The position numbers and the translations under genes were made by a program. A stretch of DNA of 64,000 nucleotides, taken from Salisapilia sapeloensis CBS 127946 (taxonomy: Eukaryota; Protista; Oomycota). Location: assembly GCA_023334545.1 (NCBI GenBank), contig JAADVB010000054.1:24063-88062 (forward strand), in the 5' to 3' direction. Shown here piece after piece: positions 1 through 64,000 of this stretch; the stretch's first letter is position 1; each line of letters starts with the position of its first letter. Under the pieces are notes generated by a model. That model ran no database searches. It was not told the origin of the DNA and saw only the letters and a program-made list of their open reading frames with translations.

Positions 1-1925
1 TCATTCACAGATAGCCGCAAAGACTCTGCTTCCTCCGCAGCGACAACCATTGTATATGTTTTCTTTCTTGCAGCGTTCTTGCTCAGTCCTGCTGCCTCAT
101 AAGTCTTCTCCATGACATTTGTAAACAACCGAGTGAGGTTTGGCATCCGCTTGTAGATGGCAGACACAACTTCAGTGCTCATCTCGTATATTTTGTAGTT
201 ATTTAGATTAGTTAGTTGAGAATGCAGTTGATCCATTTTCATAGCAAACTGTTGTTCAGGAGTCAAATTATCACCAAGAGCAGCTGCCAAAACTTCCCTG
301 CTTTCCGTCTTACCTTCGTCCTCATGTATTGGAATGGAAACTTCATCGTCATGATAGGATGGTTCGGGAGGGGGTGCTGAAGTTTCCACTGGAGCTACAT
401 GAACGACAGAATGAATTGCAGCAATCTCTTTTTTCCTCGGTTGCTTCCCATCAAGTAGTTCAATCAAATCCCATGCCGCCTCAAACGTAGCTGGAGTGAT
501 TCCATTCTGAACTTGTAGACTTTTATCGGTTGCATCATGCTCAACAAATTCCATGAGAACCTTTTGAAGTTTTTCTTTTGCGATGTCTCGATTCTTCACA
601 GCGACCAACGCTGGGTCTTCCTCCACTTGTACTTCCGGTCGCATGGTCGGATGGACGGCAAAATCGCTATACGATCTTCCCCTCTGAATATTGACACTAT
701 GGAAATGATGTGGAGCCGGTTCCCGTCCTCTTTCGAGAATGTGAACCTTTGTTGCTTTTACAGGAGCAGCCTCGACTTCTTCTTCACTATTTTCACGATG
801 ATCTTCAAATGTCTCGGTGATCTTATGAAGTCCCACGAGTGTGCTAGGGCGCTGTCCGCTTTCGGTAATATTTAGAAAAGGAAGTTCATTTTCTTCTTTC
901 TGTTCATCTACTTTGAAGTCTTCTCCTCCTGAATCGTCTTCTTTAAGCTCTGCAGCAACAGCGGCTTGTAAAGGCTCATACAACGAAGATGTCTGGTCGA
1001 GATTTTGCAGCAAATTGGACATGCTTGATGAAGGAAAGCGCTCTACAAGTGCATGTGAAACTTTGCTCGCGCTTTCCTGGTCAAGATCTACGGACATTTT
1101 GGTGAAAAACTCGATGTACTGAGACTGTGGTAGATCCCAGAAATGAAGTAAAGTATCCACTATCCGCTGATTGACTTCATCAATTTTGACTGTCTTCTGA
1201 CTACGTAGCTTTTCATTTTCATCTAATAAGGCTTTGCTTGCTTTTTCCATGCGCTGGCAGTATATATAGTACGGAATTCGCTTTAAGGATCCATCATTAT
1301 CGTCTTTGCACACTGTGAGCGCATAATCATCAGGGTGATCGTCCATGCTTACATCCTTGTACAGTAGCATTGCAAGCAAGTCTCGAAGTGAATGCAGTGT
1401 GTCTGCGTAGCGAAAGAACCTCTTTCCATCACTAGCATCACTATCTGAAATGACGAGGGGTAGACTTCGAAAGAGCGTATCGAGGACTTCCCATACCAAG
1501 TCACTTTCATCTGCATTCCCGAGCGTACCTTTCCACTGCCGAAAGAACTCTTTCAGAATGGCATCCCCTCGATCACTTGTAAATAATTGCCATACACTGT
1601 CCTTTTGTTGCCGCCTTGGTGACTTTAGAGGTGATAGCTGTTCCTCCTCGACTTTCGAGGATGGTAACAAACTTTCCAAGTTACCACCTCGCGAGGAGAT
1701 GGATGCGTCTCGTAAAAGTTGATGAAAGTGCAGTAGCTCGTGGTGGAAATTGGATGAAATCTGCGTTTGCATCGGCAAGTGAAGCGCGTATGGTTCAATC
1801 CGCTGCAGTTTCACTTGTCGCGGAGACAGACGCGGGTGACGACGAGGTCGTGGTCCATCTGCACCTCGTCTTGGATCCCGAGGCGATAGGGCGCCAAGCC
1901 CATCTTTCGTTGGGAATGAGGCCAT
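1..1925 (-). CDS. Large uncharacterised protein (>640 aa), runs off the left edge of the window
   Basis: Manual translation of the minus strand from the ATG at 1925 (MASFPTKDGLGALSPRDPRR...) stays open to position 1 (...AEEAESLRLSVN). It is absent from the ORF track because its stop lies outside the window. Acidic and low-complexity segments; no family motif recognised. Confidence 0.8.
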   Translation of the reverse strand, partial: MASFPTKDGLGALSPRDPRRGADGPRPRRHPRLSPRQVKLQRIEPYALHLPMQTQISSNFHHELLHFHQLLRDASISSRGGNLESLLPSSKVEEEQLSPLKSPRRQQKDSVWQLFTSDRGDAILKEFFRQWKGTLGNADESDLVWEVLDTLFRSLPLVISDSDASDGKRFFRYADTLHSLRDLLAMLLYKDVSMDDHPDDYALTVCKDDNDGSLKRIPYYIYCQRMEKASKALLDENEKLRSQKTVKIDEVNQRIVDTLLHFWDLPQSQYIEFFTKMSVDLDQESASKVSHALVERFPSSSMSNLLQNLDQTSSLYEPLQAAVAAELKEDDSGGEDFKVDEQKEENELPFLNITESGQRPSTLVGLHKITETFEDHRENSEEEVEAAPVKATKVHILERGREPAPHHFHSVNIQRGRSYSDFAVHPTMRPEVQVEEDPALVAVKNRDIAKEKLQKVLMEFVEHDATDKSLQVQNGITPATFEAAWDLIELLDGKQPRKKEIAAIHSVVHVAPVETSAPPPEPSYHDDEVSIPIHEDEGKTESREVLAAALGDNLTPEQQFAMKMDQLHSQLTNLNNYKIYEMSTEVVSAIYKRMPNLTRLFTNVMEKTYEAAGLSKNAARKKTYTMVVAAEEAESLRLSVN

Positions 1926-2116
1926 CGAACTCAAAACCTGGAGCTGGAATAGAAATGAAGTCGAGTCTAAATATATCTTGGAGTCTATCTAGTAGCTCTA
2001 GCAACTAACGCATCCATGATTCGTACTTTCGTATCTTTATTTCTTCATGTTAAGTCTTGAAACAAATGACCTAGCTTTGTACAGCAGTCCTACGACGTGG
2101 CTAAGCTAGACCTCTC

Positions 2117-3286
2117 TCATGCAAAGGACGGCGAACGAGTCTTCTTGCGAGTCAATGTCTTGTCTGTGACCGTCCAGTTGCCCATGAGACATAGGTAGTC
2201 TCCTTCAAATGTCGTGCGTGTGTACCCTCCTTTCCGCTTGTACGAGATATGCTCATCAATGGCAAGAATGTCATTCGAAAACAAATCGTTCTTCTCATTC
2301 TCGAGCGCATGACGATCAGCGTACACACTGACCGTGTATCGAGATGGACGGAAGCATCGCAAAACATTTTTCAAAAGAGATTCGTAGCGTCGAAGCCTAG
2401 CATTCGTCTCGAAACTGACATAGCTACAGTGACTCTCCGGTGTGATGTGGATCGTGTAGTATGCGTCGAATAAGATGCCGTTCATCGAGTATCCACAAGG
2501 GTCAAAGGCAAAGTCATCCAGGATAGCACCAGGGACGAGGTCGCGGATGCCACTCTTGATGGTCATCTGACGAGAGGTTAGGCCCGGGTTTTGTTCCTTG
2601 GAAAACTGTTCCGACACACTCGGGTGCATATCCTGCATCAGAACGTGCAGCGTCGATTCGTCCGCTGGGCCTCGCTTTATCGCAGGCATTCCGAGCGGAA
2701 GCATCGAAGGCGATTCATGGCTTTCGCTGTCCCAGACGTAGAGGTACCAGTGGTCACGGTTCAATGGTCCAAGGACGTGGGCTGAACCATCCGGAAAGAA
2801 GGAATTCAAGTAACCCACTTCCGTTTCGAAGGACGTGTGTGGGAACTCTTGGCCTTCCGGGAAGGTGTAGTTCTTCCTACTGTAGCTCACCCATTCAATG
2901 GACATGCCGAGAGACTTGGCATACTCTTGGATGAACGGAATTGTCTTGAGTAACGTCGTCGTACCGCACGTCTTTATCACGACCTTGTGTGCGTAGACGA
3001 AGAGACTGGATTCCGACAGGACATACGCGTCGATGTGAGCATTCTCCACTTTCGACAGGATCGTGCACTGAGCAGCATCTAGCATGGCATCGATATCTTC
3101 TCGTCCGACAGCTCGGAAACCGAGTTCATGACCGACACCGCGCTTAAAGTCGATTTCAAGGTTCTTTTCCGGCCCTTCAAAGCTCGTGAGCACGGACGTC
3201 GTATCGGACGCTTCGGACTCTGTCGAAAAGTTGTCTTCATCCGAGACAGGAGGCAGTGTAATAGCTCCTGGGAATTTATTCACCAT
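2117..3286 (-). CDS. SAMDC: S-adenosylmethionine decarboxylase proenzyme (AdoMetDC), 389 aa, intronless
   Basis: Family motifs FEGPEKNLE, YVLSE|SSLFV (autocleavage site that generates the pyruvoyl group), IKTCGTT, FDPCGYSMNG and TIHITPE. Start context aagATGg. Confidence 0.97.
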   Translation of the reverse strand: MVNKFPGAITLPPVSDEDNFSTESEASDTTSVLTSFEGPEKNLEIDFKRGVGHELGFRAVGREDIDAMLDAAQCTILSKVENAHIDAYVLSESSLFVYAHKVVIKTCGTTTLLKTIPFIQEYAKSLGMSIEWVSYSRKNYTFPEGQEFPHTSFETEVGYLNSFFPDGSAHVLGPLNRDHWYLYVWDSESHESPSMLPLGMPAIKRGPADESTLHVLMQDMHPSVSEQFSKEQNPGLTSRQMTIKSGIRDLVPGAILDDFAFDPCGYSMNGILFDAYYTIHITPESHCSYVSFETNARLRRYESLLKNVLRCFRPSRYTVSVYADRHALENEKNDLFSNDILAIDEHISYKRKGGYTRTTFEGDYLCLMGNWTVTDKTLTRKKTRSPSFA

Positions 3287-3304
3287 CTTGCGTCTAGTCG
3301 AGTG

Positions 3305-3412
3305 TTAGGCTGGGTCGTCGCAAGCGCCAATATAGAAAAAGCCAGTGAAGATCGTAGTCTGGTCAACGATGTCGTCGGTTGCGGAGTCCCAGACAAGTAG
3401 TGCCAGCGGCAT
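3305..3412 (-). promoter_or_regulatory. 35-codon upstream ORF in the SAMDC 5' leader (MPLALLVWDSATDDIVDQTTIFTGFFYIGACDDPA*)
   Basis: ATG at 3412 and TAA at 3307-3305, ending 18 nt before the SAMDC ATG. It is the only minus-strand ATG between 3687 and 3287. All six Asp codons are GAC. A regulatory role is inferred from known AdoMetDC uORFs. Confidence 0.75.
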
Positions 3413-3549
3413 GAACGAGGAAACAGAAAAGCGGCTAGTACGCCGAGGTACGTGAACAAAAGCTGAGGCTCGGATGGCTTTCAGCTAATGGGATGCTAGT
3501 ACGAGCACAATGCAATTATTCGACAGCCAACAAAAAGGAACAGCCGAGA

Positions 3550-3640
3550 TAAAGACAAATGCTCTAGGATCTACAAGGACAGACAAAAAATCCAAAGTAG
3601 AAGGATTCGAGTGATTGGTAGGCCGAAAGTATCGAAGTGA
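3550..3640 (-). promoter_or_regulatory. Putative SAMDC core promoter (CCAAT box plus Inr/FPR-like elements)
   Basis: CCAAT on the minus strand at 3618-3614. Inr/FPR-like TCACTTCGATACTTTC near 3640-3625 and GCATTTGTCTTT near 3560. Both candidates lie upstream of the uORF ATG. Confidence 0.4.
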
Positions 3641-3773
3641 GACGAATTTCTAGATTTCAAGATTTGTCCTGTTGTGGCTTTTGCCACCATGCAAATTTGA
3701 CTGGACTTTCGTATACCGTGACAGCTGGATCTTCAAGCGTCATCATCTTATTCCGAAGGGTTGTGAACAGTCA

Positions 3774-5057
3774 CTACTTGGCAGCGATTGCGGTTGGATC
3801 GAGCGGGAGGCAATGGATGCTCTCAGTCGTGTCTTCTCCACGCTGGTCGTGGTTGATGAAATGCGGATGGTCACATACGGCTGGTGTCGATAGTTTTAAC
3901 GTGTAATCACAAGTCTGACCTTCTTTCACGGATAAAATGTGCTGCGTCGACCCGCCTGGACTGCAGTAGTAGTACACGGTAGTTTTACGTTGGGTGACGA
4001 CGTCGAATTCTCTGCACGGAGTACCTTTTGTATACACTTCAACAAAAGCCGGTCTGGAAACGTCGTGCGTGGCGTCAATGTGTTCCATCACCAAGGCTGC
4101 TCCATTGGCCTCCATCTGCGTATTCTTTTGCTGGTCGAACGTCCCGAGGTTATAGTCTGTTACGATACGCCCATTTCCGTTGCGATGGTATTGTCGGACG
4201 CCTTGACCGATACAGAACTCGTACGTCCACCATCCGTCATTCCGTTTCGAGCAGACATGGGCATCTGCTAATGGTTTTAAGAGAGAACGTACGGGGAAGA
4301 GCGTGTGATCCTTTAATCCAGCAAATTTGGCATCACAAAAGACATGGGAGGTTACAAGGAATGCTGAAATGGATCTTGTTCCATCCATTTCAACGGCAGC
4401 AACGGCATTGTCCGATTGCACGTCACTGCACATGAATTGAACACGAATGTGGTGGTCATCTTCGACAAACGTTTGGGTAAAGAGAGGCCTAGAAAGGCTC
4501 TCAAGTCTACTTTTGATCGTAGGATCGATGAACTCGTTGTAACTTACAGCGGTCTCGATGCCATCGGATGTGAATTTTCCGAGAGAATGGACGGTGTGGC
4601 TGGATGGTTGCTTGCTGCCTACACCAGAGACAGCACTGGAGCCGTAGTTGTACGGCTTAAGATTGATCTTTCGAAGTAACATAGTCGGACAGACCTCGTA
4701 TACCCAATTACCTTGGACATCAGCGTACTGCACACACCTCGGCATGATTTTACCGACGGCCGTACGTGCAAACGAGACAAACGCACGGTCCTCTTCTTCC
4801 TGCAGCTTCTTTGTTCGAGCTTCCTCTGATGACATACTATCTTCCTCGGACTGTATGGACGGAAAGAAGCATTCAAACTGCTGTCCAGACGCGAGCGTCA
4901 TGATTTCAGGCTGCAATTCACCCCAATTCGGCGGCTGCACGAAGCTCTCGCGATCAGGGTGCATCTCCACGACATACGAGAGGTCATTCCCACTTAAAGC
5001 ATGTACATACGAAGCTCCAGCGACGAGCAAAGCGGCATAACGTAGTACATGCATCAT
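3774..5057 (-). CDS. OS-9/erlectin (XTP3-B)-like ER lectin with MRH domain(s)
   Basis: Signal peptide MMHVLRYAALLVAGASYVHA. MRH motif WWTYEFCIGQGVRQYH...Y.KGTPC...RKT.V.Y.C...VKEGQTCDY, plus a degenerate N-terminal MRH (NWVYEVC). Start set to the ATG at 5057. Confidence 0.85.
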   Translation of the reverse strand: MMHVLRYAALLVAGASYVHALSGNDLSYVVEMHPDRESFVQPPNWGELQPEIMTLASGQQFECFFPSIQSEEDSMSSEEARTKKLQEEEDRAFVSFARTAVGKIMPRCVQYADVQGNWVYEVCPTMLLRKINLKPYNYGSSAVSGVGSKQPSSHTVHSLGKFTSDGIETAVSYNEFIDPTIKSRLESLSRPLFTQTFVEDDHHIRVQFMCSDVQSDNAVAAVEMDGTRSISAFLVTSHVFCDAKFAGLKDHTLFPVRSLLKPLADAHVCSKRNDGWWTYEFCIGQGVRQYHRNGNGRIVTDYNLGTFDQQKNTQMEANGAALVMEHIDATHDVSRPAFVEVYTKGTPCREFDVVTQRKTTVYYYCSPGGSTQHILSVKEGQTCDYTLKLSTPAVCDHPHFINHDQRGEDTTESIHCLPLDPTAIAAK

Positions 5058-5141
5058 CCTCGGCTTCCGCGTTTCGAAACGTGTATTGGTGTAGATTTGC
5101 AAGACATTAACTTCAATTACAAATGTGCATTTAGAAACAAA

Positions 5142-6203
5142 ATGAATTGGATCGTGATCGTGGCTGTGGCGAGTGCTGCTGTATCTGCGACTGCAGCAGT
5201 AGTACTAGCACGAAATGTAGCTAGGCATAGACGTAGCGATGTACTATGCCAAGTCCCCCTTTCAACGTACTTGAGATTTGTCTTGGCGACTAAATTGCAA
5301 GCCTTCGTGATTCATCTCTCGGGCGTAGCGAGTGAGTGGGAGCATTTGCCTCCTGTCACTCGACTTTCACCTGAAGTTGTTCGTGTCATGGGACATAACC
5401 CTGGAAGAATGACTTTACGCGGTACGAACACGTACCTCATCGGAACTGGATCCACTCGTTTGCTCATTGACGCTGGCGACGGGAACGATGCTTTCATCTC
5501 GTCACTCCAGCAAGCAGTCAAGGCCGAAGGCGTGACGGAGATCTCGGACTTGCTCCTTACCCACAGCCATCTTGACCATATCGGTGGCATCTTGCGTATC
5601 AAGGAGATGTACCCTGCCATGCGTATTTGGAAGTGCTTCCCAGGACAAGAGCTTTCGAACGCTATCAAGGTGTCTTCATCGGATTGTCAGGCTCTAGGTG
5701 TCCAAGAGGTGGTCGACGGACAAGAATTTACCGCCCAAGGAGCTCATCTGAAAGCTGTTTACACGCCAGGACATTGTGTGGATCACATGTGCTTCCTCTT
5801 TGGCTCTTACCTCTTCTCTGGCGACTGCGTTCTTGGCTATGGCAGTGCTGTCTTTGACTCGCTACATGACCTGATGGCGTCTTTGAGAAAGCTACTGGAG
5901 TATAAACCGACAGTCGTGTATCCAGGACATGGTCCTGTGGTATCTGATGCCCAGAGCAAGGTACAAGAATACCTCTCTCATCGAGATGAGCGAGAGCAGC
6001 AGATCTTGACAGCATTGGATCAATCGATTGGAAAGACTGTCGACCGGATTGTACAAGACGTGTATGGTGATTTGAATTGGTTACTCCGCATCGGTGCGAA
6101 ACGCAGTGTTCGACAGCATTTGGATAAATTGCAAGTGGAGAAGCGAGTGGCACGAACGGAAGCAAGTATGTTTTCGAACAGCAAATATCACTTGATTATA
6201 TAA
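5142..6203 (+). CDS. LACTB2: LACTB2-like metallo-beta-lactamase-fold hydrolase with a hydrophobic N-terminus
   Basis: NPGRMTLRGTNTYLIG, THSHLDHIGG (HxHxDH), TPGHCVDH, SGDCVLG and PGHGP. Likely start MNWIVIVAV at 5142. Confidence 0.88.
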   Translation: MNWIVIVAVASAAVSATAAVVLARNVARHRRSDVLCQVPLSTYLRFVLATKLQAFVIHLSGVASEWEHLPPVTRLSPEVVRVMGHNPGRMTLRGTNTYLIGTGSTRLLIDAGDGNDAFISSLQQAVKAEGVTEISDLLLTHSHLDHIGGILRIKEMYPAMRIWKCFPGQELSNAIKVSSSDCQALGVQEVVDGQEFTAQGAHLKAVYTPGHCVDHMCFLFGSYLFSGDCVLGYGSAVFDSLHDLMASLRKLLEYKPTVVYPGHGPVVSDAQSKVQEYLSHRDEREQQILTALDQSIGKTVDRIVQDVYGDLNWLLRIGAKRSVRQHLDKLQVEKRVARTEASMFSNSKYHLII

Positions 6204-6271
6204 ACCCTAAAAAAGTAAGAGGACACTACTACACGTCGTCTCGCTTCCAATGGCTTGGACGTACCATATAC

Positions 6272-7996
6272 TTAGTCTCGACCGTACGCACCAGTGTACT
6301 GTCGATTCTGTTTCACTAGTCGATTCGAATCTTCCGCAAGTTCATTCATACGCATGATTTCAGCTAATAGCTTGCGTGTATCCCACGGCTCTTGCTGATT
6401 CTCAGCCAAATCAGATGCACTAAGAGCTGACTTGAGCGTCTTCTTATTCACAATATTCATACTGCCATAGTCATCGACAAAGGCTGCCTCTGGTAGACGA
6501 TTCAGTGCCATCTCATCACTTACGCTAGAGTAACCATGTAAAGCCATGTTTTCACTCGACATCGATGTCTTCGTTGACGAAGACCTTGCATCGGACATAT
6601 TGCGCTTGCGTAGACTTTCCAATGGGACTTGTGTACGCATTGGATGGCGCATACGTCCAGAAGTATTCGAGCTCCCACTGCGGACACTTGAAGCATCACT
6701 TCGACTGCGTGCATATGAGTCTTCGATCGCTGTGCCATAGTTCGATCCGGCATACGGATCCGACTGATAGTCCGAGCTATGATACGACTCCACTCGTTGA
6801 GCGCTATGGAAAGAGCCTTCACGTGGACCACTACGGTAGCTGGAGCTATGTTGAGACTTCTCGTACGTATCACTGTACGCTCCAGTGCGGAAGGATGCAG
6901 GCGTCGCAGATGTCGTGGAAAAGTAAAAGGCAGAAGAACCGTTGACGACTTGCTCACACATCGAGTCGAGACTCGTTGGGTCACGCAGATCGACGTTTCG
7001 GATGAGCTGAACACACTTTTTACACATGTCGTGCATCACGACGTCTATAAAGTCTTCTCCTTGTGCGAGCACACGCTTTCGAATGACACATTGCGTACAT
7101 ACAGGTCGGTGGCAGACAGCACATTCTTTATGCGAACGCATCATCCGGACTGGGCGTTGGTGGCAGATCTCACAGCGACCACTCGAAGCGTTTGGTTTCG
7201 GATGCATCGTGCCGTTGGCTGCTTTCACGAGAGCAGCGCCAATCCTCGCGTGAGCGCAGTCCATTGAGCGCATGACCTTGCACCACATGACGGCGAACTT
7301 GAGGTCAGCAATCCAGTCGACGACTTTCCCACCAGGTTCACAAGACCCGAGCATGTAGACGGAGACGCCGCCTGTGGCATTGCGAAAGTAGAGGTAGCAC
7401 ACACTTAGTTTCGCTCGTACACACTCTTTGAATGGCGGACAGGTAGCTAGTTCCACGGACTCAGTCACAGTGTACCCGATCTCTTCGCCACGAGGTGTGC
7501 GCATGAGACCGCACTGCTCATACCAGCAGTGGTCTCGCTTCTTGACCAGACCTTTGGATGGACTGGTGACCGTCATCCACTTAAAACCTGCCGAGTAGAA
7601 CGGGTTTTCCGGTGATTGGCGAGCGATGGAGCCGAGGACAGCGCAGTCGACCAGGTCGTCACGGTATACGGCGCTCACTCGTCGGAAGTCTCGCGTGTTG
7701 TCCGCGTATCGGCCGTAGAGGACTTCATCGAGCGTACCATCGATGGAACCGGAGCAGAGGAAGCGAGGTGCATTGGGGTCGTCGTGACCGCGACGTCGGA
7801 AGACGGTGAGTCCGCCGCGTTGCTTGAGTGCCTTCCAACGCTTCCCACGCTCTTCCGTCGGCATCGACTGTTCTTCCAGGCACATATCTAACGTTCGCTG
7901 TACGAGCGAGTCGCCCCAGTTTTGGAAACCCTCGGCATCTTCTTGGGATAATTGTACTGGTTCGAAATAGTTTTCAGGTAGTGGAAACACACTCAT
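6272..7996 (-). CDS. START-like domain plus degenerate FYVE zinc finger protein (oomycete-expanded family)
   Basis: N-terminal F.PV.LS.ED / W...K.RGGLTVFR / G.LDEVLYG.Y pattern typical of the family. Cys cluster CEIC..CAVC..VCTQC..CKKC. Ser-rich tail. Confidence 0.85.
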   Translation of the reverse strand: MSVFPLPENYFEPVQLSQEDAEGFQNWGDSLVQRTLDMCLEEQSMPTEERGKRWKALKQRGGLTVFRRRGHDDPNAPRFLCSGSIDGTLDEVLYGRYADNTRDFRRVSAVYRDDLVDCAVLGSIARQSPENPFYSAGFKWMTVTSPSKGLVKKRDHCWYEQCGLMRTPRGEEIGYTVTESVELATCPPFKECVRAKLSVCYLYFRNATGGVSVYMLGSCEPGGKVVDWIADLKFAVMWCKVMRSMDCAHARIGAALVKAANGTMHPKPNASSGRCEICHQRPVRMMRSHKECAVCHRPVCTQCVIRKRVLAQGEDFIDVVMHDMCKKCVQLIRNVDLRDPTSLDSMCEQVVNGSSAFYFSTTSATPASFRTGAYSDTYEKSQHSSSYRSGPREGSFHSAQRVESYHSSDYQSDPYAGSNYGTAIEDSYARSRSDASSVRSGSSNTSGRMRHPMRTQVPLESLRKRNMSDARSSSTKTSMSSENMALHGYSSVSDEMALNRLPEAAFVDDYGSMNIVNKKTLKSALSASDLAENQQEPWDTRKLLAEIMRMNELAEDSNRLVKQNRQYTGAYGRD

Positions 7997-8410
7997 AGTG
8001 CGTGTGTGCAGTAGGCAGCAGATAAAGAAATGATATGAGGTATGGAGAGAACGACGTTGCGATGGAGAAACATTTGGTGACGTGCAACAGTATCAGGGGC
8101 ATCCGAAAAAGATTAGTAAGAATCGCGTTCATGACGCAAGTTATTATGCTAGGACATGTATATAAATAGATGCCAGACATTCTTGCTCCGAATCTACTTT
8201 GCTACTTTTATCGGATCTCTTGACTAGCCGGGGCTGATCCTGATAAGCAAGCAGCATGCTGCGAGGTACTGGGTCGAATTAGATCGTGCATAAACGAGTG
8301 CATACAAGACGTCATGTAGATAAGTTGTTCCGACAAAGAAGAAATTACCAGAAGGTATCAAGATCGCTCGTCGAATTTGGACCCAGTGGATTCTTACCAG
8401 TCAATCAGAT

Positions 8411-9016
8411 TTACGTCTCTACACGAGCGTAGGCGTGTAGTACTAGGTAGGTTTCTTGCGCTAGTCTTCGAGTGGTCGAGTCTGTCGACCGATGTTTGGC
8501 CTGTAAGATACTGCACAGCGGTAGGATGGCACGATGGTACTCCGTTAGCCCTTCCCCGGCGCAAATGGCGATCTGCTGCAACAAAAGCAGCATACGTTGA
8601 TTCGCAGCATGTTCCCGCGTCCGCAGTGCCTGCTTAAATAGTGGTACGATCTGAGGTAACGCATTCACTAGCCTTTCTTGTTCTTTCTGATCCATATCCT
8701 GCAATTCCTCCAGTAGGCCCATCGCTGCATCGAACGCAAAGGCAGGATACGGTTCGAGTGTATCTTGCACACCGCCGATGCAAATGGTCAGGTAATGCCC
8801 GAACACATCCTCCGGTACTCGCCTTGTCCACCGAACAAGATGACCTTCGAAGTCACCTTTTTGCTGCGTAATGCTTAATGGCAACTCTCCTTGTTCTAAT
8901 TGCATACGAAAAAGGGTCTGTTTCTTCGATTTCGTACGACTCCTTGATGGGGTTGTTGGGTGCGATGACGACGCCTTGGATTGCTCTTCCTCCGCTCGCC
9001 ATACCTGAGTCGCCAT
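8411..9016 (-). CDS. PACRG-family (parkin co-regulated-like) protein
   Basis: GELPLSI..W....HYL.I...G..DT.EPY.. and LPQIVP.FKQAL.T....L..LQQ.....GEGL..Y.RAILP resemble the ParcG domain. The 3' end may be spliced further. Confidence 0.7.
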   Translation of the reverse strand: MATQVWRAEEEQSKASSSHPTTPSRSRTKSKKQTLFRMQLEQGELPLSITQQKGDFEGHLVRWTRRVPEDVFGHYLTICIGGVQDTLEPYPAFAFDAAMGLLEELQDMDQKEQERLVNALPQIVPLFKQALRTREHAANQRMLLLLQQIAICAGEGLTEYHRAILPLCSILQAKHRSTDSTTRRLAQETYLVLHAYARVET

Positions 9017-9214
9017 CGTTTCCTTCTCCTCCCACCCAAAGCTAAAGATAGTGCGATCGTCGTGTCAACCAGCACATGTCAAGTTTACGTCATGTGGATC
9101 ATGATGGGTACAAACGTCACAGAAATATAAAAAAACCTTCAGAACACATAAATTAAAAGGTTGTACGAAGCGGTCCATTTCGCAACTCGATTTCGGAGGA
9201 GACGAGTAGCTCGG

Positions 9215-10105
9215 ATGATGCAGGAGCCGGAGGAAGCTGAAACCGCGGCTGACCAAGCGTTGGAGCTCGTGCGAGACAGGTCGGACACGGAGGAGTTCCC
9301 GATGCATGAAGAGTGCACGGCCATTCTCACGATGAAGTGTGGCGAGCCTCGCATGGCTGTTCGGAAGAAATTGCATGAGGAAATTCCAATCACGTTTCGA
9401 CCAGACGAAGGCTTTGGCGTCTTCCAGAGTAAAGTCGAGCGTCATTTCTCGAAAATCAGTCCGTCGTACGTCCAGGAGAAGCGTGGTATCTACCTAAAGC
9501 CATCGACGAACGCGACGCAGAGCAAGTACGTTTTACTGACCAAGGACAATTTCATGGCGTTATTACGAAATCGATGGAAGATGTGCAAGAGTATGAAAGT
9601 TGAGTTAAAGTACGACATCTTTTGCTACTTTGTCGACGCGACAGAACGACGTGGGAGGAAACCCACCAAGACGTTCCAGAAACAGCTTCTCGCATCGCAG
9701 AATACGACACCAGCGTCTGCAATCGCACCGGACAATGCTACCTTTTTATCCATCATGTCGCCTCTTTTGTCAGGTCATTCGATCTCTCAAGCCGTACAAA
9801 ACTTTGGCGAGGCAGCAGCAACCGGTGCGCCGATGCTTCCATCAGATAAGAAGTTACACGGCAGTGACTCACCGTCGCTGTCTGCCAACGGCCGTGACAC
9901 GACCGGCTTGTCGAATTTGCATGAAAGTGATAGTGACCGGCCGCGGAAAGCCGCGCGAGTAGAAGGTCGCTTCCAGAGTATCCCGTTCCGAGTGAACGGC
10001 GTTGTGCTGCCATTGGAAGTGGATGTGATTGCACTTCGAAGGGCGATTGGACTGGAATTACCGGAAGGACAGGATCCAGAGACGACGCCAGATGCAGAGA
10101 TATAA
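9215..10105 (+). CDS. Uncharacterised protein of about 296 aa resembling an oomycete-specific hypothetical family
   Basis: Long ORF. First ATG at 9215 (the track start at 9161 is TTG). Motifs IYLKPSTNATQSKY and IPFRVNGVVLPLEVDVIALRRAIGL. Confidence 0.75.
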   Translation: MMQEPEEAETAADQALELVRDRSDTEEFPMHEECTAILTMKCGEPRMAVRKKLHEEIPITFRPDEGFGVFQSKVERHFSKISPSYVQEKRGIYLKPSTNATQSKYVLLTKDNFMALLRNRWKMCKSMKVELKYDIFCYFVDATERRGRKPTKTFQKQLLASQNTTPASAIAPDNATFLSIMSPLLSGHSISQAVQNFGEAAATGAPMLPSDKKLHGSDSPSLSANGRDTTGLSNLHESDSDRPRKAARVEGRFQSIPFRVNGVVLPLEVDVIALRRAIGLELPEGQDPETTPDAEI

Positions 10106-10150
10106 GATTTTTTTCGAATGAAACAGTTTACGACAAAGAGTTGACCATGT

Positions 10151-11409
10151 TTAGGCGAGTTGGCTACGGATGAAGGTGGAGCTGAGGGTGCTGCTCTCCG
10201 TTCGTCGACATACGTAGATCGACACGTCCGGTAGTTGTCGCTCACGTCGAATGTCATTGATCTTCCGCGCGCCGGAGATGGTTTCAGACGATACGATTAA
10301 AGCTGCTGGATATGGAATCGTGATGGCTGGACCGAAAGGGTCTTCGATCGTCACGATCTCTAGCTCGAGATTCGGACGAAGGAAACGAAGGTATGATTCG
10401 ACCTTTTGTTTCCGTGTGACGATTGACTCGATTAGATGGGCATACTTTTTCTTTTGTAAGAGTGCGTCGGACGTCACACCGACCACCATCTTCCGTTTAC
10501 AGACGCTTAGTGCGAGCGACAAGAGCTTCTTGTGACCGTTATGGAGATGGTCGAACGTTCCGCCGAGGATAGCCTACTATATGATTAGACTAGAGATAGA
10601 CATAAAGAGAGTTTAGCGTACAGTATCGTTTGGTGTGAGTGATTGACTTTCGTCTTCAAAGTAGTGCAGGTCGTTGCCGAGACGACGTTCGATGTGGATG
10701 GCTAAGGGATGGTAGGTGACGGCGTAGAGACCGTCGTGTTCAAAGCGTTTGGCATTTAACCGTTGTACGTCTTCGTATGCGTCTTCTCCAAAGACTGCGT
10801 TGAGCTCAGGCAGTTCCACTAGCTCTTCCCAAGACCGATATGGAGGAGAGGTAAAGCCTCCGATGATCCTAGTTGCATGCTTTAGTGTCATTCGAGATAC
10901 GCATAATAGAGTATAGTACTTGACGTCTAGCAGAGGTCGACCTTGGGTGCATAGAATGTCCCATACGAGTGCATAGAGCTCGCTAGTGTAATTGACGATC
11001 TCATGTCGGTCTGCTCCATCAACAAACACGAGAAGTGTCTGAGATACTCGATGGATGGACTGCTCTAATAGGACATCATTCTTGACCAAGTCACTAGGAC
11101 AATGCTTAGATTATTCTGTCTTGGATTAGGATAGGATAGGAAGGAGTACCGAAAGTTGCGAGGAACGTGGACACGCACGAGACCGGTTTGGACACGAGAC
11201 GCATCGTTCGAGGAGTTACTGGCGTTCTGGTGACGGCCGACTTTGTGTTTGTGGAAACTGGAGATGCCGACAACCGTGCAGATACCCAAGGCCACTGCAA
11301 CGAGCGTTCCTGGACTCCCGAGCGCAGCAGACGAAGCACCTGAGCCTGATACCTTCATTAGTCGTTTATGCATTATCTTCTGGCCGACAGCATAGCTGTT
11401 TAAGGACAT
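10151..11409 (-). CDS. Phosphopantetheine adenylyltransferase (cytidylyltransferase family), multi-exon
   Basis: After a TAG acceptor at 10574 the exon reads AILGGTFDHLHNGHKKLL (HxGH motif), then DPFGP, VSSETISG and LSSTFIR. Upstream exons are 10613-11089 and 11065-11409, the latter with a TM segment. Confidence 0.88.
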
Positions 11410-11657
11410 TTGCTAACGCCACCGACCACTTGTACCCGACAAAATAGATTTAGAAAATGTTTTCCAGTCGTCATCTAAAGTAATAACGAGAAATGAAGAC
11501 GCATATATCTACCTGTCAAAGCACATCTGGTACTTCTGCATGTAGTAGAGATTTATACGAGTACGAAATAGTGGTCCGTCTCATATTGGTCGGTATTCGT
11601 AGCATTCCTAACTAAAACTATCCATCACACGAAAGAGTTTGTATCAAAAGTAGCCTT

Positions 11658-13433
11658 ATGATCAAAGTAGAAAGCGGAAGCGGACGAAGGATGAGCACAA
11701 CGGCCTTTTCCATCGGACCACGCTGGTCGCACGATGAGCTGTATCTATTTTTTCGTCTTGTGAAAGAGTTCGGACCGCGCTTTCAAGACATTGCCGATAG
11801 TCTTCCGCTCCGGACCGAGGCCATGGTCTCGTCGTTGTATGAAATGCATCGTGGTTATCTTTCGCTGTCGGAAGCCTCCGCGGAAGGCTTTTGCACCATC
11901 TTGAAGGACTATTATACTGCACAGCAGTCTCCCCATCCACGTGCTAGTGAAGATGGCACGTCAGACAACTCGAACGGGCAAAATCAGCAGTCAAATGATG
12001 CTACCACAGCTCCGATCACCGTATCCTCTGTCTCGAGAGAGCCTCTACTACGTGGAAAGGTATTTATCTGCATACATTCCATTGTATCTATTCGTATCTA
12101 AGCTTCCATGGGTAGAGTAAGCTTTTAAAGAGTCGAAACCCAAGTCCATCACGCCGATACACGGATCTCGAGGCGCTTCTATCGCCCAAGTACGACCTTC
12201 CATGGTTCTACTGGTTTGATTCTTTCCTCGACATGGGTTTCCTCTCTGTCAACGAATTCCAAAGCTGCCTGCATTCGATGGGCATTGCGAAATTAACCAA
12301 GGCTCCAAGACCTGTATGGGCATCGATTCGAGCATCCATGGGCAAGCCACGTCGACTGAGCAAGAGCTTTCTAGAGCTCGAACGAGGCAAATTAGAACGA
12401 GATCGAATGAAGCAAGTATTCATCGAAGACGCATCGAATGTACGCCATCTATAATGCCTAGCTAGTCTACCTGATCCTCATAAGAGCTAATAGGGATCTA
12501 AGAAACGCAAGACGAGTCGGAGCAAGCTACTGCCGGAACAGCAACCTGTAATCGGTAAGTTGGTTCTGAACCGTCACCTAGCGCGTACTTATGATCTGAA
12601 TAGTTCAATTCATGCCGAACGATCCTGCGTATGCATCTGTGACACCAACTTTCCATCCCGTCCGCTTCCATGTCGGCACGGTTCTTGATCCGAACGTCAG
12701 GCATGATCAGTGCTTGGTACAATTATCAGATCCGTCGGTCGTCGTCACACGTCCTCTATCGACCGTTATGCCGTACAATCCTCGGAAACGTCGGTTACGC
12801 AAGCAGGAGATGATAACGGATGAAGTGGCGGTGCCCGCGCCCTCGTATCCAGATGTTCTGCATCAATATTTGACCGCGAAAGATTTGTTAGCGAGGAAGT
12901 GGAGTCTCCTGCAGCATCTTTCGCGGTTAAATGCTCAGCATCAAGCCGTACATCCGCGTCCGTCAGCTCCTGTCGAGCAAGTGCTGCAATTTGCCTGTGC
13001 GCACGTCGAGTCGACGGATGATCGTGCGTGGCTTCTAGCAAATCTAGATGCGACCAACCGAGCGTTACGGTCTGTGCTGCAACAGCTGCGTCATGCGCAT
13101 GCAGAAAACGAGCGGGACGAGAGCCAGATGACTTTGAATTTACACGAGATGCGGTGGGCGAGCACCTTTCTCGCGAGAAGCCAGCGCCAGGCGTTGGCGA
13201 TGGCAAGGCGAATGCAAAGCGATCGTGAGGCGGGTCTCGGGGACAACATCACGGAACTTATTGCCAATTGTGTCTGTCTCATGAGCGTTATCCAAGTCTG
13301 TGCGAGTCAATCCATCCCGCAGAATGTTGAAGCGAAGCTTGTAGGCCGTGTTCTGGAGCTACTAGCGCCGGTGCACGGTGATAATGTAGGGTTATATGAG
13401 GAAGTACGGGGTGCCGTGGCAGGGTTTCTCTAG
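11658..13433 (+). CDS. LIN9: LIN9/ALWAYS EARLY-like DREAM complex subunit (Myb-like, DIRP and Tudor-like regions), multi-exon
   Basis: GPRWSHDELYLFFRLVKEFG. The exon after the acceptor at 12115 reads LPWFYWFDSFLDMGFLSVNEF...W..IRASMGKPRRLS..FL..ER.KL (DIRP). Also RFHVGTVL and a C-terminal helical domain. Confidence 0.85.
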
Positions 13434-13793
13434 CTATCAAGTGGGCATGTAAATAGAGGCAGGACGATATTTTCATGGATGCGATGTCCCATTTTTTCAT
13501 AAGCCATCACAGGTTTCTGAACGCGTTCGCGGGTAGTTCGAGTGGAAAGAGACTGACCAAACTTCCCCATCGTTCGGTATCACGCTTCATCACTGGCTTC
13601 TTTCTCTCTTGAGTTTGTATACACTAGCGTGAGCATCGTCCTGTTGCTGCCACGATCTTCGACATCCACAGGGATAAAGAAAGGAGGTGGAGGAGTAAGT
13701 CACATTGAATTCCAAACGAATTGTGCTCAGCTTTACTTTTGAAATCAGCGGCAAATCGCTACCGTCAAGTGAAGAATAAAGAACAGCGAGACC

Positions 13794-16085
13794 ATGGCGA
13801 GTGGACCAATGTGGATACTTTGCCTCGCCATTGTCGCAATATGGACTTGTAGTTCAGCACAAGAGTCGGCTAGTAATTCTCAATCGAGTGCCTCAAGTGA
13901 TGACGACATTGCAGGTAAAGACCGGAAAGTCTTGGACGTGTTAAAAACGACGTCGGGGCTCGAGCCTTGGGTCGATATCAATACCCCGGATGACGTCAAG
14001 ACCTACCAAACGTCGCGAGGTGAGACTTGGCATCTCGTCATGTCGGACGAGTTCACCGACACCAATCGCAGTTTCAAGCCCGGGGAAGATCACTTTATTA
14101 CTTCATTAGAGAAACCGGACGGTGTCAATGGCGCCGTTGAAATCTACTCGCATAACATGACGAGCATCCAATGCGACGAAGAAGATGGGGAAGAAATGTG
14201 CTACTTGCAGATAAAAACCATTGACGAAGTGACTGTCTTGTCCGTCTACAATCTGTACACGCGTCCACCTTCGTATCAGAATTCGACTTTCTACTATCGC
14301 TCCGGCATGCTCCAGTCCTGGAACAAGTTTTGCTTCCGAGGAGGCATGCTCGAGTTCCGAGCCAAGATGCCTGGTGCCATCACGGAAGAAAGCGGGAACC
14401 CAGACATCTACCTCGGTTCGTCTGGTCGAGCGCTTAATATCGAGTACTACCCGACCTGGCCTGGTCTGTGGATTATGGGGAACCTCGGTCGAGCCATTTT
14501 CTCTGCTTCCACCTACCGCATGTGGCCATTTACGTATGACGAGTGCAATAACAAGGCGTTTGACTCATCCAACCAACGCATCAGTGCCTGTGATTCGAAT
14601 CCTGGCCATGGCTTGAATCCGAACCAAGGACGTGGTGCTCCTGAAATTGATATCCTAGAAGGTGGCGGGACAGAGATCTCGTCGTCGATTCAATTAGGAC
14701 CAGGCATGCCGATGAAATACCGTCTGAAGACACCGAACAAGACGTACGACGGATCGGACGAGTCATGCTTTTACGCTCGAACGTGTAAGACGCCTGGTGC
14801 GAATGATCCGAATGTCCCGACGAAACTGTACAAGGAACGAGATTATCAGACATGGTATGCTGGTATGCGCTATGCTCCAAACCCGTACTGTGTCCTGTGG
14901 GGCAACTGGACTCAGAGTTGGGATGTCGTGAAGAACACGATGAAGACCGGGATCACGGAAAACAAGTGTGACTTGACGAATTGTCCGTTCTCCAAGGACG
15001 TTCTCGGTGATACGGGCTACATTGACGGAGATAAGTCGAAAGGTCGATGGGGTATTAACTCGGAAGGTGCTTGCTATCCTGTCATGAACGGATATAGAGG
15101 AACGTACTTGTGTGATCCGGATAGCACGGATGAGAATTGTCCTGAGCCGCGAAATTCGTCGACGCCAAAGACAGATACGATGGAGCCATTCAACTACCGT
15201 ATGGATGCTCTGTCTGCGAATTGGGATGCCCATATGGGTGTCTACATGGACTTCCAGAACTATCAGTTGGAATGGGTACTTGGTGACGAAGGGTACGTTC
15301 GTTGGCAGTTGAATGGCGTTCCGATCTACGAGATTCCATCCGAGACGATCACGAATATCGGACAAGACGCAGACGAAACGAATCCGAATAAGATTCCAGT
15401 GGAAGAACCCATGTACATTATCATGAACGTTGCCATTAGTCAGCAATGGGGTGCCTTCCCACCGAACATTGGTAAGCGTTGTCGAGGCGATGGGAAGGAT
15501 GAGAAGGCGAATCGTATCTGTGACTCGTTCCCCATGTACATGAAGGTCGATCACATTCGGCTGTATCAGGACAATAGTGGTAGCATGAGTCTCGGCTGCG
15601 ATCCGAACTCCCATCCGACTCGCAAGTGGATCCAGGACCACATTGACGACTATGAAGACCCAGACAATCTGCACATCGACGTCCATGGCGGAGCAACGTG
15701 CAAGACCAATGACGATTGTAGTATCCCATACACTCCCTCGACCATGTTCCAGACAGGCTACTGCGGTGACAACGGCCGATGTTCGTGCTCGACGCAGTAC
15801 TATGGCGGTCCACGCTGCACGACGCAGCTGGAGGAAGTGGACTCGACGGGTCTCGTCCAGATCTCGAGCTACGGCCCGCCTATGTCCTTATCGATCGCGT
15901 ACGCTAGCTGCGCGTGGATCGCGACGATCGTCGTGATCATCATATATAGTATCAAGCGCAGGAAGGAACGATTAGCCAAGTTTGAAAAGGAAGAGAAGCT
16001 GCGTATGCGCAAAGAGTATGACATTACGCCATCGAGTGCCAAGACTCCAAATGGTTTTGACAAGTTCGATGAGCCACGTACGTAG
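13794..16085 (+). CDS. KRE6: KRE6/SKN1-type beta-glucan synthesis-associated GH16 membrane protein, 763 aa
   Basis: Signal peptide, LVMSDEF, YRSGMLQSWNKFCF.GG, WPGLWIMGNLGRA, catalytic APEIDILE (ExDxxE), PMYIIMN, an EGF-like Cys region and a C-terminal TM helix. Confidence 0.93.
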   Translation: MASGPMWILCLAIVAIWTCSSAQESASNSQSSASSDDDIAGKDRKVLDVLKTTSGLEPWVDINTPDDVKTYQTSRGETWHLVMSDEFTDTNRSFKPGEDHFITSLEKPDGVNGAVEIYSHNMTSIQCDEEDGEEMCYLQIKTIDEVTVLSVYNLYTRPPSYQNSTFYYRSGMLQSWNKFCFRGGMLEFRAKMPGAITEESGNPDIYLGSSGRALNIEYYPTWPGLWIMGNLGRAIFSASTYRMWPFTYDECNNKAFDSSNQRISACDSNPGHGLNPNQGRGAPEIDILEGGGTEISSSIQLGPGMPMKYRLKTPNKTYDGSDESCFYARTCKTPGANDPNVPTKLYKERDYQTWYAGMRYAPNPYCVLWGNWTQSWDVVKNTMKTGITENKCDLTNCPFSKDVLGDTGYIDGDKSKGRWGINSEGACYPVMNGYRGTYLCDPDSTDENCPEPRNSSTPKTDTMEPFNYRMDALSANWDAHMGVYMDFQNYQLEWVLGDEGYVRWQLNGVPIYEIPSETITNIGQDADETNPNKIPVEEPMYIIMNVAISQQWGAFPPNIGKRCRGDGKDEKANRICDSFPMYMKVDHIRLYQDNSGSMSLGCDPNSHPTRKWIQDHIDDYEDPDNLHIDVHGGATCKTNDDCSIPYTPSTMFQTGYCGDNGRCSCSTQYYGGPRCTTQLEEVDSTGLVQISSYGPPMSLSIAYASCAWIATIVVIIIYSIKRRKERLAKFEKEEKLRMRKEYDITPSSAKTPNGFDKFDEPRT

Positions 16086-16140
16086 GGTAAGAAACAAGCT
16101 TGTATTTCTTGTGTTTTTCCTTTTCAATCATCATGTTTGT

Positions 16141-17715
16141 CTACGCGTGGAGCTTTTCCGCTCGACGGAAGAGTGTGTCGACAACACCACCAACATTTTC
16201 AATCACGCCGAGACCTGTTGTATACGTCTGATCGTCTTGCGTGTCATCGTACACGATGAGTTGTCCTTTGCCTTGGTCCAAGATGCCGTGGAACTTGTGG
16301 TCCAAGATCATTTGAGACAGCTTGAGCTGCACTTGCGTCAACGGCAGTTGGATGAGCTCCGCGACGTGCGAGATTTCGACACAGGAGAACGGCTGGATGA
16401 TCTTGATCAAGTTCGTTTCCAACAATTGTTCGTACAGCTTGTCCAAGTGCGACTTGATAAGAGGATCATGCACGAGCTGCGCTTCGTACTTGCTCGTAGC
16501 AGCCTCAAACATCTCGAGAGATCGCTTCTCGTGCGCCTTGCCGACTGCCTGCAGCGCTTCGACGTCAATACCGAGGAACTTGAGTGCCTGTTTGCCATTG
16601 ACGATGCTGTTGAGCTCGCTCGCGCCGCCACTGGCCACCTTGGACAGCATCATGTACTTGAGGCAGCGCATGGCTTCGTCTTCATCCATGCTAGCGAGTG
16701 CCTCGAAGGCTTCGAAAAAGTACGAGTACGCCGTCTTGTAGTCGTGCTCTTCGGCGTGGAGAATGCCGGACATTTGATCGATTTGCGCCTGCGTGCGTGG
16801 CACGATATAGATGGCGTTCGAGATACTGCGTGCAGCCGTAAGGGCTGCCTTGGCCTTGGGGATGTTACGCAAAGCGTGCTGGAGTTTGCACTCGACGAGA
16901 TGGATCTCAACGAGCAGTTGCTTGTCGTCCAGTTTTTTAATCTCGCGCAAAAGCTTGTCGATCAATTCAAGCGCTGGCTGATACTTGTGCTGCTGGAAGT
17001 AGCTGTGGCAATTGTTTAGTTAGGTTTGCACAGTAGTGGAAGACGGTGGGACGTACATGGAAGCGAGACGAGATTCAACACGCTGACGAAGGAACGTGTG
17101 CTTCTCTTGGTTGCACCATTCGATCGAGTCGAGGCACAAGTCGGCTTGTAGCTGCAATGCTTTTTCACTGTCGAGCACTTGGACCTTGGCGACCATATCG
17201 ATGACCGTGCGGACTAGTAGGCATGCGTGAGGTCGACAACGGATAGAAAAGTATATGATAACATACCGATTTTGCCCGTTTTGGCTTTCGGAAGTGTCAT
17301 GAAGAATGGACGTAGAGACTGTAGTAACGTCGCAAGCTCCTTTTCACGTCTATACATGCTGCATGAGTACATTTGAATACAATCGAGTAGAAAATGCAAC
17401 CAGTACCCGTATTGGATGTAAAGCTGGCTGAGCTTGTAGATGGCATGTTCCTTGACACGCTGTACAACTTCCTCCGAACCATCGTCCATCTCCTCTGTTC
17501 AAGTGTATTTATAAGTATACGAGATAGCATGGTTGTCTCGGACTGAAGATCTTACCGTAAGCAATGATCGACTGATAGCTCTCAATGGCCTTCGATGGGT
17601 CGGATGACGCCGTTAGTGTATCCGTGATTTCGTTCGTGTCCTCTAGACGAGTCTGCAATGGGTGCTCTTCTTCCCCTGTCGAGATAGTCATCTCCACGTC
17701 CTGTACTTCAGCCAT
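16141..17715 (-). CDS. RPN6: 26S proteasome regulatory subunit RPN6/PSMD11, multi-exon
   Basis: LLREIKKLDDKQLLVEIHLVE, AKAALTAARS, DYKTAYSYFFEAFE and a PCI domain (QVQLKLSQMILDHKFHGILDQG). Upstream exons include KEHAIYKL and LPKAKTGKI with GT-AG introns. Confidence 0.95.
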
Positions 17716-17856
17716 GGTCGACGCTTCCTTCTTCGTGCTTTTCTGCTTGTTAGTGTGTCGGATAGATCGTTCTCATGTCACTGGCTAAAAAGATAAATTA
17801 AAAGCTATGATTGGAGGATATTAGATTTCCGAAGAAAAGAAAAACATTTATTTTCT

Positions 17857-20817
17857 TTACAAGGCTGGTAGGGATTGGGAAGTTACCATCGACCCTCTTT
17901 CTCCGCTTACTTGATTTGCCCATGTTGCATTCACATCTACAGATGGATCTCCATTTGTGTTTGGAATACTAGTCTTGGTGTCGAATCCAGGATCCGCGAT
18001 GTCTTCATCAGGAACGGACTCGAGACCTTCCAAAACTTCCAACTCATCTCCTCGACTGGAATTTGATATCTTGGATGCAACGCGACTACTTCCTGTCGCT
18101 TTTGGCATGCGAAAGCCTCCACGATATACACTAGTAGAATTTGGCGAGAATGCAGATCGACTAGATTCCAAATCACTCAATAGTTCCGGCGTCGATATCG
18201 AATCTGATGAGCCAGAAAACTTTCGTCGATTGGACATGGAGCTCACTCTTCTAGAATGACTACTGGCTATTGGCGTAGCTGCCAGACGCTTGGCATCCAA
18301 GAAGGTAGCATTCTGTAGCAAACTTGTTTGACCATCGTCTTCGCCGCCAGCACTACCTACGTTAAATCCTCCCATCGTCCTGCGTTTCATACTTGCATCC
18401 ATCATGTTGTAAAGCGTTTGAATATAAATCTCTCGTCTATCAAGTGAACTTTTGTCGAATTGCTCTCCGATGTTTTTGTTGTTCATGATCTTGGCCTTGA
18501 TCTTCCCTTTGATCCGATCGATCAACGTCGTCTGGTTCTCCAGCATCAAGACCTCCATCTGGTTCTGATCTACTACTTCCTTGTTGCTTCCCGTCAGCAA
18601 CACTTCATGTTCTGCACGTGCCACGATCAGGTCAGCAAAGAACTGACAGTTCTTCACTATGAGCTGTTGCTGCCGTTCATTGAACTGCTTTCTGGTCACC
18701 GAATTGTGCTTGTTATTACCCTCGCCTGATCGTGTGCTTTGTTTGCTACTACTTCTCGCGGAAATCTCAAACTTCCAACATTCACTTACGAAGCTGTCAC
18801 TAAGTCGTTCTAGCTCTCGGTTCATGTCGACGAGATCCATATTGCGGACAGACGACCTTGCTACTGTTTCCTGAAATTGCTCTTGTTTGTGCTGGAACGA
18901 AGCATACAACGCCTCAACTCTATTGGATTCCTTGTCTACAATGGCCACTAGCTTATCTGTGCACTCCTGAAGCTCCGTCCGAATTTCGGTTTGAAATGTA
19001 ACAATACAAGCGTCGGTTTTATCTTGTCGACAAACCATTTCTTCCTTGGCGGTATGTAAGTCACTTAATGATTCGTTTATACGCATGTTTTCTGTATGCT
19101 GAGTACGAAAGTTCCGGTCGACATCACTTTGGGTTGACTCCAAGTCTCGTCTGATAGCCGAGGTCGTGTCTTCTAACTGAAAGACATTTGTCTTGAGCAT
19201 AGAAATCTCGGTATCTGTGGTTGCAAACGACTTATCCATATCATCTTGCATCCCTTGCGCAGTGCTTTGTATGATTTCAATCAAACCATCCGTTGTCGTT
19301 CGATACTCCTGATTTTCTCTGGCCATAGTGTTCGTTGTTTCCACCAAGCGTTGGAGACCGTATGCAAGTCTCATGCTTTCTTCAGATAAACTGCTCATGT
19401 TCTGTTGTCCTCGTTCAACTGAATCGAGCAGATTAGTGAATTGAGTCGCGTTCTCAGCATCTTGCTCGGTTGTATGTTTATGCAATGCAGCGAGCTTTCG
19501 GGAGGTATCAGATATGCTCAATGTCGTCAGGTCTACTTTTGTGCTTATCGACTTAAGCTCACTGTCCAAGTTGAGATCCTGCACTTCACTCAAGGCATTG
19601 TTTATAACGCTAATTTCCTCACGCAATGTCTCCACAGTTTCCGCGACCTTGTCCGAGACGTATTGCTCTATCTCATTTCGCATGGAAGCTTGAGTCGTTT
19701 GCATGGTTCGGACTTCGTCGATTAGCTGCTCGACCAGTTTCTCTGTTTCCTCAAAACTTACAAGCTTTTCTTCAATGACATTTACAGCACTCGTATTAAT
19801 CTCCACTTTCGTATTTGTGTCTTGTAATTGACTAAAAATATTTTGAGTTCGCTCATCTGCATCAGCTTGAGCTTCCGTAAGGCTATTGAACAGATCTTCT
19901 AGTCGATTGTGCCTTCTATTCATAATTTCTAGACCTTCAGCTGCATTGCTATTGATATCCTCCTGCTCTGAACGCGATTTTAGCAAGTCTTCGAGAATTT
20001 TGTTTGACCGGTCTTCAACTTCGTCCATCATATGATGTCGATCGGTATCTAGTTGATGGGCTATACGCTGCTCAGCACTGATCAAATCATTCGTTGTTAC
20101 ACAAGCTCGAAGGCTTTCGTTTAACTTGTCCATTTGTGATTGCATCATGTCTTCATGCTTATTGTTTCGAGCCTGGACGACTGCATCACGGCGCTTAATT
20201 TCTGACTGAAGTCGATTAACCGTGTCTTTTGCTTCCTGAAATGCACGTGTAAGTGAAGAAAACTCATTTGTTTGCTTGTGAAGATGATCCCAAATCGGTT
20301 TGATAAGTTGGTCGAAATTCTGCTTCACGAGAATCGGAGCTACTCCTTCCTTATTTTCTGCATTCAATTTAAGGATACCAGCATCGCTCTCAGTCGATGT
20401 TCCATTAGCAGCATCTGACGGAGAAGCTTTTAAAGCGACTGAGTTCATCTTGGATATTCCAGTTGACAGTCGATGGTGCGGTGTTGGATTGTACATGCCA
20501 GTGTTTGCTCCACTTCCCGCTGTACTTCGCTGTATGAGCATTTCATGCCGAAGATCAAGTATTTCCTTCTGTAGCTGAGATACCTGTTCCTTGAGAGCAT
20601 GGCACTCAACCACTGCGTCCACATTGCTCGCCACTTCTGTTAACGCTTTCAGTAACCAAGAAGGAAGGGCAGAGCCGCTCAAAAGCTCGTTGCTTTCCAG
20701 TGCCTGAACTCTACTCCGCAGCTTCTGTATTACTTCTACAAGCGATTCTTCGTTAATCAGCAGCTCTGGAGCACTCCTCCATACGAGATGTGTCGAATTT
20801 TGACTCCCAAATTCCAT
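17857..20817 (-). CDS. 986-aa coiled-coil protein of unknown function, intronless
   Basis: Long ORF rich in E/Q/K/L heptads with a Ser-rich disordered C-terminus. No catalytic motif recognised. Confidence 0.85.
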   Translation of the reverse strand: MEFGSQNSTHLVWRSAPELLINEESLVEVIQKLRSRVQALESNELLSGSALPSWLLKALTEVASNVDAVVECHALKEQVSQLQKEILDLRHEMLIQRSTAGSGANTGMYNPTPHHRLSTGISKMNSVALKASPSDAANGTSTESDAGILKLNAENKEGVAPILVKQNFDQLIKPIWDHLHKQTNEFSSLTRAFQEAKDTVNRLQSEIKRRDAVVQARNNKHEDMMQSQMDKLNESLRACVTTNDLISAEQRIAHQLDTDRHHMMDEVEDRSNKILEDLLKSRSEQEDINSNAAEGLEIMNRRHNRLEDLFNSLTEAQADADERTQNIFSQLQDTNTKVEINTSAVNVIEEKLVSFEETEKLVEQLIDEVRTMQTTQASMRNEIEQYVSDKVAETVETLREEISVINNALSEVQDLNLDSELKSISTKVDLTTLSISDTSRKLAALHKHTTEQDAENATQFTNLLDSVERGQQNMSSLSEESMRLAYGLQRLVETTNTMARENQEYRTTTDGLIEIIQSTAQGMQDDMDKSFATTDTEISMLKTNVFQLEDTTSAIRRDLESTQSDVDRNFRTQHTENMRINESLSDLHTAKEEMVCRQDKTDACIVTFQTEIRTELQECTDKLVAIVDKESNRVEALYASFQHKQEQFQETVARSSVRNMDLVDMNRELERLSDSFVSECWKFEISARSSSKQSTRSGEGNNKHNSVTRKQFNERQQQLIVKNCQFFADLIVARAEHEVLLTGSNKEVVDQNQMEVLMLENQTTLIDRIKGKIKAKIMNNKNIGEQFDKSSLDRREIYIQTLYNMMDASMKRRTMGGFNVGSAGGEDDGQTSLLQNATFLDAKRLAATPIASSHSRRVSSMSNRRKFSGSSDSISTPELLSDLESSRSAFSPNSTSVYRGGFRMPKATGSSRVASKISNSSRGDELEVLEGLESVPDEDIADPGFDTKTSIPNTNGDPSVDVNATWANQVSGERGSMVTSQSLPAL

Positions 20818-21002
20818 GACAAAAGTATCCTCGGCTGACTGCTGAGCTACTGGTACATCTAAATGACAATTGATGTATGATTTAATCGCTCCTAATTTAG
20901 AACTTCATCCGTTTCCACACTTTCTTTTCTGCCTTCATCAGCTCAGTTCTTACTTTCATTTCTCCGCAACAGGCGCCTGTGATTGCGCTAGATCGGTAGA
21001 AG

Positions 21003-24000
21003 ATGAGTGATGAGAGCAAGGCAGAAGCAAAGAAGCGTGAGGTATGTTGATGTCTTCTATAATTTTGATCGTATCGTTTCTCAGCAGTTGCAAAACGATC
21101 TTACTGTGATGTGCTTATAGGCGAAAGATTTGAGTCCCCGCCGCCTCCCTCCCTCAACAAGTCCATCTAAAGCTGCACTTCGATCACCTACTCGAATTCT
21201 GAATTTCGAACAGGGCGGTACTAGGTCGATCGCCCGAACATTGCAAAGCGAAGCGTTGGCTCATCATATAAATTCCCCTGTTGGATTTTCTGTCTCTGAT
21301 GGGGAAGCACTTGTCGAAGTAAAAGCACCGCTGCGTGAGGTTGGTACAATCGACCCCAAAGTCTTTGTACCGTACGAACGTGTCGCCGGGTTTCCACCTC
21401 GACAGGTGGAAGTAGAGCGCAAGAAGAGACTTTATGCCTCTGTCAATGTCGACGCACTCATGAAAGAACGGATGTCCATTTTTACTAACTCGCCAGCATA
21501 TCAACGTATTGCTCGAGATACAAGTGGGATAGCAGAACAAACTTTAAATAGCTTACCATTGCACTGGTTTGACGATACCACATACGAGGTTCATTTGCCA
21601 GAAGAGTGGGTTCGATTGGGTAAGCGTAATGATGGGAGTGTATGGATACCGGCAACGGCTCGATATACTTCTAAACATCTCGAAAATGATGCCTGGTGTG
21701 AAGCACATGTATCGGGCTACAGTAAAGTTACTGGTGACTTTACTGTTGTTTTCATGCGTCACAAAAATGAAGAGGTACAAACTCTCAAGCGTATAGACAT
21801 TTGCTTCAAGTCAGAGGACCCCAAAAATTATGCAGACAGGTATATGGCTGCTCAGCATTCCCGACTAAGAGTGCAAAATTGCTTGCTACAAAGCTTTTAT
21901 ATCGATTGCATGCCGATAGAAGAGTTACACAAGGTAGGAAATGAAGGATTAAGTAAAATGACACGCTTGGCGATCGCCCCTCTTGTGAGTAAGGGCATTC
22001 GGGTTCCTGATACAACGCGAGTGACACAGGAGATTCAGCTGGACTACCTCCGTGCCATGAACAGAGTTATATTCCATCATCACCGACATGCCAATCGAAA
22101 CACTGAAGTTTTTGCGCAATTTATGCATCCTGACGAAGAACTTCCTGTCGGGCCTTGCCATCGTGTGGTGGTCCGATCCGCGCGAGGAGAAAAAGAGGTA
22201 GTTCCTGCTTTAGATTACGCAGACCAGTACATCGCGTTTTCGTTCCAGACCTTTTTGACTTCACCGGAAGCATTGGCTGCACTAATTAAGGTCAATGATG
22301 AGTGTTTCCGCCTTCAACATTTGGAGCTATTCAATGTCAAGTCTGGTGGGAAGAGCACGAAGTTGGAAGACTTTATGCAGCGACAATCGACACTTGAAAG
22401 GCAAGTTCTAAAAGCTGTGAAGGAAGATTGGCCCAATAAGATTACTTCCCATATTCGGTCTTCTTTGTCCGGTGTCGGTAAAGGATGGTACTATCTACAG
22501 GAGACGCAACAAGATACTTATGAATTCAGTAAGCTACGTGCTCTGCTTAAGCGTGTCAATTTTGCCATGAAAGACTCTTTGCGGTTCTTAACTGAGTCTT
22601 CATTGTACCAGTTTCGAGATTACATTCAGCATGCTGCTAGCGGTGACATTCACATTCAAGACACACGAAATGCAATCGTGTCATATCCAGACTTGCGACG
22701 GATTGATCTCGGTGAGATCAAATGGCGCTACATGTGTGAAGAGCGACAGAATGAAGATCCGTTAGCACTATTTATGGTTCATCTGAGCGTGACGAGCGAA
22801 AAGGTTGTCATCAATCAAACTGAAGTCGATTCAACCGCTGCAAAAATTGCTGCGTGGAAACCCAAAGACCCTGAAGATGCTTCCGAAGTATGTCCTCATC
22901 ATCCCGTGGAACCCATGTTGGGTAACGTGTTTGGGTATAACACAAGCATGTCAACTTTTAAAGACGCAATTCGCAGTATTCCAATCAAGATGCTGGAGAC
23001 GCTGAAGGGGATTCCTCAAATTGAGCCTGCTGTCATGAACAAACTGTTTTGGAGCAGTCGTCCGTCGATTCCATCCGTTGGAGCTACGGAAACTTGGGTC
23101 GTCCAGGTCAAAGAAGAAATTGAAAATTTTATGGACAAAGCGGCGAAGCCTCTACAACAGTACCTGGCACATTATGACAAGTACATTCTCTTTTTAAACG
23201 AAGATGAGGATAAATATGTCGCTGATATCGCCGCTCAACAGCCGCCCAACTTGCAGCGTATGCAAGATTCCATCAAGGATCACTTCCAAGGTGCAATAAA
23301 TATCGAAGAAGATATACCAGAAACACTTGTCGAGTTAGGAATGTACTCTGTCAATTGCATTGACATTCGGAAGCGCTTAGCTGAAAAGCATCGCCGAATA
23401 GCACAAAAGCTTTTGGATGTGCAACTACAGAATTGCTTAGCTCTAGCTAGAAGCTTATTGGAGAACTTTGCAGCGATTGATCGACAGCTCCAACGTGTAC
23501 CAGAGAACATTGAAGAGGTCTGTGAGATGGAGGCGTATGTTGAGAGTGTTCCGAACCATCTAGCTCCGCTGCTGACCCAGTCGCAGCAGCTTGTGCGCTT
23601 TCGAGCGTTGTTGGACCAGTTTCAATTCAGCTACGACCGAGATGACTTCTTTACGATTTGGAAGGTCCGACAATGTCCAAATCACACGAATGAGTTGGTA
23701 AAGAAGATGAATATTATTCTTCAAACGCAACGAAGTCAGTATTTCACGAATATGCGTGATGATCAGGAAGACTTTGCGGAGCACCTCCGTGTGTTATATA
23801 ATGAGGTCGATGGGTTTCGACAGTATTCAGACATTGCACGAGTTGACCAAGTGTACAAGTATGTACAGAACATTGAGCACAAGATCATGAAGGCGGAAGA
23901 AGATGCTCGTTTGTTTAATTCTCGTGAAGCGCTTTTCGACCAAGAGGTTACAGACTATGACGAAATTCAAAAAATTCGTCGCGACTTTGAACCATATTCA

Positions 24001-27000
24001 CTTCTCTGGAAAACAGCGCATAGTTGGATGAAAGAGTATGGAAAGTATATGGATGGTGCCTTCCTTGATATTGACGGTGAAGAAATCGAAACATTCGTCG
24101 AGTCGAATTGGAGCTCTATTCAAAAGGCATTGAAGCAGTTTGATAAGCTTGGATTGAAAGGATGTACGGACATTGCAAGTTCTATCAGGGATGAGATTGC
24201 CGCCTTTCGTCCTCATGTTCCCTTGATTTTGTCACTTCGCAATCCAGGCATGCAAGAACGTCATTGGAATGACATGAACCAGCAAATACAAATGAATTTC
24301 CGTCCAGATCGAGGCATGAAACTTAGCTACGTTTTGGAATTGGGTCTCGAAAAGCATTTGGAAACGATCACGCATATCTGTGAAAAAGCTGGTAAAGAAT
24401 ATCAGATCGAGAAGACATTAAACCTCATGGAGGAACAGTGGAAAGCCATACAGCTGACAGTAGTGGACTATCGGGAAACGGAGACGTTTGTTTTGAAAAG
24501 TGTCGATGAGATCCAAGCATTGCTGGATGAACAAATTACGACTACGCAAACGATGCAGTTTTCTGCTTTTAAAAAACCATTTGAAGAACGGATTACTCGA
24601 TGGGAGCGGACACTAACGACTGTTTCCGATGTCTTGGATGAATGGATTCAAGTGCAGCGTAGTTGGTTGTACTTGCAACCAATTTTTGATTCACCAGATA
24701 TCAACAAGCAGCTTCCAACAGAAGGTAAACGCTTTGCCACTGTCGACAAGAATTGGCGCCAAACGCTAGCAGCGGCCAAGGCGAAGCCTGGTGCTATTGC
24801 TTTTTGCAATAATGATAAACTGTTAGCTAGGTTCCAGGAGAGCAATCATTTCCTGGAACAGGTACAAAAAGGTTTGAGCGATTTCCTCGAAACCAAGCGT
24901 TCTGCGTTCAGTCGTTTCTACTTCTTGTCCAATGAAGAGTTGCTATCTATTCTGTCCGAGAGTAAAGATGTCAAGTTAGTTCAACCGCATCTAAAGAAAT
25001 GTTTCGAAGGCATCGTTTCTGTCGAGTTCCAGGCTGACTTGACGATTACTGCGATGATATCGGCTGAAGGCGAAAAGGTATTGATGGAGACGCCAGTGAA
25101 CCCAGTTGGTAAGAACGTGGAGCATTGGATGACAGAAGTGGAAGATATGATGCGTATATCTATCCGTGATGTGATGTGGAGATCTATCGAGGACTATATC
25201 AAGATATCTCGCACAAAGTGGATTCAAAAATGGCCTGGTATGTGTGTACTAAACGGCAGTCAATTCCACTGGACAAGAGAGATGGAGGAGGAGATGCAAG
25301 CGGCTGGAAACAAAGGTGTTAAAAAGATGATGGAAAGACAGCTTTCACAACTTGCTGACATGGTCAAAATGGTTCGTGGACCGCTCGATAAACTCGCACG
25401 TGTGAGCGTAGGTGCTTTGACGGTCATTGACGTGCACGCTCGAGATGTGACAGCTCGACTCGTCGATCATGGTGTAAGTACGAAAGAAGACTTTATGTGG
25501 TCCAGCCAGCTTCGATATTACTGGGTGGATGATCTATTTGCCGACATGGTCAGTGCACGTCGTCCATATGGATACGAGTATCTCGGTAACTCCTTCCGAC
25601 TGGTGATCACGCCGCTAACAGACAAGTGCTATATGACGCTAATGGCGGCCTTGCAGATGATCCTTGGTGGTGCTCCGGCTGGCCCGGCCGGAACAGGGAA
25701 AACGGAAACAACGAAAGATCTTGCAAAAGCCCTTGCAAAGCAGTGTGTTGTGTTCAACTGCTCTGATGGTCTAGATTACATTGCGATGGGGAAATTCTTT
25801 AAAGGACTTGCTTCCTGTGGCGCATGGGCATGTTTCGATGAGTTCAATCGTATCAATATCGAAGTGCTGTCTGTGATCGGGCAGCAAATTACCACACTAC
25901 AACTCGCCATTCGAGCTGGCGAAAAACGAATTGTCTTTGAAGGGTCCGACATTGCCGTTAATCCTCAGTTTGGTGTTTTTATTACGATGAATCCTGGGTA
26001 TGCTGGACGATCTGAACTGCCTGATTCGCTTGCCGCACTCTTCCGACCTGTAGCAATGATGGTGCCGGACTATGCCATGATCGGAGAGATCATGTTCTTT
26101 GCTTACGGTTATGAAAAGGCAAAGCAGTGTGGAGCGAAGATGGTGACCACTTTCAAACTCTGCTCCGAGCAGCTAAGTTCCCAGTCGCACTATGACTACG
26201 GCATGCGTGCCGTAAAGACTGTAATTACTGCTGCAGGAAACTACAAACGATCAGACCCGGATATTGATGAAGAAGTGCTCTTGCTACGAGCGCTTCAGGA
26301 TGTGAATTTGCCTAAATTCCTTGCTCATGACTTACCATTGTTCGCAGGTATTATAAACGATCTCTTCCCAGGTAAGAGTCGACCACAATTGAACTTAGGC
26401 TCGCTCAATCGTGTCATCAAGCTTACCATTGAGAAGCAAAACCTTCAAGTGCATCCGTTCTTCTTTATGAAGGTTGTTCAGCTGTACGAGACGCTTTGTG
26501 TTCGACATGGACTCATGCTCGTTGGAGCTACAGGTGGTGGAAAGTCTGCGAACTTAAGCGTACTGGCAGAAGCGTTGACGCAATTGAAGGAAATGGGGGA
26601 GACTGGACCTGCTTTTGAGCGCGTTCATCGCTTCCAGCTCAATCCCAAGTCAATTACGATGGGCCAGTTATATGGCGAATTTGATATGAACACACACGAG
26701 TGGCAAGATGGCATATTGTCCACTCTATATCGTGAAGCAGCGAGTGATCCAAGCCCAGATCGTAAATGGGTTATCTTTGATGGACCTGTCGATGCCATCT
26801 GGATCGAAAACATGAACACAGTGCTCGATGACAACAAGAAGTTATGCTTAGCGAGCGGAGAAATTATCCAGATGTCCAATGAGATGACGATGATGTTTGA
26901 GGTCGAAGATCTATCGGTGGCTTCTCCTGCTACTGTCAGCCGAACAGGAATGGTGTACATGGAGCCTGCGTCTCTCGGATTTGATCCTTTGATTCAAAGC

Positions 27001-30000
27001 TGGATGGATAAACTAGAAAAGGAGCTCGGTGGCGTAGAGGCGACTGGAAATCAAGGTGTGGACCCGTGGAATGAAAACTTGTATCGGCTTTTCGATATAT
27101 ACTTGAGACCAGCGCAACAGTTCGTGGTTCAGTACGTTAAAGAGTGGCTGCCCCAAATTCCTCCAAACCTTGTCCAGAGCCTACTTCGGCTTATCGACTG
27201 CTTTTTGGCACCGATTAAACTAGTGGAAAAGAAAGATGCAAAGCAAGAGCTTATTAAACGATTTGCACGAAACGTTGAGAGTATCTTTCTCTTTTGTCTA
27301 GTGTGGTCCGTCGGTGCCACAGGAAATGATGCTGGACGTGCTCGTTTCGATGCATATTTACGCGGAGAAATACACGCATACGGTGTCCAAAAGCCATTTC
27401 CAACCAAGGGAACTGTGTATGATTATCTGTTTGACCAAGAAACTGAGGAGTGGATTCCGTGGCTAGAAACCATTGGCAAGTACACTATTGATAACAACGC
27501 CTCATTCTCCGAAATTGTGGTACCTACAAGCGACTCGGTGCAAGCGTCTTTCATCATGGACTTGGCTCTAACCCAAGGTGTTCACATGCTCATTGTGGGA
27601 CCCACCGGTACTGGTAAGACAGTGAACATCAATCAGTTTCTAGAGCATTCGGATCCAGATCACTTCATTCCACTTAATATGTCGTTTTCTGCTCAATCAA
27701 GTGCAAACCAAACGCAAGACTTTATTGATTCAAAGATGGAGAAACGCCGGAAGGGTGTCTTTGGTCCAGCTGCTGGAAAGAAATTTATCATTTACGTCGA
27801 TGACTTAAATATGCCGAAGCAAGAGGAGTACTTTGCCCAGCCACCGATTGAAATCTTACGTCAATGGTTTGACCAAGGAGGTTGGTATGATCGAAAGCTC
27901 TTAACGTTCCGATCGATTATCGACGTTGTCTTCATATGCTCTATGGGTCCACCAGGAGGAGGTAGAAACCCGATTACACCCCGTTTTGTTCGCCATTTTA
28001 ATATCATGGGCTACACGGAGATGTCGGACGCGAACAAAGCGATTGTCTTTGAAACGATACTGACCAACTTCCTCTCTAAATTCCCAGATGAACTCAAGTC
28101 GAAGAATATTGCTAAACAATTTGTAGCTAGTACGATCCAAATCTACAATACGGTAATTGCTGAGTTGCTCCCGACACCGGCGAAATCGCATTATACATTC
28201 AATCTTCGCGACCTTGCAAAGGTATTCCAAGGTATGCTTATGGGTGATCCCAAGCGCATCACCAAACTGGACCAGTTTATCCGCCTGTGGATTCATGAAA
28301 ACATGCGCGTCTTTGAAGATCGTTTCACAACGGTGGAGGATCACGAGTGGTTCCAAGACCTATTGAAGACCCAAGTTACATCGGCCTTTGGGCAAGCGCT
28401 AGGTGTGCCCAATATCACTTCTCGATTCAAGCCTGACAAAGAGTCAAAAGAAGCAGTTTGGAACATGGTGCACCCGATGCAGACACTCTTCTTTGGAGAT
28501 TACATGATACCAGGAGCAGATCCGAAAGTGTACGATGAGATAGTCGATGTGGAAAAACTCCAAGCGCAAGTAGAGGAATACTTGGGTGATTACAATGCTG
28601 AAACGAATGCGCCAATGAACTTGGTAATGTTTATGAATGCCATTCAGCACGTGTCTCGCATCTCACGTGTGATCCGACAACCTCAAGGAAACGCCTTGTT
28701 ACTAGGTGTCGGTGGAAGTGGCCGACAGTCTTTAACTCGGTTGGCTGCATACATGGCAGAATACTCTTGTACTCAGATTGAGATTACCAAGGGATATGGT
28801 GTCACAGAGTGGCGTGAAGACTTGCGCAAATGCCTCATGAAAGCTGGTATTGATGAGAAGGCAACTGTCTTCCTCTTTTCAGACGTACAGATCGTAAATG
28901 ACGTGATGCTGGAGGATATTAACAATATCTTGAACAGCGGAGACGTCCCAAATCTGTATGGCCCAGAGGAGCTCGATCAAATTGCGACGCACTGCAGACC
29001 TATATGCGTCAAAAAGCGTCTCCAGCCGACGAAACTAAACATGTTTGCACAGTATCTCTTGCTCGTGCGACAGAACTTGCATCTTGTCCTGTGCATGAGT
29101 CCACTCGGTTCACTCTTCCGCGACCGCATTCGCATGTTTCCGTCTCTCGTCAATTGCTGTACCATCGATTGGTTTACAGAGTGGCCAGCAGAAGCATTGC
29201 AGTCCGTGGCAGCGAGAGCATTGACAGCAGGAGATTTCCAACTTTCACCACCACCGGAATCGACTGGAGATAAGGAAACATCAAGTAGCGCACAAGCGGT
29301 GGATACTAATGCAGTTGTAAGTATCTTCCAAAAGATACATCAAAGCGTCGAGCATGCTTCGGTTCAGTTTTATGAAAACCTTCGTCGATATAATTACGTG
29401 ACGCCGACGAGTTACTTGGAGCTATTGCATACGTTTAAGACTGTATTGCTTGCCAAGAGAGAAGATGTATACTCTAAGCGCAGTCGCCTGCAGAATGGTG
29501 TTGATAAAATCACAGCGACAAAGTCACAGGTTGCTGGGATGCAGGAACAGTTGGTTGCTCTCAAACCACAGCTCGAGAAGACACAGATCGAAGTAGAGGA
29601 GATGATGAAGCAGATTACACTGGACAAAAAGGATGCAGATGAAACGAAGGCAGTGGTGGAGAAGGAGGAGCAAGTGGCGAACACCAAGGCAGCAGCAACG
29701 AAAGAGATTGCAGATGACGCTCAACGAGATTTGGACGAGGCATTGCCAGCACTCGATGCTGCTGTCCAATGTTTGAATAAGCTGAAAAAGTCAGATATCG
29801 ACGAAGTGAAAGCCCTAAAGAATCCTCCTCATGGTGTAAAGCTGACGATGGAAGCGGCTTGTATCATCTTTAACATCAAACCGACAATGAAGGTAGATCC
29901 GGACAAACCTGGCCAGAAGATGAAAGATTACTGGGAGAGTGCGCAGAAGACGATATTGGGAAATGCAAAGAAGCTCATGGAGGACATGGTTAAGTTTGAC

Positions 30001-33000
30001 AAGGACAACATCGATGATAAGATCATCCAACAGCTTGATCCTTACATTGAGTTAGAGGAATTCCTCCCGGCTGCCGTACGGAAGGCTAGCGTCGCATGTG
30101 AAGCTATTTGCATGTGGGTGCGTGCTATGCATACGTATCACAACATCGCCAAGATGGTCGAGCCGAAGAAGAAAGCACTAGCCGAAGCGCAAGCAGAGTT
30201 GGATGTTACCATGGGTGTTCTCGCGGACGCGAAAAACAGGCTACAAGGTGTTGTGAACAAACTTGCAGAGCTTGAAGCCAACTACAATGCTGCGGTGGAA
30301 AAGAAAGATCAATTGGTGCAAGATGTCCAGCAATGTGAGATTCGACTGGAGTCAGCTTTGAAGCTCATTGGATTGCTTGGAGGAGAGGAGACTCGATGGG
30401 CAGCTACCATTCGCCAGCTTGACGATGACGTTGCGAATCTCGTTGGTGATGTTGTCATCTCGGCTGGAACTATTAGCTACCTAGGTGCTTTTACAAGTGA
30501 GATTCGTGAAGATTGTGTTGCCGAATGGTACGCCGGATTAAGTGACCTCCATATTGTTCATACACCAGGCTGCAATGTGATTACCACACTTGCAAATCCT
30601 GTGACAGTTCGTGGATGGCAGATTGCAGGTTTGCCCACTGACATGCTGTCTGTTCAAAATGGTATCATGATCGAACGAGCACGACGTTGGTCCTTGCTCA
30701 TTGATCCACAAGGACAAGCTAATCGGTTTGTAAAGAACTTGGGAAAAGATGCTTCCGAAAATGGTATCGATGTCATTAAACTGACTGATAAAGGCTTCTT
30801 AAAGACATTGGAGAATGGTATTCGATTCGGCAAGTGGATTTTACTCGAGAATATTGGCGAGACTTTGGACGCAACGCTAGAACCTGTGCTACTACAGAGT
30901 AAATTCAAGCAGGGCGGTCAAGTTATGATGAAGCTGGGAGACACGACTGTGCCATACAATCCAACTTTTCGTTTTTTCATGACGACCAAATTACCAAATC
31001 CTCATTATCCACCCGAGACGTCTGTCAAGGTTACGCTTGTCAACTTTACTATCACACCAAAAGGCTTGGAAGATCAGGCTTTGGATGTTGTGGTACAGGA
31101 AGAGATGCCAGAATTGGCGGAGAAGAAGAACTCATTGGTCGTGTCCAATGCACGAATGAAAGCTGAGCTTGTGGAAATTGAAAACAAAATACTGTACATG
31201 CTGGCTAACTCCAAGGGCAACATCCTAGATGATACAGAACTCATTAACACTCTGGGTAAGGCCAAGGTCACTTCGGAAGACATTAATGAAAAGATGGCCG
31301 AGGCCGAGGTTACTGAAAGAGCAATCGATGAGTCTCGAGAAGGCTACCGTAGTGTAGCGTTCCGAGCGTCCTTGCTGTTCTTCTGTATTGCAGATTTGGC
31401 TATGGTAGATCCTATGTACCAATATTCCTTGCCTTGGTTCGTCTCGCTCTTTATTAAGAGTATCAATAATGCACAGGAGAGTGAGGAACTGGAAGAGAGG
31501 CTACTAAACTTGATGGACTCTGCGACATACTCGCTCTATCGCAATATCTGTCGGTCTCTCTTCGAAGAACACAAGCTCCTCTTCTCTTTCTTACTCACAA
31601 TTAAGCTACTACAAGGAGATGGAAAGATTGATAATTTGGAATGGAGGTTTTTGATTTCAGGATCGACGATCAAGGCTCTAGACGTGTCGAACCCCGATAT
31701 TACATGGATCGAGGATCGCATGTGGCGAGAAGTTTGCGCTCTATCGACATTGCCAGCGTTTGAAGCACTTGCTGGTAGCATGCAAAACGATACGATAATG
31801 TGGCGAAAAATCTTTGACTCTGCTGATCCGCATCTTGAACCGTTACCAGATGCCGACTTGGAGCTTGGTCTGAACAGTTTCCAAAAGCTTTGTGTCCTTC
31901 GTTGCATTCGACCGGATCGAATGACTGAAGCTATTCAAAACTTTGTCGTGGAGCATGTAGGTCAGCGATTTATTGAACCACCGCCATTCGACTTGGCAGG
32001 ATCCTTTGTGGACTCTACCTCTATAACACCGATTATTTTTGTCCTTTCGACCGGTTCTGATCCCGCTAAGGAGCTACTAAGCTTTGCCGAAACGATGAAG
32101 ATGAACCGAAAACTGAATTCAATTTCCTTAGGTCAGGGACAGGGCGTGTTGGCAGCAAAGATGATCCAGGAAGGCGCAACTAGTGGCAAATGGGTATTGC
32201 TACAGAACTGTCATCTAGCTATTAGTTGGATGCCGCAACTGGAGCGTATCTGCGACGAGTTTAATGCTGACACCATCCATCGAGACTTTCGTTTGTGGCT
32301 AACTAGTCGACCTTCGAGCTTCTTCCCGACTTCGGTTTTACAAAACGGAGTCAAAATGACCAAGGAGCCTCCCAAAGGAGTGCGAGCCAACTTGAAAAGC
32401 TCGTACATTAAGCTTTCGAATGCCAGTTTAGATGCAACATCTAAGCCAGAGCAGTTCCAAAAGCTCTTGTTCGGATTAAGTTTCTTCCATGCCATCGTGA
32501 TTGAGCGCAAGCGATTTGGTCCACTTGGCTGGAACATCCCGTATGCATTTAATGACACGGACTACGACATCAGTCGAGCACAGCTTGAAATGTTCTTGGA
32601 CTTTTATGATGAAGTGCCGTATCAAGTACTTCGTGTGATGACTGCAGTGGTGAATTACGGTGGACGAGTGACGGATGATAAGGACATGCGGACGATTGAT
32701 GTCATCTTGGAAGGTTTCTTCAACCCCGGGATCCTCGAACCAAATTACCAATTCTCATCTAGTGGAACGTACTACTCTCCAAATGTTGACCCGAATGATC
32801 CGCATGGAAGCTACCTGAGCTACATTGAATCCTTGCCGCTGAATCCTGAGCCTGAAGTCTTTGGCATGCATGACAACGCAAACATTACGTGTGCCTTAGC
32901 TGAGACGTTCAACATGTTCGATATCATTTTGGCGCTTCAACCTCGAGTGTCAACTGGAGCTGGACAGTCGAGAGAAAGTATCATCGAGGAACAGGCCAAG

Positions 33001-33879
33001 TCAATTGAAAATCGACTTCCGCCTTTGTTTGATATTGAAGCGGTTAGTGTCAAGTACCCAGTTATGTATGAAGAATCCATGAACACTGTGCTGGTGCAGG
33101 AGTTACAGCGCTACAATAGTCTCTTGTCCGTGATGAAAGTGTCTCTACCGAATCTGCAAAAGGCATTGAAAGGTCTCGTAGTCATGTCATCAGAATTGGA
33201 GACCATGGCCAACTGCCTATTCAACCAAAAGGTGCCTCCGCAGTGGGAGAAGAAGGCATATCCTTCTTTAAAAGCACTAAGCTCGTGGACGGACGATCTG
33301 CTGGAACGAGTGAAATTCTTGACGGCATGGGTGGAAGATGGTATTCCGACAGTCTTCCTCCTATCGGGATTTTTCTTCCCACAAGGTTTCCTGACGGGCA
33401 TCCAACAAAACCATGCTCGTCGGTTCCACTTACCCATCGATTCGCTCTCGTTTGATTTTATCATGAAACCGGAAGCGCCAGAGCAACTGACTAGTAAACC
33501 TGAGCAAGGTGGATGCTACACATATGGTCTCTTTATCGAAGGAGCAAGATGGGATCGAGGTGCCCACTCACTCGTAGATCCACTACCTAAAGAGCTATTC
33601 GCTAGGATGCCTGTCATCCATTTGCTTCCTGTGGAAGACAGGAAAGCACCACAGACTGGTATCTACAGATGTCCAGTGTATAAGATCCTGACGAGGACAG
33701 GTACATTATCCACGACCGGACATTCGACAAACTTTGTCTTTTGGATTGAGATCCCGAGCAACAAGCGTACCATCTTCCGTAACTCTCTAGTGTCGGAAAC
33801 AAACCAGCAAATCCAATTTGCTGACCAAGACTACTGGATCAAAGCTGGCGTAGCTTGCTTCCTCTCGCTACGATACTAG
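21003..33879 (+). CDS. DNAH1: Axonemal inner-arm dynein heavy chain (DNAH1/DHC2-like), about 4265 aa, two exons
   Basis: P-loops GPAGTGKT, GATGGGKS, GPTGTGKT and GVGGSGRQ; CFDEFNRI; stalk; C-terminal STTGHSTNFV. Exon 1 (MSDESKAEAKKRE, 21003-21041) joins in frame via the intron 21042-21120. The paralogue call rests on the N-terminal PPRQVEVERKKRLY motif and the single-headed architecture. Confidence 0.95.
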
Positions 33880-34094
33880 ACTCCTGATAAGACTTTATAA
33901 AGTACTATGAATATATATAAAAACTTCCATGATGAAAATGTCTAAAGGATTTTATGCCTACTGATCCAAGTAGGAGAACAAGCATACGATAAACAGAACA
34001 AGATATGACAATAAGAGTCAGAAACTATGCACAGCGTTCCACTTTCGTTCTATCCTACCTTCCTCGCTGCAGTTCCTTGGAAAAAATGGTACCC

Positions 34095-36357
34095 TTACTT
34101 GATCGGTTTGCGTTCAATCTCTTCGCCCTTGAGGATCTTGCCAATCTCAGCACCTGTAAGCGTCTCGTATTCGAGCAGTGCAGATGCCAAATTGTCCAAT
34201 TCCTTCTTGTGCGACTCTAAAATCTTCTTCGCGCGTTCGTACGACGCATCACAGATCTTCTTCACTTCTTCATCAATCATCTTCCGCGTCACACCACTCG
34301 TGTCGTTCTTGTTCAGATCGTGGAAGACCAGACCGACTTCATCGCTCATACCGTACTTGGTCACCATGACACGAGCAATGTTCGTGGCTTGCTGAATGTC
34401 CGACGACGCTCCACCCGTCACTTCCTCTGTACCAAATATCATCTCCTCGGCAATGCGGCCACCCATGCACACATCCAGCCTTGCCAATAGCTACAGCACT
34501 CGTGAGATATCGAGAGGAATATGTGTATATGGTCTGTCCTACCTGCTTTCGAGAGATGCTTGTCTGGTCTCCTTCCGGAAGCTGCGATACCATACCCAAC
34601 GCCTGTCCTCTTGGCATGATCGTCGCCTTGTATACAGGATGTGCGCCAGGCGTGTTCATCGCCACGAGCGCATGACCACCTTCATGGTACGCCGTGAGCT
34701 TGGCTGAGTCGGGTGTGATGAGCGCCGACTTGCGCTCGGCACCCATGAGGATCTTGTCTTTCGCGTACTCGAACGAGTCCATGTCCACGACCTCGGCATT
34801 CTTCATAGAAGCACGCAACGCGGCTTCATTGACAACGTTCGAGAGCTCGGCACCAGACATACCTGGCGTAGCACGTGCCAAGACATCAATGTCCACGTCT
34901 TCTCCAAGTGGGATTTTACCTGCGTAAAACTCTAGAATCTCCTTCCGACCAGCAACGTCTGGAAGCGCAACGTTTACATGCCTGTCGAAACGACCTGGAC
35001 GGATAAGTGCATTGTCCAGAACGTCAGGGTAGTTCGTTGCGCCGACGACAATGATTCCCTTGTTCTGGTCGAAACCATCCATCTCAACAAGAAGCTGGTT
35101 CAACGTCATCTTCATCGCCTGTTGCTCCTTGAGCTTCCGCGTACCTCCGATGGCATCAATCTCATCGATGAAAATGATGCATGGGCCTTTACGCTTAGCC
35201 TGTTCAAACAACTCACGCACGCGACGTGCACCGACACCAACGTACATCTCTTCAAACTCGGAACCAGAAGAGTAAAAGAACGGGACACCAGCTTCTCCGG
35301 CAATCGCACGCGCTAGAAGGGTCTTACCAGTTCCAGGCGGACCAGTGAGCAGCACGCCCTTGGGTAAATTACCACCGAGACGCGTAAACTTGCTCGGGTC
35401 TTTTAGGAATTTGACAATTTCTTCGACTTCTTCCTTGGCTTCATTCGCACCTTTCACGTCCGAGAATCGCTTGTCACTGCCGGATGGACCCATGACGCGA
35501 GAACCACCGCCCATCTTGCCCACTTTTTCATCCAAAAGCGCACCGAGAGCAGACACGACGAGGAAGGCGACGCCGAGCGTTCGCACTGTCTTCCAGAGGT
35601 TACTGCGGAAGCTGCCTTCGACCATGGAGACGTAGACAGGGTCGTTAGGGCTTCCTGACTTGAGGGCAGATGCAGCCGCACCGCCAGCACCACCCATGGA
35701 AGACGAGCCGGAAGAGAAACCTTCCATGGCTCCTAGACTTGACCGCATTTGCTGACTGCCGGCGAGTGCTTGGGGCATATCCATAGCATCGATCCGTCCA
35801 GTTCTACACCAGATCCAAGTCAGGTATGGTGTTGTGTGTATTTAAATGTACAACGTACTTGACAAGGGCCTTGAGGTATTCTTTCTGTACGGCTTCATCT
35901 ACAGCATAACGACCTTCTTCGACGCGTCGAATGACTAGGTTCGGATAGTCCTTGTTTAGTTCTTTGAGGAATCGGAGTTGTCGGTATGCGTCCTCCGAAT
36001 TGCGGTTGGCATCCTGTTCCAATTGCTTTAGATGCTTGACCTTGCTCCTCTTAGTCAAGTTCAGCAACGAACGCGTAGAACCGATGTTAGATGTCGGTAC
36101 GCTTTGCTTTGTCAGGAGATTAATGCCGTTTGCTACATCGCGACGACCGGCATGAATCGTTCCTATAGCCACACCATCATTATAGTTAGTCCTCTGCAGC
36201 ATACGACTAGTTTGCAAGCATGATGAAGCATGATATACCGATCGAGATCGGATATGAATGCAGATAGGAGAATGTTCTAGAGTCTAGTGTGTGGCGTGAA
36301 TGTACCTGTAGGAATCGTAGCAGCAAGTCGATTGATGAGGGTTCGAGGGCCTAGCAT
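34095..36357 (-). CDS. YME1: Mitochondrial ATP-dependent zinc metalloprotease of the FtsH4/YME1 type, multi-exon
   Basis: [45 protein letters not shown] (HExxH) and GGRIAEE...GASSDI. Probable ATG at 36357 ([13 protein letters not shown], resembling a presequence). Confidence 0.93.
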
Positions 36358-36489
36358 CACGGTCGTTTCCAGTCGCAGAGAGTGTAGGTGGCCGACGCAA
36401 GGGACTTGACGACGATGTCTTGCCTTCCAACGATCGCGCGGTGAGAACGCTTTGAGTGTGCTCGATTTTATGCTATCGACATTCGGCGT

Positions 36490-36780
36490 TTGTCATTGGC
36501 TGAAATGCAGAAGTCATAGGAGATTGGATTGGCGCGAATGTTGGTGAGTCGCATGGAGTTATCTTCATAGCAACTTCGTTTATCGTTGATTTGGATCGAG
36601 TTTGTTGATGAGGAGACTTGAATTAATGAACGACGGGGTTTTTATATGGATGCTTAGTGGTGATTGGATGCTTGAGCGTCGATTTTAGTTAGATAGGAAT
36701 TGAAGTATATTGATTTGGTAATTTGGATATGATTTCGGATTGATTAGCTACTTGATGATTTATAAGGGAAGAGCATTGGA
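36490..36780 (-). promoter_or_regulatory. Cluster of CCAAT boxes in the FtsH/homeobox divergent intergenic region
   Basis: ATTGG on the + strand at 36495, 36523, 36528, 36663 and 36775, all in the same orientation, within a G/T-skewed tract. Confidence 0.4.
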
Positions 36781-37373
36781 GTAGATGTGGTACGTCAGCG
36801 CTCTTCCTACAAAGACAAATAGTGAAGGCTAGTAGACACATACAAGGGAACTAGCGGATAAATGTAGCTTCTTTCTTGGTTGTGAAGTTCCCACGTTAGT
36901 GCCTCCCGCCAACCATAGGCCAAGAGATAACAAGAGCCAAGAGGTACAAAGCAAGACACTGTCTAGGAGATCGAGATAAAAAGTGTGTGTGAGTACAGCA
37001 CAATCTACGTTTGACTCCATTCTGGAGACATGTTTACTGAGGTGAAGCGTGATTTGTTGTTTGCTAGTCTCTGGATGTGATGAAAGCCAAAGACTGACCT
37101 TATGCATGCATTTGCAGCTTGTGTCAATCTCCAACCTTCTTCAAATAGCCTAAAAGATAGAAATGGACAGAAGAGACTATGTTGATGTGAAGAGCGTGGG
37201 GTATGTCGTAAGCTGTCAAAATGCCGCTCAAGTCCTTTCAAAGAAAGCACGGCGTACTTTCATCGTCACATTCGTTCTCACGTCTTTCTGCTTACACCTC
37301 TTTCATGACGTTCCCAAACACAAGCACCTGCACGACGGAGAAGAACAGACCTGGGGGGAACTATCGAGATCCG

Positions 37374-38234
37374 ATGTCCAATAATGACAGTAGCGAGTCG
37401 TTTAAAAGCGATGCCAACACTCCATCTCAACTCGCGCGGCCTTCATCTCCTCCTCAGCCAGCTCCATCGACGACAATCATAGCGGCTGAGCTACAAAGTC
37501 TCAGTCATGAGCTTGAGATGGAAATGCGTGATGCAATTAACACCATTCCGAGAATGTCGCTACCTATGACTTCGCCACTTCATACGACAGTGGAAGCATC
37601 AAGATCTCGTCTCATGGCAGATAAGCACATGCAGAACTTGGCTCTTCGCCACGACTTACTTTCATACGAACGATTCCTTCCTAGCAATGGGCAAGATTGG
37701 AGCATGCCTAGTACATCAAGAACAACCAGCATGGCCTCTCTTCATGGTGCGGACGAAACGAAACTAAAGGAGCTGTTAGCTGGATTGAAAATGATCGACG
37801 ACTCTAAAGTCAAGTCAGCTTACGAGATCGAAGCAAAGGCGATACTAGAGCGTATCAATGCCCAGCAATCGCGTAATGAGCAGGTTACCGCGAGGACGAT
37901 GAATCGATCGATGTTCGCAGGTGCGCTCAATGACTCGCAGCCAAGGCGACGAACGAGTCTTTCCAAGCATGCAAAACAAGTGCTGCGCTCGTGGTTCGAA
38001 GACCATTTGCATCACCCGTACCCGACAGAAGACGAAAAAGAGACGCTTGGACAGGATGCAGGTATCACGTTGGACCAGGTGAACAACTGGTTTATCAACA
38101 CGCGAGGCCGGAAGTGGAAACCCATGCTCGCGAAGCTTTTGCAAGAGAAGGAAGCTGGCTCAAGTGAACTGTACGACCAAATGATCGATAGGATCCAGCA
38201 GCCATATCGCCAGACACCAGGCGCACGAAAATAA
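37374..38234 (+). CDS. TALE-class (homeobox KN) homeodomain transcription factor
   Basis: RRRTSLSKHAKQVLRSWFEDHLHHPYPTEDEK...QVNNWFINTRGRKW, with the TALE PYP loop. Start is uncertain (37163 spliced, 37221, 37305 or 37374). Confidence 0.9.
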   Translation: MSNNDSSESFKSDANTPSQLARPSSPPQPAPSTTIIAAELQSLSHELEMEMRDAINTIPRMSLPMTSPLHTTVEASRSRLMADKHMQNLALRHDLLSYERFLPSNGQDWSMPSTSRTTSMASLHGADETKLKELLAGLKMIDDSKVKSAYEIEAKAILERINAQQSRNEQVTARTMNRSMFAGALNDSQPRRRTSLSKHAKQVLRSWFEDHLHHPYPTEDEKETLGQDAGITLDQVNNWFINTRGRKWKPMLAKLLQEKEAGSSELYDQMIDRIQQPYRQTPGARK

Positions 38235-38302
38235 CTAGCGATTGTAATCAGATTTGCCCATTCCTCCATTTTTCACTCTAGTCTCCGTGACGCTTAAGTA
38301 GC

Positions 38303-39558
38303 ATGATATCATGTCGGTCGATCTATGCGACGCATCAAGTTCTGTTGCTTGGTCAATTCATCTCGGTGCTTATAACGTGCACAGGCATCTTCACACAGAT
38401 TCTGAACCAGTCTTATGAGGTAGAGATTGATACAGGCTATTGGTTGTGGAGATATCGATGGTTGTCGTGACATGCTAGATTCAAATCCCAGTCACCCAGA
38501 GCGCTGGTAATTACTTGTTGTTATGTATGTACTTGGTATATCCTGTATGGCAGGCTACGCGCAATGCAGACTACAAACTCGAGGCAGGAGTCGAGTACTT
38601 TGGAGCGTAGATGTGTTTGTCTAATGCATTTAGTAGATTGCATGGTGGAAATACTTGCTGCTAGCCCTCGCGGATGTCGAAGGAAACTTTTTAGTTGTCT
38701 GTGCCTATAAGTATACATCTATCGCCAGTGCGATGCTGCTAGATTGCTTTACTATACCCGTCGTCATGCTCCTCTCCGCTATATTCCTCCAAGCCAAGGT
38801 GACCATCCTCTTTCCTTCCAATTATGGCCAATTCTCACTTTTGGTCCCAGTACACGCCGAACCACTATGCTGCTGTCTTACTCTGCCTCCTCGGCATTAC
38901 CCTGTTGGTGTACTCGGACTTGGAGAACCAACCGCATATCGGAGCAGCAAACGATACCTCTCTTCCGTCCAAGATCTACGGAGACGCTTTGTGTCTGCTA
39001 GGAAGTGCCATCTACGGCTGCTCGAACGTTGGGCAAGAGTATTTGGTGAAGAAGAAAGATCGACGAGTAGAGTTTCTAGGTATGATTGGTCTCTTCGGCT
39101 TTCTCGTCAGCAGCATCCAAGCTGCTGTCTTTGAAGAGCACATCCTCGCTGGCATCCACTGGTCTTCTATCTATGCCTCTCTAATATCCAAAGACTTACC
39201 AGTGTCTATAGGACGGACGGTAGTGCAGCTTGTCTCGCTGGCTACGTGGTAACCTTGTTCATCATGTACACAAGCACCTCGGTACGTCTTCCTATATAAT
39301 CCTGCAGCTTCATGGACTACAGCGCACGAGTAGATCTTCCTACAGTCAGGTGATGCGGCTGTGTTCAATCTGTCTCTCCTCACCTCCGATTTCTTTGCAG
39401 TCGTTGCGGCCAAGTTTCTTTTCAACGAAGAGCTCACGAGTCTCTACTTTGTCGGCTTCGTTCTCATCATCCTTGGTATCGGTCTGTACAACAACGTTCC
39501 GACAGTGCAGGCGGTAGAAAGTGAGGAAGTAACGACTCAACTCCTTGTAAAAACGTAA
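38303..39558 (+). CDS. SLC35F1/F2-like (DUF914) solute carrier, multi-exon
   Basis: LLGQFISVLITCTG, DVEGNFLVV.AY.YTSI.S..LLD, GD.LCLLGSAIYG.SNV.QE and FNLSLLTSDFFAV. Several GT-AG introns. Confidence 0.88.
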
Positions 39559-39622
39559 ACGAAAGCATTGGATTAAAGATTCAAATGGATTGAATCAAAA
39601 GCTCTACGCCTTATCAAATGCA

Positions 39623-40234
39623 TCATTCCTCTTCCTTCTTGACGTCCAGGCCTTCGAGAGACTTGGCAGCTTCGTCGCCGGCGGATGTGTCCTCAGCATC
39701 GGCGCCTTCCTCCAGCTTCTTGTTGTTCTCCTTGGCATCGTCGTGCGCTTCCTTGAACTTTTGAGCGTTCTCGGCGTTGGCGAAACGGAGGGCAAAGACC
39801 TGCGTCTCGATCTCCCCTTCGCTAAAGTCATAGCAGGAGAAGACCCACGCACGGTCGCTGCCCATGTTCGGCGAGAGCTCCGTACGGCTTTCCACGACGT
39901 GGTTGATGATAATTTTATGCGTACGCTCCTGACGCATGAGCATACGGATTTTTTGGCGTTCCTTGTGCTTCAAGAAACGGACGTCACCGACACCACGCTC
40001 GGTCCAGGACTTCTTGCCAGTTCCCTTGTCGAGCAGAGATTCACGGTAGCAAAAGAGCTTGGCACGAATTTTGAACACGACCTCTTCGTCTTCTTCTCCA
40101 GAAACGACTTCGACCTCGTCGAGCTTCACGACAGGCTCAAAGTAGGCCTGCGGTTCCTCATTCTCCGGATCCTTCTCGACCTCCGTGGACGTTTCCTGCT
40201 TGACCTCTTCGTCTTTCTTCTCTACCTCGGACAT
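39623..40234 (-). CDS. RANBP1: Ran-binding protein 1
   Basis: FEPVVKL.EVEV.SGEEDEEVVFK.RAKLF, W.ERGVGDVRFL, IRMLMRQERT.KI..NH and FALRF...ENA. Start MSEVEKK at 40234. Confidence 0.95.
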   Translation of the reverse strand: MSEVEKKDEEVKQETSTEVEKDPENEEPQAYFEPVVKLDEVEVVSGEEDEEVVFKIRAKLFCYRESLLDKGTGKKSWTERGVGDVRFLKHKERQKIRMLMRQERTHKIIINHVVESRTELSPNMGSDRAWVFSCYDFSEGEIETQVFALRFANAENAQKFKEAHDDAKENNKKLEEGADAEDTSAGDEAAKSLEGLDVKKEEE

Positions 40235-40400
40235 GCTGCTTCTCGTGGCAAAATGGGTGGAATGGGGGGATATTGTCAGCCAACAGGTCACCTGATATAG
40301 GAAGTAGTCGGTAATTGGTGGAGGGGGAGCGCTCGTGAGTGTGATTGGCCAGTCGGCTCTATACAAATGGCTACAGTACGTGACACTAAACCGACACACG

Positions 40401-43400
40401 ATGGAACAAGATGAAGTATGGCGACTACTTCGGCGATTAAGATGGAATATCGGCGTTGGTCATGCGAATGATGGATTAAAACAAGTTGCTAGTGGATATG
40501 AAAGATTATTGGAAAAAGTAGGTGGTGATAGAGAGCTTGTATGGTGCATTGGAGTGACTTTTGCGATTTATTATGTAGAGAGAGCGGAAGGGGAGCTTTG
40601 AAGAGGAGAATGTGGAGCGATTTAGGAACATGCAATCCAGAATTGACGAAAAGGAGCAACTGTACGTGTTGTATTATGCGTTCTAGTGAATACAAAAGTG
40701 GTAATGGAGCGTATTCTAGGTATGACTTACTCCACTACTCGAACGATCTTTTGGATCGATACCTTGCATCCGCCCAACACAGTAAGCACACATTGCACCC
40801 TTCGTTATCCAATTGATATATACTAACAGTAGAATATAGCACGAGAATTGCCTATGCACGAAATGCTGTGCCTCCTGTTATCCTTGGCTAAAGACGATGG
40901 CATGTCATGTTCGTCATCAGATCTCATGCAAACACAGGTTCATGAGTTTGAAAGAATGGGTGATCGACTGCAAATGTCAAATGACCAGCTCATTCGAAGC
41001 TCACAAGTCCTTTTCGATGCTCATCAAGCTCCTCTTCAGGACGATTCCCACCTTTCCAGCAAGAAACGTTTGGAGCTAAACGATGTGTCAACCACATTGT
41101 GGGATGAGAGACAAAAAGATGATACGTACGCTCCCATTCCTTTCGGACAGGTATATATACATGTTTGTTCTTTACAGCCTCGCGATACTATGTCAATTGT
41201 AGATGGAAACAGCATTCTTTACACTCGCCATGGAGCAAACATCCGAGGACGAATCTCAAGAGGATTCAAGTGTGTCTGACAAGTCACAAGATGCTGCAAG
41301 TGATAGCGCCAATTTAATGGATGAGCCCTATGATGCACCGAATATAGCACTTTTCGACATCACGAGAAAGCTCGATCAAGAATATAACAGCAAAGTAGAC
41401 GATGACTGGAGTTGCAGGACGTCCAGTACGTCTGGAGATGAGTGGAACGCTCCGGAAAAGTCTGTTAACGAAAGAGAGAGTGCGAGGTGGGAAAATGTCG
41501 GATATCGTAGTCTAAATCCACCTCGTCAGAAACTGGGGCATCCAGATCCGTTAGTACATACACAGCCAAGTAGGACAGATGCAGACATTGTAGATGTATA
41601 CGAAGCAGACTTGGTGCAGGTACGACATACTTATAGATGTATTTACATAGTCCACTGACGTATTATCATAGGATTCTCTCCTAGCGTTATGTGGAGTCGA
41701 GTCTTTGATCTATCGAAAGAGTCGGCATTCAGCATCTCTACATCTTCCTAGTCGCATTAACCTCCGATTGGGCAGTGGCGCAGTCACAAGTCTACATTCA
41801 GCTTTAAAGGTATGTATATTTAATAATCTTACCTGCATGTTCAATCTGTTTATTTCTGTTGAGATAGATATTCCGTGATGCAGGGACTCTCTTCTATCGT
41901 CTAGAGCTCTTTGCTACGTTCTACTTACAGGATACTGCGAGAGGAGAGCGTACACTAGCTGCTCTCTCATCTGCTCTCTTATCCTACCTGCGACAGTGTG
42001 CGGTAGGCTACATACACTTCTATAGATACGATGGATAAGCTGATTGTAGTGTGCTGGCGTGTAGAGCACTGTTCAAGCGATGTCGAGACATGCGAAAGAA
42101 AAGGGCTATTCTTTCTCCCAAACCTTGATTACCTCCCGACAGCTCTGTCGACAGCTTCATTCCCTCGGAACATGCCTTAAACTAGACACACAGGACTTTT
42201 GGCCATTGCTGACTCAACGTACGTTTGATAAGAGTGTTTAGCTTTATAAAAGCTAATGCTGTCTGTAGGGAAATATCATTACGGACTTGATCTTCTGAAC
42301 TATCTTCATGACCAAGTGCTGCTGAATGAAAGAAGTGATGCAGATGGCAAATTGAGCCCATTGATTAAATGGCTTTTTGTGAAAGCTAGTACTCCATTCT
42401 TTGAGATATTGGCAGAGTTTCTATCGAGTGGAGGCGTTTGCGACTGGTCTGATCCGCATGTACGTATACCTATTATCTTATTCCTTCTAGCTAGTACTCA
42501 TATCGGGGTAGAATGAATTTGAGTTAGCCAAATGGAGTCGTCGGGCAGGGGAATGGTATCAGACTGTGCCTGACGAGACTGCGATATGTCAACTAGTGCC
42601 GTCATTTTTATCCAAAGCCTCCCTGGAGGTTATTCGTATTGGGAGACTGCAGAAAGCGTTAATGGAGCTGTGTGAAGCATACCGAAGAGCAGTCAAGGTA
42701 AGACCTGACCTTTTGTCATGCACAGGACGCGGCGGATGCTAATGGTTTGATATAGAAATCACATTTTACCTTGAGTCTAAGTGATGGTGAGGAGATTGTG
42801 CGTGAAAATATTCAAGTTAGGGAGCAGCTACTGGCTTATTTGGATGGCACACAAGTGTCTGAAGCCGATATGATAATGGAGGAAGGTGGACAGTCTGCTA
42901 GCAATACCTCGTTGGAATTTGATGACGCTTCAGCACAGATGGAGTTGCTACATGCTTGTACTCGCCCAATTCAAATTGATACTACGACTCCATCTGTGGC
43001 AATGGAATTTGCCGATGGAACATCCCACCAAGACCAAACATTCATCCAGAAGATCATTCACGATGTACTGTATAACTTTCTGTACTTGACTAGCAATCGC
43101 ACTGATGTCGTTGCAACTGTAGGAGACACAGAAGGAGTTAGATCTGACACCTTTGTATCAAACCATTCATCGCAACGTTGAACGTCCTATTCGTCAATTA
43201 GCTACGCGACTTGATCAGCTAACGACATCGCTCGTCTTGAAAGAGTGCTGCATTGTTTCACACTTAATGCGGTGGAAGAAGATGGTGTTGATGGGCGATG
43301 GGTACTGTGCAGACATCTTTGCTCGTCACTTGTTGAATGGGTTACAGTCAGAACGTCGAGGCGAGTGGGTCGTGTCTAGTCGACTTACAGCATCATTGTA

Positions 43401-44411
43401 TCTAGCCATGAATGAGGCACAAACGGACTTGGATGGAGAAAGCGAAGAGTCCTTTTACTTTGAACTGTCGTCTGAGTATGCTCATGGTACGTCTCTTCAT
43501 AGGTCTCTTGACTTTCTTTCGTCTGACGTTGCTGCTGTTGCAATAGATTTGATCCATTCGAATGTGAGTACGGATCTACCACGTCTGCTGAGTCACATCG
43601 CGCTCCAGTACAATTGTGGCAACAAGGACATGCTGAAAGGTATTCTTGGCGGTGAAAATGTAGAGCAGTACACACAGACATGGCGATTCCTCCTTCTTGT
43701 ACGCATCACTGGTCTCCAGATGAAGAAGTGCTGGCGGAACTTTCGTGTAGCTCAATCAGATACCTGCTCTCGATATACAATTGCAAGAGACGTCGTGCAA
43801 CGCATGTGTGATCGAGTGATTCATGACACGTTGCGACTAGTGACAGTCTTCCAGGACGTCTACGCAGCAGAGGTACGCTGTCTAAAGGCAATAAGTTTTA
43901 TTTAGATGCTCAACATGGTCATGTAGGTCTTGTATCAAGGTTGGAATGATCTTGAGATGGGAATGAAGAGCGCAAAGACATTGGATGAATTGGAGGTCGT
44001 TCATACTACATATATGCATCACGTCCAGACGAGTTGTTTCCTTCGACCGGAGCTAAAGGAGGTATGTAGTCTTGAAAGTAGTGGTCATGTATAGTACTAA
44101 TGTCTTCCTTCTGTAATCTAGCTCTATGATGCATTCACGAAGCCTCTTTTGTCTGCTTTACAACTGGCTCAAATCATTCGACGTGCTGGTGTGCGTCAAC
44201 TTAATGATGTCAAGGACGAGATCTTAACATTATCCACACAACACAAGTCTGCCATGGCAGATGTAGTGAAGATTATGAAAGCAGTGAGTGATCCAGACTT
44301 GAAACGCATCACATCGGTATGTCATACATGATGGTAGGTGTTGTAGACATGGGGTTAACGATATGCATGTAGACGATGGTCTTGCAACTGGACTTTAACG
44401 ACTATTATTAA
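40401..44411 (+). CDS. Gamma-tubulin complex component (Spc97/Spc98 family, GCP5/6-like), many exons
   Basis: LALCGVES, LF.KAS.PFF..L..FL..G, VPSFL......IG, ..LMGDG, QY...WRFLLLVR and a terminal LQLDFNDYY* (TAA 44409-44411). Numerous short GT-AG introns. Confidence 0.8.
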
Positions 44412-44491
44412 GACGAAAGCAATACGAAGGACCCCTTTTTAACAGTACCAATATCTTTTTTTACGACTCGCTACTGGCGAGGAATTTAACA

Positions 44492-45914
44492 TTAAGCGGC
44501 GGACGGCTGTGGTCTCGCCATTTTTGAAAGAGAGAGATCCATCACGTCTTCGTGTCTCCGTTTCCTTACTCGTCTCGACGGAAGGACGGTCGTTCGGACA
44601 TGAGACTCTGGCACGATGGCAAGGGGGTATTGGATTTCCGAGCAGACGACAGCCGTCTCTTGCTTGGAGTGAGATTGGAGGAGCTGAAGGATTGCCATCG
44701 TATCGTTGACAGAAGCGTTTGCGATGAGCATGACCCATTTGAGAGCAGCCAAGAGGTCGCTTTTAGTGTTGAATTGCGCCATGACGGTCGCCAAAGCAGC
44801 GGCTTCTCGCTCAGATTGCTTATAAGATACAAAAAGAGCAGCGGCCATTGCGACGGACGAAGGGTGGAAGTCGTTCACCCGTATATCTATTTGACACAGC
44901 TGTAAGTGACAAGATCTTGTAATGCATACATGGATAGACATACCTTGGACGCATTTGCGAAGGAGCAAGTTGGTGGACTTGGCGAGGGAGTCCTTCTTGT
45001 CCTGGCTTAGACTCGTCAGCGTCCATAGGGGAATGGAGTAGACGAAGGACGTAGGATTCTGAAGTCTCCACTGGAGAACTTGGACAAGTTCCAACTCTTT
45101 CGCAATGAGGTACTTGCGGTCGACGGTACCTTCTGCTAGATCAATCGCTTCCGCCTTTAAGATCCATCACAGATTAATGCCCGGTTGATATGTCGATAGA
45201 GAGGGCATCTTACCAGCAATAGCTGCTGGGTATGAGGCGATCCGTGGACTTTGGTGGCCATGACAATGCACACGAGGCATGCTAGACGTACTTCCAGCGT
45301 CGATTCAAACGTAATGGACGCTAATACTCTGTCGAGGTACTCGACAGCATACGCCATCGTCTCGTCCGGATATAGAAACTTTTCATGATCGCACAACTAG
45401 TCCAATCGAGATCAATTCCATGTCGATTGACAAGCATAAATATGCACATCGTACCCTTTCAAACATCCAGTCGACGAGAAACTTCCTCGTTGATATCGCT
45501 CGGTCAATACGTTGTTTATCAGCAATCACATTCGAGTTCATCTTGCGCTCGTTTCGCAAAGACGACGTGATCGAGTTCATGGCGAACGCGGCTGATGGTG
45601 GTGGTGGTGGAGGCACTGACGTCGGACATGCGTCTCCAGGACCTTCCGGTGTGAACATGTCATCGCCAGTAAGTTCCAATCTCGCCTCCAACTCCTTAAC
45701 GTCCGTCACCATAGTCCACAAGATGTCGACTAGCGAAGGAGCTGGCGAATGTGAAAGTGAGCTCCAGCTATTTTCAATGCCTTTACGCCATACAAACACC
45801 AAGAGGACAGAGATACTCTATTAAGTACGAGTTTCGTACTTAATGAAAGCGACATACCTTGGACGTAAGTAAGAGACATTCAGTGTAGTGTCGGCGCGGC
45901 GGCGGACTCGACAT
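44492..45914 (-). CDS. Cyclin-box protein, multi-exon
   Basis: RKFLVDWMFE, ETMAYAVEYLDRVL, LACLVCIVMATKV and ELELVQVLQWRL.NPT match cyclin N-domain helices. Start is either ATG 45914 (spliced) or ATG 45712. Confidence 0.8.
45820..45844. repeat. Perfect 11-bp inverted repeat ATTAAGTACGA-GTT-TCGTACTTAAT
   Basis: Read directly: arms 45820-45830 and 45834-45844 are exact reverse complements. Confidence 0.9.
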
Positions 45915-45943
45915 AGTGTCCGACTTGGTATTAATCATAAGAC

Positions 45944-47998
45944 ATGTCGAGAGAAGAAGTACCGGTTCCAGCACATACGGTATTGCAAGGGTATTTGCAC
46001 AAGCAGGTATATGTGATAGATGTAGTGGGTACATCGGAATGGGTTCTCATGATGCTTTGGTGTCTGTAGAGCAAGCATTTAAAGTTATGGAAGGTCCGAT
46101 ACTTTATCCTTGCATCGGTATGGTTTATATTTTGCTATCTGTTGAATGGGATTCTATGGATGTGTATGGCTTATATGGTATGGCATAGAATGTCCTCTTG
46201 TACTCGCACAAGTCGGGCAAAAAGGCTCGTATCTGCGCCAAGTTACACAATACTGCTATCGTACGTCTACTAGCTGCTTCATAACTATCTTCTGTTGACA
46301 AGAGTATGTGGTGTGCTAGGTGGATGATCAAAATGCGGTTCAGCATGCGAATAATTATGTCTTCGAGCTGCGTCTTCCGTCTCGAAATGTCTACCTGAGT
46401 GCATCCACTGAACAGGAGCGACAGCAATGGGTATCAGCACTACGATCATGCAGTCCAAATTCAGAGGCATCCGTCATCCTCGAATCTCGACCATCCCTGC
46501 CGATGGTTCGCTTACCATCGGACTCGACACTTTCAGTATACAATAAACCGCGTAGATCCTTTATCAAGCATCGTAAAAAGGGTTCGAAAGACCGAAAAGC
46601 TGAACGAAAGCGTCAGACTTTACCCAAACTTCGTAAATCGTTCATCGAGACTTGGAACACCGAGATTCTTCCGACGTACCCCAACGCCGATACGACCTTA
46701 ACGGAAGGTCTGTGCTTTGTCGGTATTCCAAAGCAAATCCGTGGTCGTGTCTGGTCTGCTCTACTCGGCAATAAGCTCCAAATAAGCGAAGATTTGTTTA
46801 GTATTTGTAAATCAAGGGCAGAAGCCGTTCGGATGGAAATGGCTTTAAAGAAAGAAACGGATGGCGTCGTTGCCAAGTCTACGCATAAAGAATCTGGAAG
46901 TAGTATGTCCAGTGGCGTCACGTCTGCTGCTGACAGTGGTTCTCAAGATCTGACAGAGCCAGTGGATCCGATTGTAGAGGAGAAGGAGGATGATAATCGA
47001 CTCTTGTATGAAGCAGTGGAAGTCGCTGATAAACTCGTGTCGAAAGCAGAGAGAAGTATTCGACTGATAGATGTCGATATGCCTCGAACGTTTGGTCATC
47101 ATCCTCTTTTTCAGCCAGGAGCAGACGGGTATGAGAAGACGGTGGAAGTGTTGGAAGCATATATTTGCTATCGACCAGATCTCGGGTACGTCCAAGGGAT
47201 GAGCTACCTTGCAGCAGCTCTGTGCTTCCACATGGATACCTTTTCTGCGTTCAAAGCGCTTGTATCATTACTTAGTAGTAGTCTACTCTTCGACCTCTTC
47301 CGAATGGGACCGAAGAGAGTATGTCTATCGTTTGTTGTATTGAGCTTCTCGACTAATGAAGGCAATGTAGACTTTCCACTACCTCGACACGTATAAGAAA
47401 TTGCTCGAGTTTGAACTACCGACACTCGCGGCTCACTTTGAAGACCAGGGCATTGATGCTCAGATGTATGCTGTGGACTGGTATGCACTCGTACATGTCC
47501 GCATGGATCTACGCTTGTATTAATTTTGATTCAATAGGATGTTGACATTATTTACTCGGAGTCTGCCTTTGGAATTGGCGTTCCGGATATGGGACTGCTA
47601 TGTCTACCTTGGCTCTCCTTTCTTTTTCCAGGCTAGTCTCGGTAAGAGAATTTCGAGTAGCAAGCCACTGTCTTTAGCTTAATTTGTATTGGTGTTGCTA
47701 GGACTGCTAGGACTGCATGAGGATGTACTATTAACGATGGAGGCACAGGATATCAATTACCTTCTTCATAACTTTCCAAAAGTACGTGTCGGCGTGATGT
47801 GGCTAGTTTGTCCGTAGGATACTTATCTTGTATGAATAGGATTTGTCATCGAGAAGTGTTTTCGAAGCGATTTCGAATATATCGCTTTCGTGTAAAGAGA
47901 TTGACGATGTGCTGCGAGGTGGGACGCTTGAGCCGTGGTCTCCGGATGATGCAGAAGAACACGAAACGGAGTTTACGTACCCCGATACGTACGACTAG
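45944..47998 (+). CDS. PH domain plus TBC (Rab-GAP) domain protein, multi-exon
   Basis: Exon 1 MSREEVPVPAHTVLQGYLHKQ|gt. PH end YLSASTEQERQQW..AL. TBC motifs GIPKQIRGRVW, IDVDMPRTF, YRPDLGYVQGMSYL and W.LTLF.R.LP. Confidence 0.88.
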
Positions 47999-48131
47999 CG
48001 CAATGGTCGCGATGTAGTGAATAATGTAAAATGTCATGTCGTAAGTGGTGGGTTTAATGTGCTGATGTTCATGCTATAATTAAATTGTAACCTACCTTGG
48101 TGTAACCTGAGCTTGAGATATAAGCAAGTTA

Positions 48132-49148
48132 ATGCGTGAAGACGCAGCTGGTTCTAGCTGGTCTTGTTGTCTTTGGTATTGCTCATTGAATGCTTGCTAT
48201 CATCCTCCTATATCAGTGATGGAAACGGCTATGCACTTATTCATGCACTCGAAACGTCGACAGATACCCAGCAACAAATTATATCTAAGTGAATGCAAGA
48301 ATGAATATATTAGGTGAGCTGAGAAATCCCACTTGGTCGTTACAGCTTCTTCCCATTTTCATTCAAGATTGCCAAGGATGGAGTGGAACTTGGCAAGTGG
48401 CTTTTGTTCGATCTAACTTTACCAGACACTAAAGGCACGTAGAGAATATTGGTGCTGTAGCGGGGATGAACGATAAGAAATGTAGCGAGTAACATGGTCA
48501 TTGTTGAAACCGAAATGCCATAGCAGTGGAAAGCATCCAAAGGGTATGTCTGAGCGTCTGGGGATATTTAAAAGACATACTGACTGGCGCTCTTTTAAAT
48601 GAAGCTGCACACGAAATGAGCACTATTATTCTAGAAGTGGTGGGCGATGTGAATCAGTATATCATATTCTTAATCATGCGCTAGTTGTGATGCGGATTCC
48701 ATCAAGTATTATTTGAACATCTTGATTAGCCAAGGGCATGGTGGAAACTCCTTTTGATGTGCTCTCCGACTCCAATCGTGACCTCTTCGTACTTGGTTAT
48801 TCAATGTCCACGAGAAGATCTCAGGCTTTGCATAATCTGTAGGCAGCAAATGACACCGGCAATGCTAATCAAAACCAAAATTCAATGGAAGGCATGTCTA
48901 CGGCAACAAAGCATCTAGTGGATGACGGACACGTCTTCGAGTCCGCCTATAGTATAAGGCAGCTTACAGACGATTTACACAGCATTCACAGATGCTAATA
49001 AGGACAGTAAGTCGGCAACCTTCATGTGGAGGAAATGCTAGAGTAGTCTTCGATCCAGAGGAAGCTACGAAGTATACGCGAGCTATTTGACGTGATGCAA
49101 GAAACGGCTTGTTCTAACAAAGATATGTTGCTCTTGTTCAAGAGTTAG
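48132..49148 (+). CDS. Probable small multi-exon gene of unknown function, not captured by the ORF track
   Basis: Phase-compatible exons 48953-49006 (YKAAYRRFTQHSQMLIRT|gtaagt) and 49047-49148 (SSIQRKLRSIRELFDVMQ...FKS*). Further open exon-like segments at 48132-48175, 48217-48288 and 48346-48434. The middle of the model is unresolved. Confidence 0.45.
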
Positions 49149-49154
49149 ACGATA

Positions 49155-51268
49155 TCAAAGGTTGGCAATCTCTTCTTCAATCGCACCAACCCATTGCTCA
49201 GCTAGGTTCCCAGTGTCCGTGATACGATACGTTCCTGAGAACTAGACACGACGTCAATTAAAGAGCCTGTATCAAGTACAAGAAGAGAATGTACCGAAGT
49301 GATTTCGAATGTGTGTGGGTTGACGATCGTTGTTTTCGTGTCCTTCGTCAAGACAATATCCTTTTTATACGTTGCAGTCCATGACCCGAGCATCACCAGT
49401 CTTGGTTGGTCTGTCAATACGAGCTACCATGCATATTAGTATACTCTTTCTATACGAGTAGAAGCACAAGGGCAAGGTACTTCTCGATTCCGGTTAAACA
49501 TGCGTGCGTGGATTTTTACTTTGCCTTCGAAAAGAATCACTTCGTCTGGTGCAAGACACGTAGGACGTTTGATGGTAGTGGAGCCCATGCTACTACTTCG
49601 TGATCTTCTTCCGCTGCCATTACTAGACACATGTTAATAATGTCGATGCCTAGTAGACGAATGAAAACGTACGCAGACGACATGAGGTCTTCATAGGTAC
49701 TAGTGGAGAATGCGTCATCGGTAAAGTACTCTGCGACTGCCCAATTCTCAGATGCTCCGTCCTAGTAGCATGGGTTAGGCATGTGATCATCATTGACAAG
49801 TACTAGTAACGTACGAGTCGAGGCTCTGGTAGATCAAGAGGAGGAGGAGTGTAGGGAGGAGTCTGCTTGTCTAGATCCTCCCATTCGATGCCTTCAAAGA
49901 AAGGATGTTCCTACAGTCACAGCTGCATCAGATGGAGAAAAGAGTAAAGGCTGGATGGAAAGTACCTTGAGAGCAGCATACCCTTCTTCGTCTTGTGAAG
50001 CACCTAGCCGTTCGTCCGGGTTCTAGTACAAGCATGAAATGAGCTGATATGCTAGATTAGATAGCTAAGAAGACATACGACGACAAGTAGCTTTCGAATG
50101 AGGTCTTGTGCCTGCTCTGGGATAGTGGAAGGCAAGATTAGACTTTCGTTTGTGTGGTTCATGATCTCCTGGAACGTCAAGTAGTCGTTCTCAGCGACAA
50201 ACGGCGTCCTCCCTGTATGCATCTATCAGGAGCTCAGAGATGTATGCATTGGGTTCTTGAAAGTAGGAGAGAGTTACTTCATGAATGACACAAGCTAGAG
50301 CCCAGAGATCACAGGCTCTTGTAACTGGTTCGTCTCGCAATACTTCCGGAGAGAGGTACATGACAGTACCACAGAATTGGTTTGTCGTCCGTTCTTTATC
50401 CATTTGATCCTGCGGAAATGTAGATGAGGATTGAATACATCAAGCACGTAAGAGTGGTAGACATACCTTTGCACTGCCGAAATCACACAACTTCAAGTGT
50501 CCTTCTTGCCTATTCCATGAGAATAAGTCTTGTCCTTGAAGTGTCGAGAGGTAGGATCGTACGTTAATAGCATGTTGTCTGGCTTGACGTCCCGATGGAT
50601 GACACCCTGTGCATGGGCATGGAATCAATCGCTCTTGTCGAATTACTTTTCGGCTCGAAGGACAGACGTACATTTGAATGGATGTATTCGAGTGCTTGAA
50701 CAAGCTCCGCGACATAGAACTGTGTCGTAACGTCGTCGCAGGCCTTGTCGTCAAGTCCCTTGGCTGCGTTTTCAGCATAGCTGTCTCTACGTCATGGTTA
50801 GTATATCAGATCGAGGGCGAGTGCACGCGACATACTTGATGACGTTGAGTATGTCACCTCCTTTAGCTAGTTCCATGGCTAGATAGAGACTCTGTCCATC
50901 CTACTCGCGTGTAATCAGCATCTAGAGGTCGTCATCATACTCTATCCAAGTGTGTACTTTAAAAGCGCAATAGAATTTGACGACATGTGGATGATTCAAT
51001 CGCTTGAGTACATTTCGTTCAGTCATGACGAAAACCTCCTTCTTCTCTCGCCTGATGAAGCTCTTGTCCATAACTTTTACAGCAAACTCCTTCCGAGAGT
51101 TCTTCATTCGAGCGTGAAAGACCTGCCCATCACAATAGCACGATTATATACGCTCGACTTGTCTCCTAGTCATTTTAATCGTACCTTGGCATAAGACCCT
51201 TGACCGAGTAGATTCCCAAAGAGGAAATCACTTGCAGTAGGCATCCCATCCCCACTCACAGGCGCCAT
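49155..51268 (-). CDS. PDK1: 3-phosphoinositide-dependent protein kinase 1 (AGC kinase with C-terminal PH domain), many exons
   Basis: DFLFGNLLGQGSYAK, FAVKVMDK, IHRDVKPDNML, KLCDFGSAK, FCGTVMYLSPE and DLWAL. The PH domain has an EVILFEGKV segment and a last exon GTYRITDTGNLAEQWVGAIEEEIANL* (TGA 49157-49155). Confidence 0.9.
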
Positions 51269-51459
51269 CGTCCTACAAACGTTCTTTGCATCGACGACGA
51301 CCTGTATGACTCATGTTGATTGGTTTAAATTACATAATTAATAGCCAATTGAAAGAACTAGCTCGTATCCACTTAAAATTTGTATCGGGATCGCTATACG
51401 CCAGAAACAAAGTTGGAAAGAAGCGTTCGAGGGGGAGGAAGAGAATCTCGATCTTGGCG

Positions 51460-54400
51460 ATGGTCTCCTTCGCGTCGCCACTTTTCTGGCAGATCCAGTA
51501 CCTCGTGACGACGCTCAGTAAGAAGAACTTTAAAACCAGTGTCGCAGAGCTGAATCAGCTCGTTGGACTCTACGGGGAAGACGCCCGCATCTTTTTGCTC
51601 AACTGCCTCGTGCGCGAAGTGGATTTTAAAGATGCACGGAGTCAACAAAAGGATGCTTTGAAACTACAGTTACTTTCACACGAGATCGCTCAAGCGTCTT
51701 CTCGACCGAATTTTACGACGTTTATTTGTGAAGTACGCTTTTTGAATAGCTATCGACATGTGCGCATGTACTAATCGACGCTTGTAGGCCATTGAAAGCA
51801 GTGCTGAGGATAGTCAAGAACCTCCGGCTAGTATATCCGTGACGGAAGACTTTTTGCACGTCTTTTGTCGCACGTTACGACTGAATCTGCCGCAGCAGCT
51901 CACCATTGGTCTTGCGTTCGCCCAAGGATCCAAGCAGACGACCACGACGTCCGAAGCAGTCGCCTTCTTACGGTCGAAAGTACCTGAAATAGCTGGATGT
52001 GGTGCGAAACTGCCGCCAGATGTGCTCCATGCACTCGTCTACGTCCTTCGTGTCAAGGACGAGTTCCGGACGGACGTTGCAGAGACGGATTCCTTCATCG
52101 CGAGCATCGCTGCGTCGCATCCGAGTGACATGGGGTCTATGGAGATGACGCCATTGACGATGGGCGAGCCGGATTATGTCGATTGCCAAGATCTTGGCGA
52201 AGCAGACGTCATGCTCAAGCTCGTGAACGATGTGGCGCATAGCTGTGTCTTCTATCAGCTCATGGAGGACGTCGGGTATGCTTGTACGGCGTCTCCGCAA
52301 GCCTTTCGAACGCTCTTGGCAGAAGCTGGCCTGCAGAAAGCACCGACCATTCCTCCCGCGCAAGTCGCAGGTATGCTCGAGATGCTGTCTCGTACGTGCA
52401 AAGGCTTGGATAACTCGAGCAGTGCGACGCTCATGGCCGACTTGCCAGAAGTGTATGAAGCCAGTGCGGGGAACTTGGACGATGACAATGACGTGCAGCG
52501 CACGAGCTCATTGACGACGTGGAACATGGGTGTGATCGTCGAGGTGTTGCATGCAGACTATCCGTCCATCAAGTGGACGAAAGTAGCGGATAAACTAGAC
52601 CAGGAAGGAATTTTCGTCGAAAGCGCAGCGCAGTTGAAAGTGTTGCTGTCGGCGTTTGAACAGTTGGCGCAGACCAAGTTTAAGGTCGCGACGCTCTTGC
52701 GGCCATGGAAGCACGCGAGAGCGCAGCTGAGCTTCCTTCGAGCAGCGATCGAGTGTCCACCGGACGTGATCTCCTTTACCGACAGTCCGAACAAACTGTC
52801 GCCGTTTGAAGGCGCAGACGCATCCGCCGTACCAGCCAACGGTGTCTGGTTCTCTCTCGACGTTGTCGAGACGTTGTTGAGTCTCTCGGAAAAGGATTGT
52901 TATGGCGATGTACGTCGCGTATTTGAATCGGCCGTCAAGACGTGTCCGGATGTCTTGATCGCGAACCTCGCATTAGCGCAGACCCATTGGAATGGTCTTC
53001 GTGACGACGTCTTCTCCGAGTTGTTTAATTCGTATATTGCTGGTCGATCCAATACGCCTGCGATGATGCGTCATCTGTGGTCTGTAGCACCCAAGCTCGT
53101 CTTGTACGCTAGTGTCAAGTGTTTTTACGCCGCGACGTCATCCACGACGCTCCATCGACTCTTTGTGCTCTTCCGATCGACGGGAGATTCGCTTTCTTCT
53201 GCTATTCACTCGAACTACTTTTCCTTTGCGTTAGCTCTCGCTGTCGTAGGTGCGAACCAGAATGAAGTGAACCTCGAGAGTTGGCTCGTTGAACGTCTCG
53301 CAGCGCAACGCACTGCCTTTGCCACATCGTGTCTTGCCTTTGTCCATCGAAACTATGCGCGTGCAATCCCGAAAGCCCAAGTCACGGCACAGACGGCACA
53401 TTTGCTATCGATCGAGTCGCTTGCGCTTATTTTGAAGAGTGTGATGGCGATCCAGTCTGCTCTGCCGTCGACAGTGACGCAGGAGCTGAGACGCATCGCG
53501 ACGTTGTGCATGGAAGCGCATCCGGTGATCTCGTCTGCAACACGTTCTCAGAATGAAAGCGTCAGCTCCGTTGCGTCTGCACCTGCCGACGTGAATAGTC
53601 GTAGCGATACGAGTGAGAGCACGGCGAGTTACACGGCGGAAATGATTGAAGAGCAGGCGAACGCGTACTTTCAGCAGATTTACACGAGTGAGCAGAACAT
53701 TAACGACGTGGTGGCGATGCTCAAGCGTTTCCATAGCTCTCGTGAAGAGCGTGAGCGACAGATTTTCTACTGTATGATCCACAATTTGTTCGACGAGTAC
53801 CGTTTCTTCCCTCGGTATCCCGAAGCAGAGCTGCGTATTACTGGTGTGCTCTTTGGAAAGCTCATTGAGCATCAAGTCTTGCCTCCGAACTTTTTACAAA
53901 CAGCTCTGCGCAGTGTCCTCGAGAGTCTGCGTGAACCTGTGAACAGCAAGTTCTTTTTCTTCGGTGCCTGCGCGTTGCAGCAGTTTGTTCCGAGACTAGC
54001 GGAGATGCCAGCGTATTGTGCGAATTTGGGACAGATCCCACACTTGCAGCAAGCTCTGCCGGAGATTATGCGTCAAGTGAACCACGTGACAAGTAGCTCG
54101 AGTGCTCCTCCTGCACGTGAAGAAGTGGTGAAGAGTCCGGATGCTGCGGCCGAGACTGCTGCGGCGCAGATGACGCCAGCAGAAGAGATGCCGAGTCGGT
54201 CGCCATCTCCAAAGAAGGAGGAGAGACCGGTGCTGCAGGTGGATCATATCTTTGACAAGGAACTCGCGAGTGACGAGAACGAACCGATTGAACAGCCAGA
54301 GGAAAGTGTGCGTGATCGGATGAACTTGATTGTGAACAACCTGTCGCTTTCGAATCTCGATGCGAAGCTCCCGGAAGTGCAGCAGATGCTGTCGCAAGAG

Positions 54401-57400
54401 AACCATTACCCTTGGATGGCGAATTACCTCGTGGTAAAGCGCATTGCGACGCAACCAAACTACCATCCGATGTACATGGTGTTGATTGAGAAGCTGACAA
54501 AACCAGCGTTGGAGACGGAGATTCTCAAGAGGACGCTGCAGAACGCTAGAAGACTCTTGACGTCCAGTACGATCACGACGAATACGCAACAGCGTTCGTT
54601 ATTGAAGAATCTCGGCTCATGGCTTGGTCTCTTGACGTTATCTCGTGATAAACCGTTGCTACAGAGTGATTTAGATTTGAAAGAACTCTTGTACGTCGGG
54701 TATGAGTCTGGTCATTTAATCGCCGTGACGCCGTTCGTGGCGAAAGTCCTGGAAGGATGTAAGAAGTCCAAGATCTTTAAACCTCCGAATCCATGGATCA
54801 TGGGACTCATTCACGCCATGAGTGAGATCTATGACGTCCCGGATCTCAAGCTCAACCTTAAATTTGAGATTGAAGTGCTCTTCAAGTCGTTTAAACTCAA
54901 CGTCGAAGAGCAACGTAAGGCCAACTTGCTGCACACACGTAAGAGTCCGCCGCGTGTCGCGAATCCGGACTTTAACATGAAGACAGGCAAGGTGACGAGA
55001 GCTGCGACGCCTCCGCTCGCGAACCAGAAGGGCGGGAGACTTGGGAATACGCCGTCGAAGGGCAAGCCGGAGGGGTACGCTCCGTCCGGTAGTCCTCCAT
55101 CTGCCAACTACCCTCCGTCGTCTGTCAGCTCTCCTATGGCTGAGTCGACTGTCATCCCGAATCTCGCGTCGTACGTGGCTGTGAACCCGGACCTGCCGCT
55201 GCATAACGTGAACCTCAAGCGTCTAGTACCATTAGCAGTGGATCGAGCGATTCGAGAAGTCATTTCGCCCGTGGTCGAACGCTCGGTGACGATCGCTTGC
55301 ATCACGACTCGAGAGCTCATTTTGAAGGACTTTGCGGCAGAACCGGATGAAGCCAAGATGCGCAAGGCAGCACACTTGATGGTCGGTAGTCTATCTGGCT
55401 CCTTGGCGCTTATCACGGCGAAAGAGCCTTTACGAACGTCGATTGGAAACCACTTACGTGCTCTTATGCCGACATCTGCAGCTGATGCACAGCATGTCGA
55501 ACACGTTGTTGTGACTTGTTCGAACGAAAACACGGATCTTGGATGCATGTTGATCGAGAAAGCGTCGTCGGAGAAGGCGATGCGTGATATTGACGAAGCG
55601 TTGACAGCTTCCTATGCTGCTCGTCGTCGTCATGCGTCGCAGAATAAGACATCTGATAGTGTCACGTACTTTGAGAATGCGAGTCAACCACCAGAGAATC
55701 TACCGAAAGTCTTCCATCCGAAAGCTGGTGGCGTGCCGACGCAACAGTTGCAAGTGTACGAGAGTTTCCAACGTATTCCACGTCCGACGTCGATGCCATT
55801 GTCAAGAGCGTATTCGAATGAAAAGGAGTCGGCAGGCGTGACGCTTCCTGCTGCGTTGGATCGATTCGCTGGTCTGATGGAAAAATTTGAAGTCTTTGTA
55901 CAGAACGTGGCGAGGCAAGCGACTGCTTCTCAACGTGAGATCCCGTCGCTATTGCATCTATCGGGAGATAGCGAAGTCTTCGTACTGCTTAAGGAAGTAC
56001 GCGCGTTAGGACAGAGCGTGAAGCCGAGTCTACGTGAAGAAGCGAGTGCGAAGATTGCGAATCGGATCGTCAAGTGCATGTACGAACTAGGTGCTGGTCG
56101 AGGCGATGGCTTGTTCCTTGAGATCATGGCGAGTGCATTGGAAGCGTTGAGTGCTTCGAATGAAAAGCTAAAGAAGGAAGTCGTGTCCTGGGTGCTGCAT
56201 ACGTCTGCGGACGATAAGCTCAAGCTGCATTGCGAAGTCATCGTCGCTCTCGTACGCTTTAAAGCTGCGGATCTACGGGACTTTGACATGTACTTGGCGA
56301 GGAACATGGAGCGGAATGGCGTCGCAGTCGAGTTTGCCGTACATGTCGTTCGACAGTGTCTTAGCATGGATCACGTGAACGTCTTGCAGAGTGCTCCGAC
56401 GACATTGGAAGCGCTCGCGAGGATCGTCGAACGACATGGTCCTCAGTCGAGTAATAAAAACGTACAGATCTTAGCAAATTTGCTAGAGCAAGTGCGTACG
56501 CAAAGACAGAAAGTGAAGAGTGGCAAGCCAGACCAAGCTGCGTTTCGTCACACAGTGAGCAACGCGTTGGAGCACTGGATTGCTGTCTGTAAAGACGCGT
56601 CAAATAACTCTAAGGTCCATGCACAGTACATGCAGATGCTCAAGCAGTACGGTCTCCTCGCGGATGATGAGAGCATGGCCTTGTTCTTCAAGTTCGGCAC
56701 CGAGTTGTGTGTCGATGCGTGTTTAAAGAACGCCAGGAGTCAGGATGAAGAGGCGCCGACGCTCAACTACGGCATCCTCGACGCACTCACTTACCTCATG
56801 TCGCTTTTAATTAAATACTTTGACCCGAGTGCGAGTGCCAAGCTGCAGGTGATGAACCACGCGGTCGGTGCCATTGCCAACGTCCTCGCGAGTGCCCATG
56901 AAGCCAGTCGCAAGCAACTCGCGACCTTTGACCAGCGCGTCTTCTTCCGTCTCCTCGCGAACCTCATGACAGAGCTGACCAAGGCCGATCCGGCGCTCGA
57001 AGCTGTGCAACTGCAGATCCTTAACACGTTTGCGAGTGCCTTGAACAGTCTGCAGCCACTGACACTCCCTGGCTTTGCCTTCGCTTGGACGGAATTGATT
57101 TCCCACCGTAGCTTCATGCCATTGCTGCTACGTGCGAAGAATCAGCGTGGATGGCAGATCCTCCATCGTCTTCTCTTGAACTTGTTTGTGTTTTTAGAAC
57201 CCTTTTTACGTCGAGCCGAATCGGAGCCACTGAGCGACTCGATTAGTGCACTCTACGATGGTGCCACACGTATCATATTAGTCCTCTTGCACGACTATCC
57301 CGAGTTCCTGTCGGAGTTTTACCCGAGCTTCTGTGACGTCCTCCCGTCATCTTGCGTCCAACTGCGTAACGTGATCCTATCAGCGTTCTCTCGGTCGATG

Positions 57401-58211
57401 CGACTGCCAGACCCGCTTACGGTCGGTCTCGAGATCTCCCAATTGCCGGAGGTGAGCGTCAGTCCGAAGCTCATGCCTGCTTGGGGCGCGGCGTTGCAGT
57501 ACAAGGGTCTGAAGGAGTACGTGGATGCGTTCTTGAAAGCACAGGAAGACCGATCGACCTACTTCCCCAAGGACATTGTGTCGAAGCTGCAGCGCCCGTC
57601 GGAACAATTGAGAGACTCGACGACAAGCAAGTATGCAGTGCCGGCGTTGAATGCGCTTGTGCTGTACCTTGGGAAGGAAGCGATTTCAGAGATGGCTGGT
57701 GCTGATGCCACGCAAGGCGCGAGCTTTGAACAAACTGCTTCGATGGAAGTGTTCCGGTACCTGGCGGAAGAGATGGATGCTGAAGGACGGTACTGGTTCT
57801 TTAGTTCCTTGGCGAACCATCTGAGGTACCCGAATGCCCACACGCACTACTTTAGCTGCGTGCTCTTGTACTTGTTCTCGAACTCTAGCAGGAAGCAGGT
57901 CAAGGAACAGATTACGCGCGTTTTGATTGAACGACTGATTGCCAAGCGTCCGCATCCGGTATGTTTTATGAAAGTAGATATGTATGTGTCGATGCTGATG
58001 GTTGTGGTTTGTCTAGTGGGGACTGCTGGTGACGTTTATCGAGCTCATTCGGAACAAGAGCTACAAGTTCTGGGAACAGGAGTTCCTCGAGTCTTCGGAC
58101 GAGATTAAAAAGATCTTTGATGACGTTGCGCGGACTTGCCTTGGCACGAGTGGCGAGTCGAAAGGCGATGTCGAAGCGTCTCGACCGACTGCCGAAGTGT
58201 CGAGCACGTAG
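51460..58211 (+). CDS. CNOT1: CCR4-NOT scaffold subunit NOT1, about 2250 aa, three exons
   Basis: N-terminal QIQYLVTTLSKKNFK, CMIHNLFDEYRFF..YP, LLKNLGSWLG, DRAIRE....VVERSV.IA, PGFAFAW.ELISHR, NHLRYPNAHTHYFS and PHP|WGLLVTFIELIRN. Introns 51733-51787 and about 57959-58017. Confidence 0.97.
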
Positions 58212-58464
58212 AAAGTTAAACGAATCCTAGGCTAGATGCATTTGGTAATTTCACCCCGGAATCGTGCTTGTACTACCTATCACAATACAAGGAAATTCTA
58301 TCCTACAACAGACTTGTTTGTATCTTTTGTCGTTTCCATCGATGTCGCTTAGGACGTAGTACTTGTGTCCTAGAGGCACTTAAGTCGGAAAAGAAAGATT
58401 TTAGAACGGCTTTCTTTTCTTTTTACGGCTGATCGCTATTCGACACAACATAGCAAAAAGCATC

Positions 58465-59326
58465 ATGCGAACGCCAATTACCAAGTAAGTCGTCTCTTCC
58501 TGTCTACATACAGCACCATCTAGCTGTTGTTTTTACATGTAAAAATATGCAGTGGATGTGGGGTCTTATTGATGGTCTGCTCTTGATATTATAGAGTCGT
58601 GCTGGTCCAAGACAGCAATATAACGCAAAAGTACCAGGAGCTATTGCGAAAGTTGGAGAGCATGGGCGGAGAACGCGTGGGCAGACACGTCGTGCATTGC
58701 CGACTATTTAACCGCAAGGCTCTGTCAGGTCCTTATAAATAGTTGGAATACTTGAAATCCCATTCTGATCCTCTTGTGGATGTGTCTTTGGAAAAGTAGG
58801 TTATACGAACCAGCGGATGCTCATGTTGCGCATGTCCCAGAACGAAGAGCGTGTGTATGCTGTCGTGATCAATGAAAAGAACAAGGCTGCATTGCCTACT
58901 AGCTCTGTCCTCGAGGCTCAATCAGAGGAATTATCTCTGCTCGAATGTGGACTCGAAGGCGCTACAATCCTTCAACAAGTCGAGATCTACGCCTTCAAGT
59001 CCGATGGACAGTTTGAAGGTGTGCGCTATGTCGTTGGCGACTTTGTCGTCAGTGTCTGTACACTCATGTCACGGAATAACGTTCCAAAGGGCCTCGTCGT
59101 GGAAGTTCAGTACTCTCCATGCTATACTGTCACGTCCGTCGACGCACTATTTGATGAGTTCCTCGCACAGTTCGCATCGAAAGAGAGCATTCGAAAGCCA
59201 TTGAACAACTTGAATGCGCTCTATGAGAAAGTTGGTCTGTCGACACTAGACTACTCGCTCAAGCACACAGCTCTCCAGTACGTCGCTGCCTACCACCTCA
59301 TTCGTAAGCTTGATACGCAACAGTAG
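58465..59326 (+). CDS. MED20: Mediator subunit 20, multi-exon
   Basis: Exon reading KYQELLRKLESMGGERVGRHVVHC, and G.RY.VGDFVVSV....KGLVVEVQYSPC...LFDEF, match the MED20 pattern. Confidence 0.82.
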
Positions 59327-59375
59327 GGAATACAGGTGCATTTGAGAAGTTTCTTTCTATCATTCGTGTTATATC

Positions 59376-61073
59376 TCAAGTCCACCAGAAACTAACGGAA
59401 AAGCTCGTGTCTAAGGACCGAACATAATGCCAATATCGCGGTGGAATATATAACATCTCGCCTGGTTCAAGTACGCATTCCATGTAGGATGCCTTTGCAA
59501 AGCCTGGGAATTGATCCAAGTTTGGTGCTTCTACTTGTACTTGACTGGTGTTGGATAGTAAACCAGGTACTGGATACAGTCGCTCCGATTCGGCTGGAGA
59601 GTAGAGACGAAGATACTTGGCTCCAACGACTTGACACAGTAAATTGTCCTTGGGGTCGAAATGCAACGGCGAGACGGTACCCTTTGGCCCAAACCAACTG
59701 TTGATGGCAATGTCTTCTTCCACTGCATCTTCGTCACGCTGTAGCGTGCAGTAGTCTGGAGTTGCAATATCCTGACGTAGACGAGGTATCTATATACGTA
59801 ATAGAAATGAGCATAGGAATGCTATGATAGGTGGAGAGGATGTACTTGGTCAAAGAGATGATGTTGAGCCAAGTATCCGATCTGGTCTTTGCTGTCAACG
59901 TCTGTTTGTTCAATGTACTTGTCGATGAACTCGTTGATTGTCATGAGCTTTTGACTCCAGTCATCATTCAAGTAGTTTGATCCGATCTTATGCAAGGAAT
60001 AGACAGATGAGACCTTTATGCTCGTATACCTAATGGATCAAGTACCTCGACTGGGACTGTTCGCAGCCCTGCGATCTGTCTTAAGTAGTCCAAACTACTC
60101 CAGGAGCGTTCTCGAGATCGAGCTGGCCAGTGATCCATTGCTCCGGTAACAATGATAGGTGTGCTGTACAATATGCAGGTTATGATTTTCAAGGTTAATG
60201 AGGAAAGCGGATGGTGTTTACTTGGTCCTCATAAATTCCTCGTAGAAACGACTTAGAGACGGACAGGCCACTCGCTTTACAGGAAAGTCAAGTGGATTCT
60301 GAGATGAATAGGACTTTGTCAGGCGAGCGATCTGTATACAAAGCATGTCATTACCGTTGTCTAGGTACTTTACAATACGATAGTAACTCACTTTCTTGGG
60401 AGGTTCATTACTGGATGGAGGCTACACGTATGATGTTAGTCGTCTAATTTGCAGTCAAATAATCATTTAAAAACTACTCGGACCTTATTAGTCTCTTTTT
60501 CGCTGTTGATGTCTCTTTGCATTATCTTGTCTTCGATGGATGATACCAAGCCGTGGGTGCTTGACACAGAGTACGGACCCGACATCATCAGACACTACCA
60601 TATCCGACAGCTTGTTAACTAGAATAACAAAATGCAGCTGTAGTATGAACTGTACAAGATCCAAAATACGTAGTGCTTCAATGTGTTTCTCTTGTTGACA
60701 TAACGCCAATGCCTATCAGCATGTATGTCAGATGCGAGCTTCTCGGAGGATGCAAATGAGGACGACCTTGAGTAGACTGGCGAACCCAAAGGCCTGACGC
60801 CATTGCGATGCAATGGTCTTCCAACTTCCACAATGCAAAGCTTCCCAACTCTTTTCATACGCTTCGTTTACAAAGCCATCCGTAATTCCGCCGGTAGTGG
60901 CGTACTCATCGCATGCCTTCTGCAGCAAATGTACGACTGCAGCTCCACCAATTTCACATAGTTCTACATATATACATCAATAAACTTTTGTATATATTTT
61001 TCTAAACTATCTACATGCATCTACCTCGCTTAAATGAACTAGATAGATGCAATTCAACGTCTACTTGTGTCAT
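59376..61073 (-). CDS. KDM8: JmjC-domain hydroxylase JMJD5/KDM8, multi-exon
   Basis: [30 protein letters not shown] and [16 protein letters not shown]...FSVSFWW. N-terminal [12 protein letters not shown]. Probable ATG at 61073, in phase via a GT-AG intron. Confidence 0.9.
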
Positions 61074-61242
61074 GGAGCTCTACGTTGTCAATTCAATGTC
61101 AAAATGTATTGATATCACTAATACTTAATCACTATACAAAAACGCTTTTACAAACTTCAAGTTGATAATGACACAGATCAAGTATTCTGTAAACGCAATA
61201 CCGACCATCCTTCACGTCCTCATCTACTTTTTATTTTGCTCC

Positions 61243-62739
61243 ATGAGGCTTCCAGTATCACCCGCGAGGTTTCGTCAACCGCAAGTCTACTTGCGCCATC
61301 ATGCAGCTAGAGCATTGGCACAGGCACCAGTCGCAGCTCCAACATCAATACCGTCGAAACAGTCTCCTGCTGCGAAAGCGTCGTATGAAACACTGCTCCA
61401 GCGCCTGTATCAGGTCAATCGGTTCACGGCAGTGAAGCTCGGGGTGGAGAACATGAAGCAATTAAACGCTGCTTTTGGTGATCCGGCATCCAGCTTTGAT
61501 GTCATCCACGTCGCTGGTTCCAATGGCAAAGGCTCCGTGTCATTAAAACTCGCACGAGCTTTAGAGCGTTCCGGCTATAAGACAGGTCTCTTCGTGTCTC
61601 CACATATTTCTTGCTTCCGAGAGCGCATCCAAGTGAATGGAGAGCTTATCTCGGAAGATGACGTTGTTGCAACGCTATCCCAGCTCTTTAATGTCACGGC
61701 CCAATTGCGTCTACCCGCCACATTCTTCGAATTAACGACTATGCTTGCGTTTTTGCACTTCGCCAAGCAAAATGTCGATTGTGTTGTGCTAGAAACAGGT
61801 ATTGGTGGACGATTAGATGCTACGAATATCGTCCATCCTCTATTATCAGTCATTACGTCCATCGGATTGGATCACATGAAGGTGTTGGGAGGATCTATCG
61901 AAGCTATTACGAAGGAAAAGGCTGGTATTATAAAGCCCAACGTACCTGTTGTCATCGGTCCAAGTGTACCAACGAACGTCATTTCGGATTTTGCGAATCG
62001 TATGAACGCAAAGGTTGTCCAAGTGCCACCTACGGAAGGCTACACGGAAGATTACAATGCTGAGAACCAAGCCATTGCCTTGGAAGCTTGCAAGCAACTA
62101 AATAAATTATCGTCGGTTTCCGAGCAGTCGAATCTGTCTCTCGATCTGGATCACGCGGGCGTCTCCAAGGCACTGGCGATGCGACCCCCATGTCGCTTTG
62201 AAGTCCTGCACATTGTCCGACCTAATTCGAACGAACGAAAGATCAGTGTCGTCCTAGACGTTGCACATAACCCACCAGCGATCGAGCGATTGCTCTTGCA
62301 TCTGCAGACAAAGTTTCCATTCTCAAACTACCGCTTCGTTTGCGGATTTTCAGCAGACAAAGATATTCCAAAGGTGCTCAAGATGATCTCGGAGGTATCC
62401 GATCGTGTTCACCTTGTTCAGGCGGATAGTCCACGAGCAGCATCTTTAGAAGAAGTGCAGTATGCGATAGAGCAGAGTGAGTTGCAAGATACTTTGCCTT
62501 CTTTTGACGAGATGACGTCGGTGGAGCAAGGAATTAATGACGCAGTCGTCGCTGCAAGAAGCGGAGACGAGCAGGAAGTGGTTGTCGTATGCGGTAGTGT
62601 ATTCCTCATGCCGGAAGCACGGCAAGCGCTTGGTATCCAAGAACCAGTTGACAGTCCGGCGCTTAATGAGGTTGCTGGCTCGCATTTGTCGACGCCAACG
62701 TCTAGATTGGCAAAAGCGAAAGCTTCTGCAAGTGATTAA
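61243..62739 (+). CDS. folC: Folylpolyglutamate/dihydrofolate synthase (FolC/FPGS) with a likely organellar presequence
   Basis: IHVAGSNGKGS, GLFVSPHI..FRERI, TFFELTT, LETGIGGRLDATN, ITSIGLDH, LDVAHNP and VCGSVFL. Start MRLPVSPARF at 61243. Confidence 0.95.
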   Translation: MRLPVSPARFRQPQVYLRHHAARALAQAPVAAPTSIPSKQSPAAKASYETLLQRLYQVNRFTAVKLGVENMKQLNAAFGDPASSFDVIHVAGSNGKGSVSLKLARALERSGYKTGLFVSPHISCFRERIQVNGELISEDDVVATLSQLFNVTAQLRLPATFFELTTMLAFLHFAKQNVDCVVLETGIGGRLDATNIVHPLLSVITSIGLDHMKVLGGSIEAITKEKAGIIKPNVPVVIGPSVPTNVISDFANRMNAKVVQVPPTEGYTEDYNAENQAIALEACKQLNKLSSVSEQSNLSLDLDHAGVSKALAMRPPCRFEVLHIVRPNSNERKISVVLDVAHNPPAIERLLLHLQTKFPFSNYRFVCGFSADKDIPKVLKMISEVSDRVHLVQADSPRAASLEEVQYAIEQSELQDTLPSFDEMTSVEQGINDAVVAARSGDEQEVVVVCGSVFLMPEARQALGIQEPVDSPALNEVAGSHLSTPTSRLAKAKASASD

Positions 62740-63800
62740 GTGTGGTCGTTGATAACATAGTTGGCTTTGAAAATTACTTCTGAGTGTTGATATCAAGTTC
62801 GAAGCCTTTAGATTGACGTACCTCGGTTTCATATCGTTTGCCTTCGAGAGTTTCTCTTGTCTGATAGGCATTTCGTTTACAAAATCGATCGTTTGCGAAG
62901 TATGATGACATTTTATGCTGGTCTTGTTTGTCGCTATGAAAGTGCGTGTACATGGGTGTACACACACTTCTAAATGAACCTTATATGCACATGAATCGAT
63001 TGCGGCTGAAGCTAGATCGATGGTAACCGGCAGGGACTCTATATTAAAAGTTTCGATACAATTTGCATTTGAAGTAATTTCTCGACGTAACTTGCTAGAG
63101 CCTTGAAACTGTTAAACTCTAAATCTTCTCTCAATAGGTGATCTAACTTGTAAGTGGTAAAATCGTGTTATATGCCCGCTTTAGTCCGTCATTAGTGCCG
63201 ATATTGCTTTGTCTATTTAAAGGAGCATTGGAGCAAAGAATGAACTACAGCGGGCATAAAACAATAGTTTATACTACCTTGGTGAGTGCAGATTAAGGAC
63301 ATTCATGGTTGCATGGTTGAATGTGGCATTGGGACTATATAGCGAATGAGAATGAAAACATAATAGATTTCTTTTCTAATTGAGTAAATACCAGTGGTAA
63401 CTTGGCACACGAAGTGTCCAGGATGACTTTATGTGATGATAAACTGCATAAATTATGCCGATGCTACAGAAACAGTTTAAAAGTAAAGTGATGCGCCAAT
63501 TGCAGCTAGTAAATGTCCTATGGATACCCTCTTCTATATTATAGGTAGGTTCGAATATGAGAAGATCTCATTTGGTCGTTTATACAATTTCGTAGACACA
63601 TCGATGTAAGAGGCAAACGTCTCCGAACGACTAGGCAGACGGGCTAGCACTTGATCATCGAGTGTTCGGCGGCCATTAAGACATTTTAAGTAGCTCGACG
63701 TGAATGTATCCCACAAAGTATATCCTCAACACAGCTTGAAATTGGATTTACATACTGAACTTGGATCTTCGTCCACTACATAATAGGGCCTCAACCGTCT
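62700..63800 (-). CDS. Possible unannotated multi-exon gene
   Basis: AG/GT-bounded open exon-like segments, for example 63142-63060 (HLLREDLEFNSFKALASYVEKLLQMQI), plus short ORFs 63534-63716 and 62774-62965. No full model could be built. Confidence 0.35.
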
Positions 63801-63853
63801 CTCTTAGTGCAACTAAAACAATTTCAAGCACATCAATTCGTGTTGACCACTTC

Positions 63854-64000
63854 TTATTCAAAAGCAGGGTCGCTACGAGATGAACCTTGCTTGGTCATTT
63901 CGTGGAAGTAGTACTGGATCTGCGCGGCAGTCGGACGATCTTCTGGACTATTTGAGAGACACTTGTCGGCTAATGACCGGATCGACTTCGGACACGACTC
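63854..64000 (-). CDS. C-terminus of a protein kinase (TKL-like); the gene enters from the right edge
   Basis: ESCPKSIRSLADKCLSNSPEDRPTAAQI...* matches kinase subdomain XI (CP...L...CL...P..RPT). TAA at 63856-63854. Confidence 0.8.
   Translation of the reverse strand, partial: ESCPKSIRSLADKCLSNSPEDRPTAAQIQYYFHEMTKQGSSRSDPAFE

Follow-up and report, generated by a model that had tools for sequence, protein, structure and literature searches.

In the window analysed here (a stretch of 64,000 nucleotides of Salisapilia sapeloensis CBS 127946, contig JAADVB010000054.1, to which coordinates refer unless another locus is named), the SAMDC proenzyme is encoded on the minus strand at 2117..3286 (389 amino acids; PF01536, E 1e-105). 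It starts from an ATG at 3286 in the context caagATGg, and its processing-site motif LSESS is visible in the translation. Directly ahead of it, also on the minus strand, the ORF call gave an upstream open reading frame (uORF; 3305..3412) of 35 codons before a TAA stop, encoding the peptide MPLALLVWDSATDDIVDQTTIFTGFFYIGACDDPA. The ATG of the uORF (3412..3410) stands in the weak context gttcATGc (3409..3416), and its stop codon (3307..3305) opens a conserved 3' context, TAA-CAC-tcGACTAg (3292..3307). Codons 13-35 (DDIVDQTTIFTGFFYIGACDDPA; 3308..3376) form a conserved core, as delimited by dN/dS and codon comparison, and the spacer between the uORF stop and the SAMDC AUG (3287..3304) is 18 nt long, in frame and open. 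On the minus strand the uORF ATG is the only ATG between 3689 and 3287, and all six Asp codons in the uORF are GAC. In these respects (a 35-codon uORF whose TAA lies 18 nt before the SAMDC start, its sole AUG ahead of the main start, a weak upstream and a strong main start context, and the uniform choice of Asp codon) the sequence bore out the initial annotation of this DNA. The SAMDC 3' UTR (2020..2116, minus strand) was placed from the ends of RNA contigs at 2020-2048, and the upstream neighbour on the same strand is a gene for an OS-9-like protein with a PRKCSH domain (3774..5102; PF07915 and PF13015).

Transcription of the leader was assessed from assembled RNA contigs rather than from reads. 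Four RNA runs of one study contained 90-99% of the words sampled from the window stretch, and the contigs of the same-species runs X1, X2 and X4 each amounted to ~15 Mb in ~18,000 pieces. Because the breaks between these contigs fell in intergenic gaps (1996-2019, 3628-3711 (in X4) and 5067-5145), the three data sets were taken to be transcript assemblies and not genomic DNA. SAMDC was recovered from run X4 on a contig spanning 2020..3627 with a word depth of 171, and the OS-9-like gene on a contig of its own (3712..4825) with a word depth of 27; in run X5, from a relative that was ~96% identical, the corresponding contig covered 2036..3593 and then continued into Illumina adapter. According to the RNA contigs the SAMDC leader is at least 341 nt long (about 340-350 nt), unspliced, and includes the uORF. 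No splice joints were seen in the leader across the RNA contigs, which covered uORF and CDS without a break, so that removal of the segment by splicing, an outcome that the initial annotation had regarded as fatal to its proposal, did not occur in these transcripts. Contig and ATG scan together make the uORF AUG the first AUG of the SAMDC transcript. The leader part 5' of the uORF (3413..3626, minus strand), which lies inside the high-depth SAMDC contig, contains no ATG, and its nucleotides were not conserved between genera in the leader alignment.

The approximate 5' end of the SAMDC mRNA (3627..3643, minus strand) was placed from the start of the X4 contig and an initiator-like CTCACTTC at 3641..3634, with its A at 3638; the orthologous locus of another oomycete (L001) has GCTCATTTTCAAATTG ~460 nt before the SAMDC start. 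We take CTCACTTC to resemble the oomycete initiator (Inr) consensus. In two of the three same-species runs (X1 and X2) the SAMDC contig extended into the upstream OS-9-like gene, and the transcriptional start site (TSS) is thus bracketed, between 3627 and about 3711, rather than fixed. A minor TSS downstream of the uORF start might exist beside the main one. Across 3628-3711 the OS-9-like gene and SAMDC were bridged by a single contig in X1 and X2 and split in X4; the bridging contigs could reflect either an upstream 3' UTR overlapping the SAMDC promoter and TSS or some transcriptional readthrough. The OS-9-like (PRKCSH/MRH domain) gene also lies upstream of SAMDC on the same strand in Phytophthora sojae (L002:1-331), and this micro-synteny, conserved between the window and P. 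sojae, was not seen at L001. On the far side of the OS-9-like gene, the RNA contigs broke at 5067-5145, between this gene and a divergent metallo-beta-lactamase-like gene, and this stretch (5058-5141) is consistent with a very short bidirectional promoter.

The SAMDC protein was 61-72% identical to Peronosporomycete enzymes (those of Globisporangium, Pythium, Lagenidium, Phytophthora, Peronospora and Albugo) and ~50% identical to those of Saprolegniales, its best database relatives all being oomycete. The DNA upstream of five oomycete SAMDC orthologues was compared (L001, P. sojae, Albugo, Saprolegnia and Aphanomyces), and a uORF with the same peptide end was found in all five. The peptides were MLLLVDTISLISSDDIVDATNIFTGFFYIGACDEPA (L001), MLLVDPLFASCDDIVDPTTIFTGFFYIGACDEPA (P. 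sojae), ...KYIVDRRSIFTGFFYVGACDEPA (Albugo candida), ...TLFENYQVDSSIIYTGFFYIGACDEPA (Saprolegnia diclina) and ...TLFGNYLVDSSIIYTGFFYVGACDTPA (Aphanomyces euteiches), and the core [IV]VDxxxI[FY]TGFFY[IV]GACD[DET]PA-stop was common to all sampled oomycetes. An HMM built from oomycete uORFs scored the window uORF at 66 bits. Out of 5.8 billion predicted proteins, a profile search returned 13 tiny 'genes', comprising 12 oomycete peptides (one identical to the L001 peptide, and 11 further) and one uORF from Pedinella; five of the 13 (four oomycete and that of Pedinella) lay on contigs of exactly the same sizes as SAMDC-bearing contigs.

Pairwise comparison of the 23-codon core gave dN values of 0.04-0.29 and dS values from 0.37 to more than 2 or too saturated to compute; dN/dS was about 0.04-0.3 with saturated synonymous sites. 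Differences were concentrated at third codon positions (12 of 15, 10 of 11 and 15 of 22, each P<=1e-3), the third-position excess reaching P values of 1e-4 to 3e-2 per pair. Thirteen of the last 15 codons varied in nucleotides among the six oomycetes (the window included) and three varied in amino acid (F/Y, I/V and D/E/T). In the nucleotide alignment of the leaders, the sole conserved block consisted of the 3' two-thirds of the uORF plus ~12 nt past its stop. Given the low dN/dS and the silent variation in 13 of the 15 terminal codons, the selected object is the peptide with its stop, and not an RNA motif. The N-terminal 8-28 residues were variable in length and sequence; purifying selection was concentrated C-terminally and the position of the stop was fixed, as in class I conserved-peptide uORFs (CPuORFs). 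The uORF is under peptide-level purifying selection far beyond chance. The initial annotation had proposed examining orthologous leaders for a conserved peptide with dN/dS below 1, with emphasis on the C-terminus, and the comparison answered on both counts, the conserved part being C-terminal and ending in Pro-Ala-stop.

Several irregularities were noted among the individual leaders. In the Albugo candida assembly GCA_040437565.1 the identical uORF occurred twice (L003:1077-1188 and L003:1366-1476), flanking a run of N shortly ahead of SAMDC; probably only one uORF is real, and the doubling arose as an artefact of the scaffold gap. The Aphanomyces uORF (L005:1323-1478) has three in-frame AUGs giving 51, 50 and 42 codons, of which only the third yields the 42-codon length of Saprolegnia and has a weak context (tgtATGc). 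The 136-nt spacer of P. sojae (L002:1365-1500) contained tandem CAAGACT repeats, and an in-frame ATG was present in this species 9 nt before the annotated SAMDC start.

Outside oomycetes, SAMDC transcript contigs of ochrophytes carried, shortly ahead of the main AUG, a uORF close in length to that of oomycetes. Its peptide was MRTRTSLGELEVDDIIDSSFMHLQFLYIAVDCDPS in the raphidophyte Chattonella subsalsa, MRTRTLLGELEVDDIIDTSFMQAHLLFVDLDCEPS in a second raphidophyte, Heterosigma akashiwo, MLTLTSLFELEVDDIISGMPGGPSAANVFAPLEPS in a brown alga (Nemacystus/Cladosiphon cluster, L012) and MLFENLESDSRLFKTGKILDSRLIYTGEHEEAKILEVA in the dictyochophyte Pedinella. Oomycete and ochrophyte peptides had in common the motifs DDI[IV]D, F[FL]YI and C[DE](x)P[AS]-stop, and LFEN...VDS..IYTG was common to the uORFs of Pedinella and Saprolegniales. 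The window uORF conforms to the resulting stramenopile pattern, (L-F-E-x-x)-V-D-[DS]-[IS]-I...[DE]-P-[AS]-stop directly before SAMDC, with a weak upstream AUG (uAUG) and a stop codon followed by CA. Searched against 3662 non-self six-frame segments from the window and the ochrophyte loci, an HMM made from oomycete peptides alone ranked Chattonella first and Pedinella second. Shuffle tests (2000 shuffles per peptide) gave empirical p values of 0.0015 for Chattonella, 0.007 for Heterosigma, 0.024 for the brown alga and <0.0005 for Pedinella, each of them modest taken singly. Taken jointly, and with the uORF standing at an identical place ahead of SAMDC each time, the p values are most simply read as common descent, in which case the element would predate the split between oomycetes and ochrophytes. 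The initial annotation had suggested an oomycete-specific peptide, and this part of its proposal gave way to the relatives found before SAMDC in Chattonella, Heterosigma, the brown alga and Pedinella. The peptides end in Pro-Ala-stop in oomycetes, in Pro-Ser-stop in raphidophytes and the brown alga, and in Val-Ala-stop in Pedinella, whose uORF keeps the N-terminal half of the motif and ends ...LEVA-stop without a Pro. A search of 2.5 kb of genomic sequence ahead of the annotated SAMDC start revealed no family member in Ectocarpus (L006) or Tribonema (L007), where a leader exon may lie further upstream. An Ectocarpus ORF ending ACKQPS-stop was considered as a family member and rejected, as it received no support from the brown-alga transcript L012.

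Ten stramenopile leaders with readable DNA, six from oomycetes (the window included) and four from ochrophytes, were compared for features of design beyond the peptide itself. Position -3 of the uAUG was a pyrimidine in 9 of 10 leaders and position +4 a C in 9 of 10, with GTTCATGC/GTTAATGC at the uAUG common to the window, L001, P. sojae, Albugo and the brown alga; position -3 of the main AUG was a purine in 9 of 10. The length of the uORF was constant within clades and ranged overall from 34 to 42 codons: Peronosporomycetes, raphidophytes and the brown alga had 34-36, Pedinella 38 and Saprolegnia 42. The penultimate residue was Pro in nine of the ten uORFs (Pro34 in the window) and in all 12 oomycete tiny-gene peptides. 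All ten uORF stops, whether TAA, TAG or TGA, were followed by CA, a context found after none of the 19 long ORFs in the window, where the CA dinucleotide has a frequency of 7%. Among termination contexts in eukaryotes, a C at +4 ranks as the poorest, and the classical example of a leaky one is stop-CAR. The spacer from the uORF stop to the main AUG ranged from 11 to 136 nt, and its frame was not conserved, being 0 in five of the ten leaders and open in four, about the level of chance. A GACTAC-like block lay 5-12 nt past the uORF stop in most of the six oomycetes (3292-3304 in the window), L001 retaining only CTAC and Albugo having no such block, and the remaining spacer was not conserved; this block could be mRNA inside the entry channel of a stalled ribosome. 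The conserved start context, stop context, length and penultimate Pro point to leaky scanning past the uORF combined with a termination stall that depends on the nascent peptide.

Sequence comparison set the peptide apart from the known SAMDC uORFs. Plant leader peptides were recovered from the database with a plant peptide as bait, and only the returned sequences, all with PF08132, were used; these ended YSNC[AV][RK][KR]PS. The window peptide gave no match to PF08132 or any other Pfam family (E<=0.01), nor did nine stramenopile uORFs match PF08132 or, in any meaningful way, another family (E<=10), and profile-profile comparison with 18 angiosperm leader peptides detected no similarity (hhalign probability 0.2-0.3%). 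An exhaustive HMMER search of 1.84 billion representative proteins with the stramenopile profile returned family members and brought up no plant or algal peptide; the sole other match, the repeat protein P0152, was taken as chance. No match to the uORF peptide was found in a PDB sequence search, and a metagenome scan with the oomycete core pattern gave 0 matches. The 120 metagenome loci matching an ELEVDDII pattern were discarded, all being chance matches inside unrelated ORFs. That the peptide resembles neither known uORF, as first proposed, is thus upheld by the missing PF08132 match and by the contrast with the six-residue MAGDIS.

The plant S-uORF (PF08132, CPuORF homology group 3, Arabidopsis AMD1) is like the stramenopile element in being a peptide-conserved uORF before the same enzyme with conservation at the C-terminus, and both end in Cys-x(2-3)-Pro-small residue-stop. 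It differs in length (48-55 codons in plants versus 34-42) and in its tail, which is basic (C[AV][RK][KR]PS) rather than acidic (CD[DE]PA), and the window leader, having no AUG 5' of the uORF, lacks the overlapping upstream 'tiny' uORF of plants. Since the likeness is confined to position, C-terminal conservation and ending, while tail charge and length differ, the uORF was not filed under PF08132. The Arabidopsis AMD1 S-uORF and the mammalian MAGDIS uORF both show spermidine-dependent stalling at termination that depends on the peptide sequence (PMC7038982), and plant CPuORFs of class I, with a conserved C-terminus and a fixed stop, often stall at termination (PMC9305500). MAGDIS has the same target gene, a poorly recognised start and a polyamine-dependent termination stall, the first two being shared with the window uORF; it comprises six codons 14 nt from the cap and contains no Pro, whereas the window uORF has 35 codons of unrelated sequence and a start that lies no closer than 216 nt to the 5' end of the contig. 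The upstream conserved coding region (uCC) of antizyme inhibitor and ODC homologues provides a further parallel, with a weak upstream start on which ribosomes queue, a conserved C-terminal pause site containing Pro, a place in the polyamine pathway and a length by which the pause may be spaced from the start, but it uses a near-cognate start and an elongation pause at PPW in place of an AUG start and a Pro-Ala-stop end.

A penultimate Pro is reported as near-universal in the AdoMetDC uORFs of many eukaryotes, diatoms included, by Ivanov, Atkins and Michael 2010 (PMC2811004), who do not name oomycetes. The window uORF shares with this class both its location, in an AdoMetDC leader and on one unspliced piece of RNA with the enzyme, and the penultimate Pro, and transcript contigs of other species also carried uORF and SAMDC together. 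Diatoms are ochrophytes and so group with relatives of the oomycete peptide, and the diatom uORF of that study is likely a member of the stramenopile family.

On this evidence we consider it reasonably probable that the uORF is a cis-acting conserved-peptide brake on SAMDC translation, with a stall that high polyamine levels probably stabilise. We infer that the uORF is translated and that ribosomes stall at its termination. The weak uAUG, as the first in the leader, would engage part of the scanning 40S subunits, the remainder leaking past it to the strong SAMDC AUG; leaky scanning would be the main route to that AUG, since reinitiation is unlikely after 35 codons and a spacer as short as 11-24 nt. 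Translation of the uORF would yield a 35-residue peptide. With the stop in the A site, its last ~22 residues (IVDxTxIFTGFFYIGACD[DE]PA) would occupy the exit tunnel, reaching from the peptidyl-transferase centre as far as the constriction. The peptide, its penultimate Pro and preceding acidic residues, and the poor stop-CA context would together slow release. The stalled ribosome would obstruct the scanning subunits that follow and so lower SAMDC synthesis, and it may also queue subunits onto the weak uAUG or trigger decay of the mRNA; that the conserved uORF length serves to position such a queue on the uAUG is speculation. High spermidine or spermine would probably stabilise the stall, creating negative feedback on polyamine synthesis. 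By analogy with other AdoMetDC uORFs, polyamines are probably the effector; the plant and mammalian mechanism is not transferable by homology, because the peptides have no detectable sequence similarity.

The choice of effector is where the nearest alternative departs from the polyamine-responsive brake. The uORF could act as a sequence-dependent brake that is constitutive or that senses something other than polyamines, such as SAM, decarboxylated SAM, methylthioadenosine or, via eIF5A, the status of translation. Anatomical evidence of the kind given above fits any arrest-type uORF and is silent on the effector, and the sequence of the peptide shows no relation to that of either SAMDC peptide known to respond to polyamines. 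Its penultimate Pro and acidic residues, however, fit an eIF5A- or polyamine-sensitive termination. Moreover, all AdoMetDC uORFs tested so far have been polyamine-responsive (PMC2811004, PMC7038982), and a brake of the constitutive or otherwise tuned kind is in our view unlikely, although it deserves real weight.

That purifying selection on the peptide is strong, and that it has a hydrophobic or aromatic core (IFTGFFYIGAC), would speak for a free micropeptide acting in trans, with the shared transcript as its only link to SAMDC. Against this, the position directly before SAMDC has been kept from oomycetes to ochrophytes, the weak start is conserved, and conservation of the peptide stops exactly at a stop codon whose context is conserved too. 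A conserved weak start, a fixed stop and a conserved stop context are expected of a cis-acting element and not of an efficiently made protein, and the Pfam, HMMER and PDB sequence searches produced no structural or family match, so that the micropeptide appears improbable. More improbable still is programmed readthrough of the uORF stop, fusing uORF to SAMDC in an N-terminally extended enzyme. The window genome permits such a fusion, its spacer being short, in frame and stop-free, and the invariant stop-CA is prone to readthrough, but frame and openness of the spacer were near chance level across the ten leaders and P. sojae, L001, Saprolegnia, Aphanomyces and Chattonella were out of frame, which rules the fusion out as a conserved function. 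An RNA element (a structure or a protein-binding site) that is open by chance deserves next to no credence, as this reading, despite the conserved nucleotides past the stop in oomycetes, is already contradicted by the third-position bias, by terminal codons that vary while their amino acids are kept, and by ochrophyte relatives with the same peptide motifs and not the same nucleotides.

The uORF apparently has not yet been reported for oomycetes: no mention of a SAMDC uORF from an oomycete or any other stramenopile, and none of the peptide words, was found in the full-text literature, mostly outside subscription journals. Conceptually the element comes as no surprise, since many groups of eukaryotes are known to have AdoMetDC uORFs. 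SAMDC sets the rate of spermidine and spermine synthesis, and its uORF is the standard example of a nascent peptide that senses a small metabolite in the ribosome; what the stramenopile leaders add is a peptide family with a sequence of its own, whose conservation extends from Saprolegnia to Phytophthora and whose members can still be recognised in brown algae and raphidophytes. As a broader and more tentative proposal, which we regard as possible but short of probable, the family could be an ancient, stramenopile-wide set of SAMDC arrest peptides that arose before oomycetes and ochrophytes diverged and would read polyamine status at termination through a fixed design of weak AUG, ~35 codons, aromatic tunnel segment, acidic-Pro-Ala/Ser end and invariant stop-CA. 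Its conserved length would set up a queue of ribosomes, with feedback on how well the weak uAUG is recognised. If true, it would constitute a third, independently shaped and sequence-defined class of polyamine-sensing nascent peptide, and a tractable one, with natural variants in Pedinella (no Pro) and Saprolegniales (42 codons). The family also offers comparative material on which features (tunnel segment, Pro at -2, stop-CA context) render termination sensitive to polyamines, and a candidate metabolite-responsive leader for oomycete and algal expression tools. Oomycete genome annotations miss the uORF or mislabel it as a hypothetical protein. In public annotation, P0149 (Phytophthora cinnamomi IUM83_03126), an 'uncharacterized protein' of 85 residues, is the uORF extended upstream, and P0150, annotated as 'uncharacterized/hypothetical protein', is the uORF extended upstream to 64 residues.
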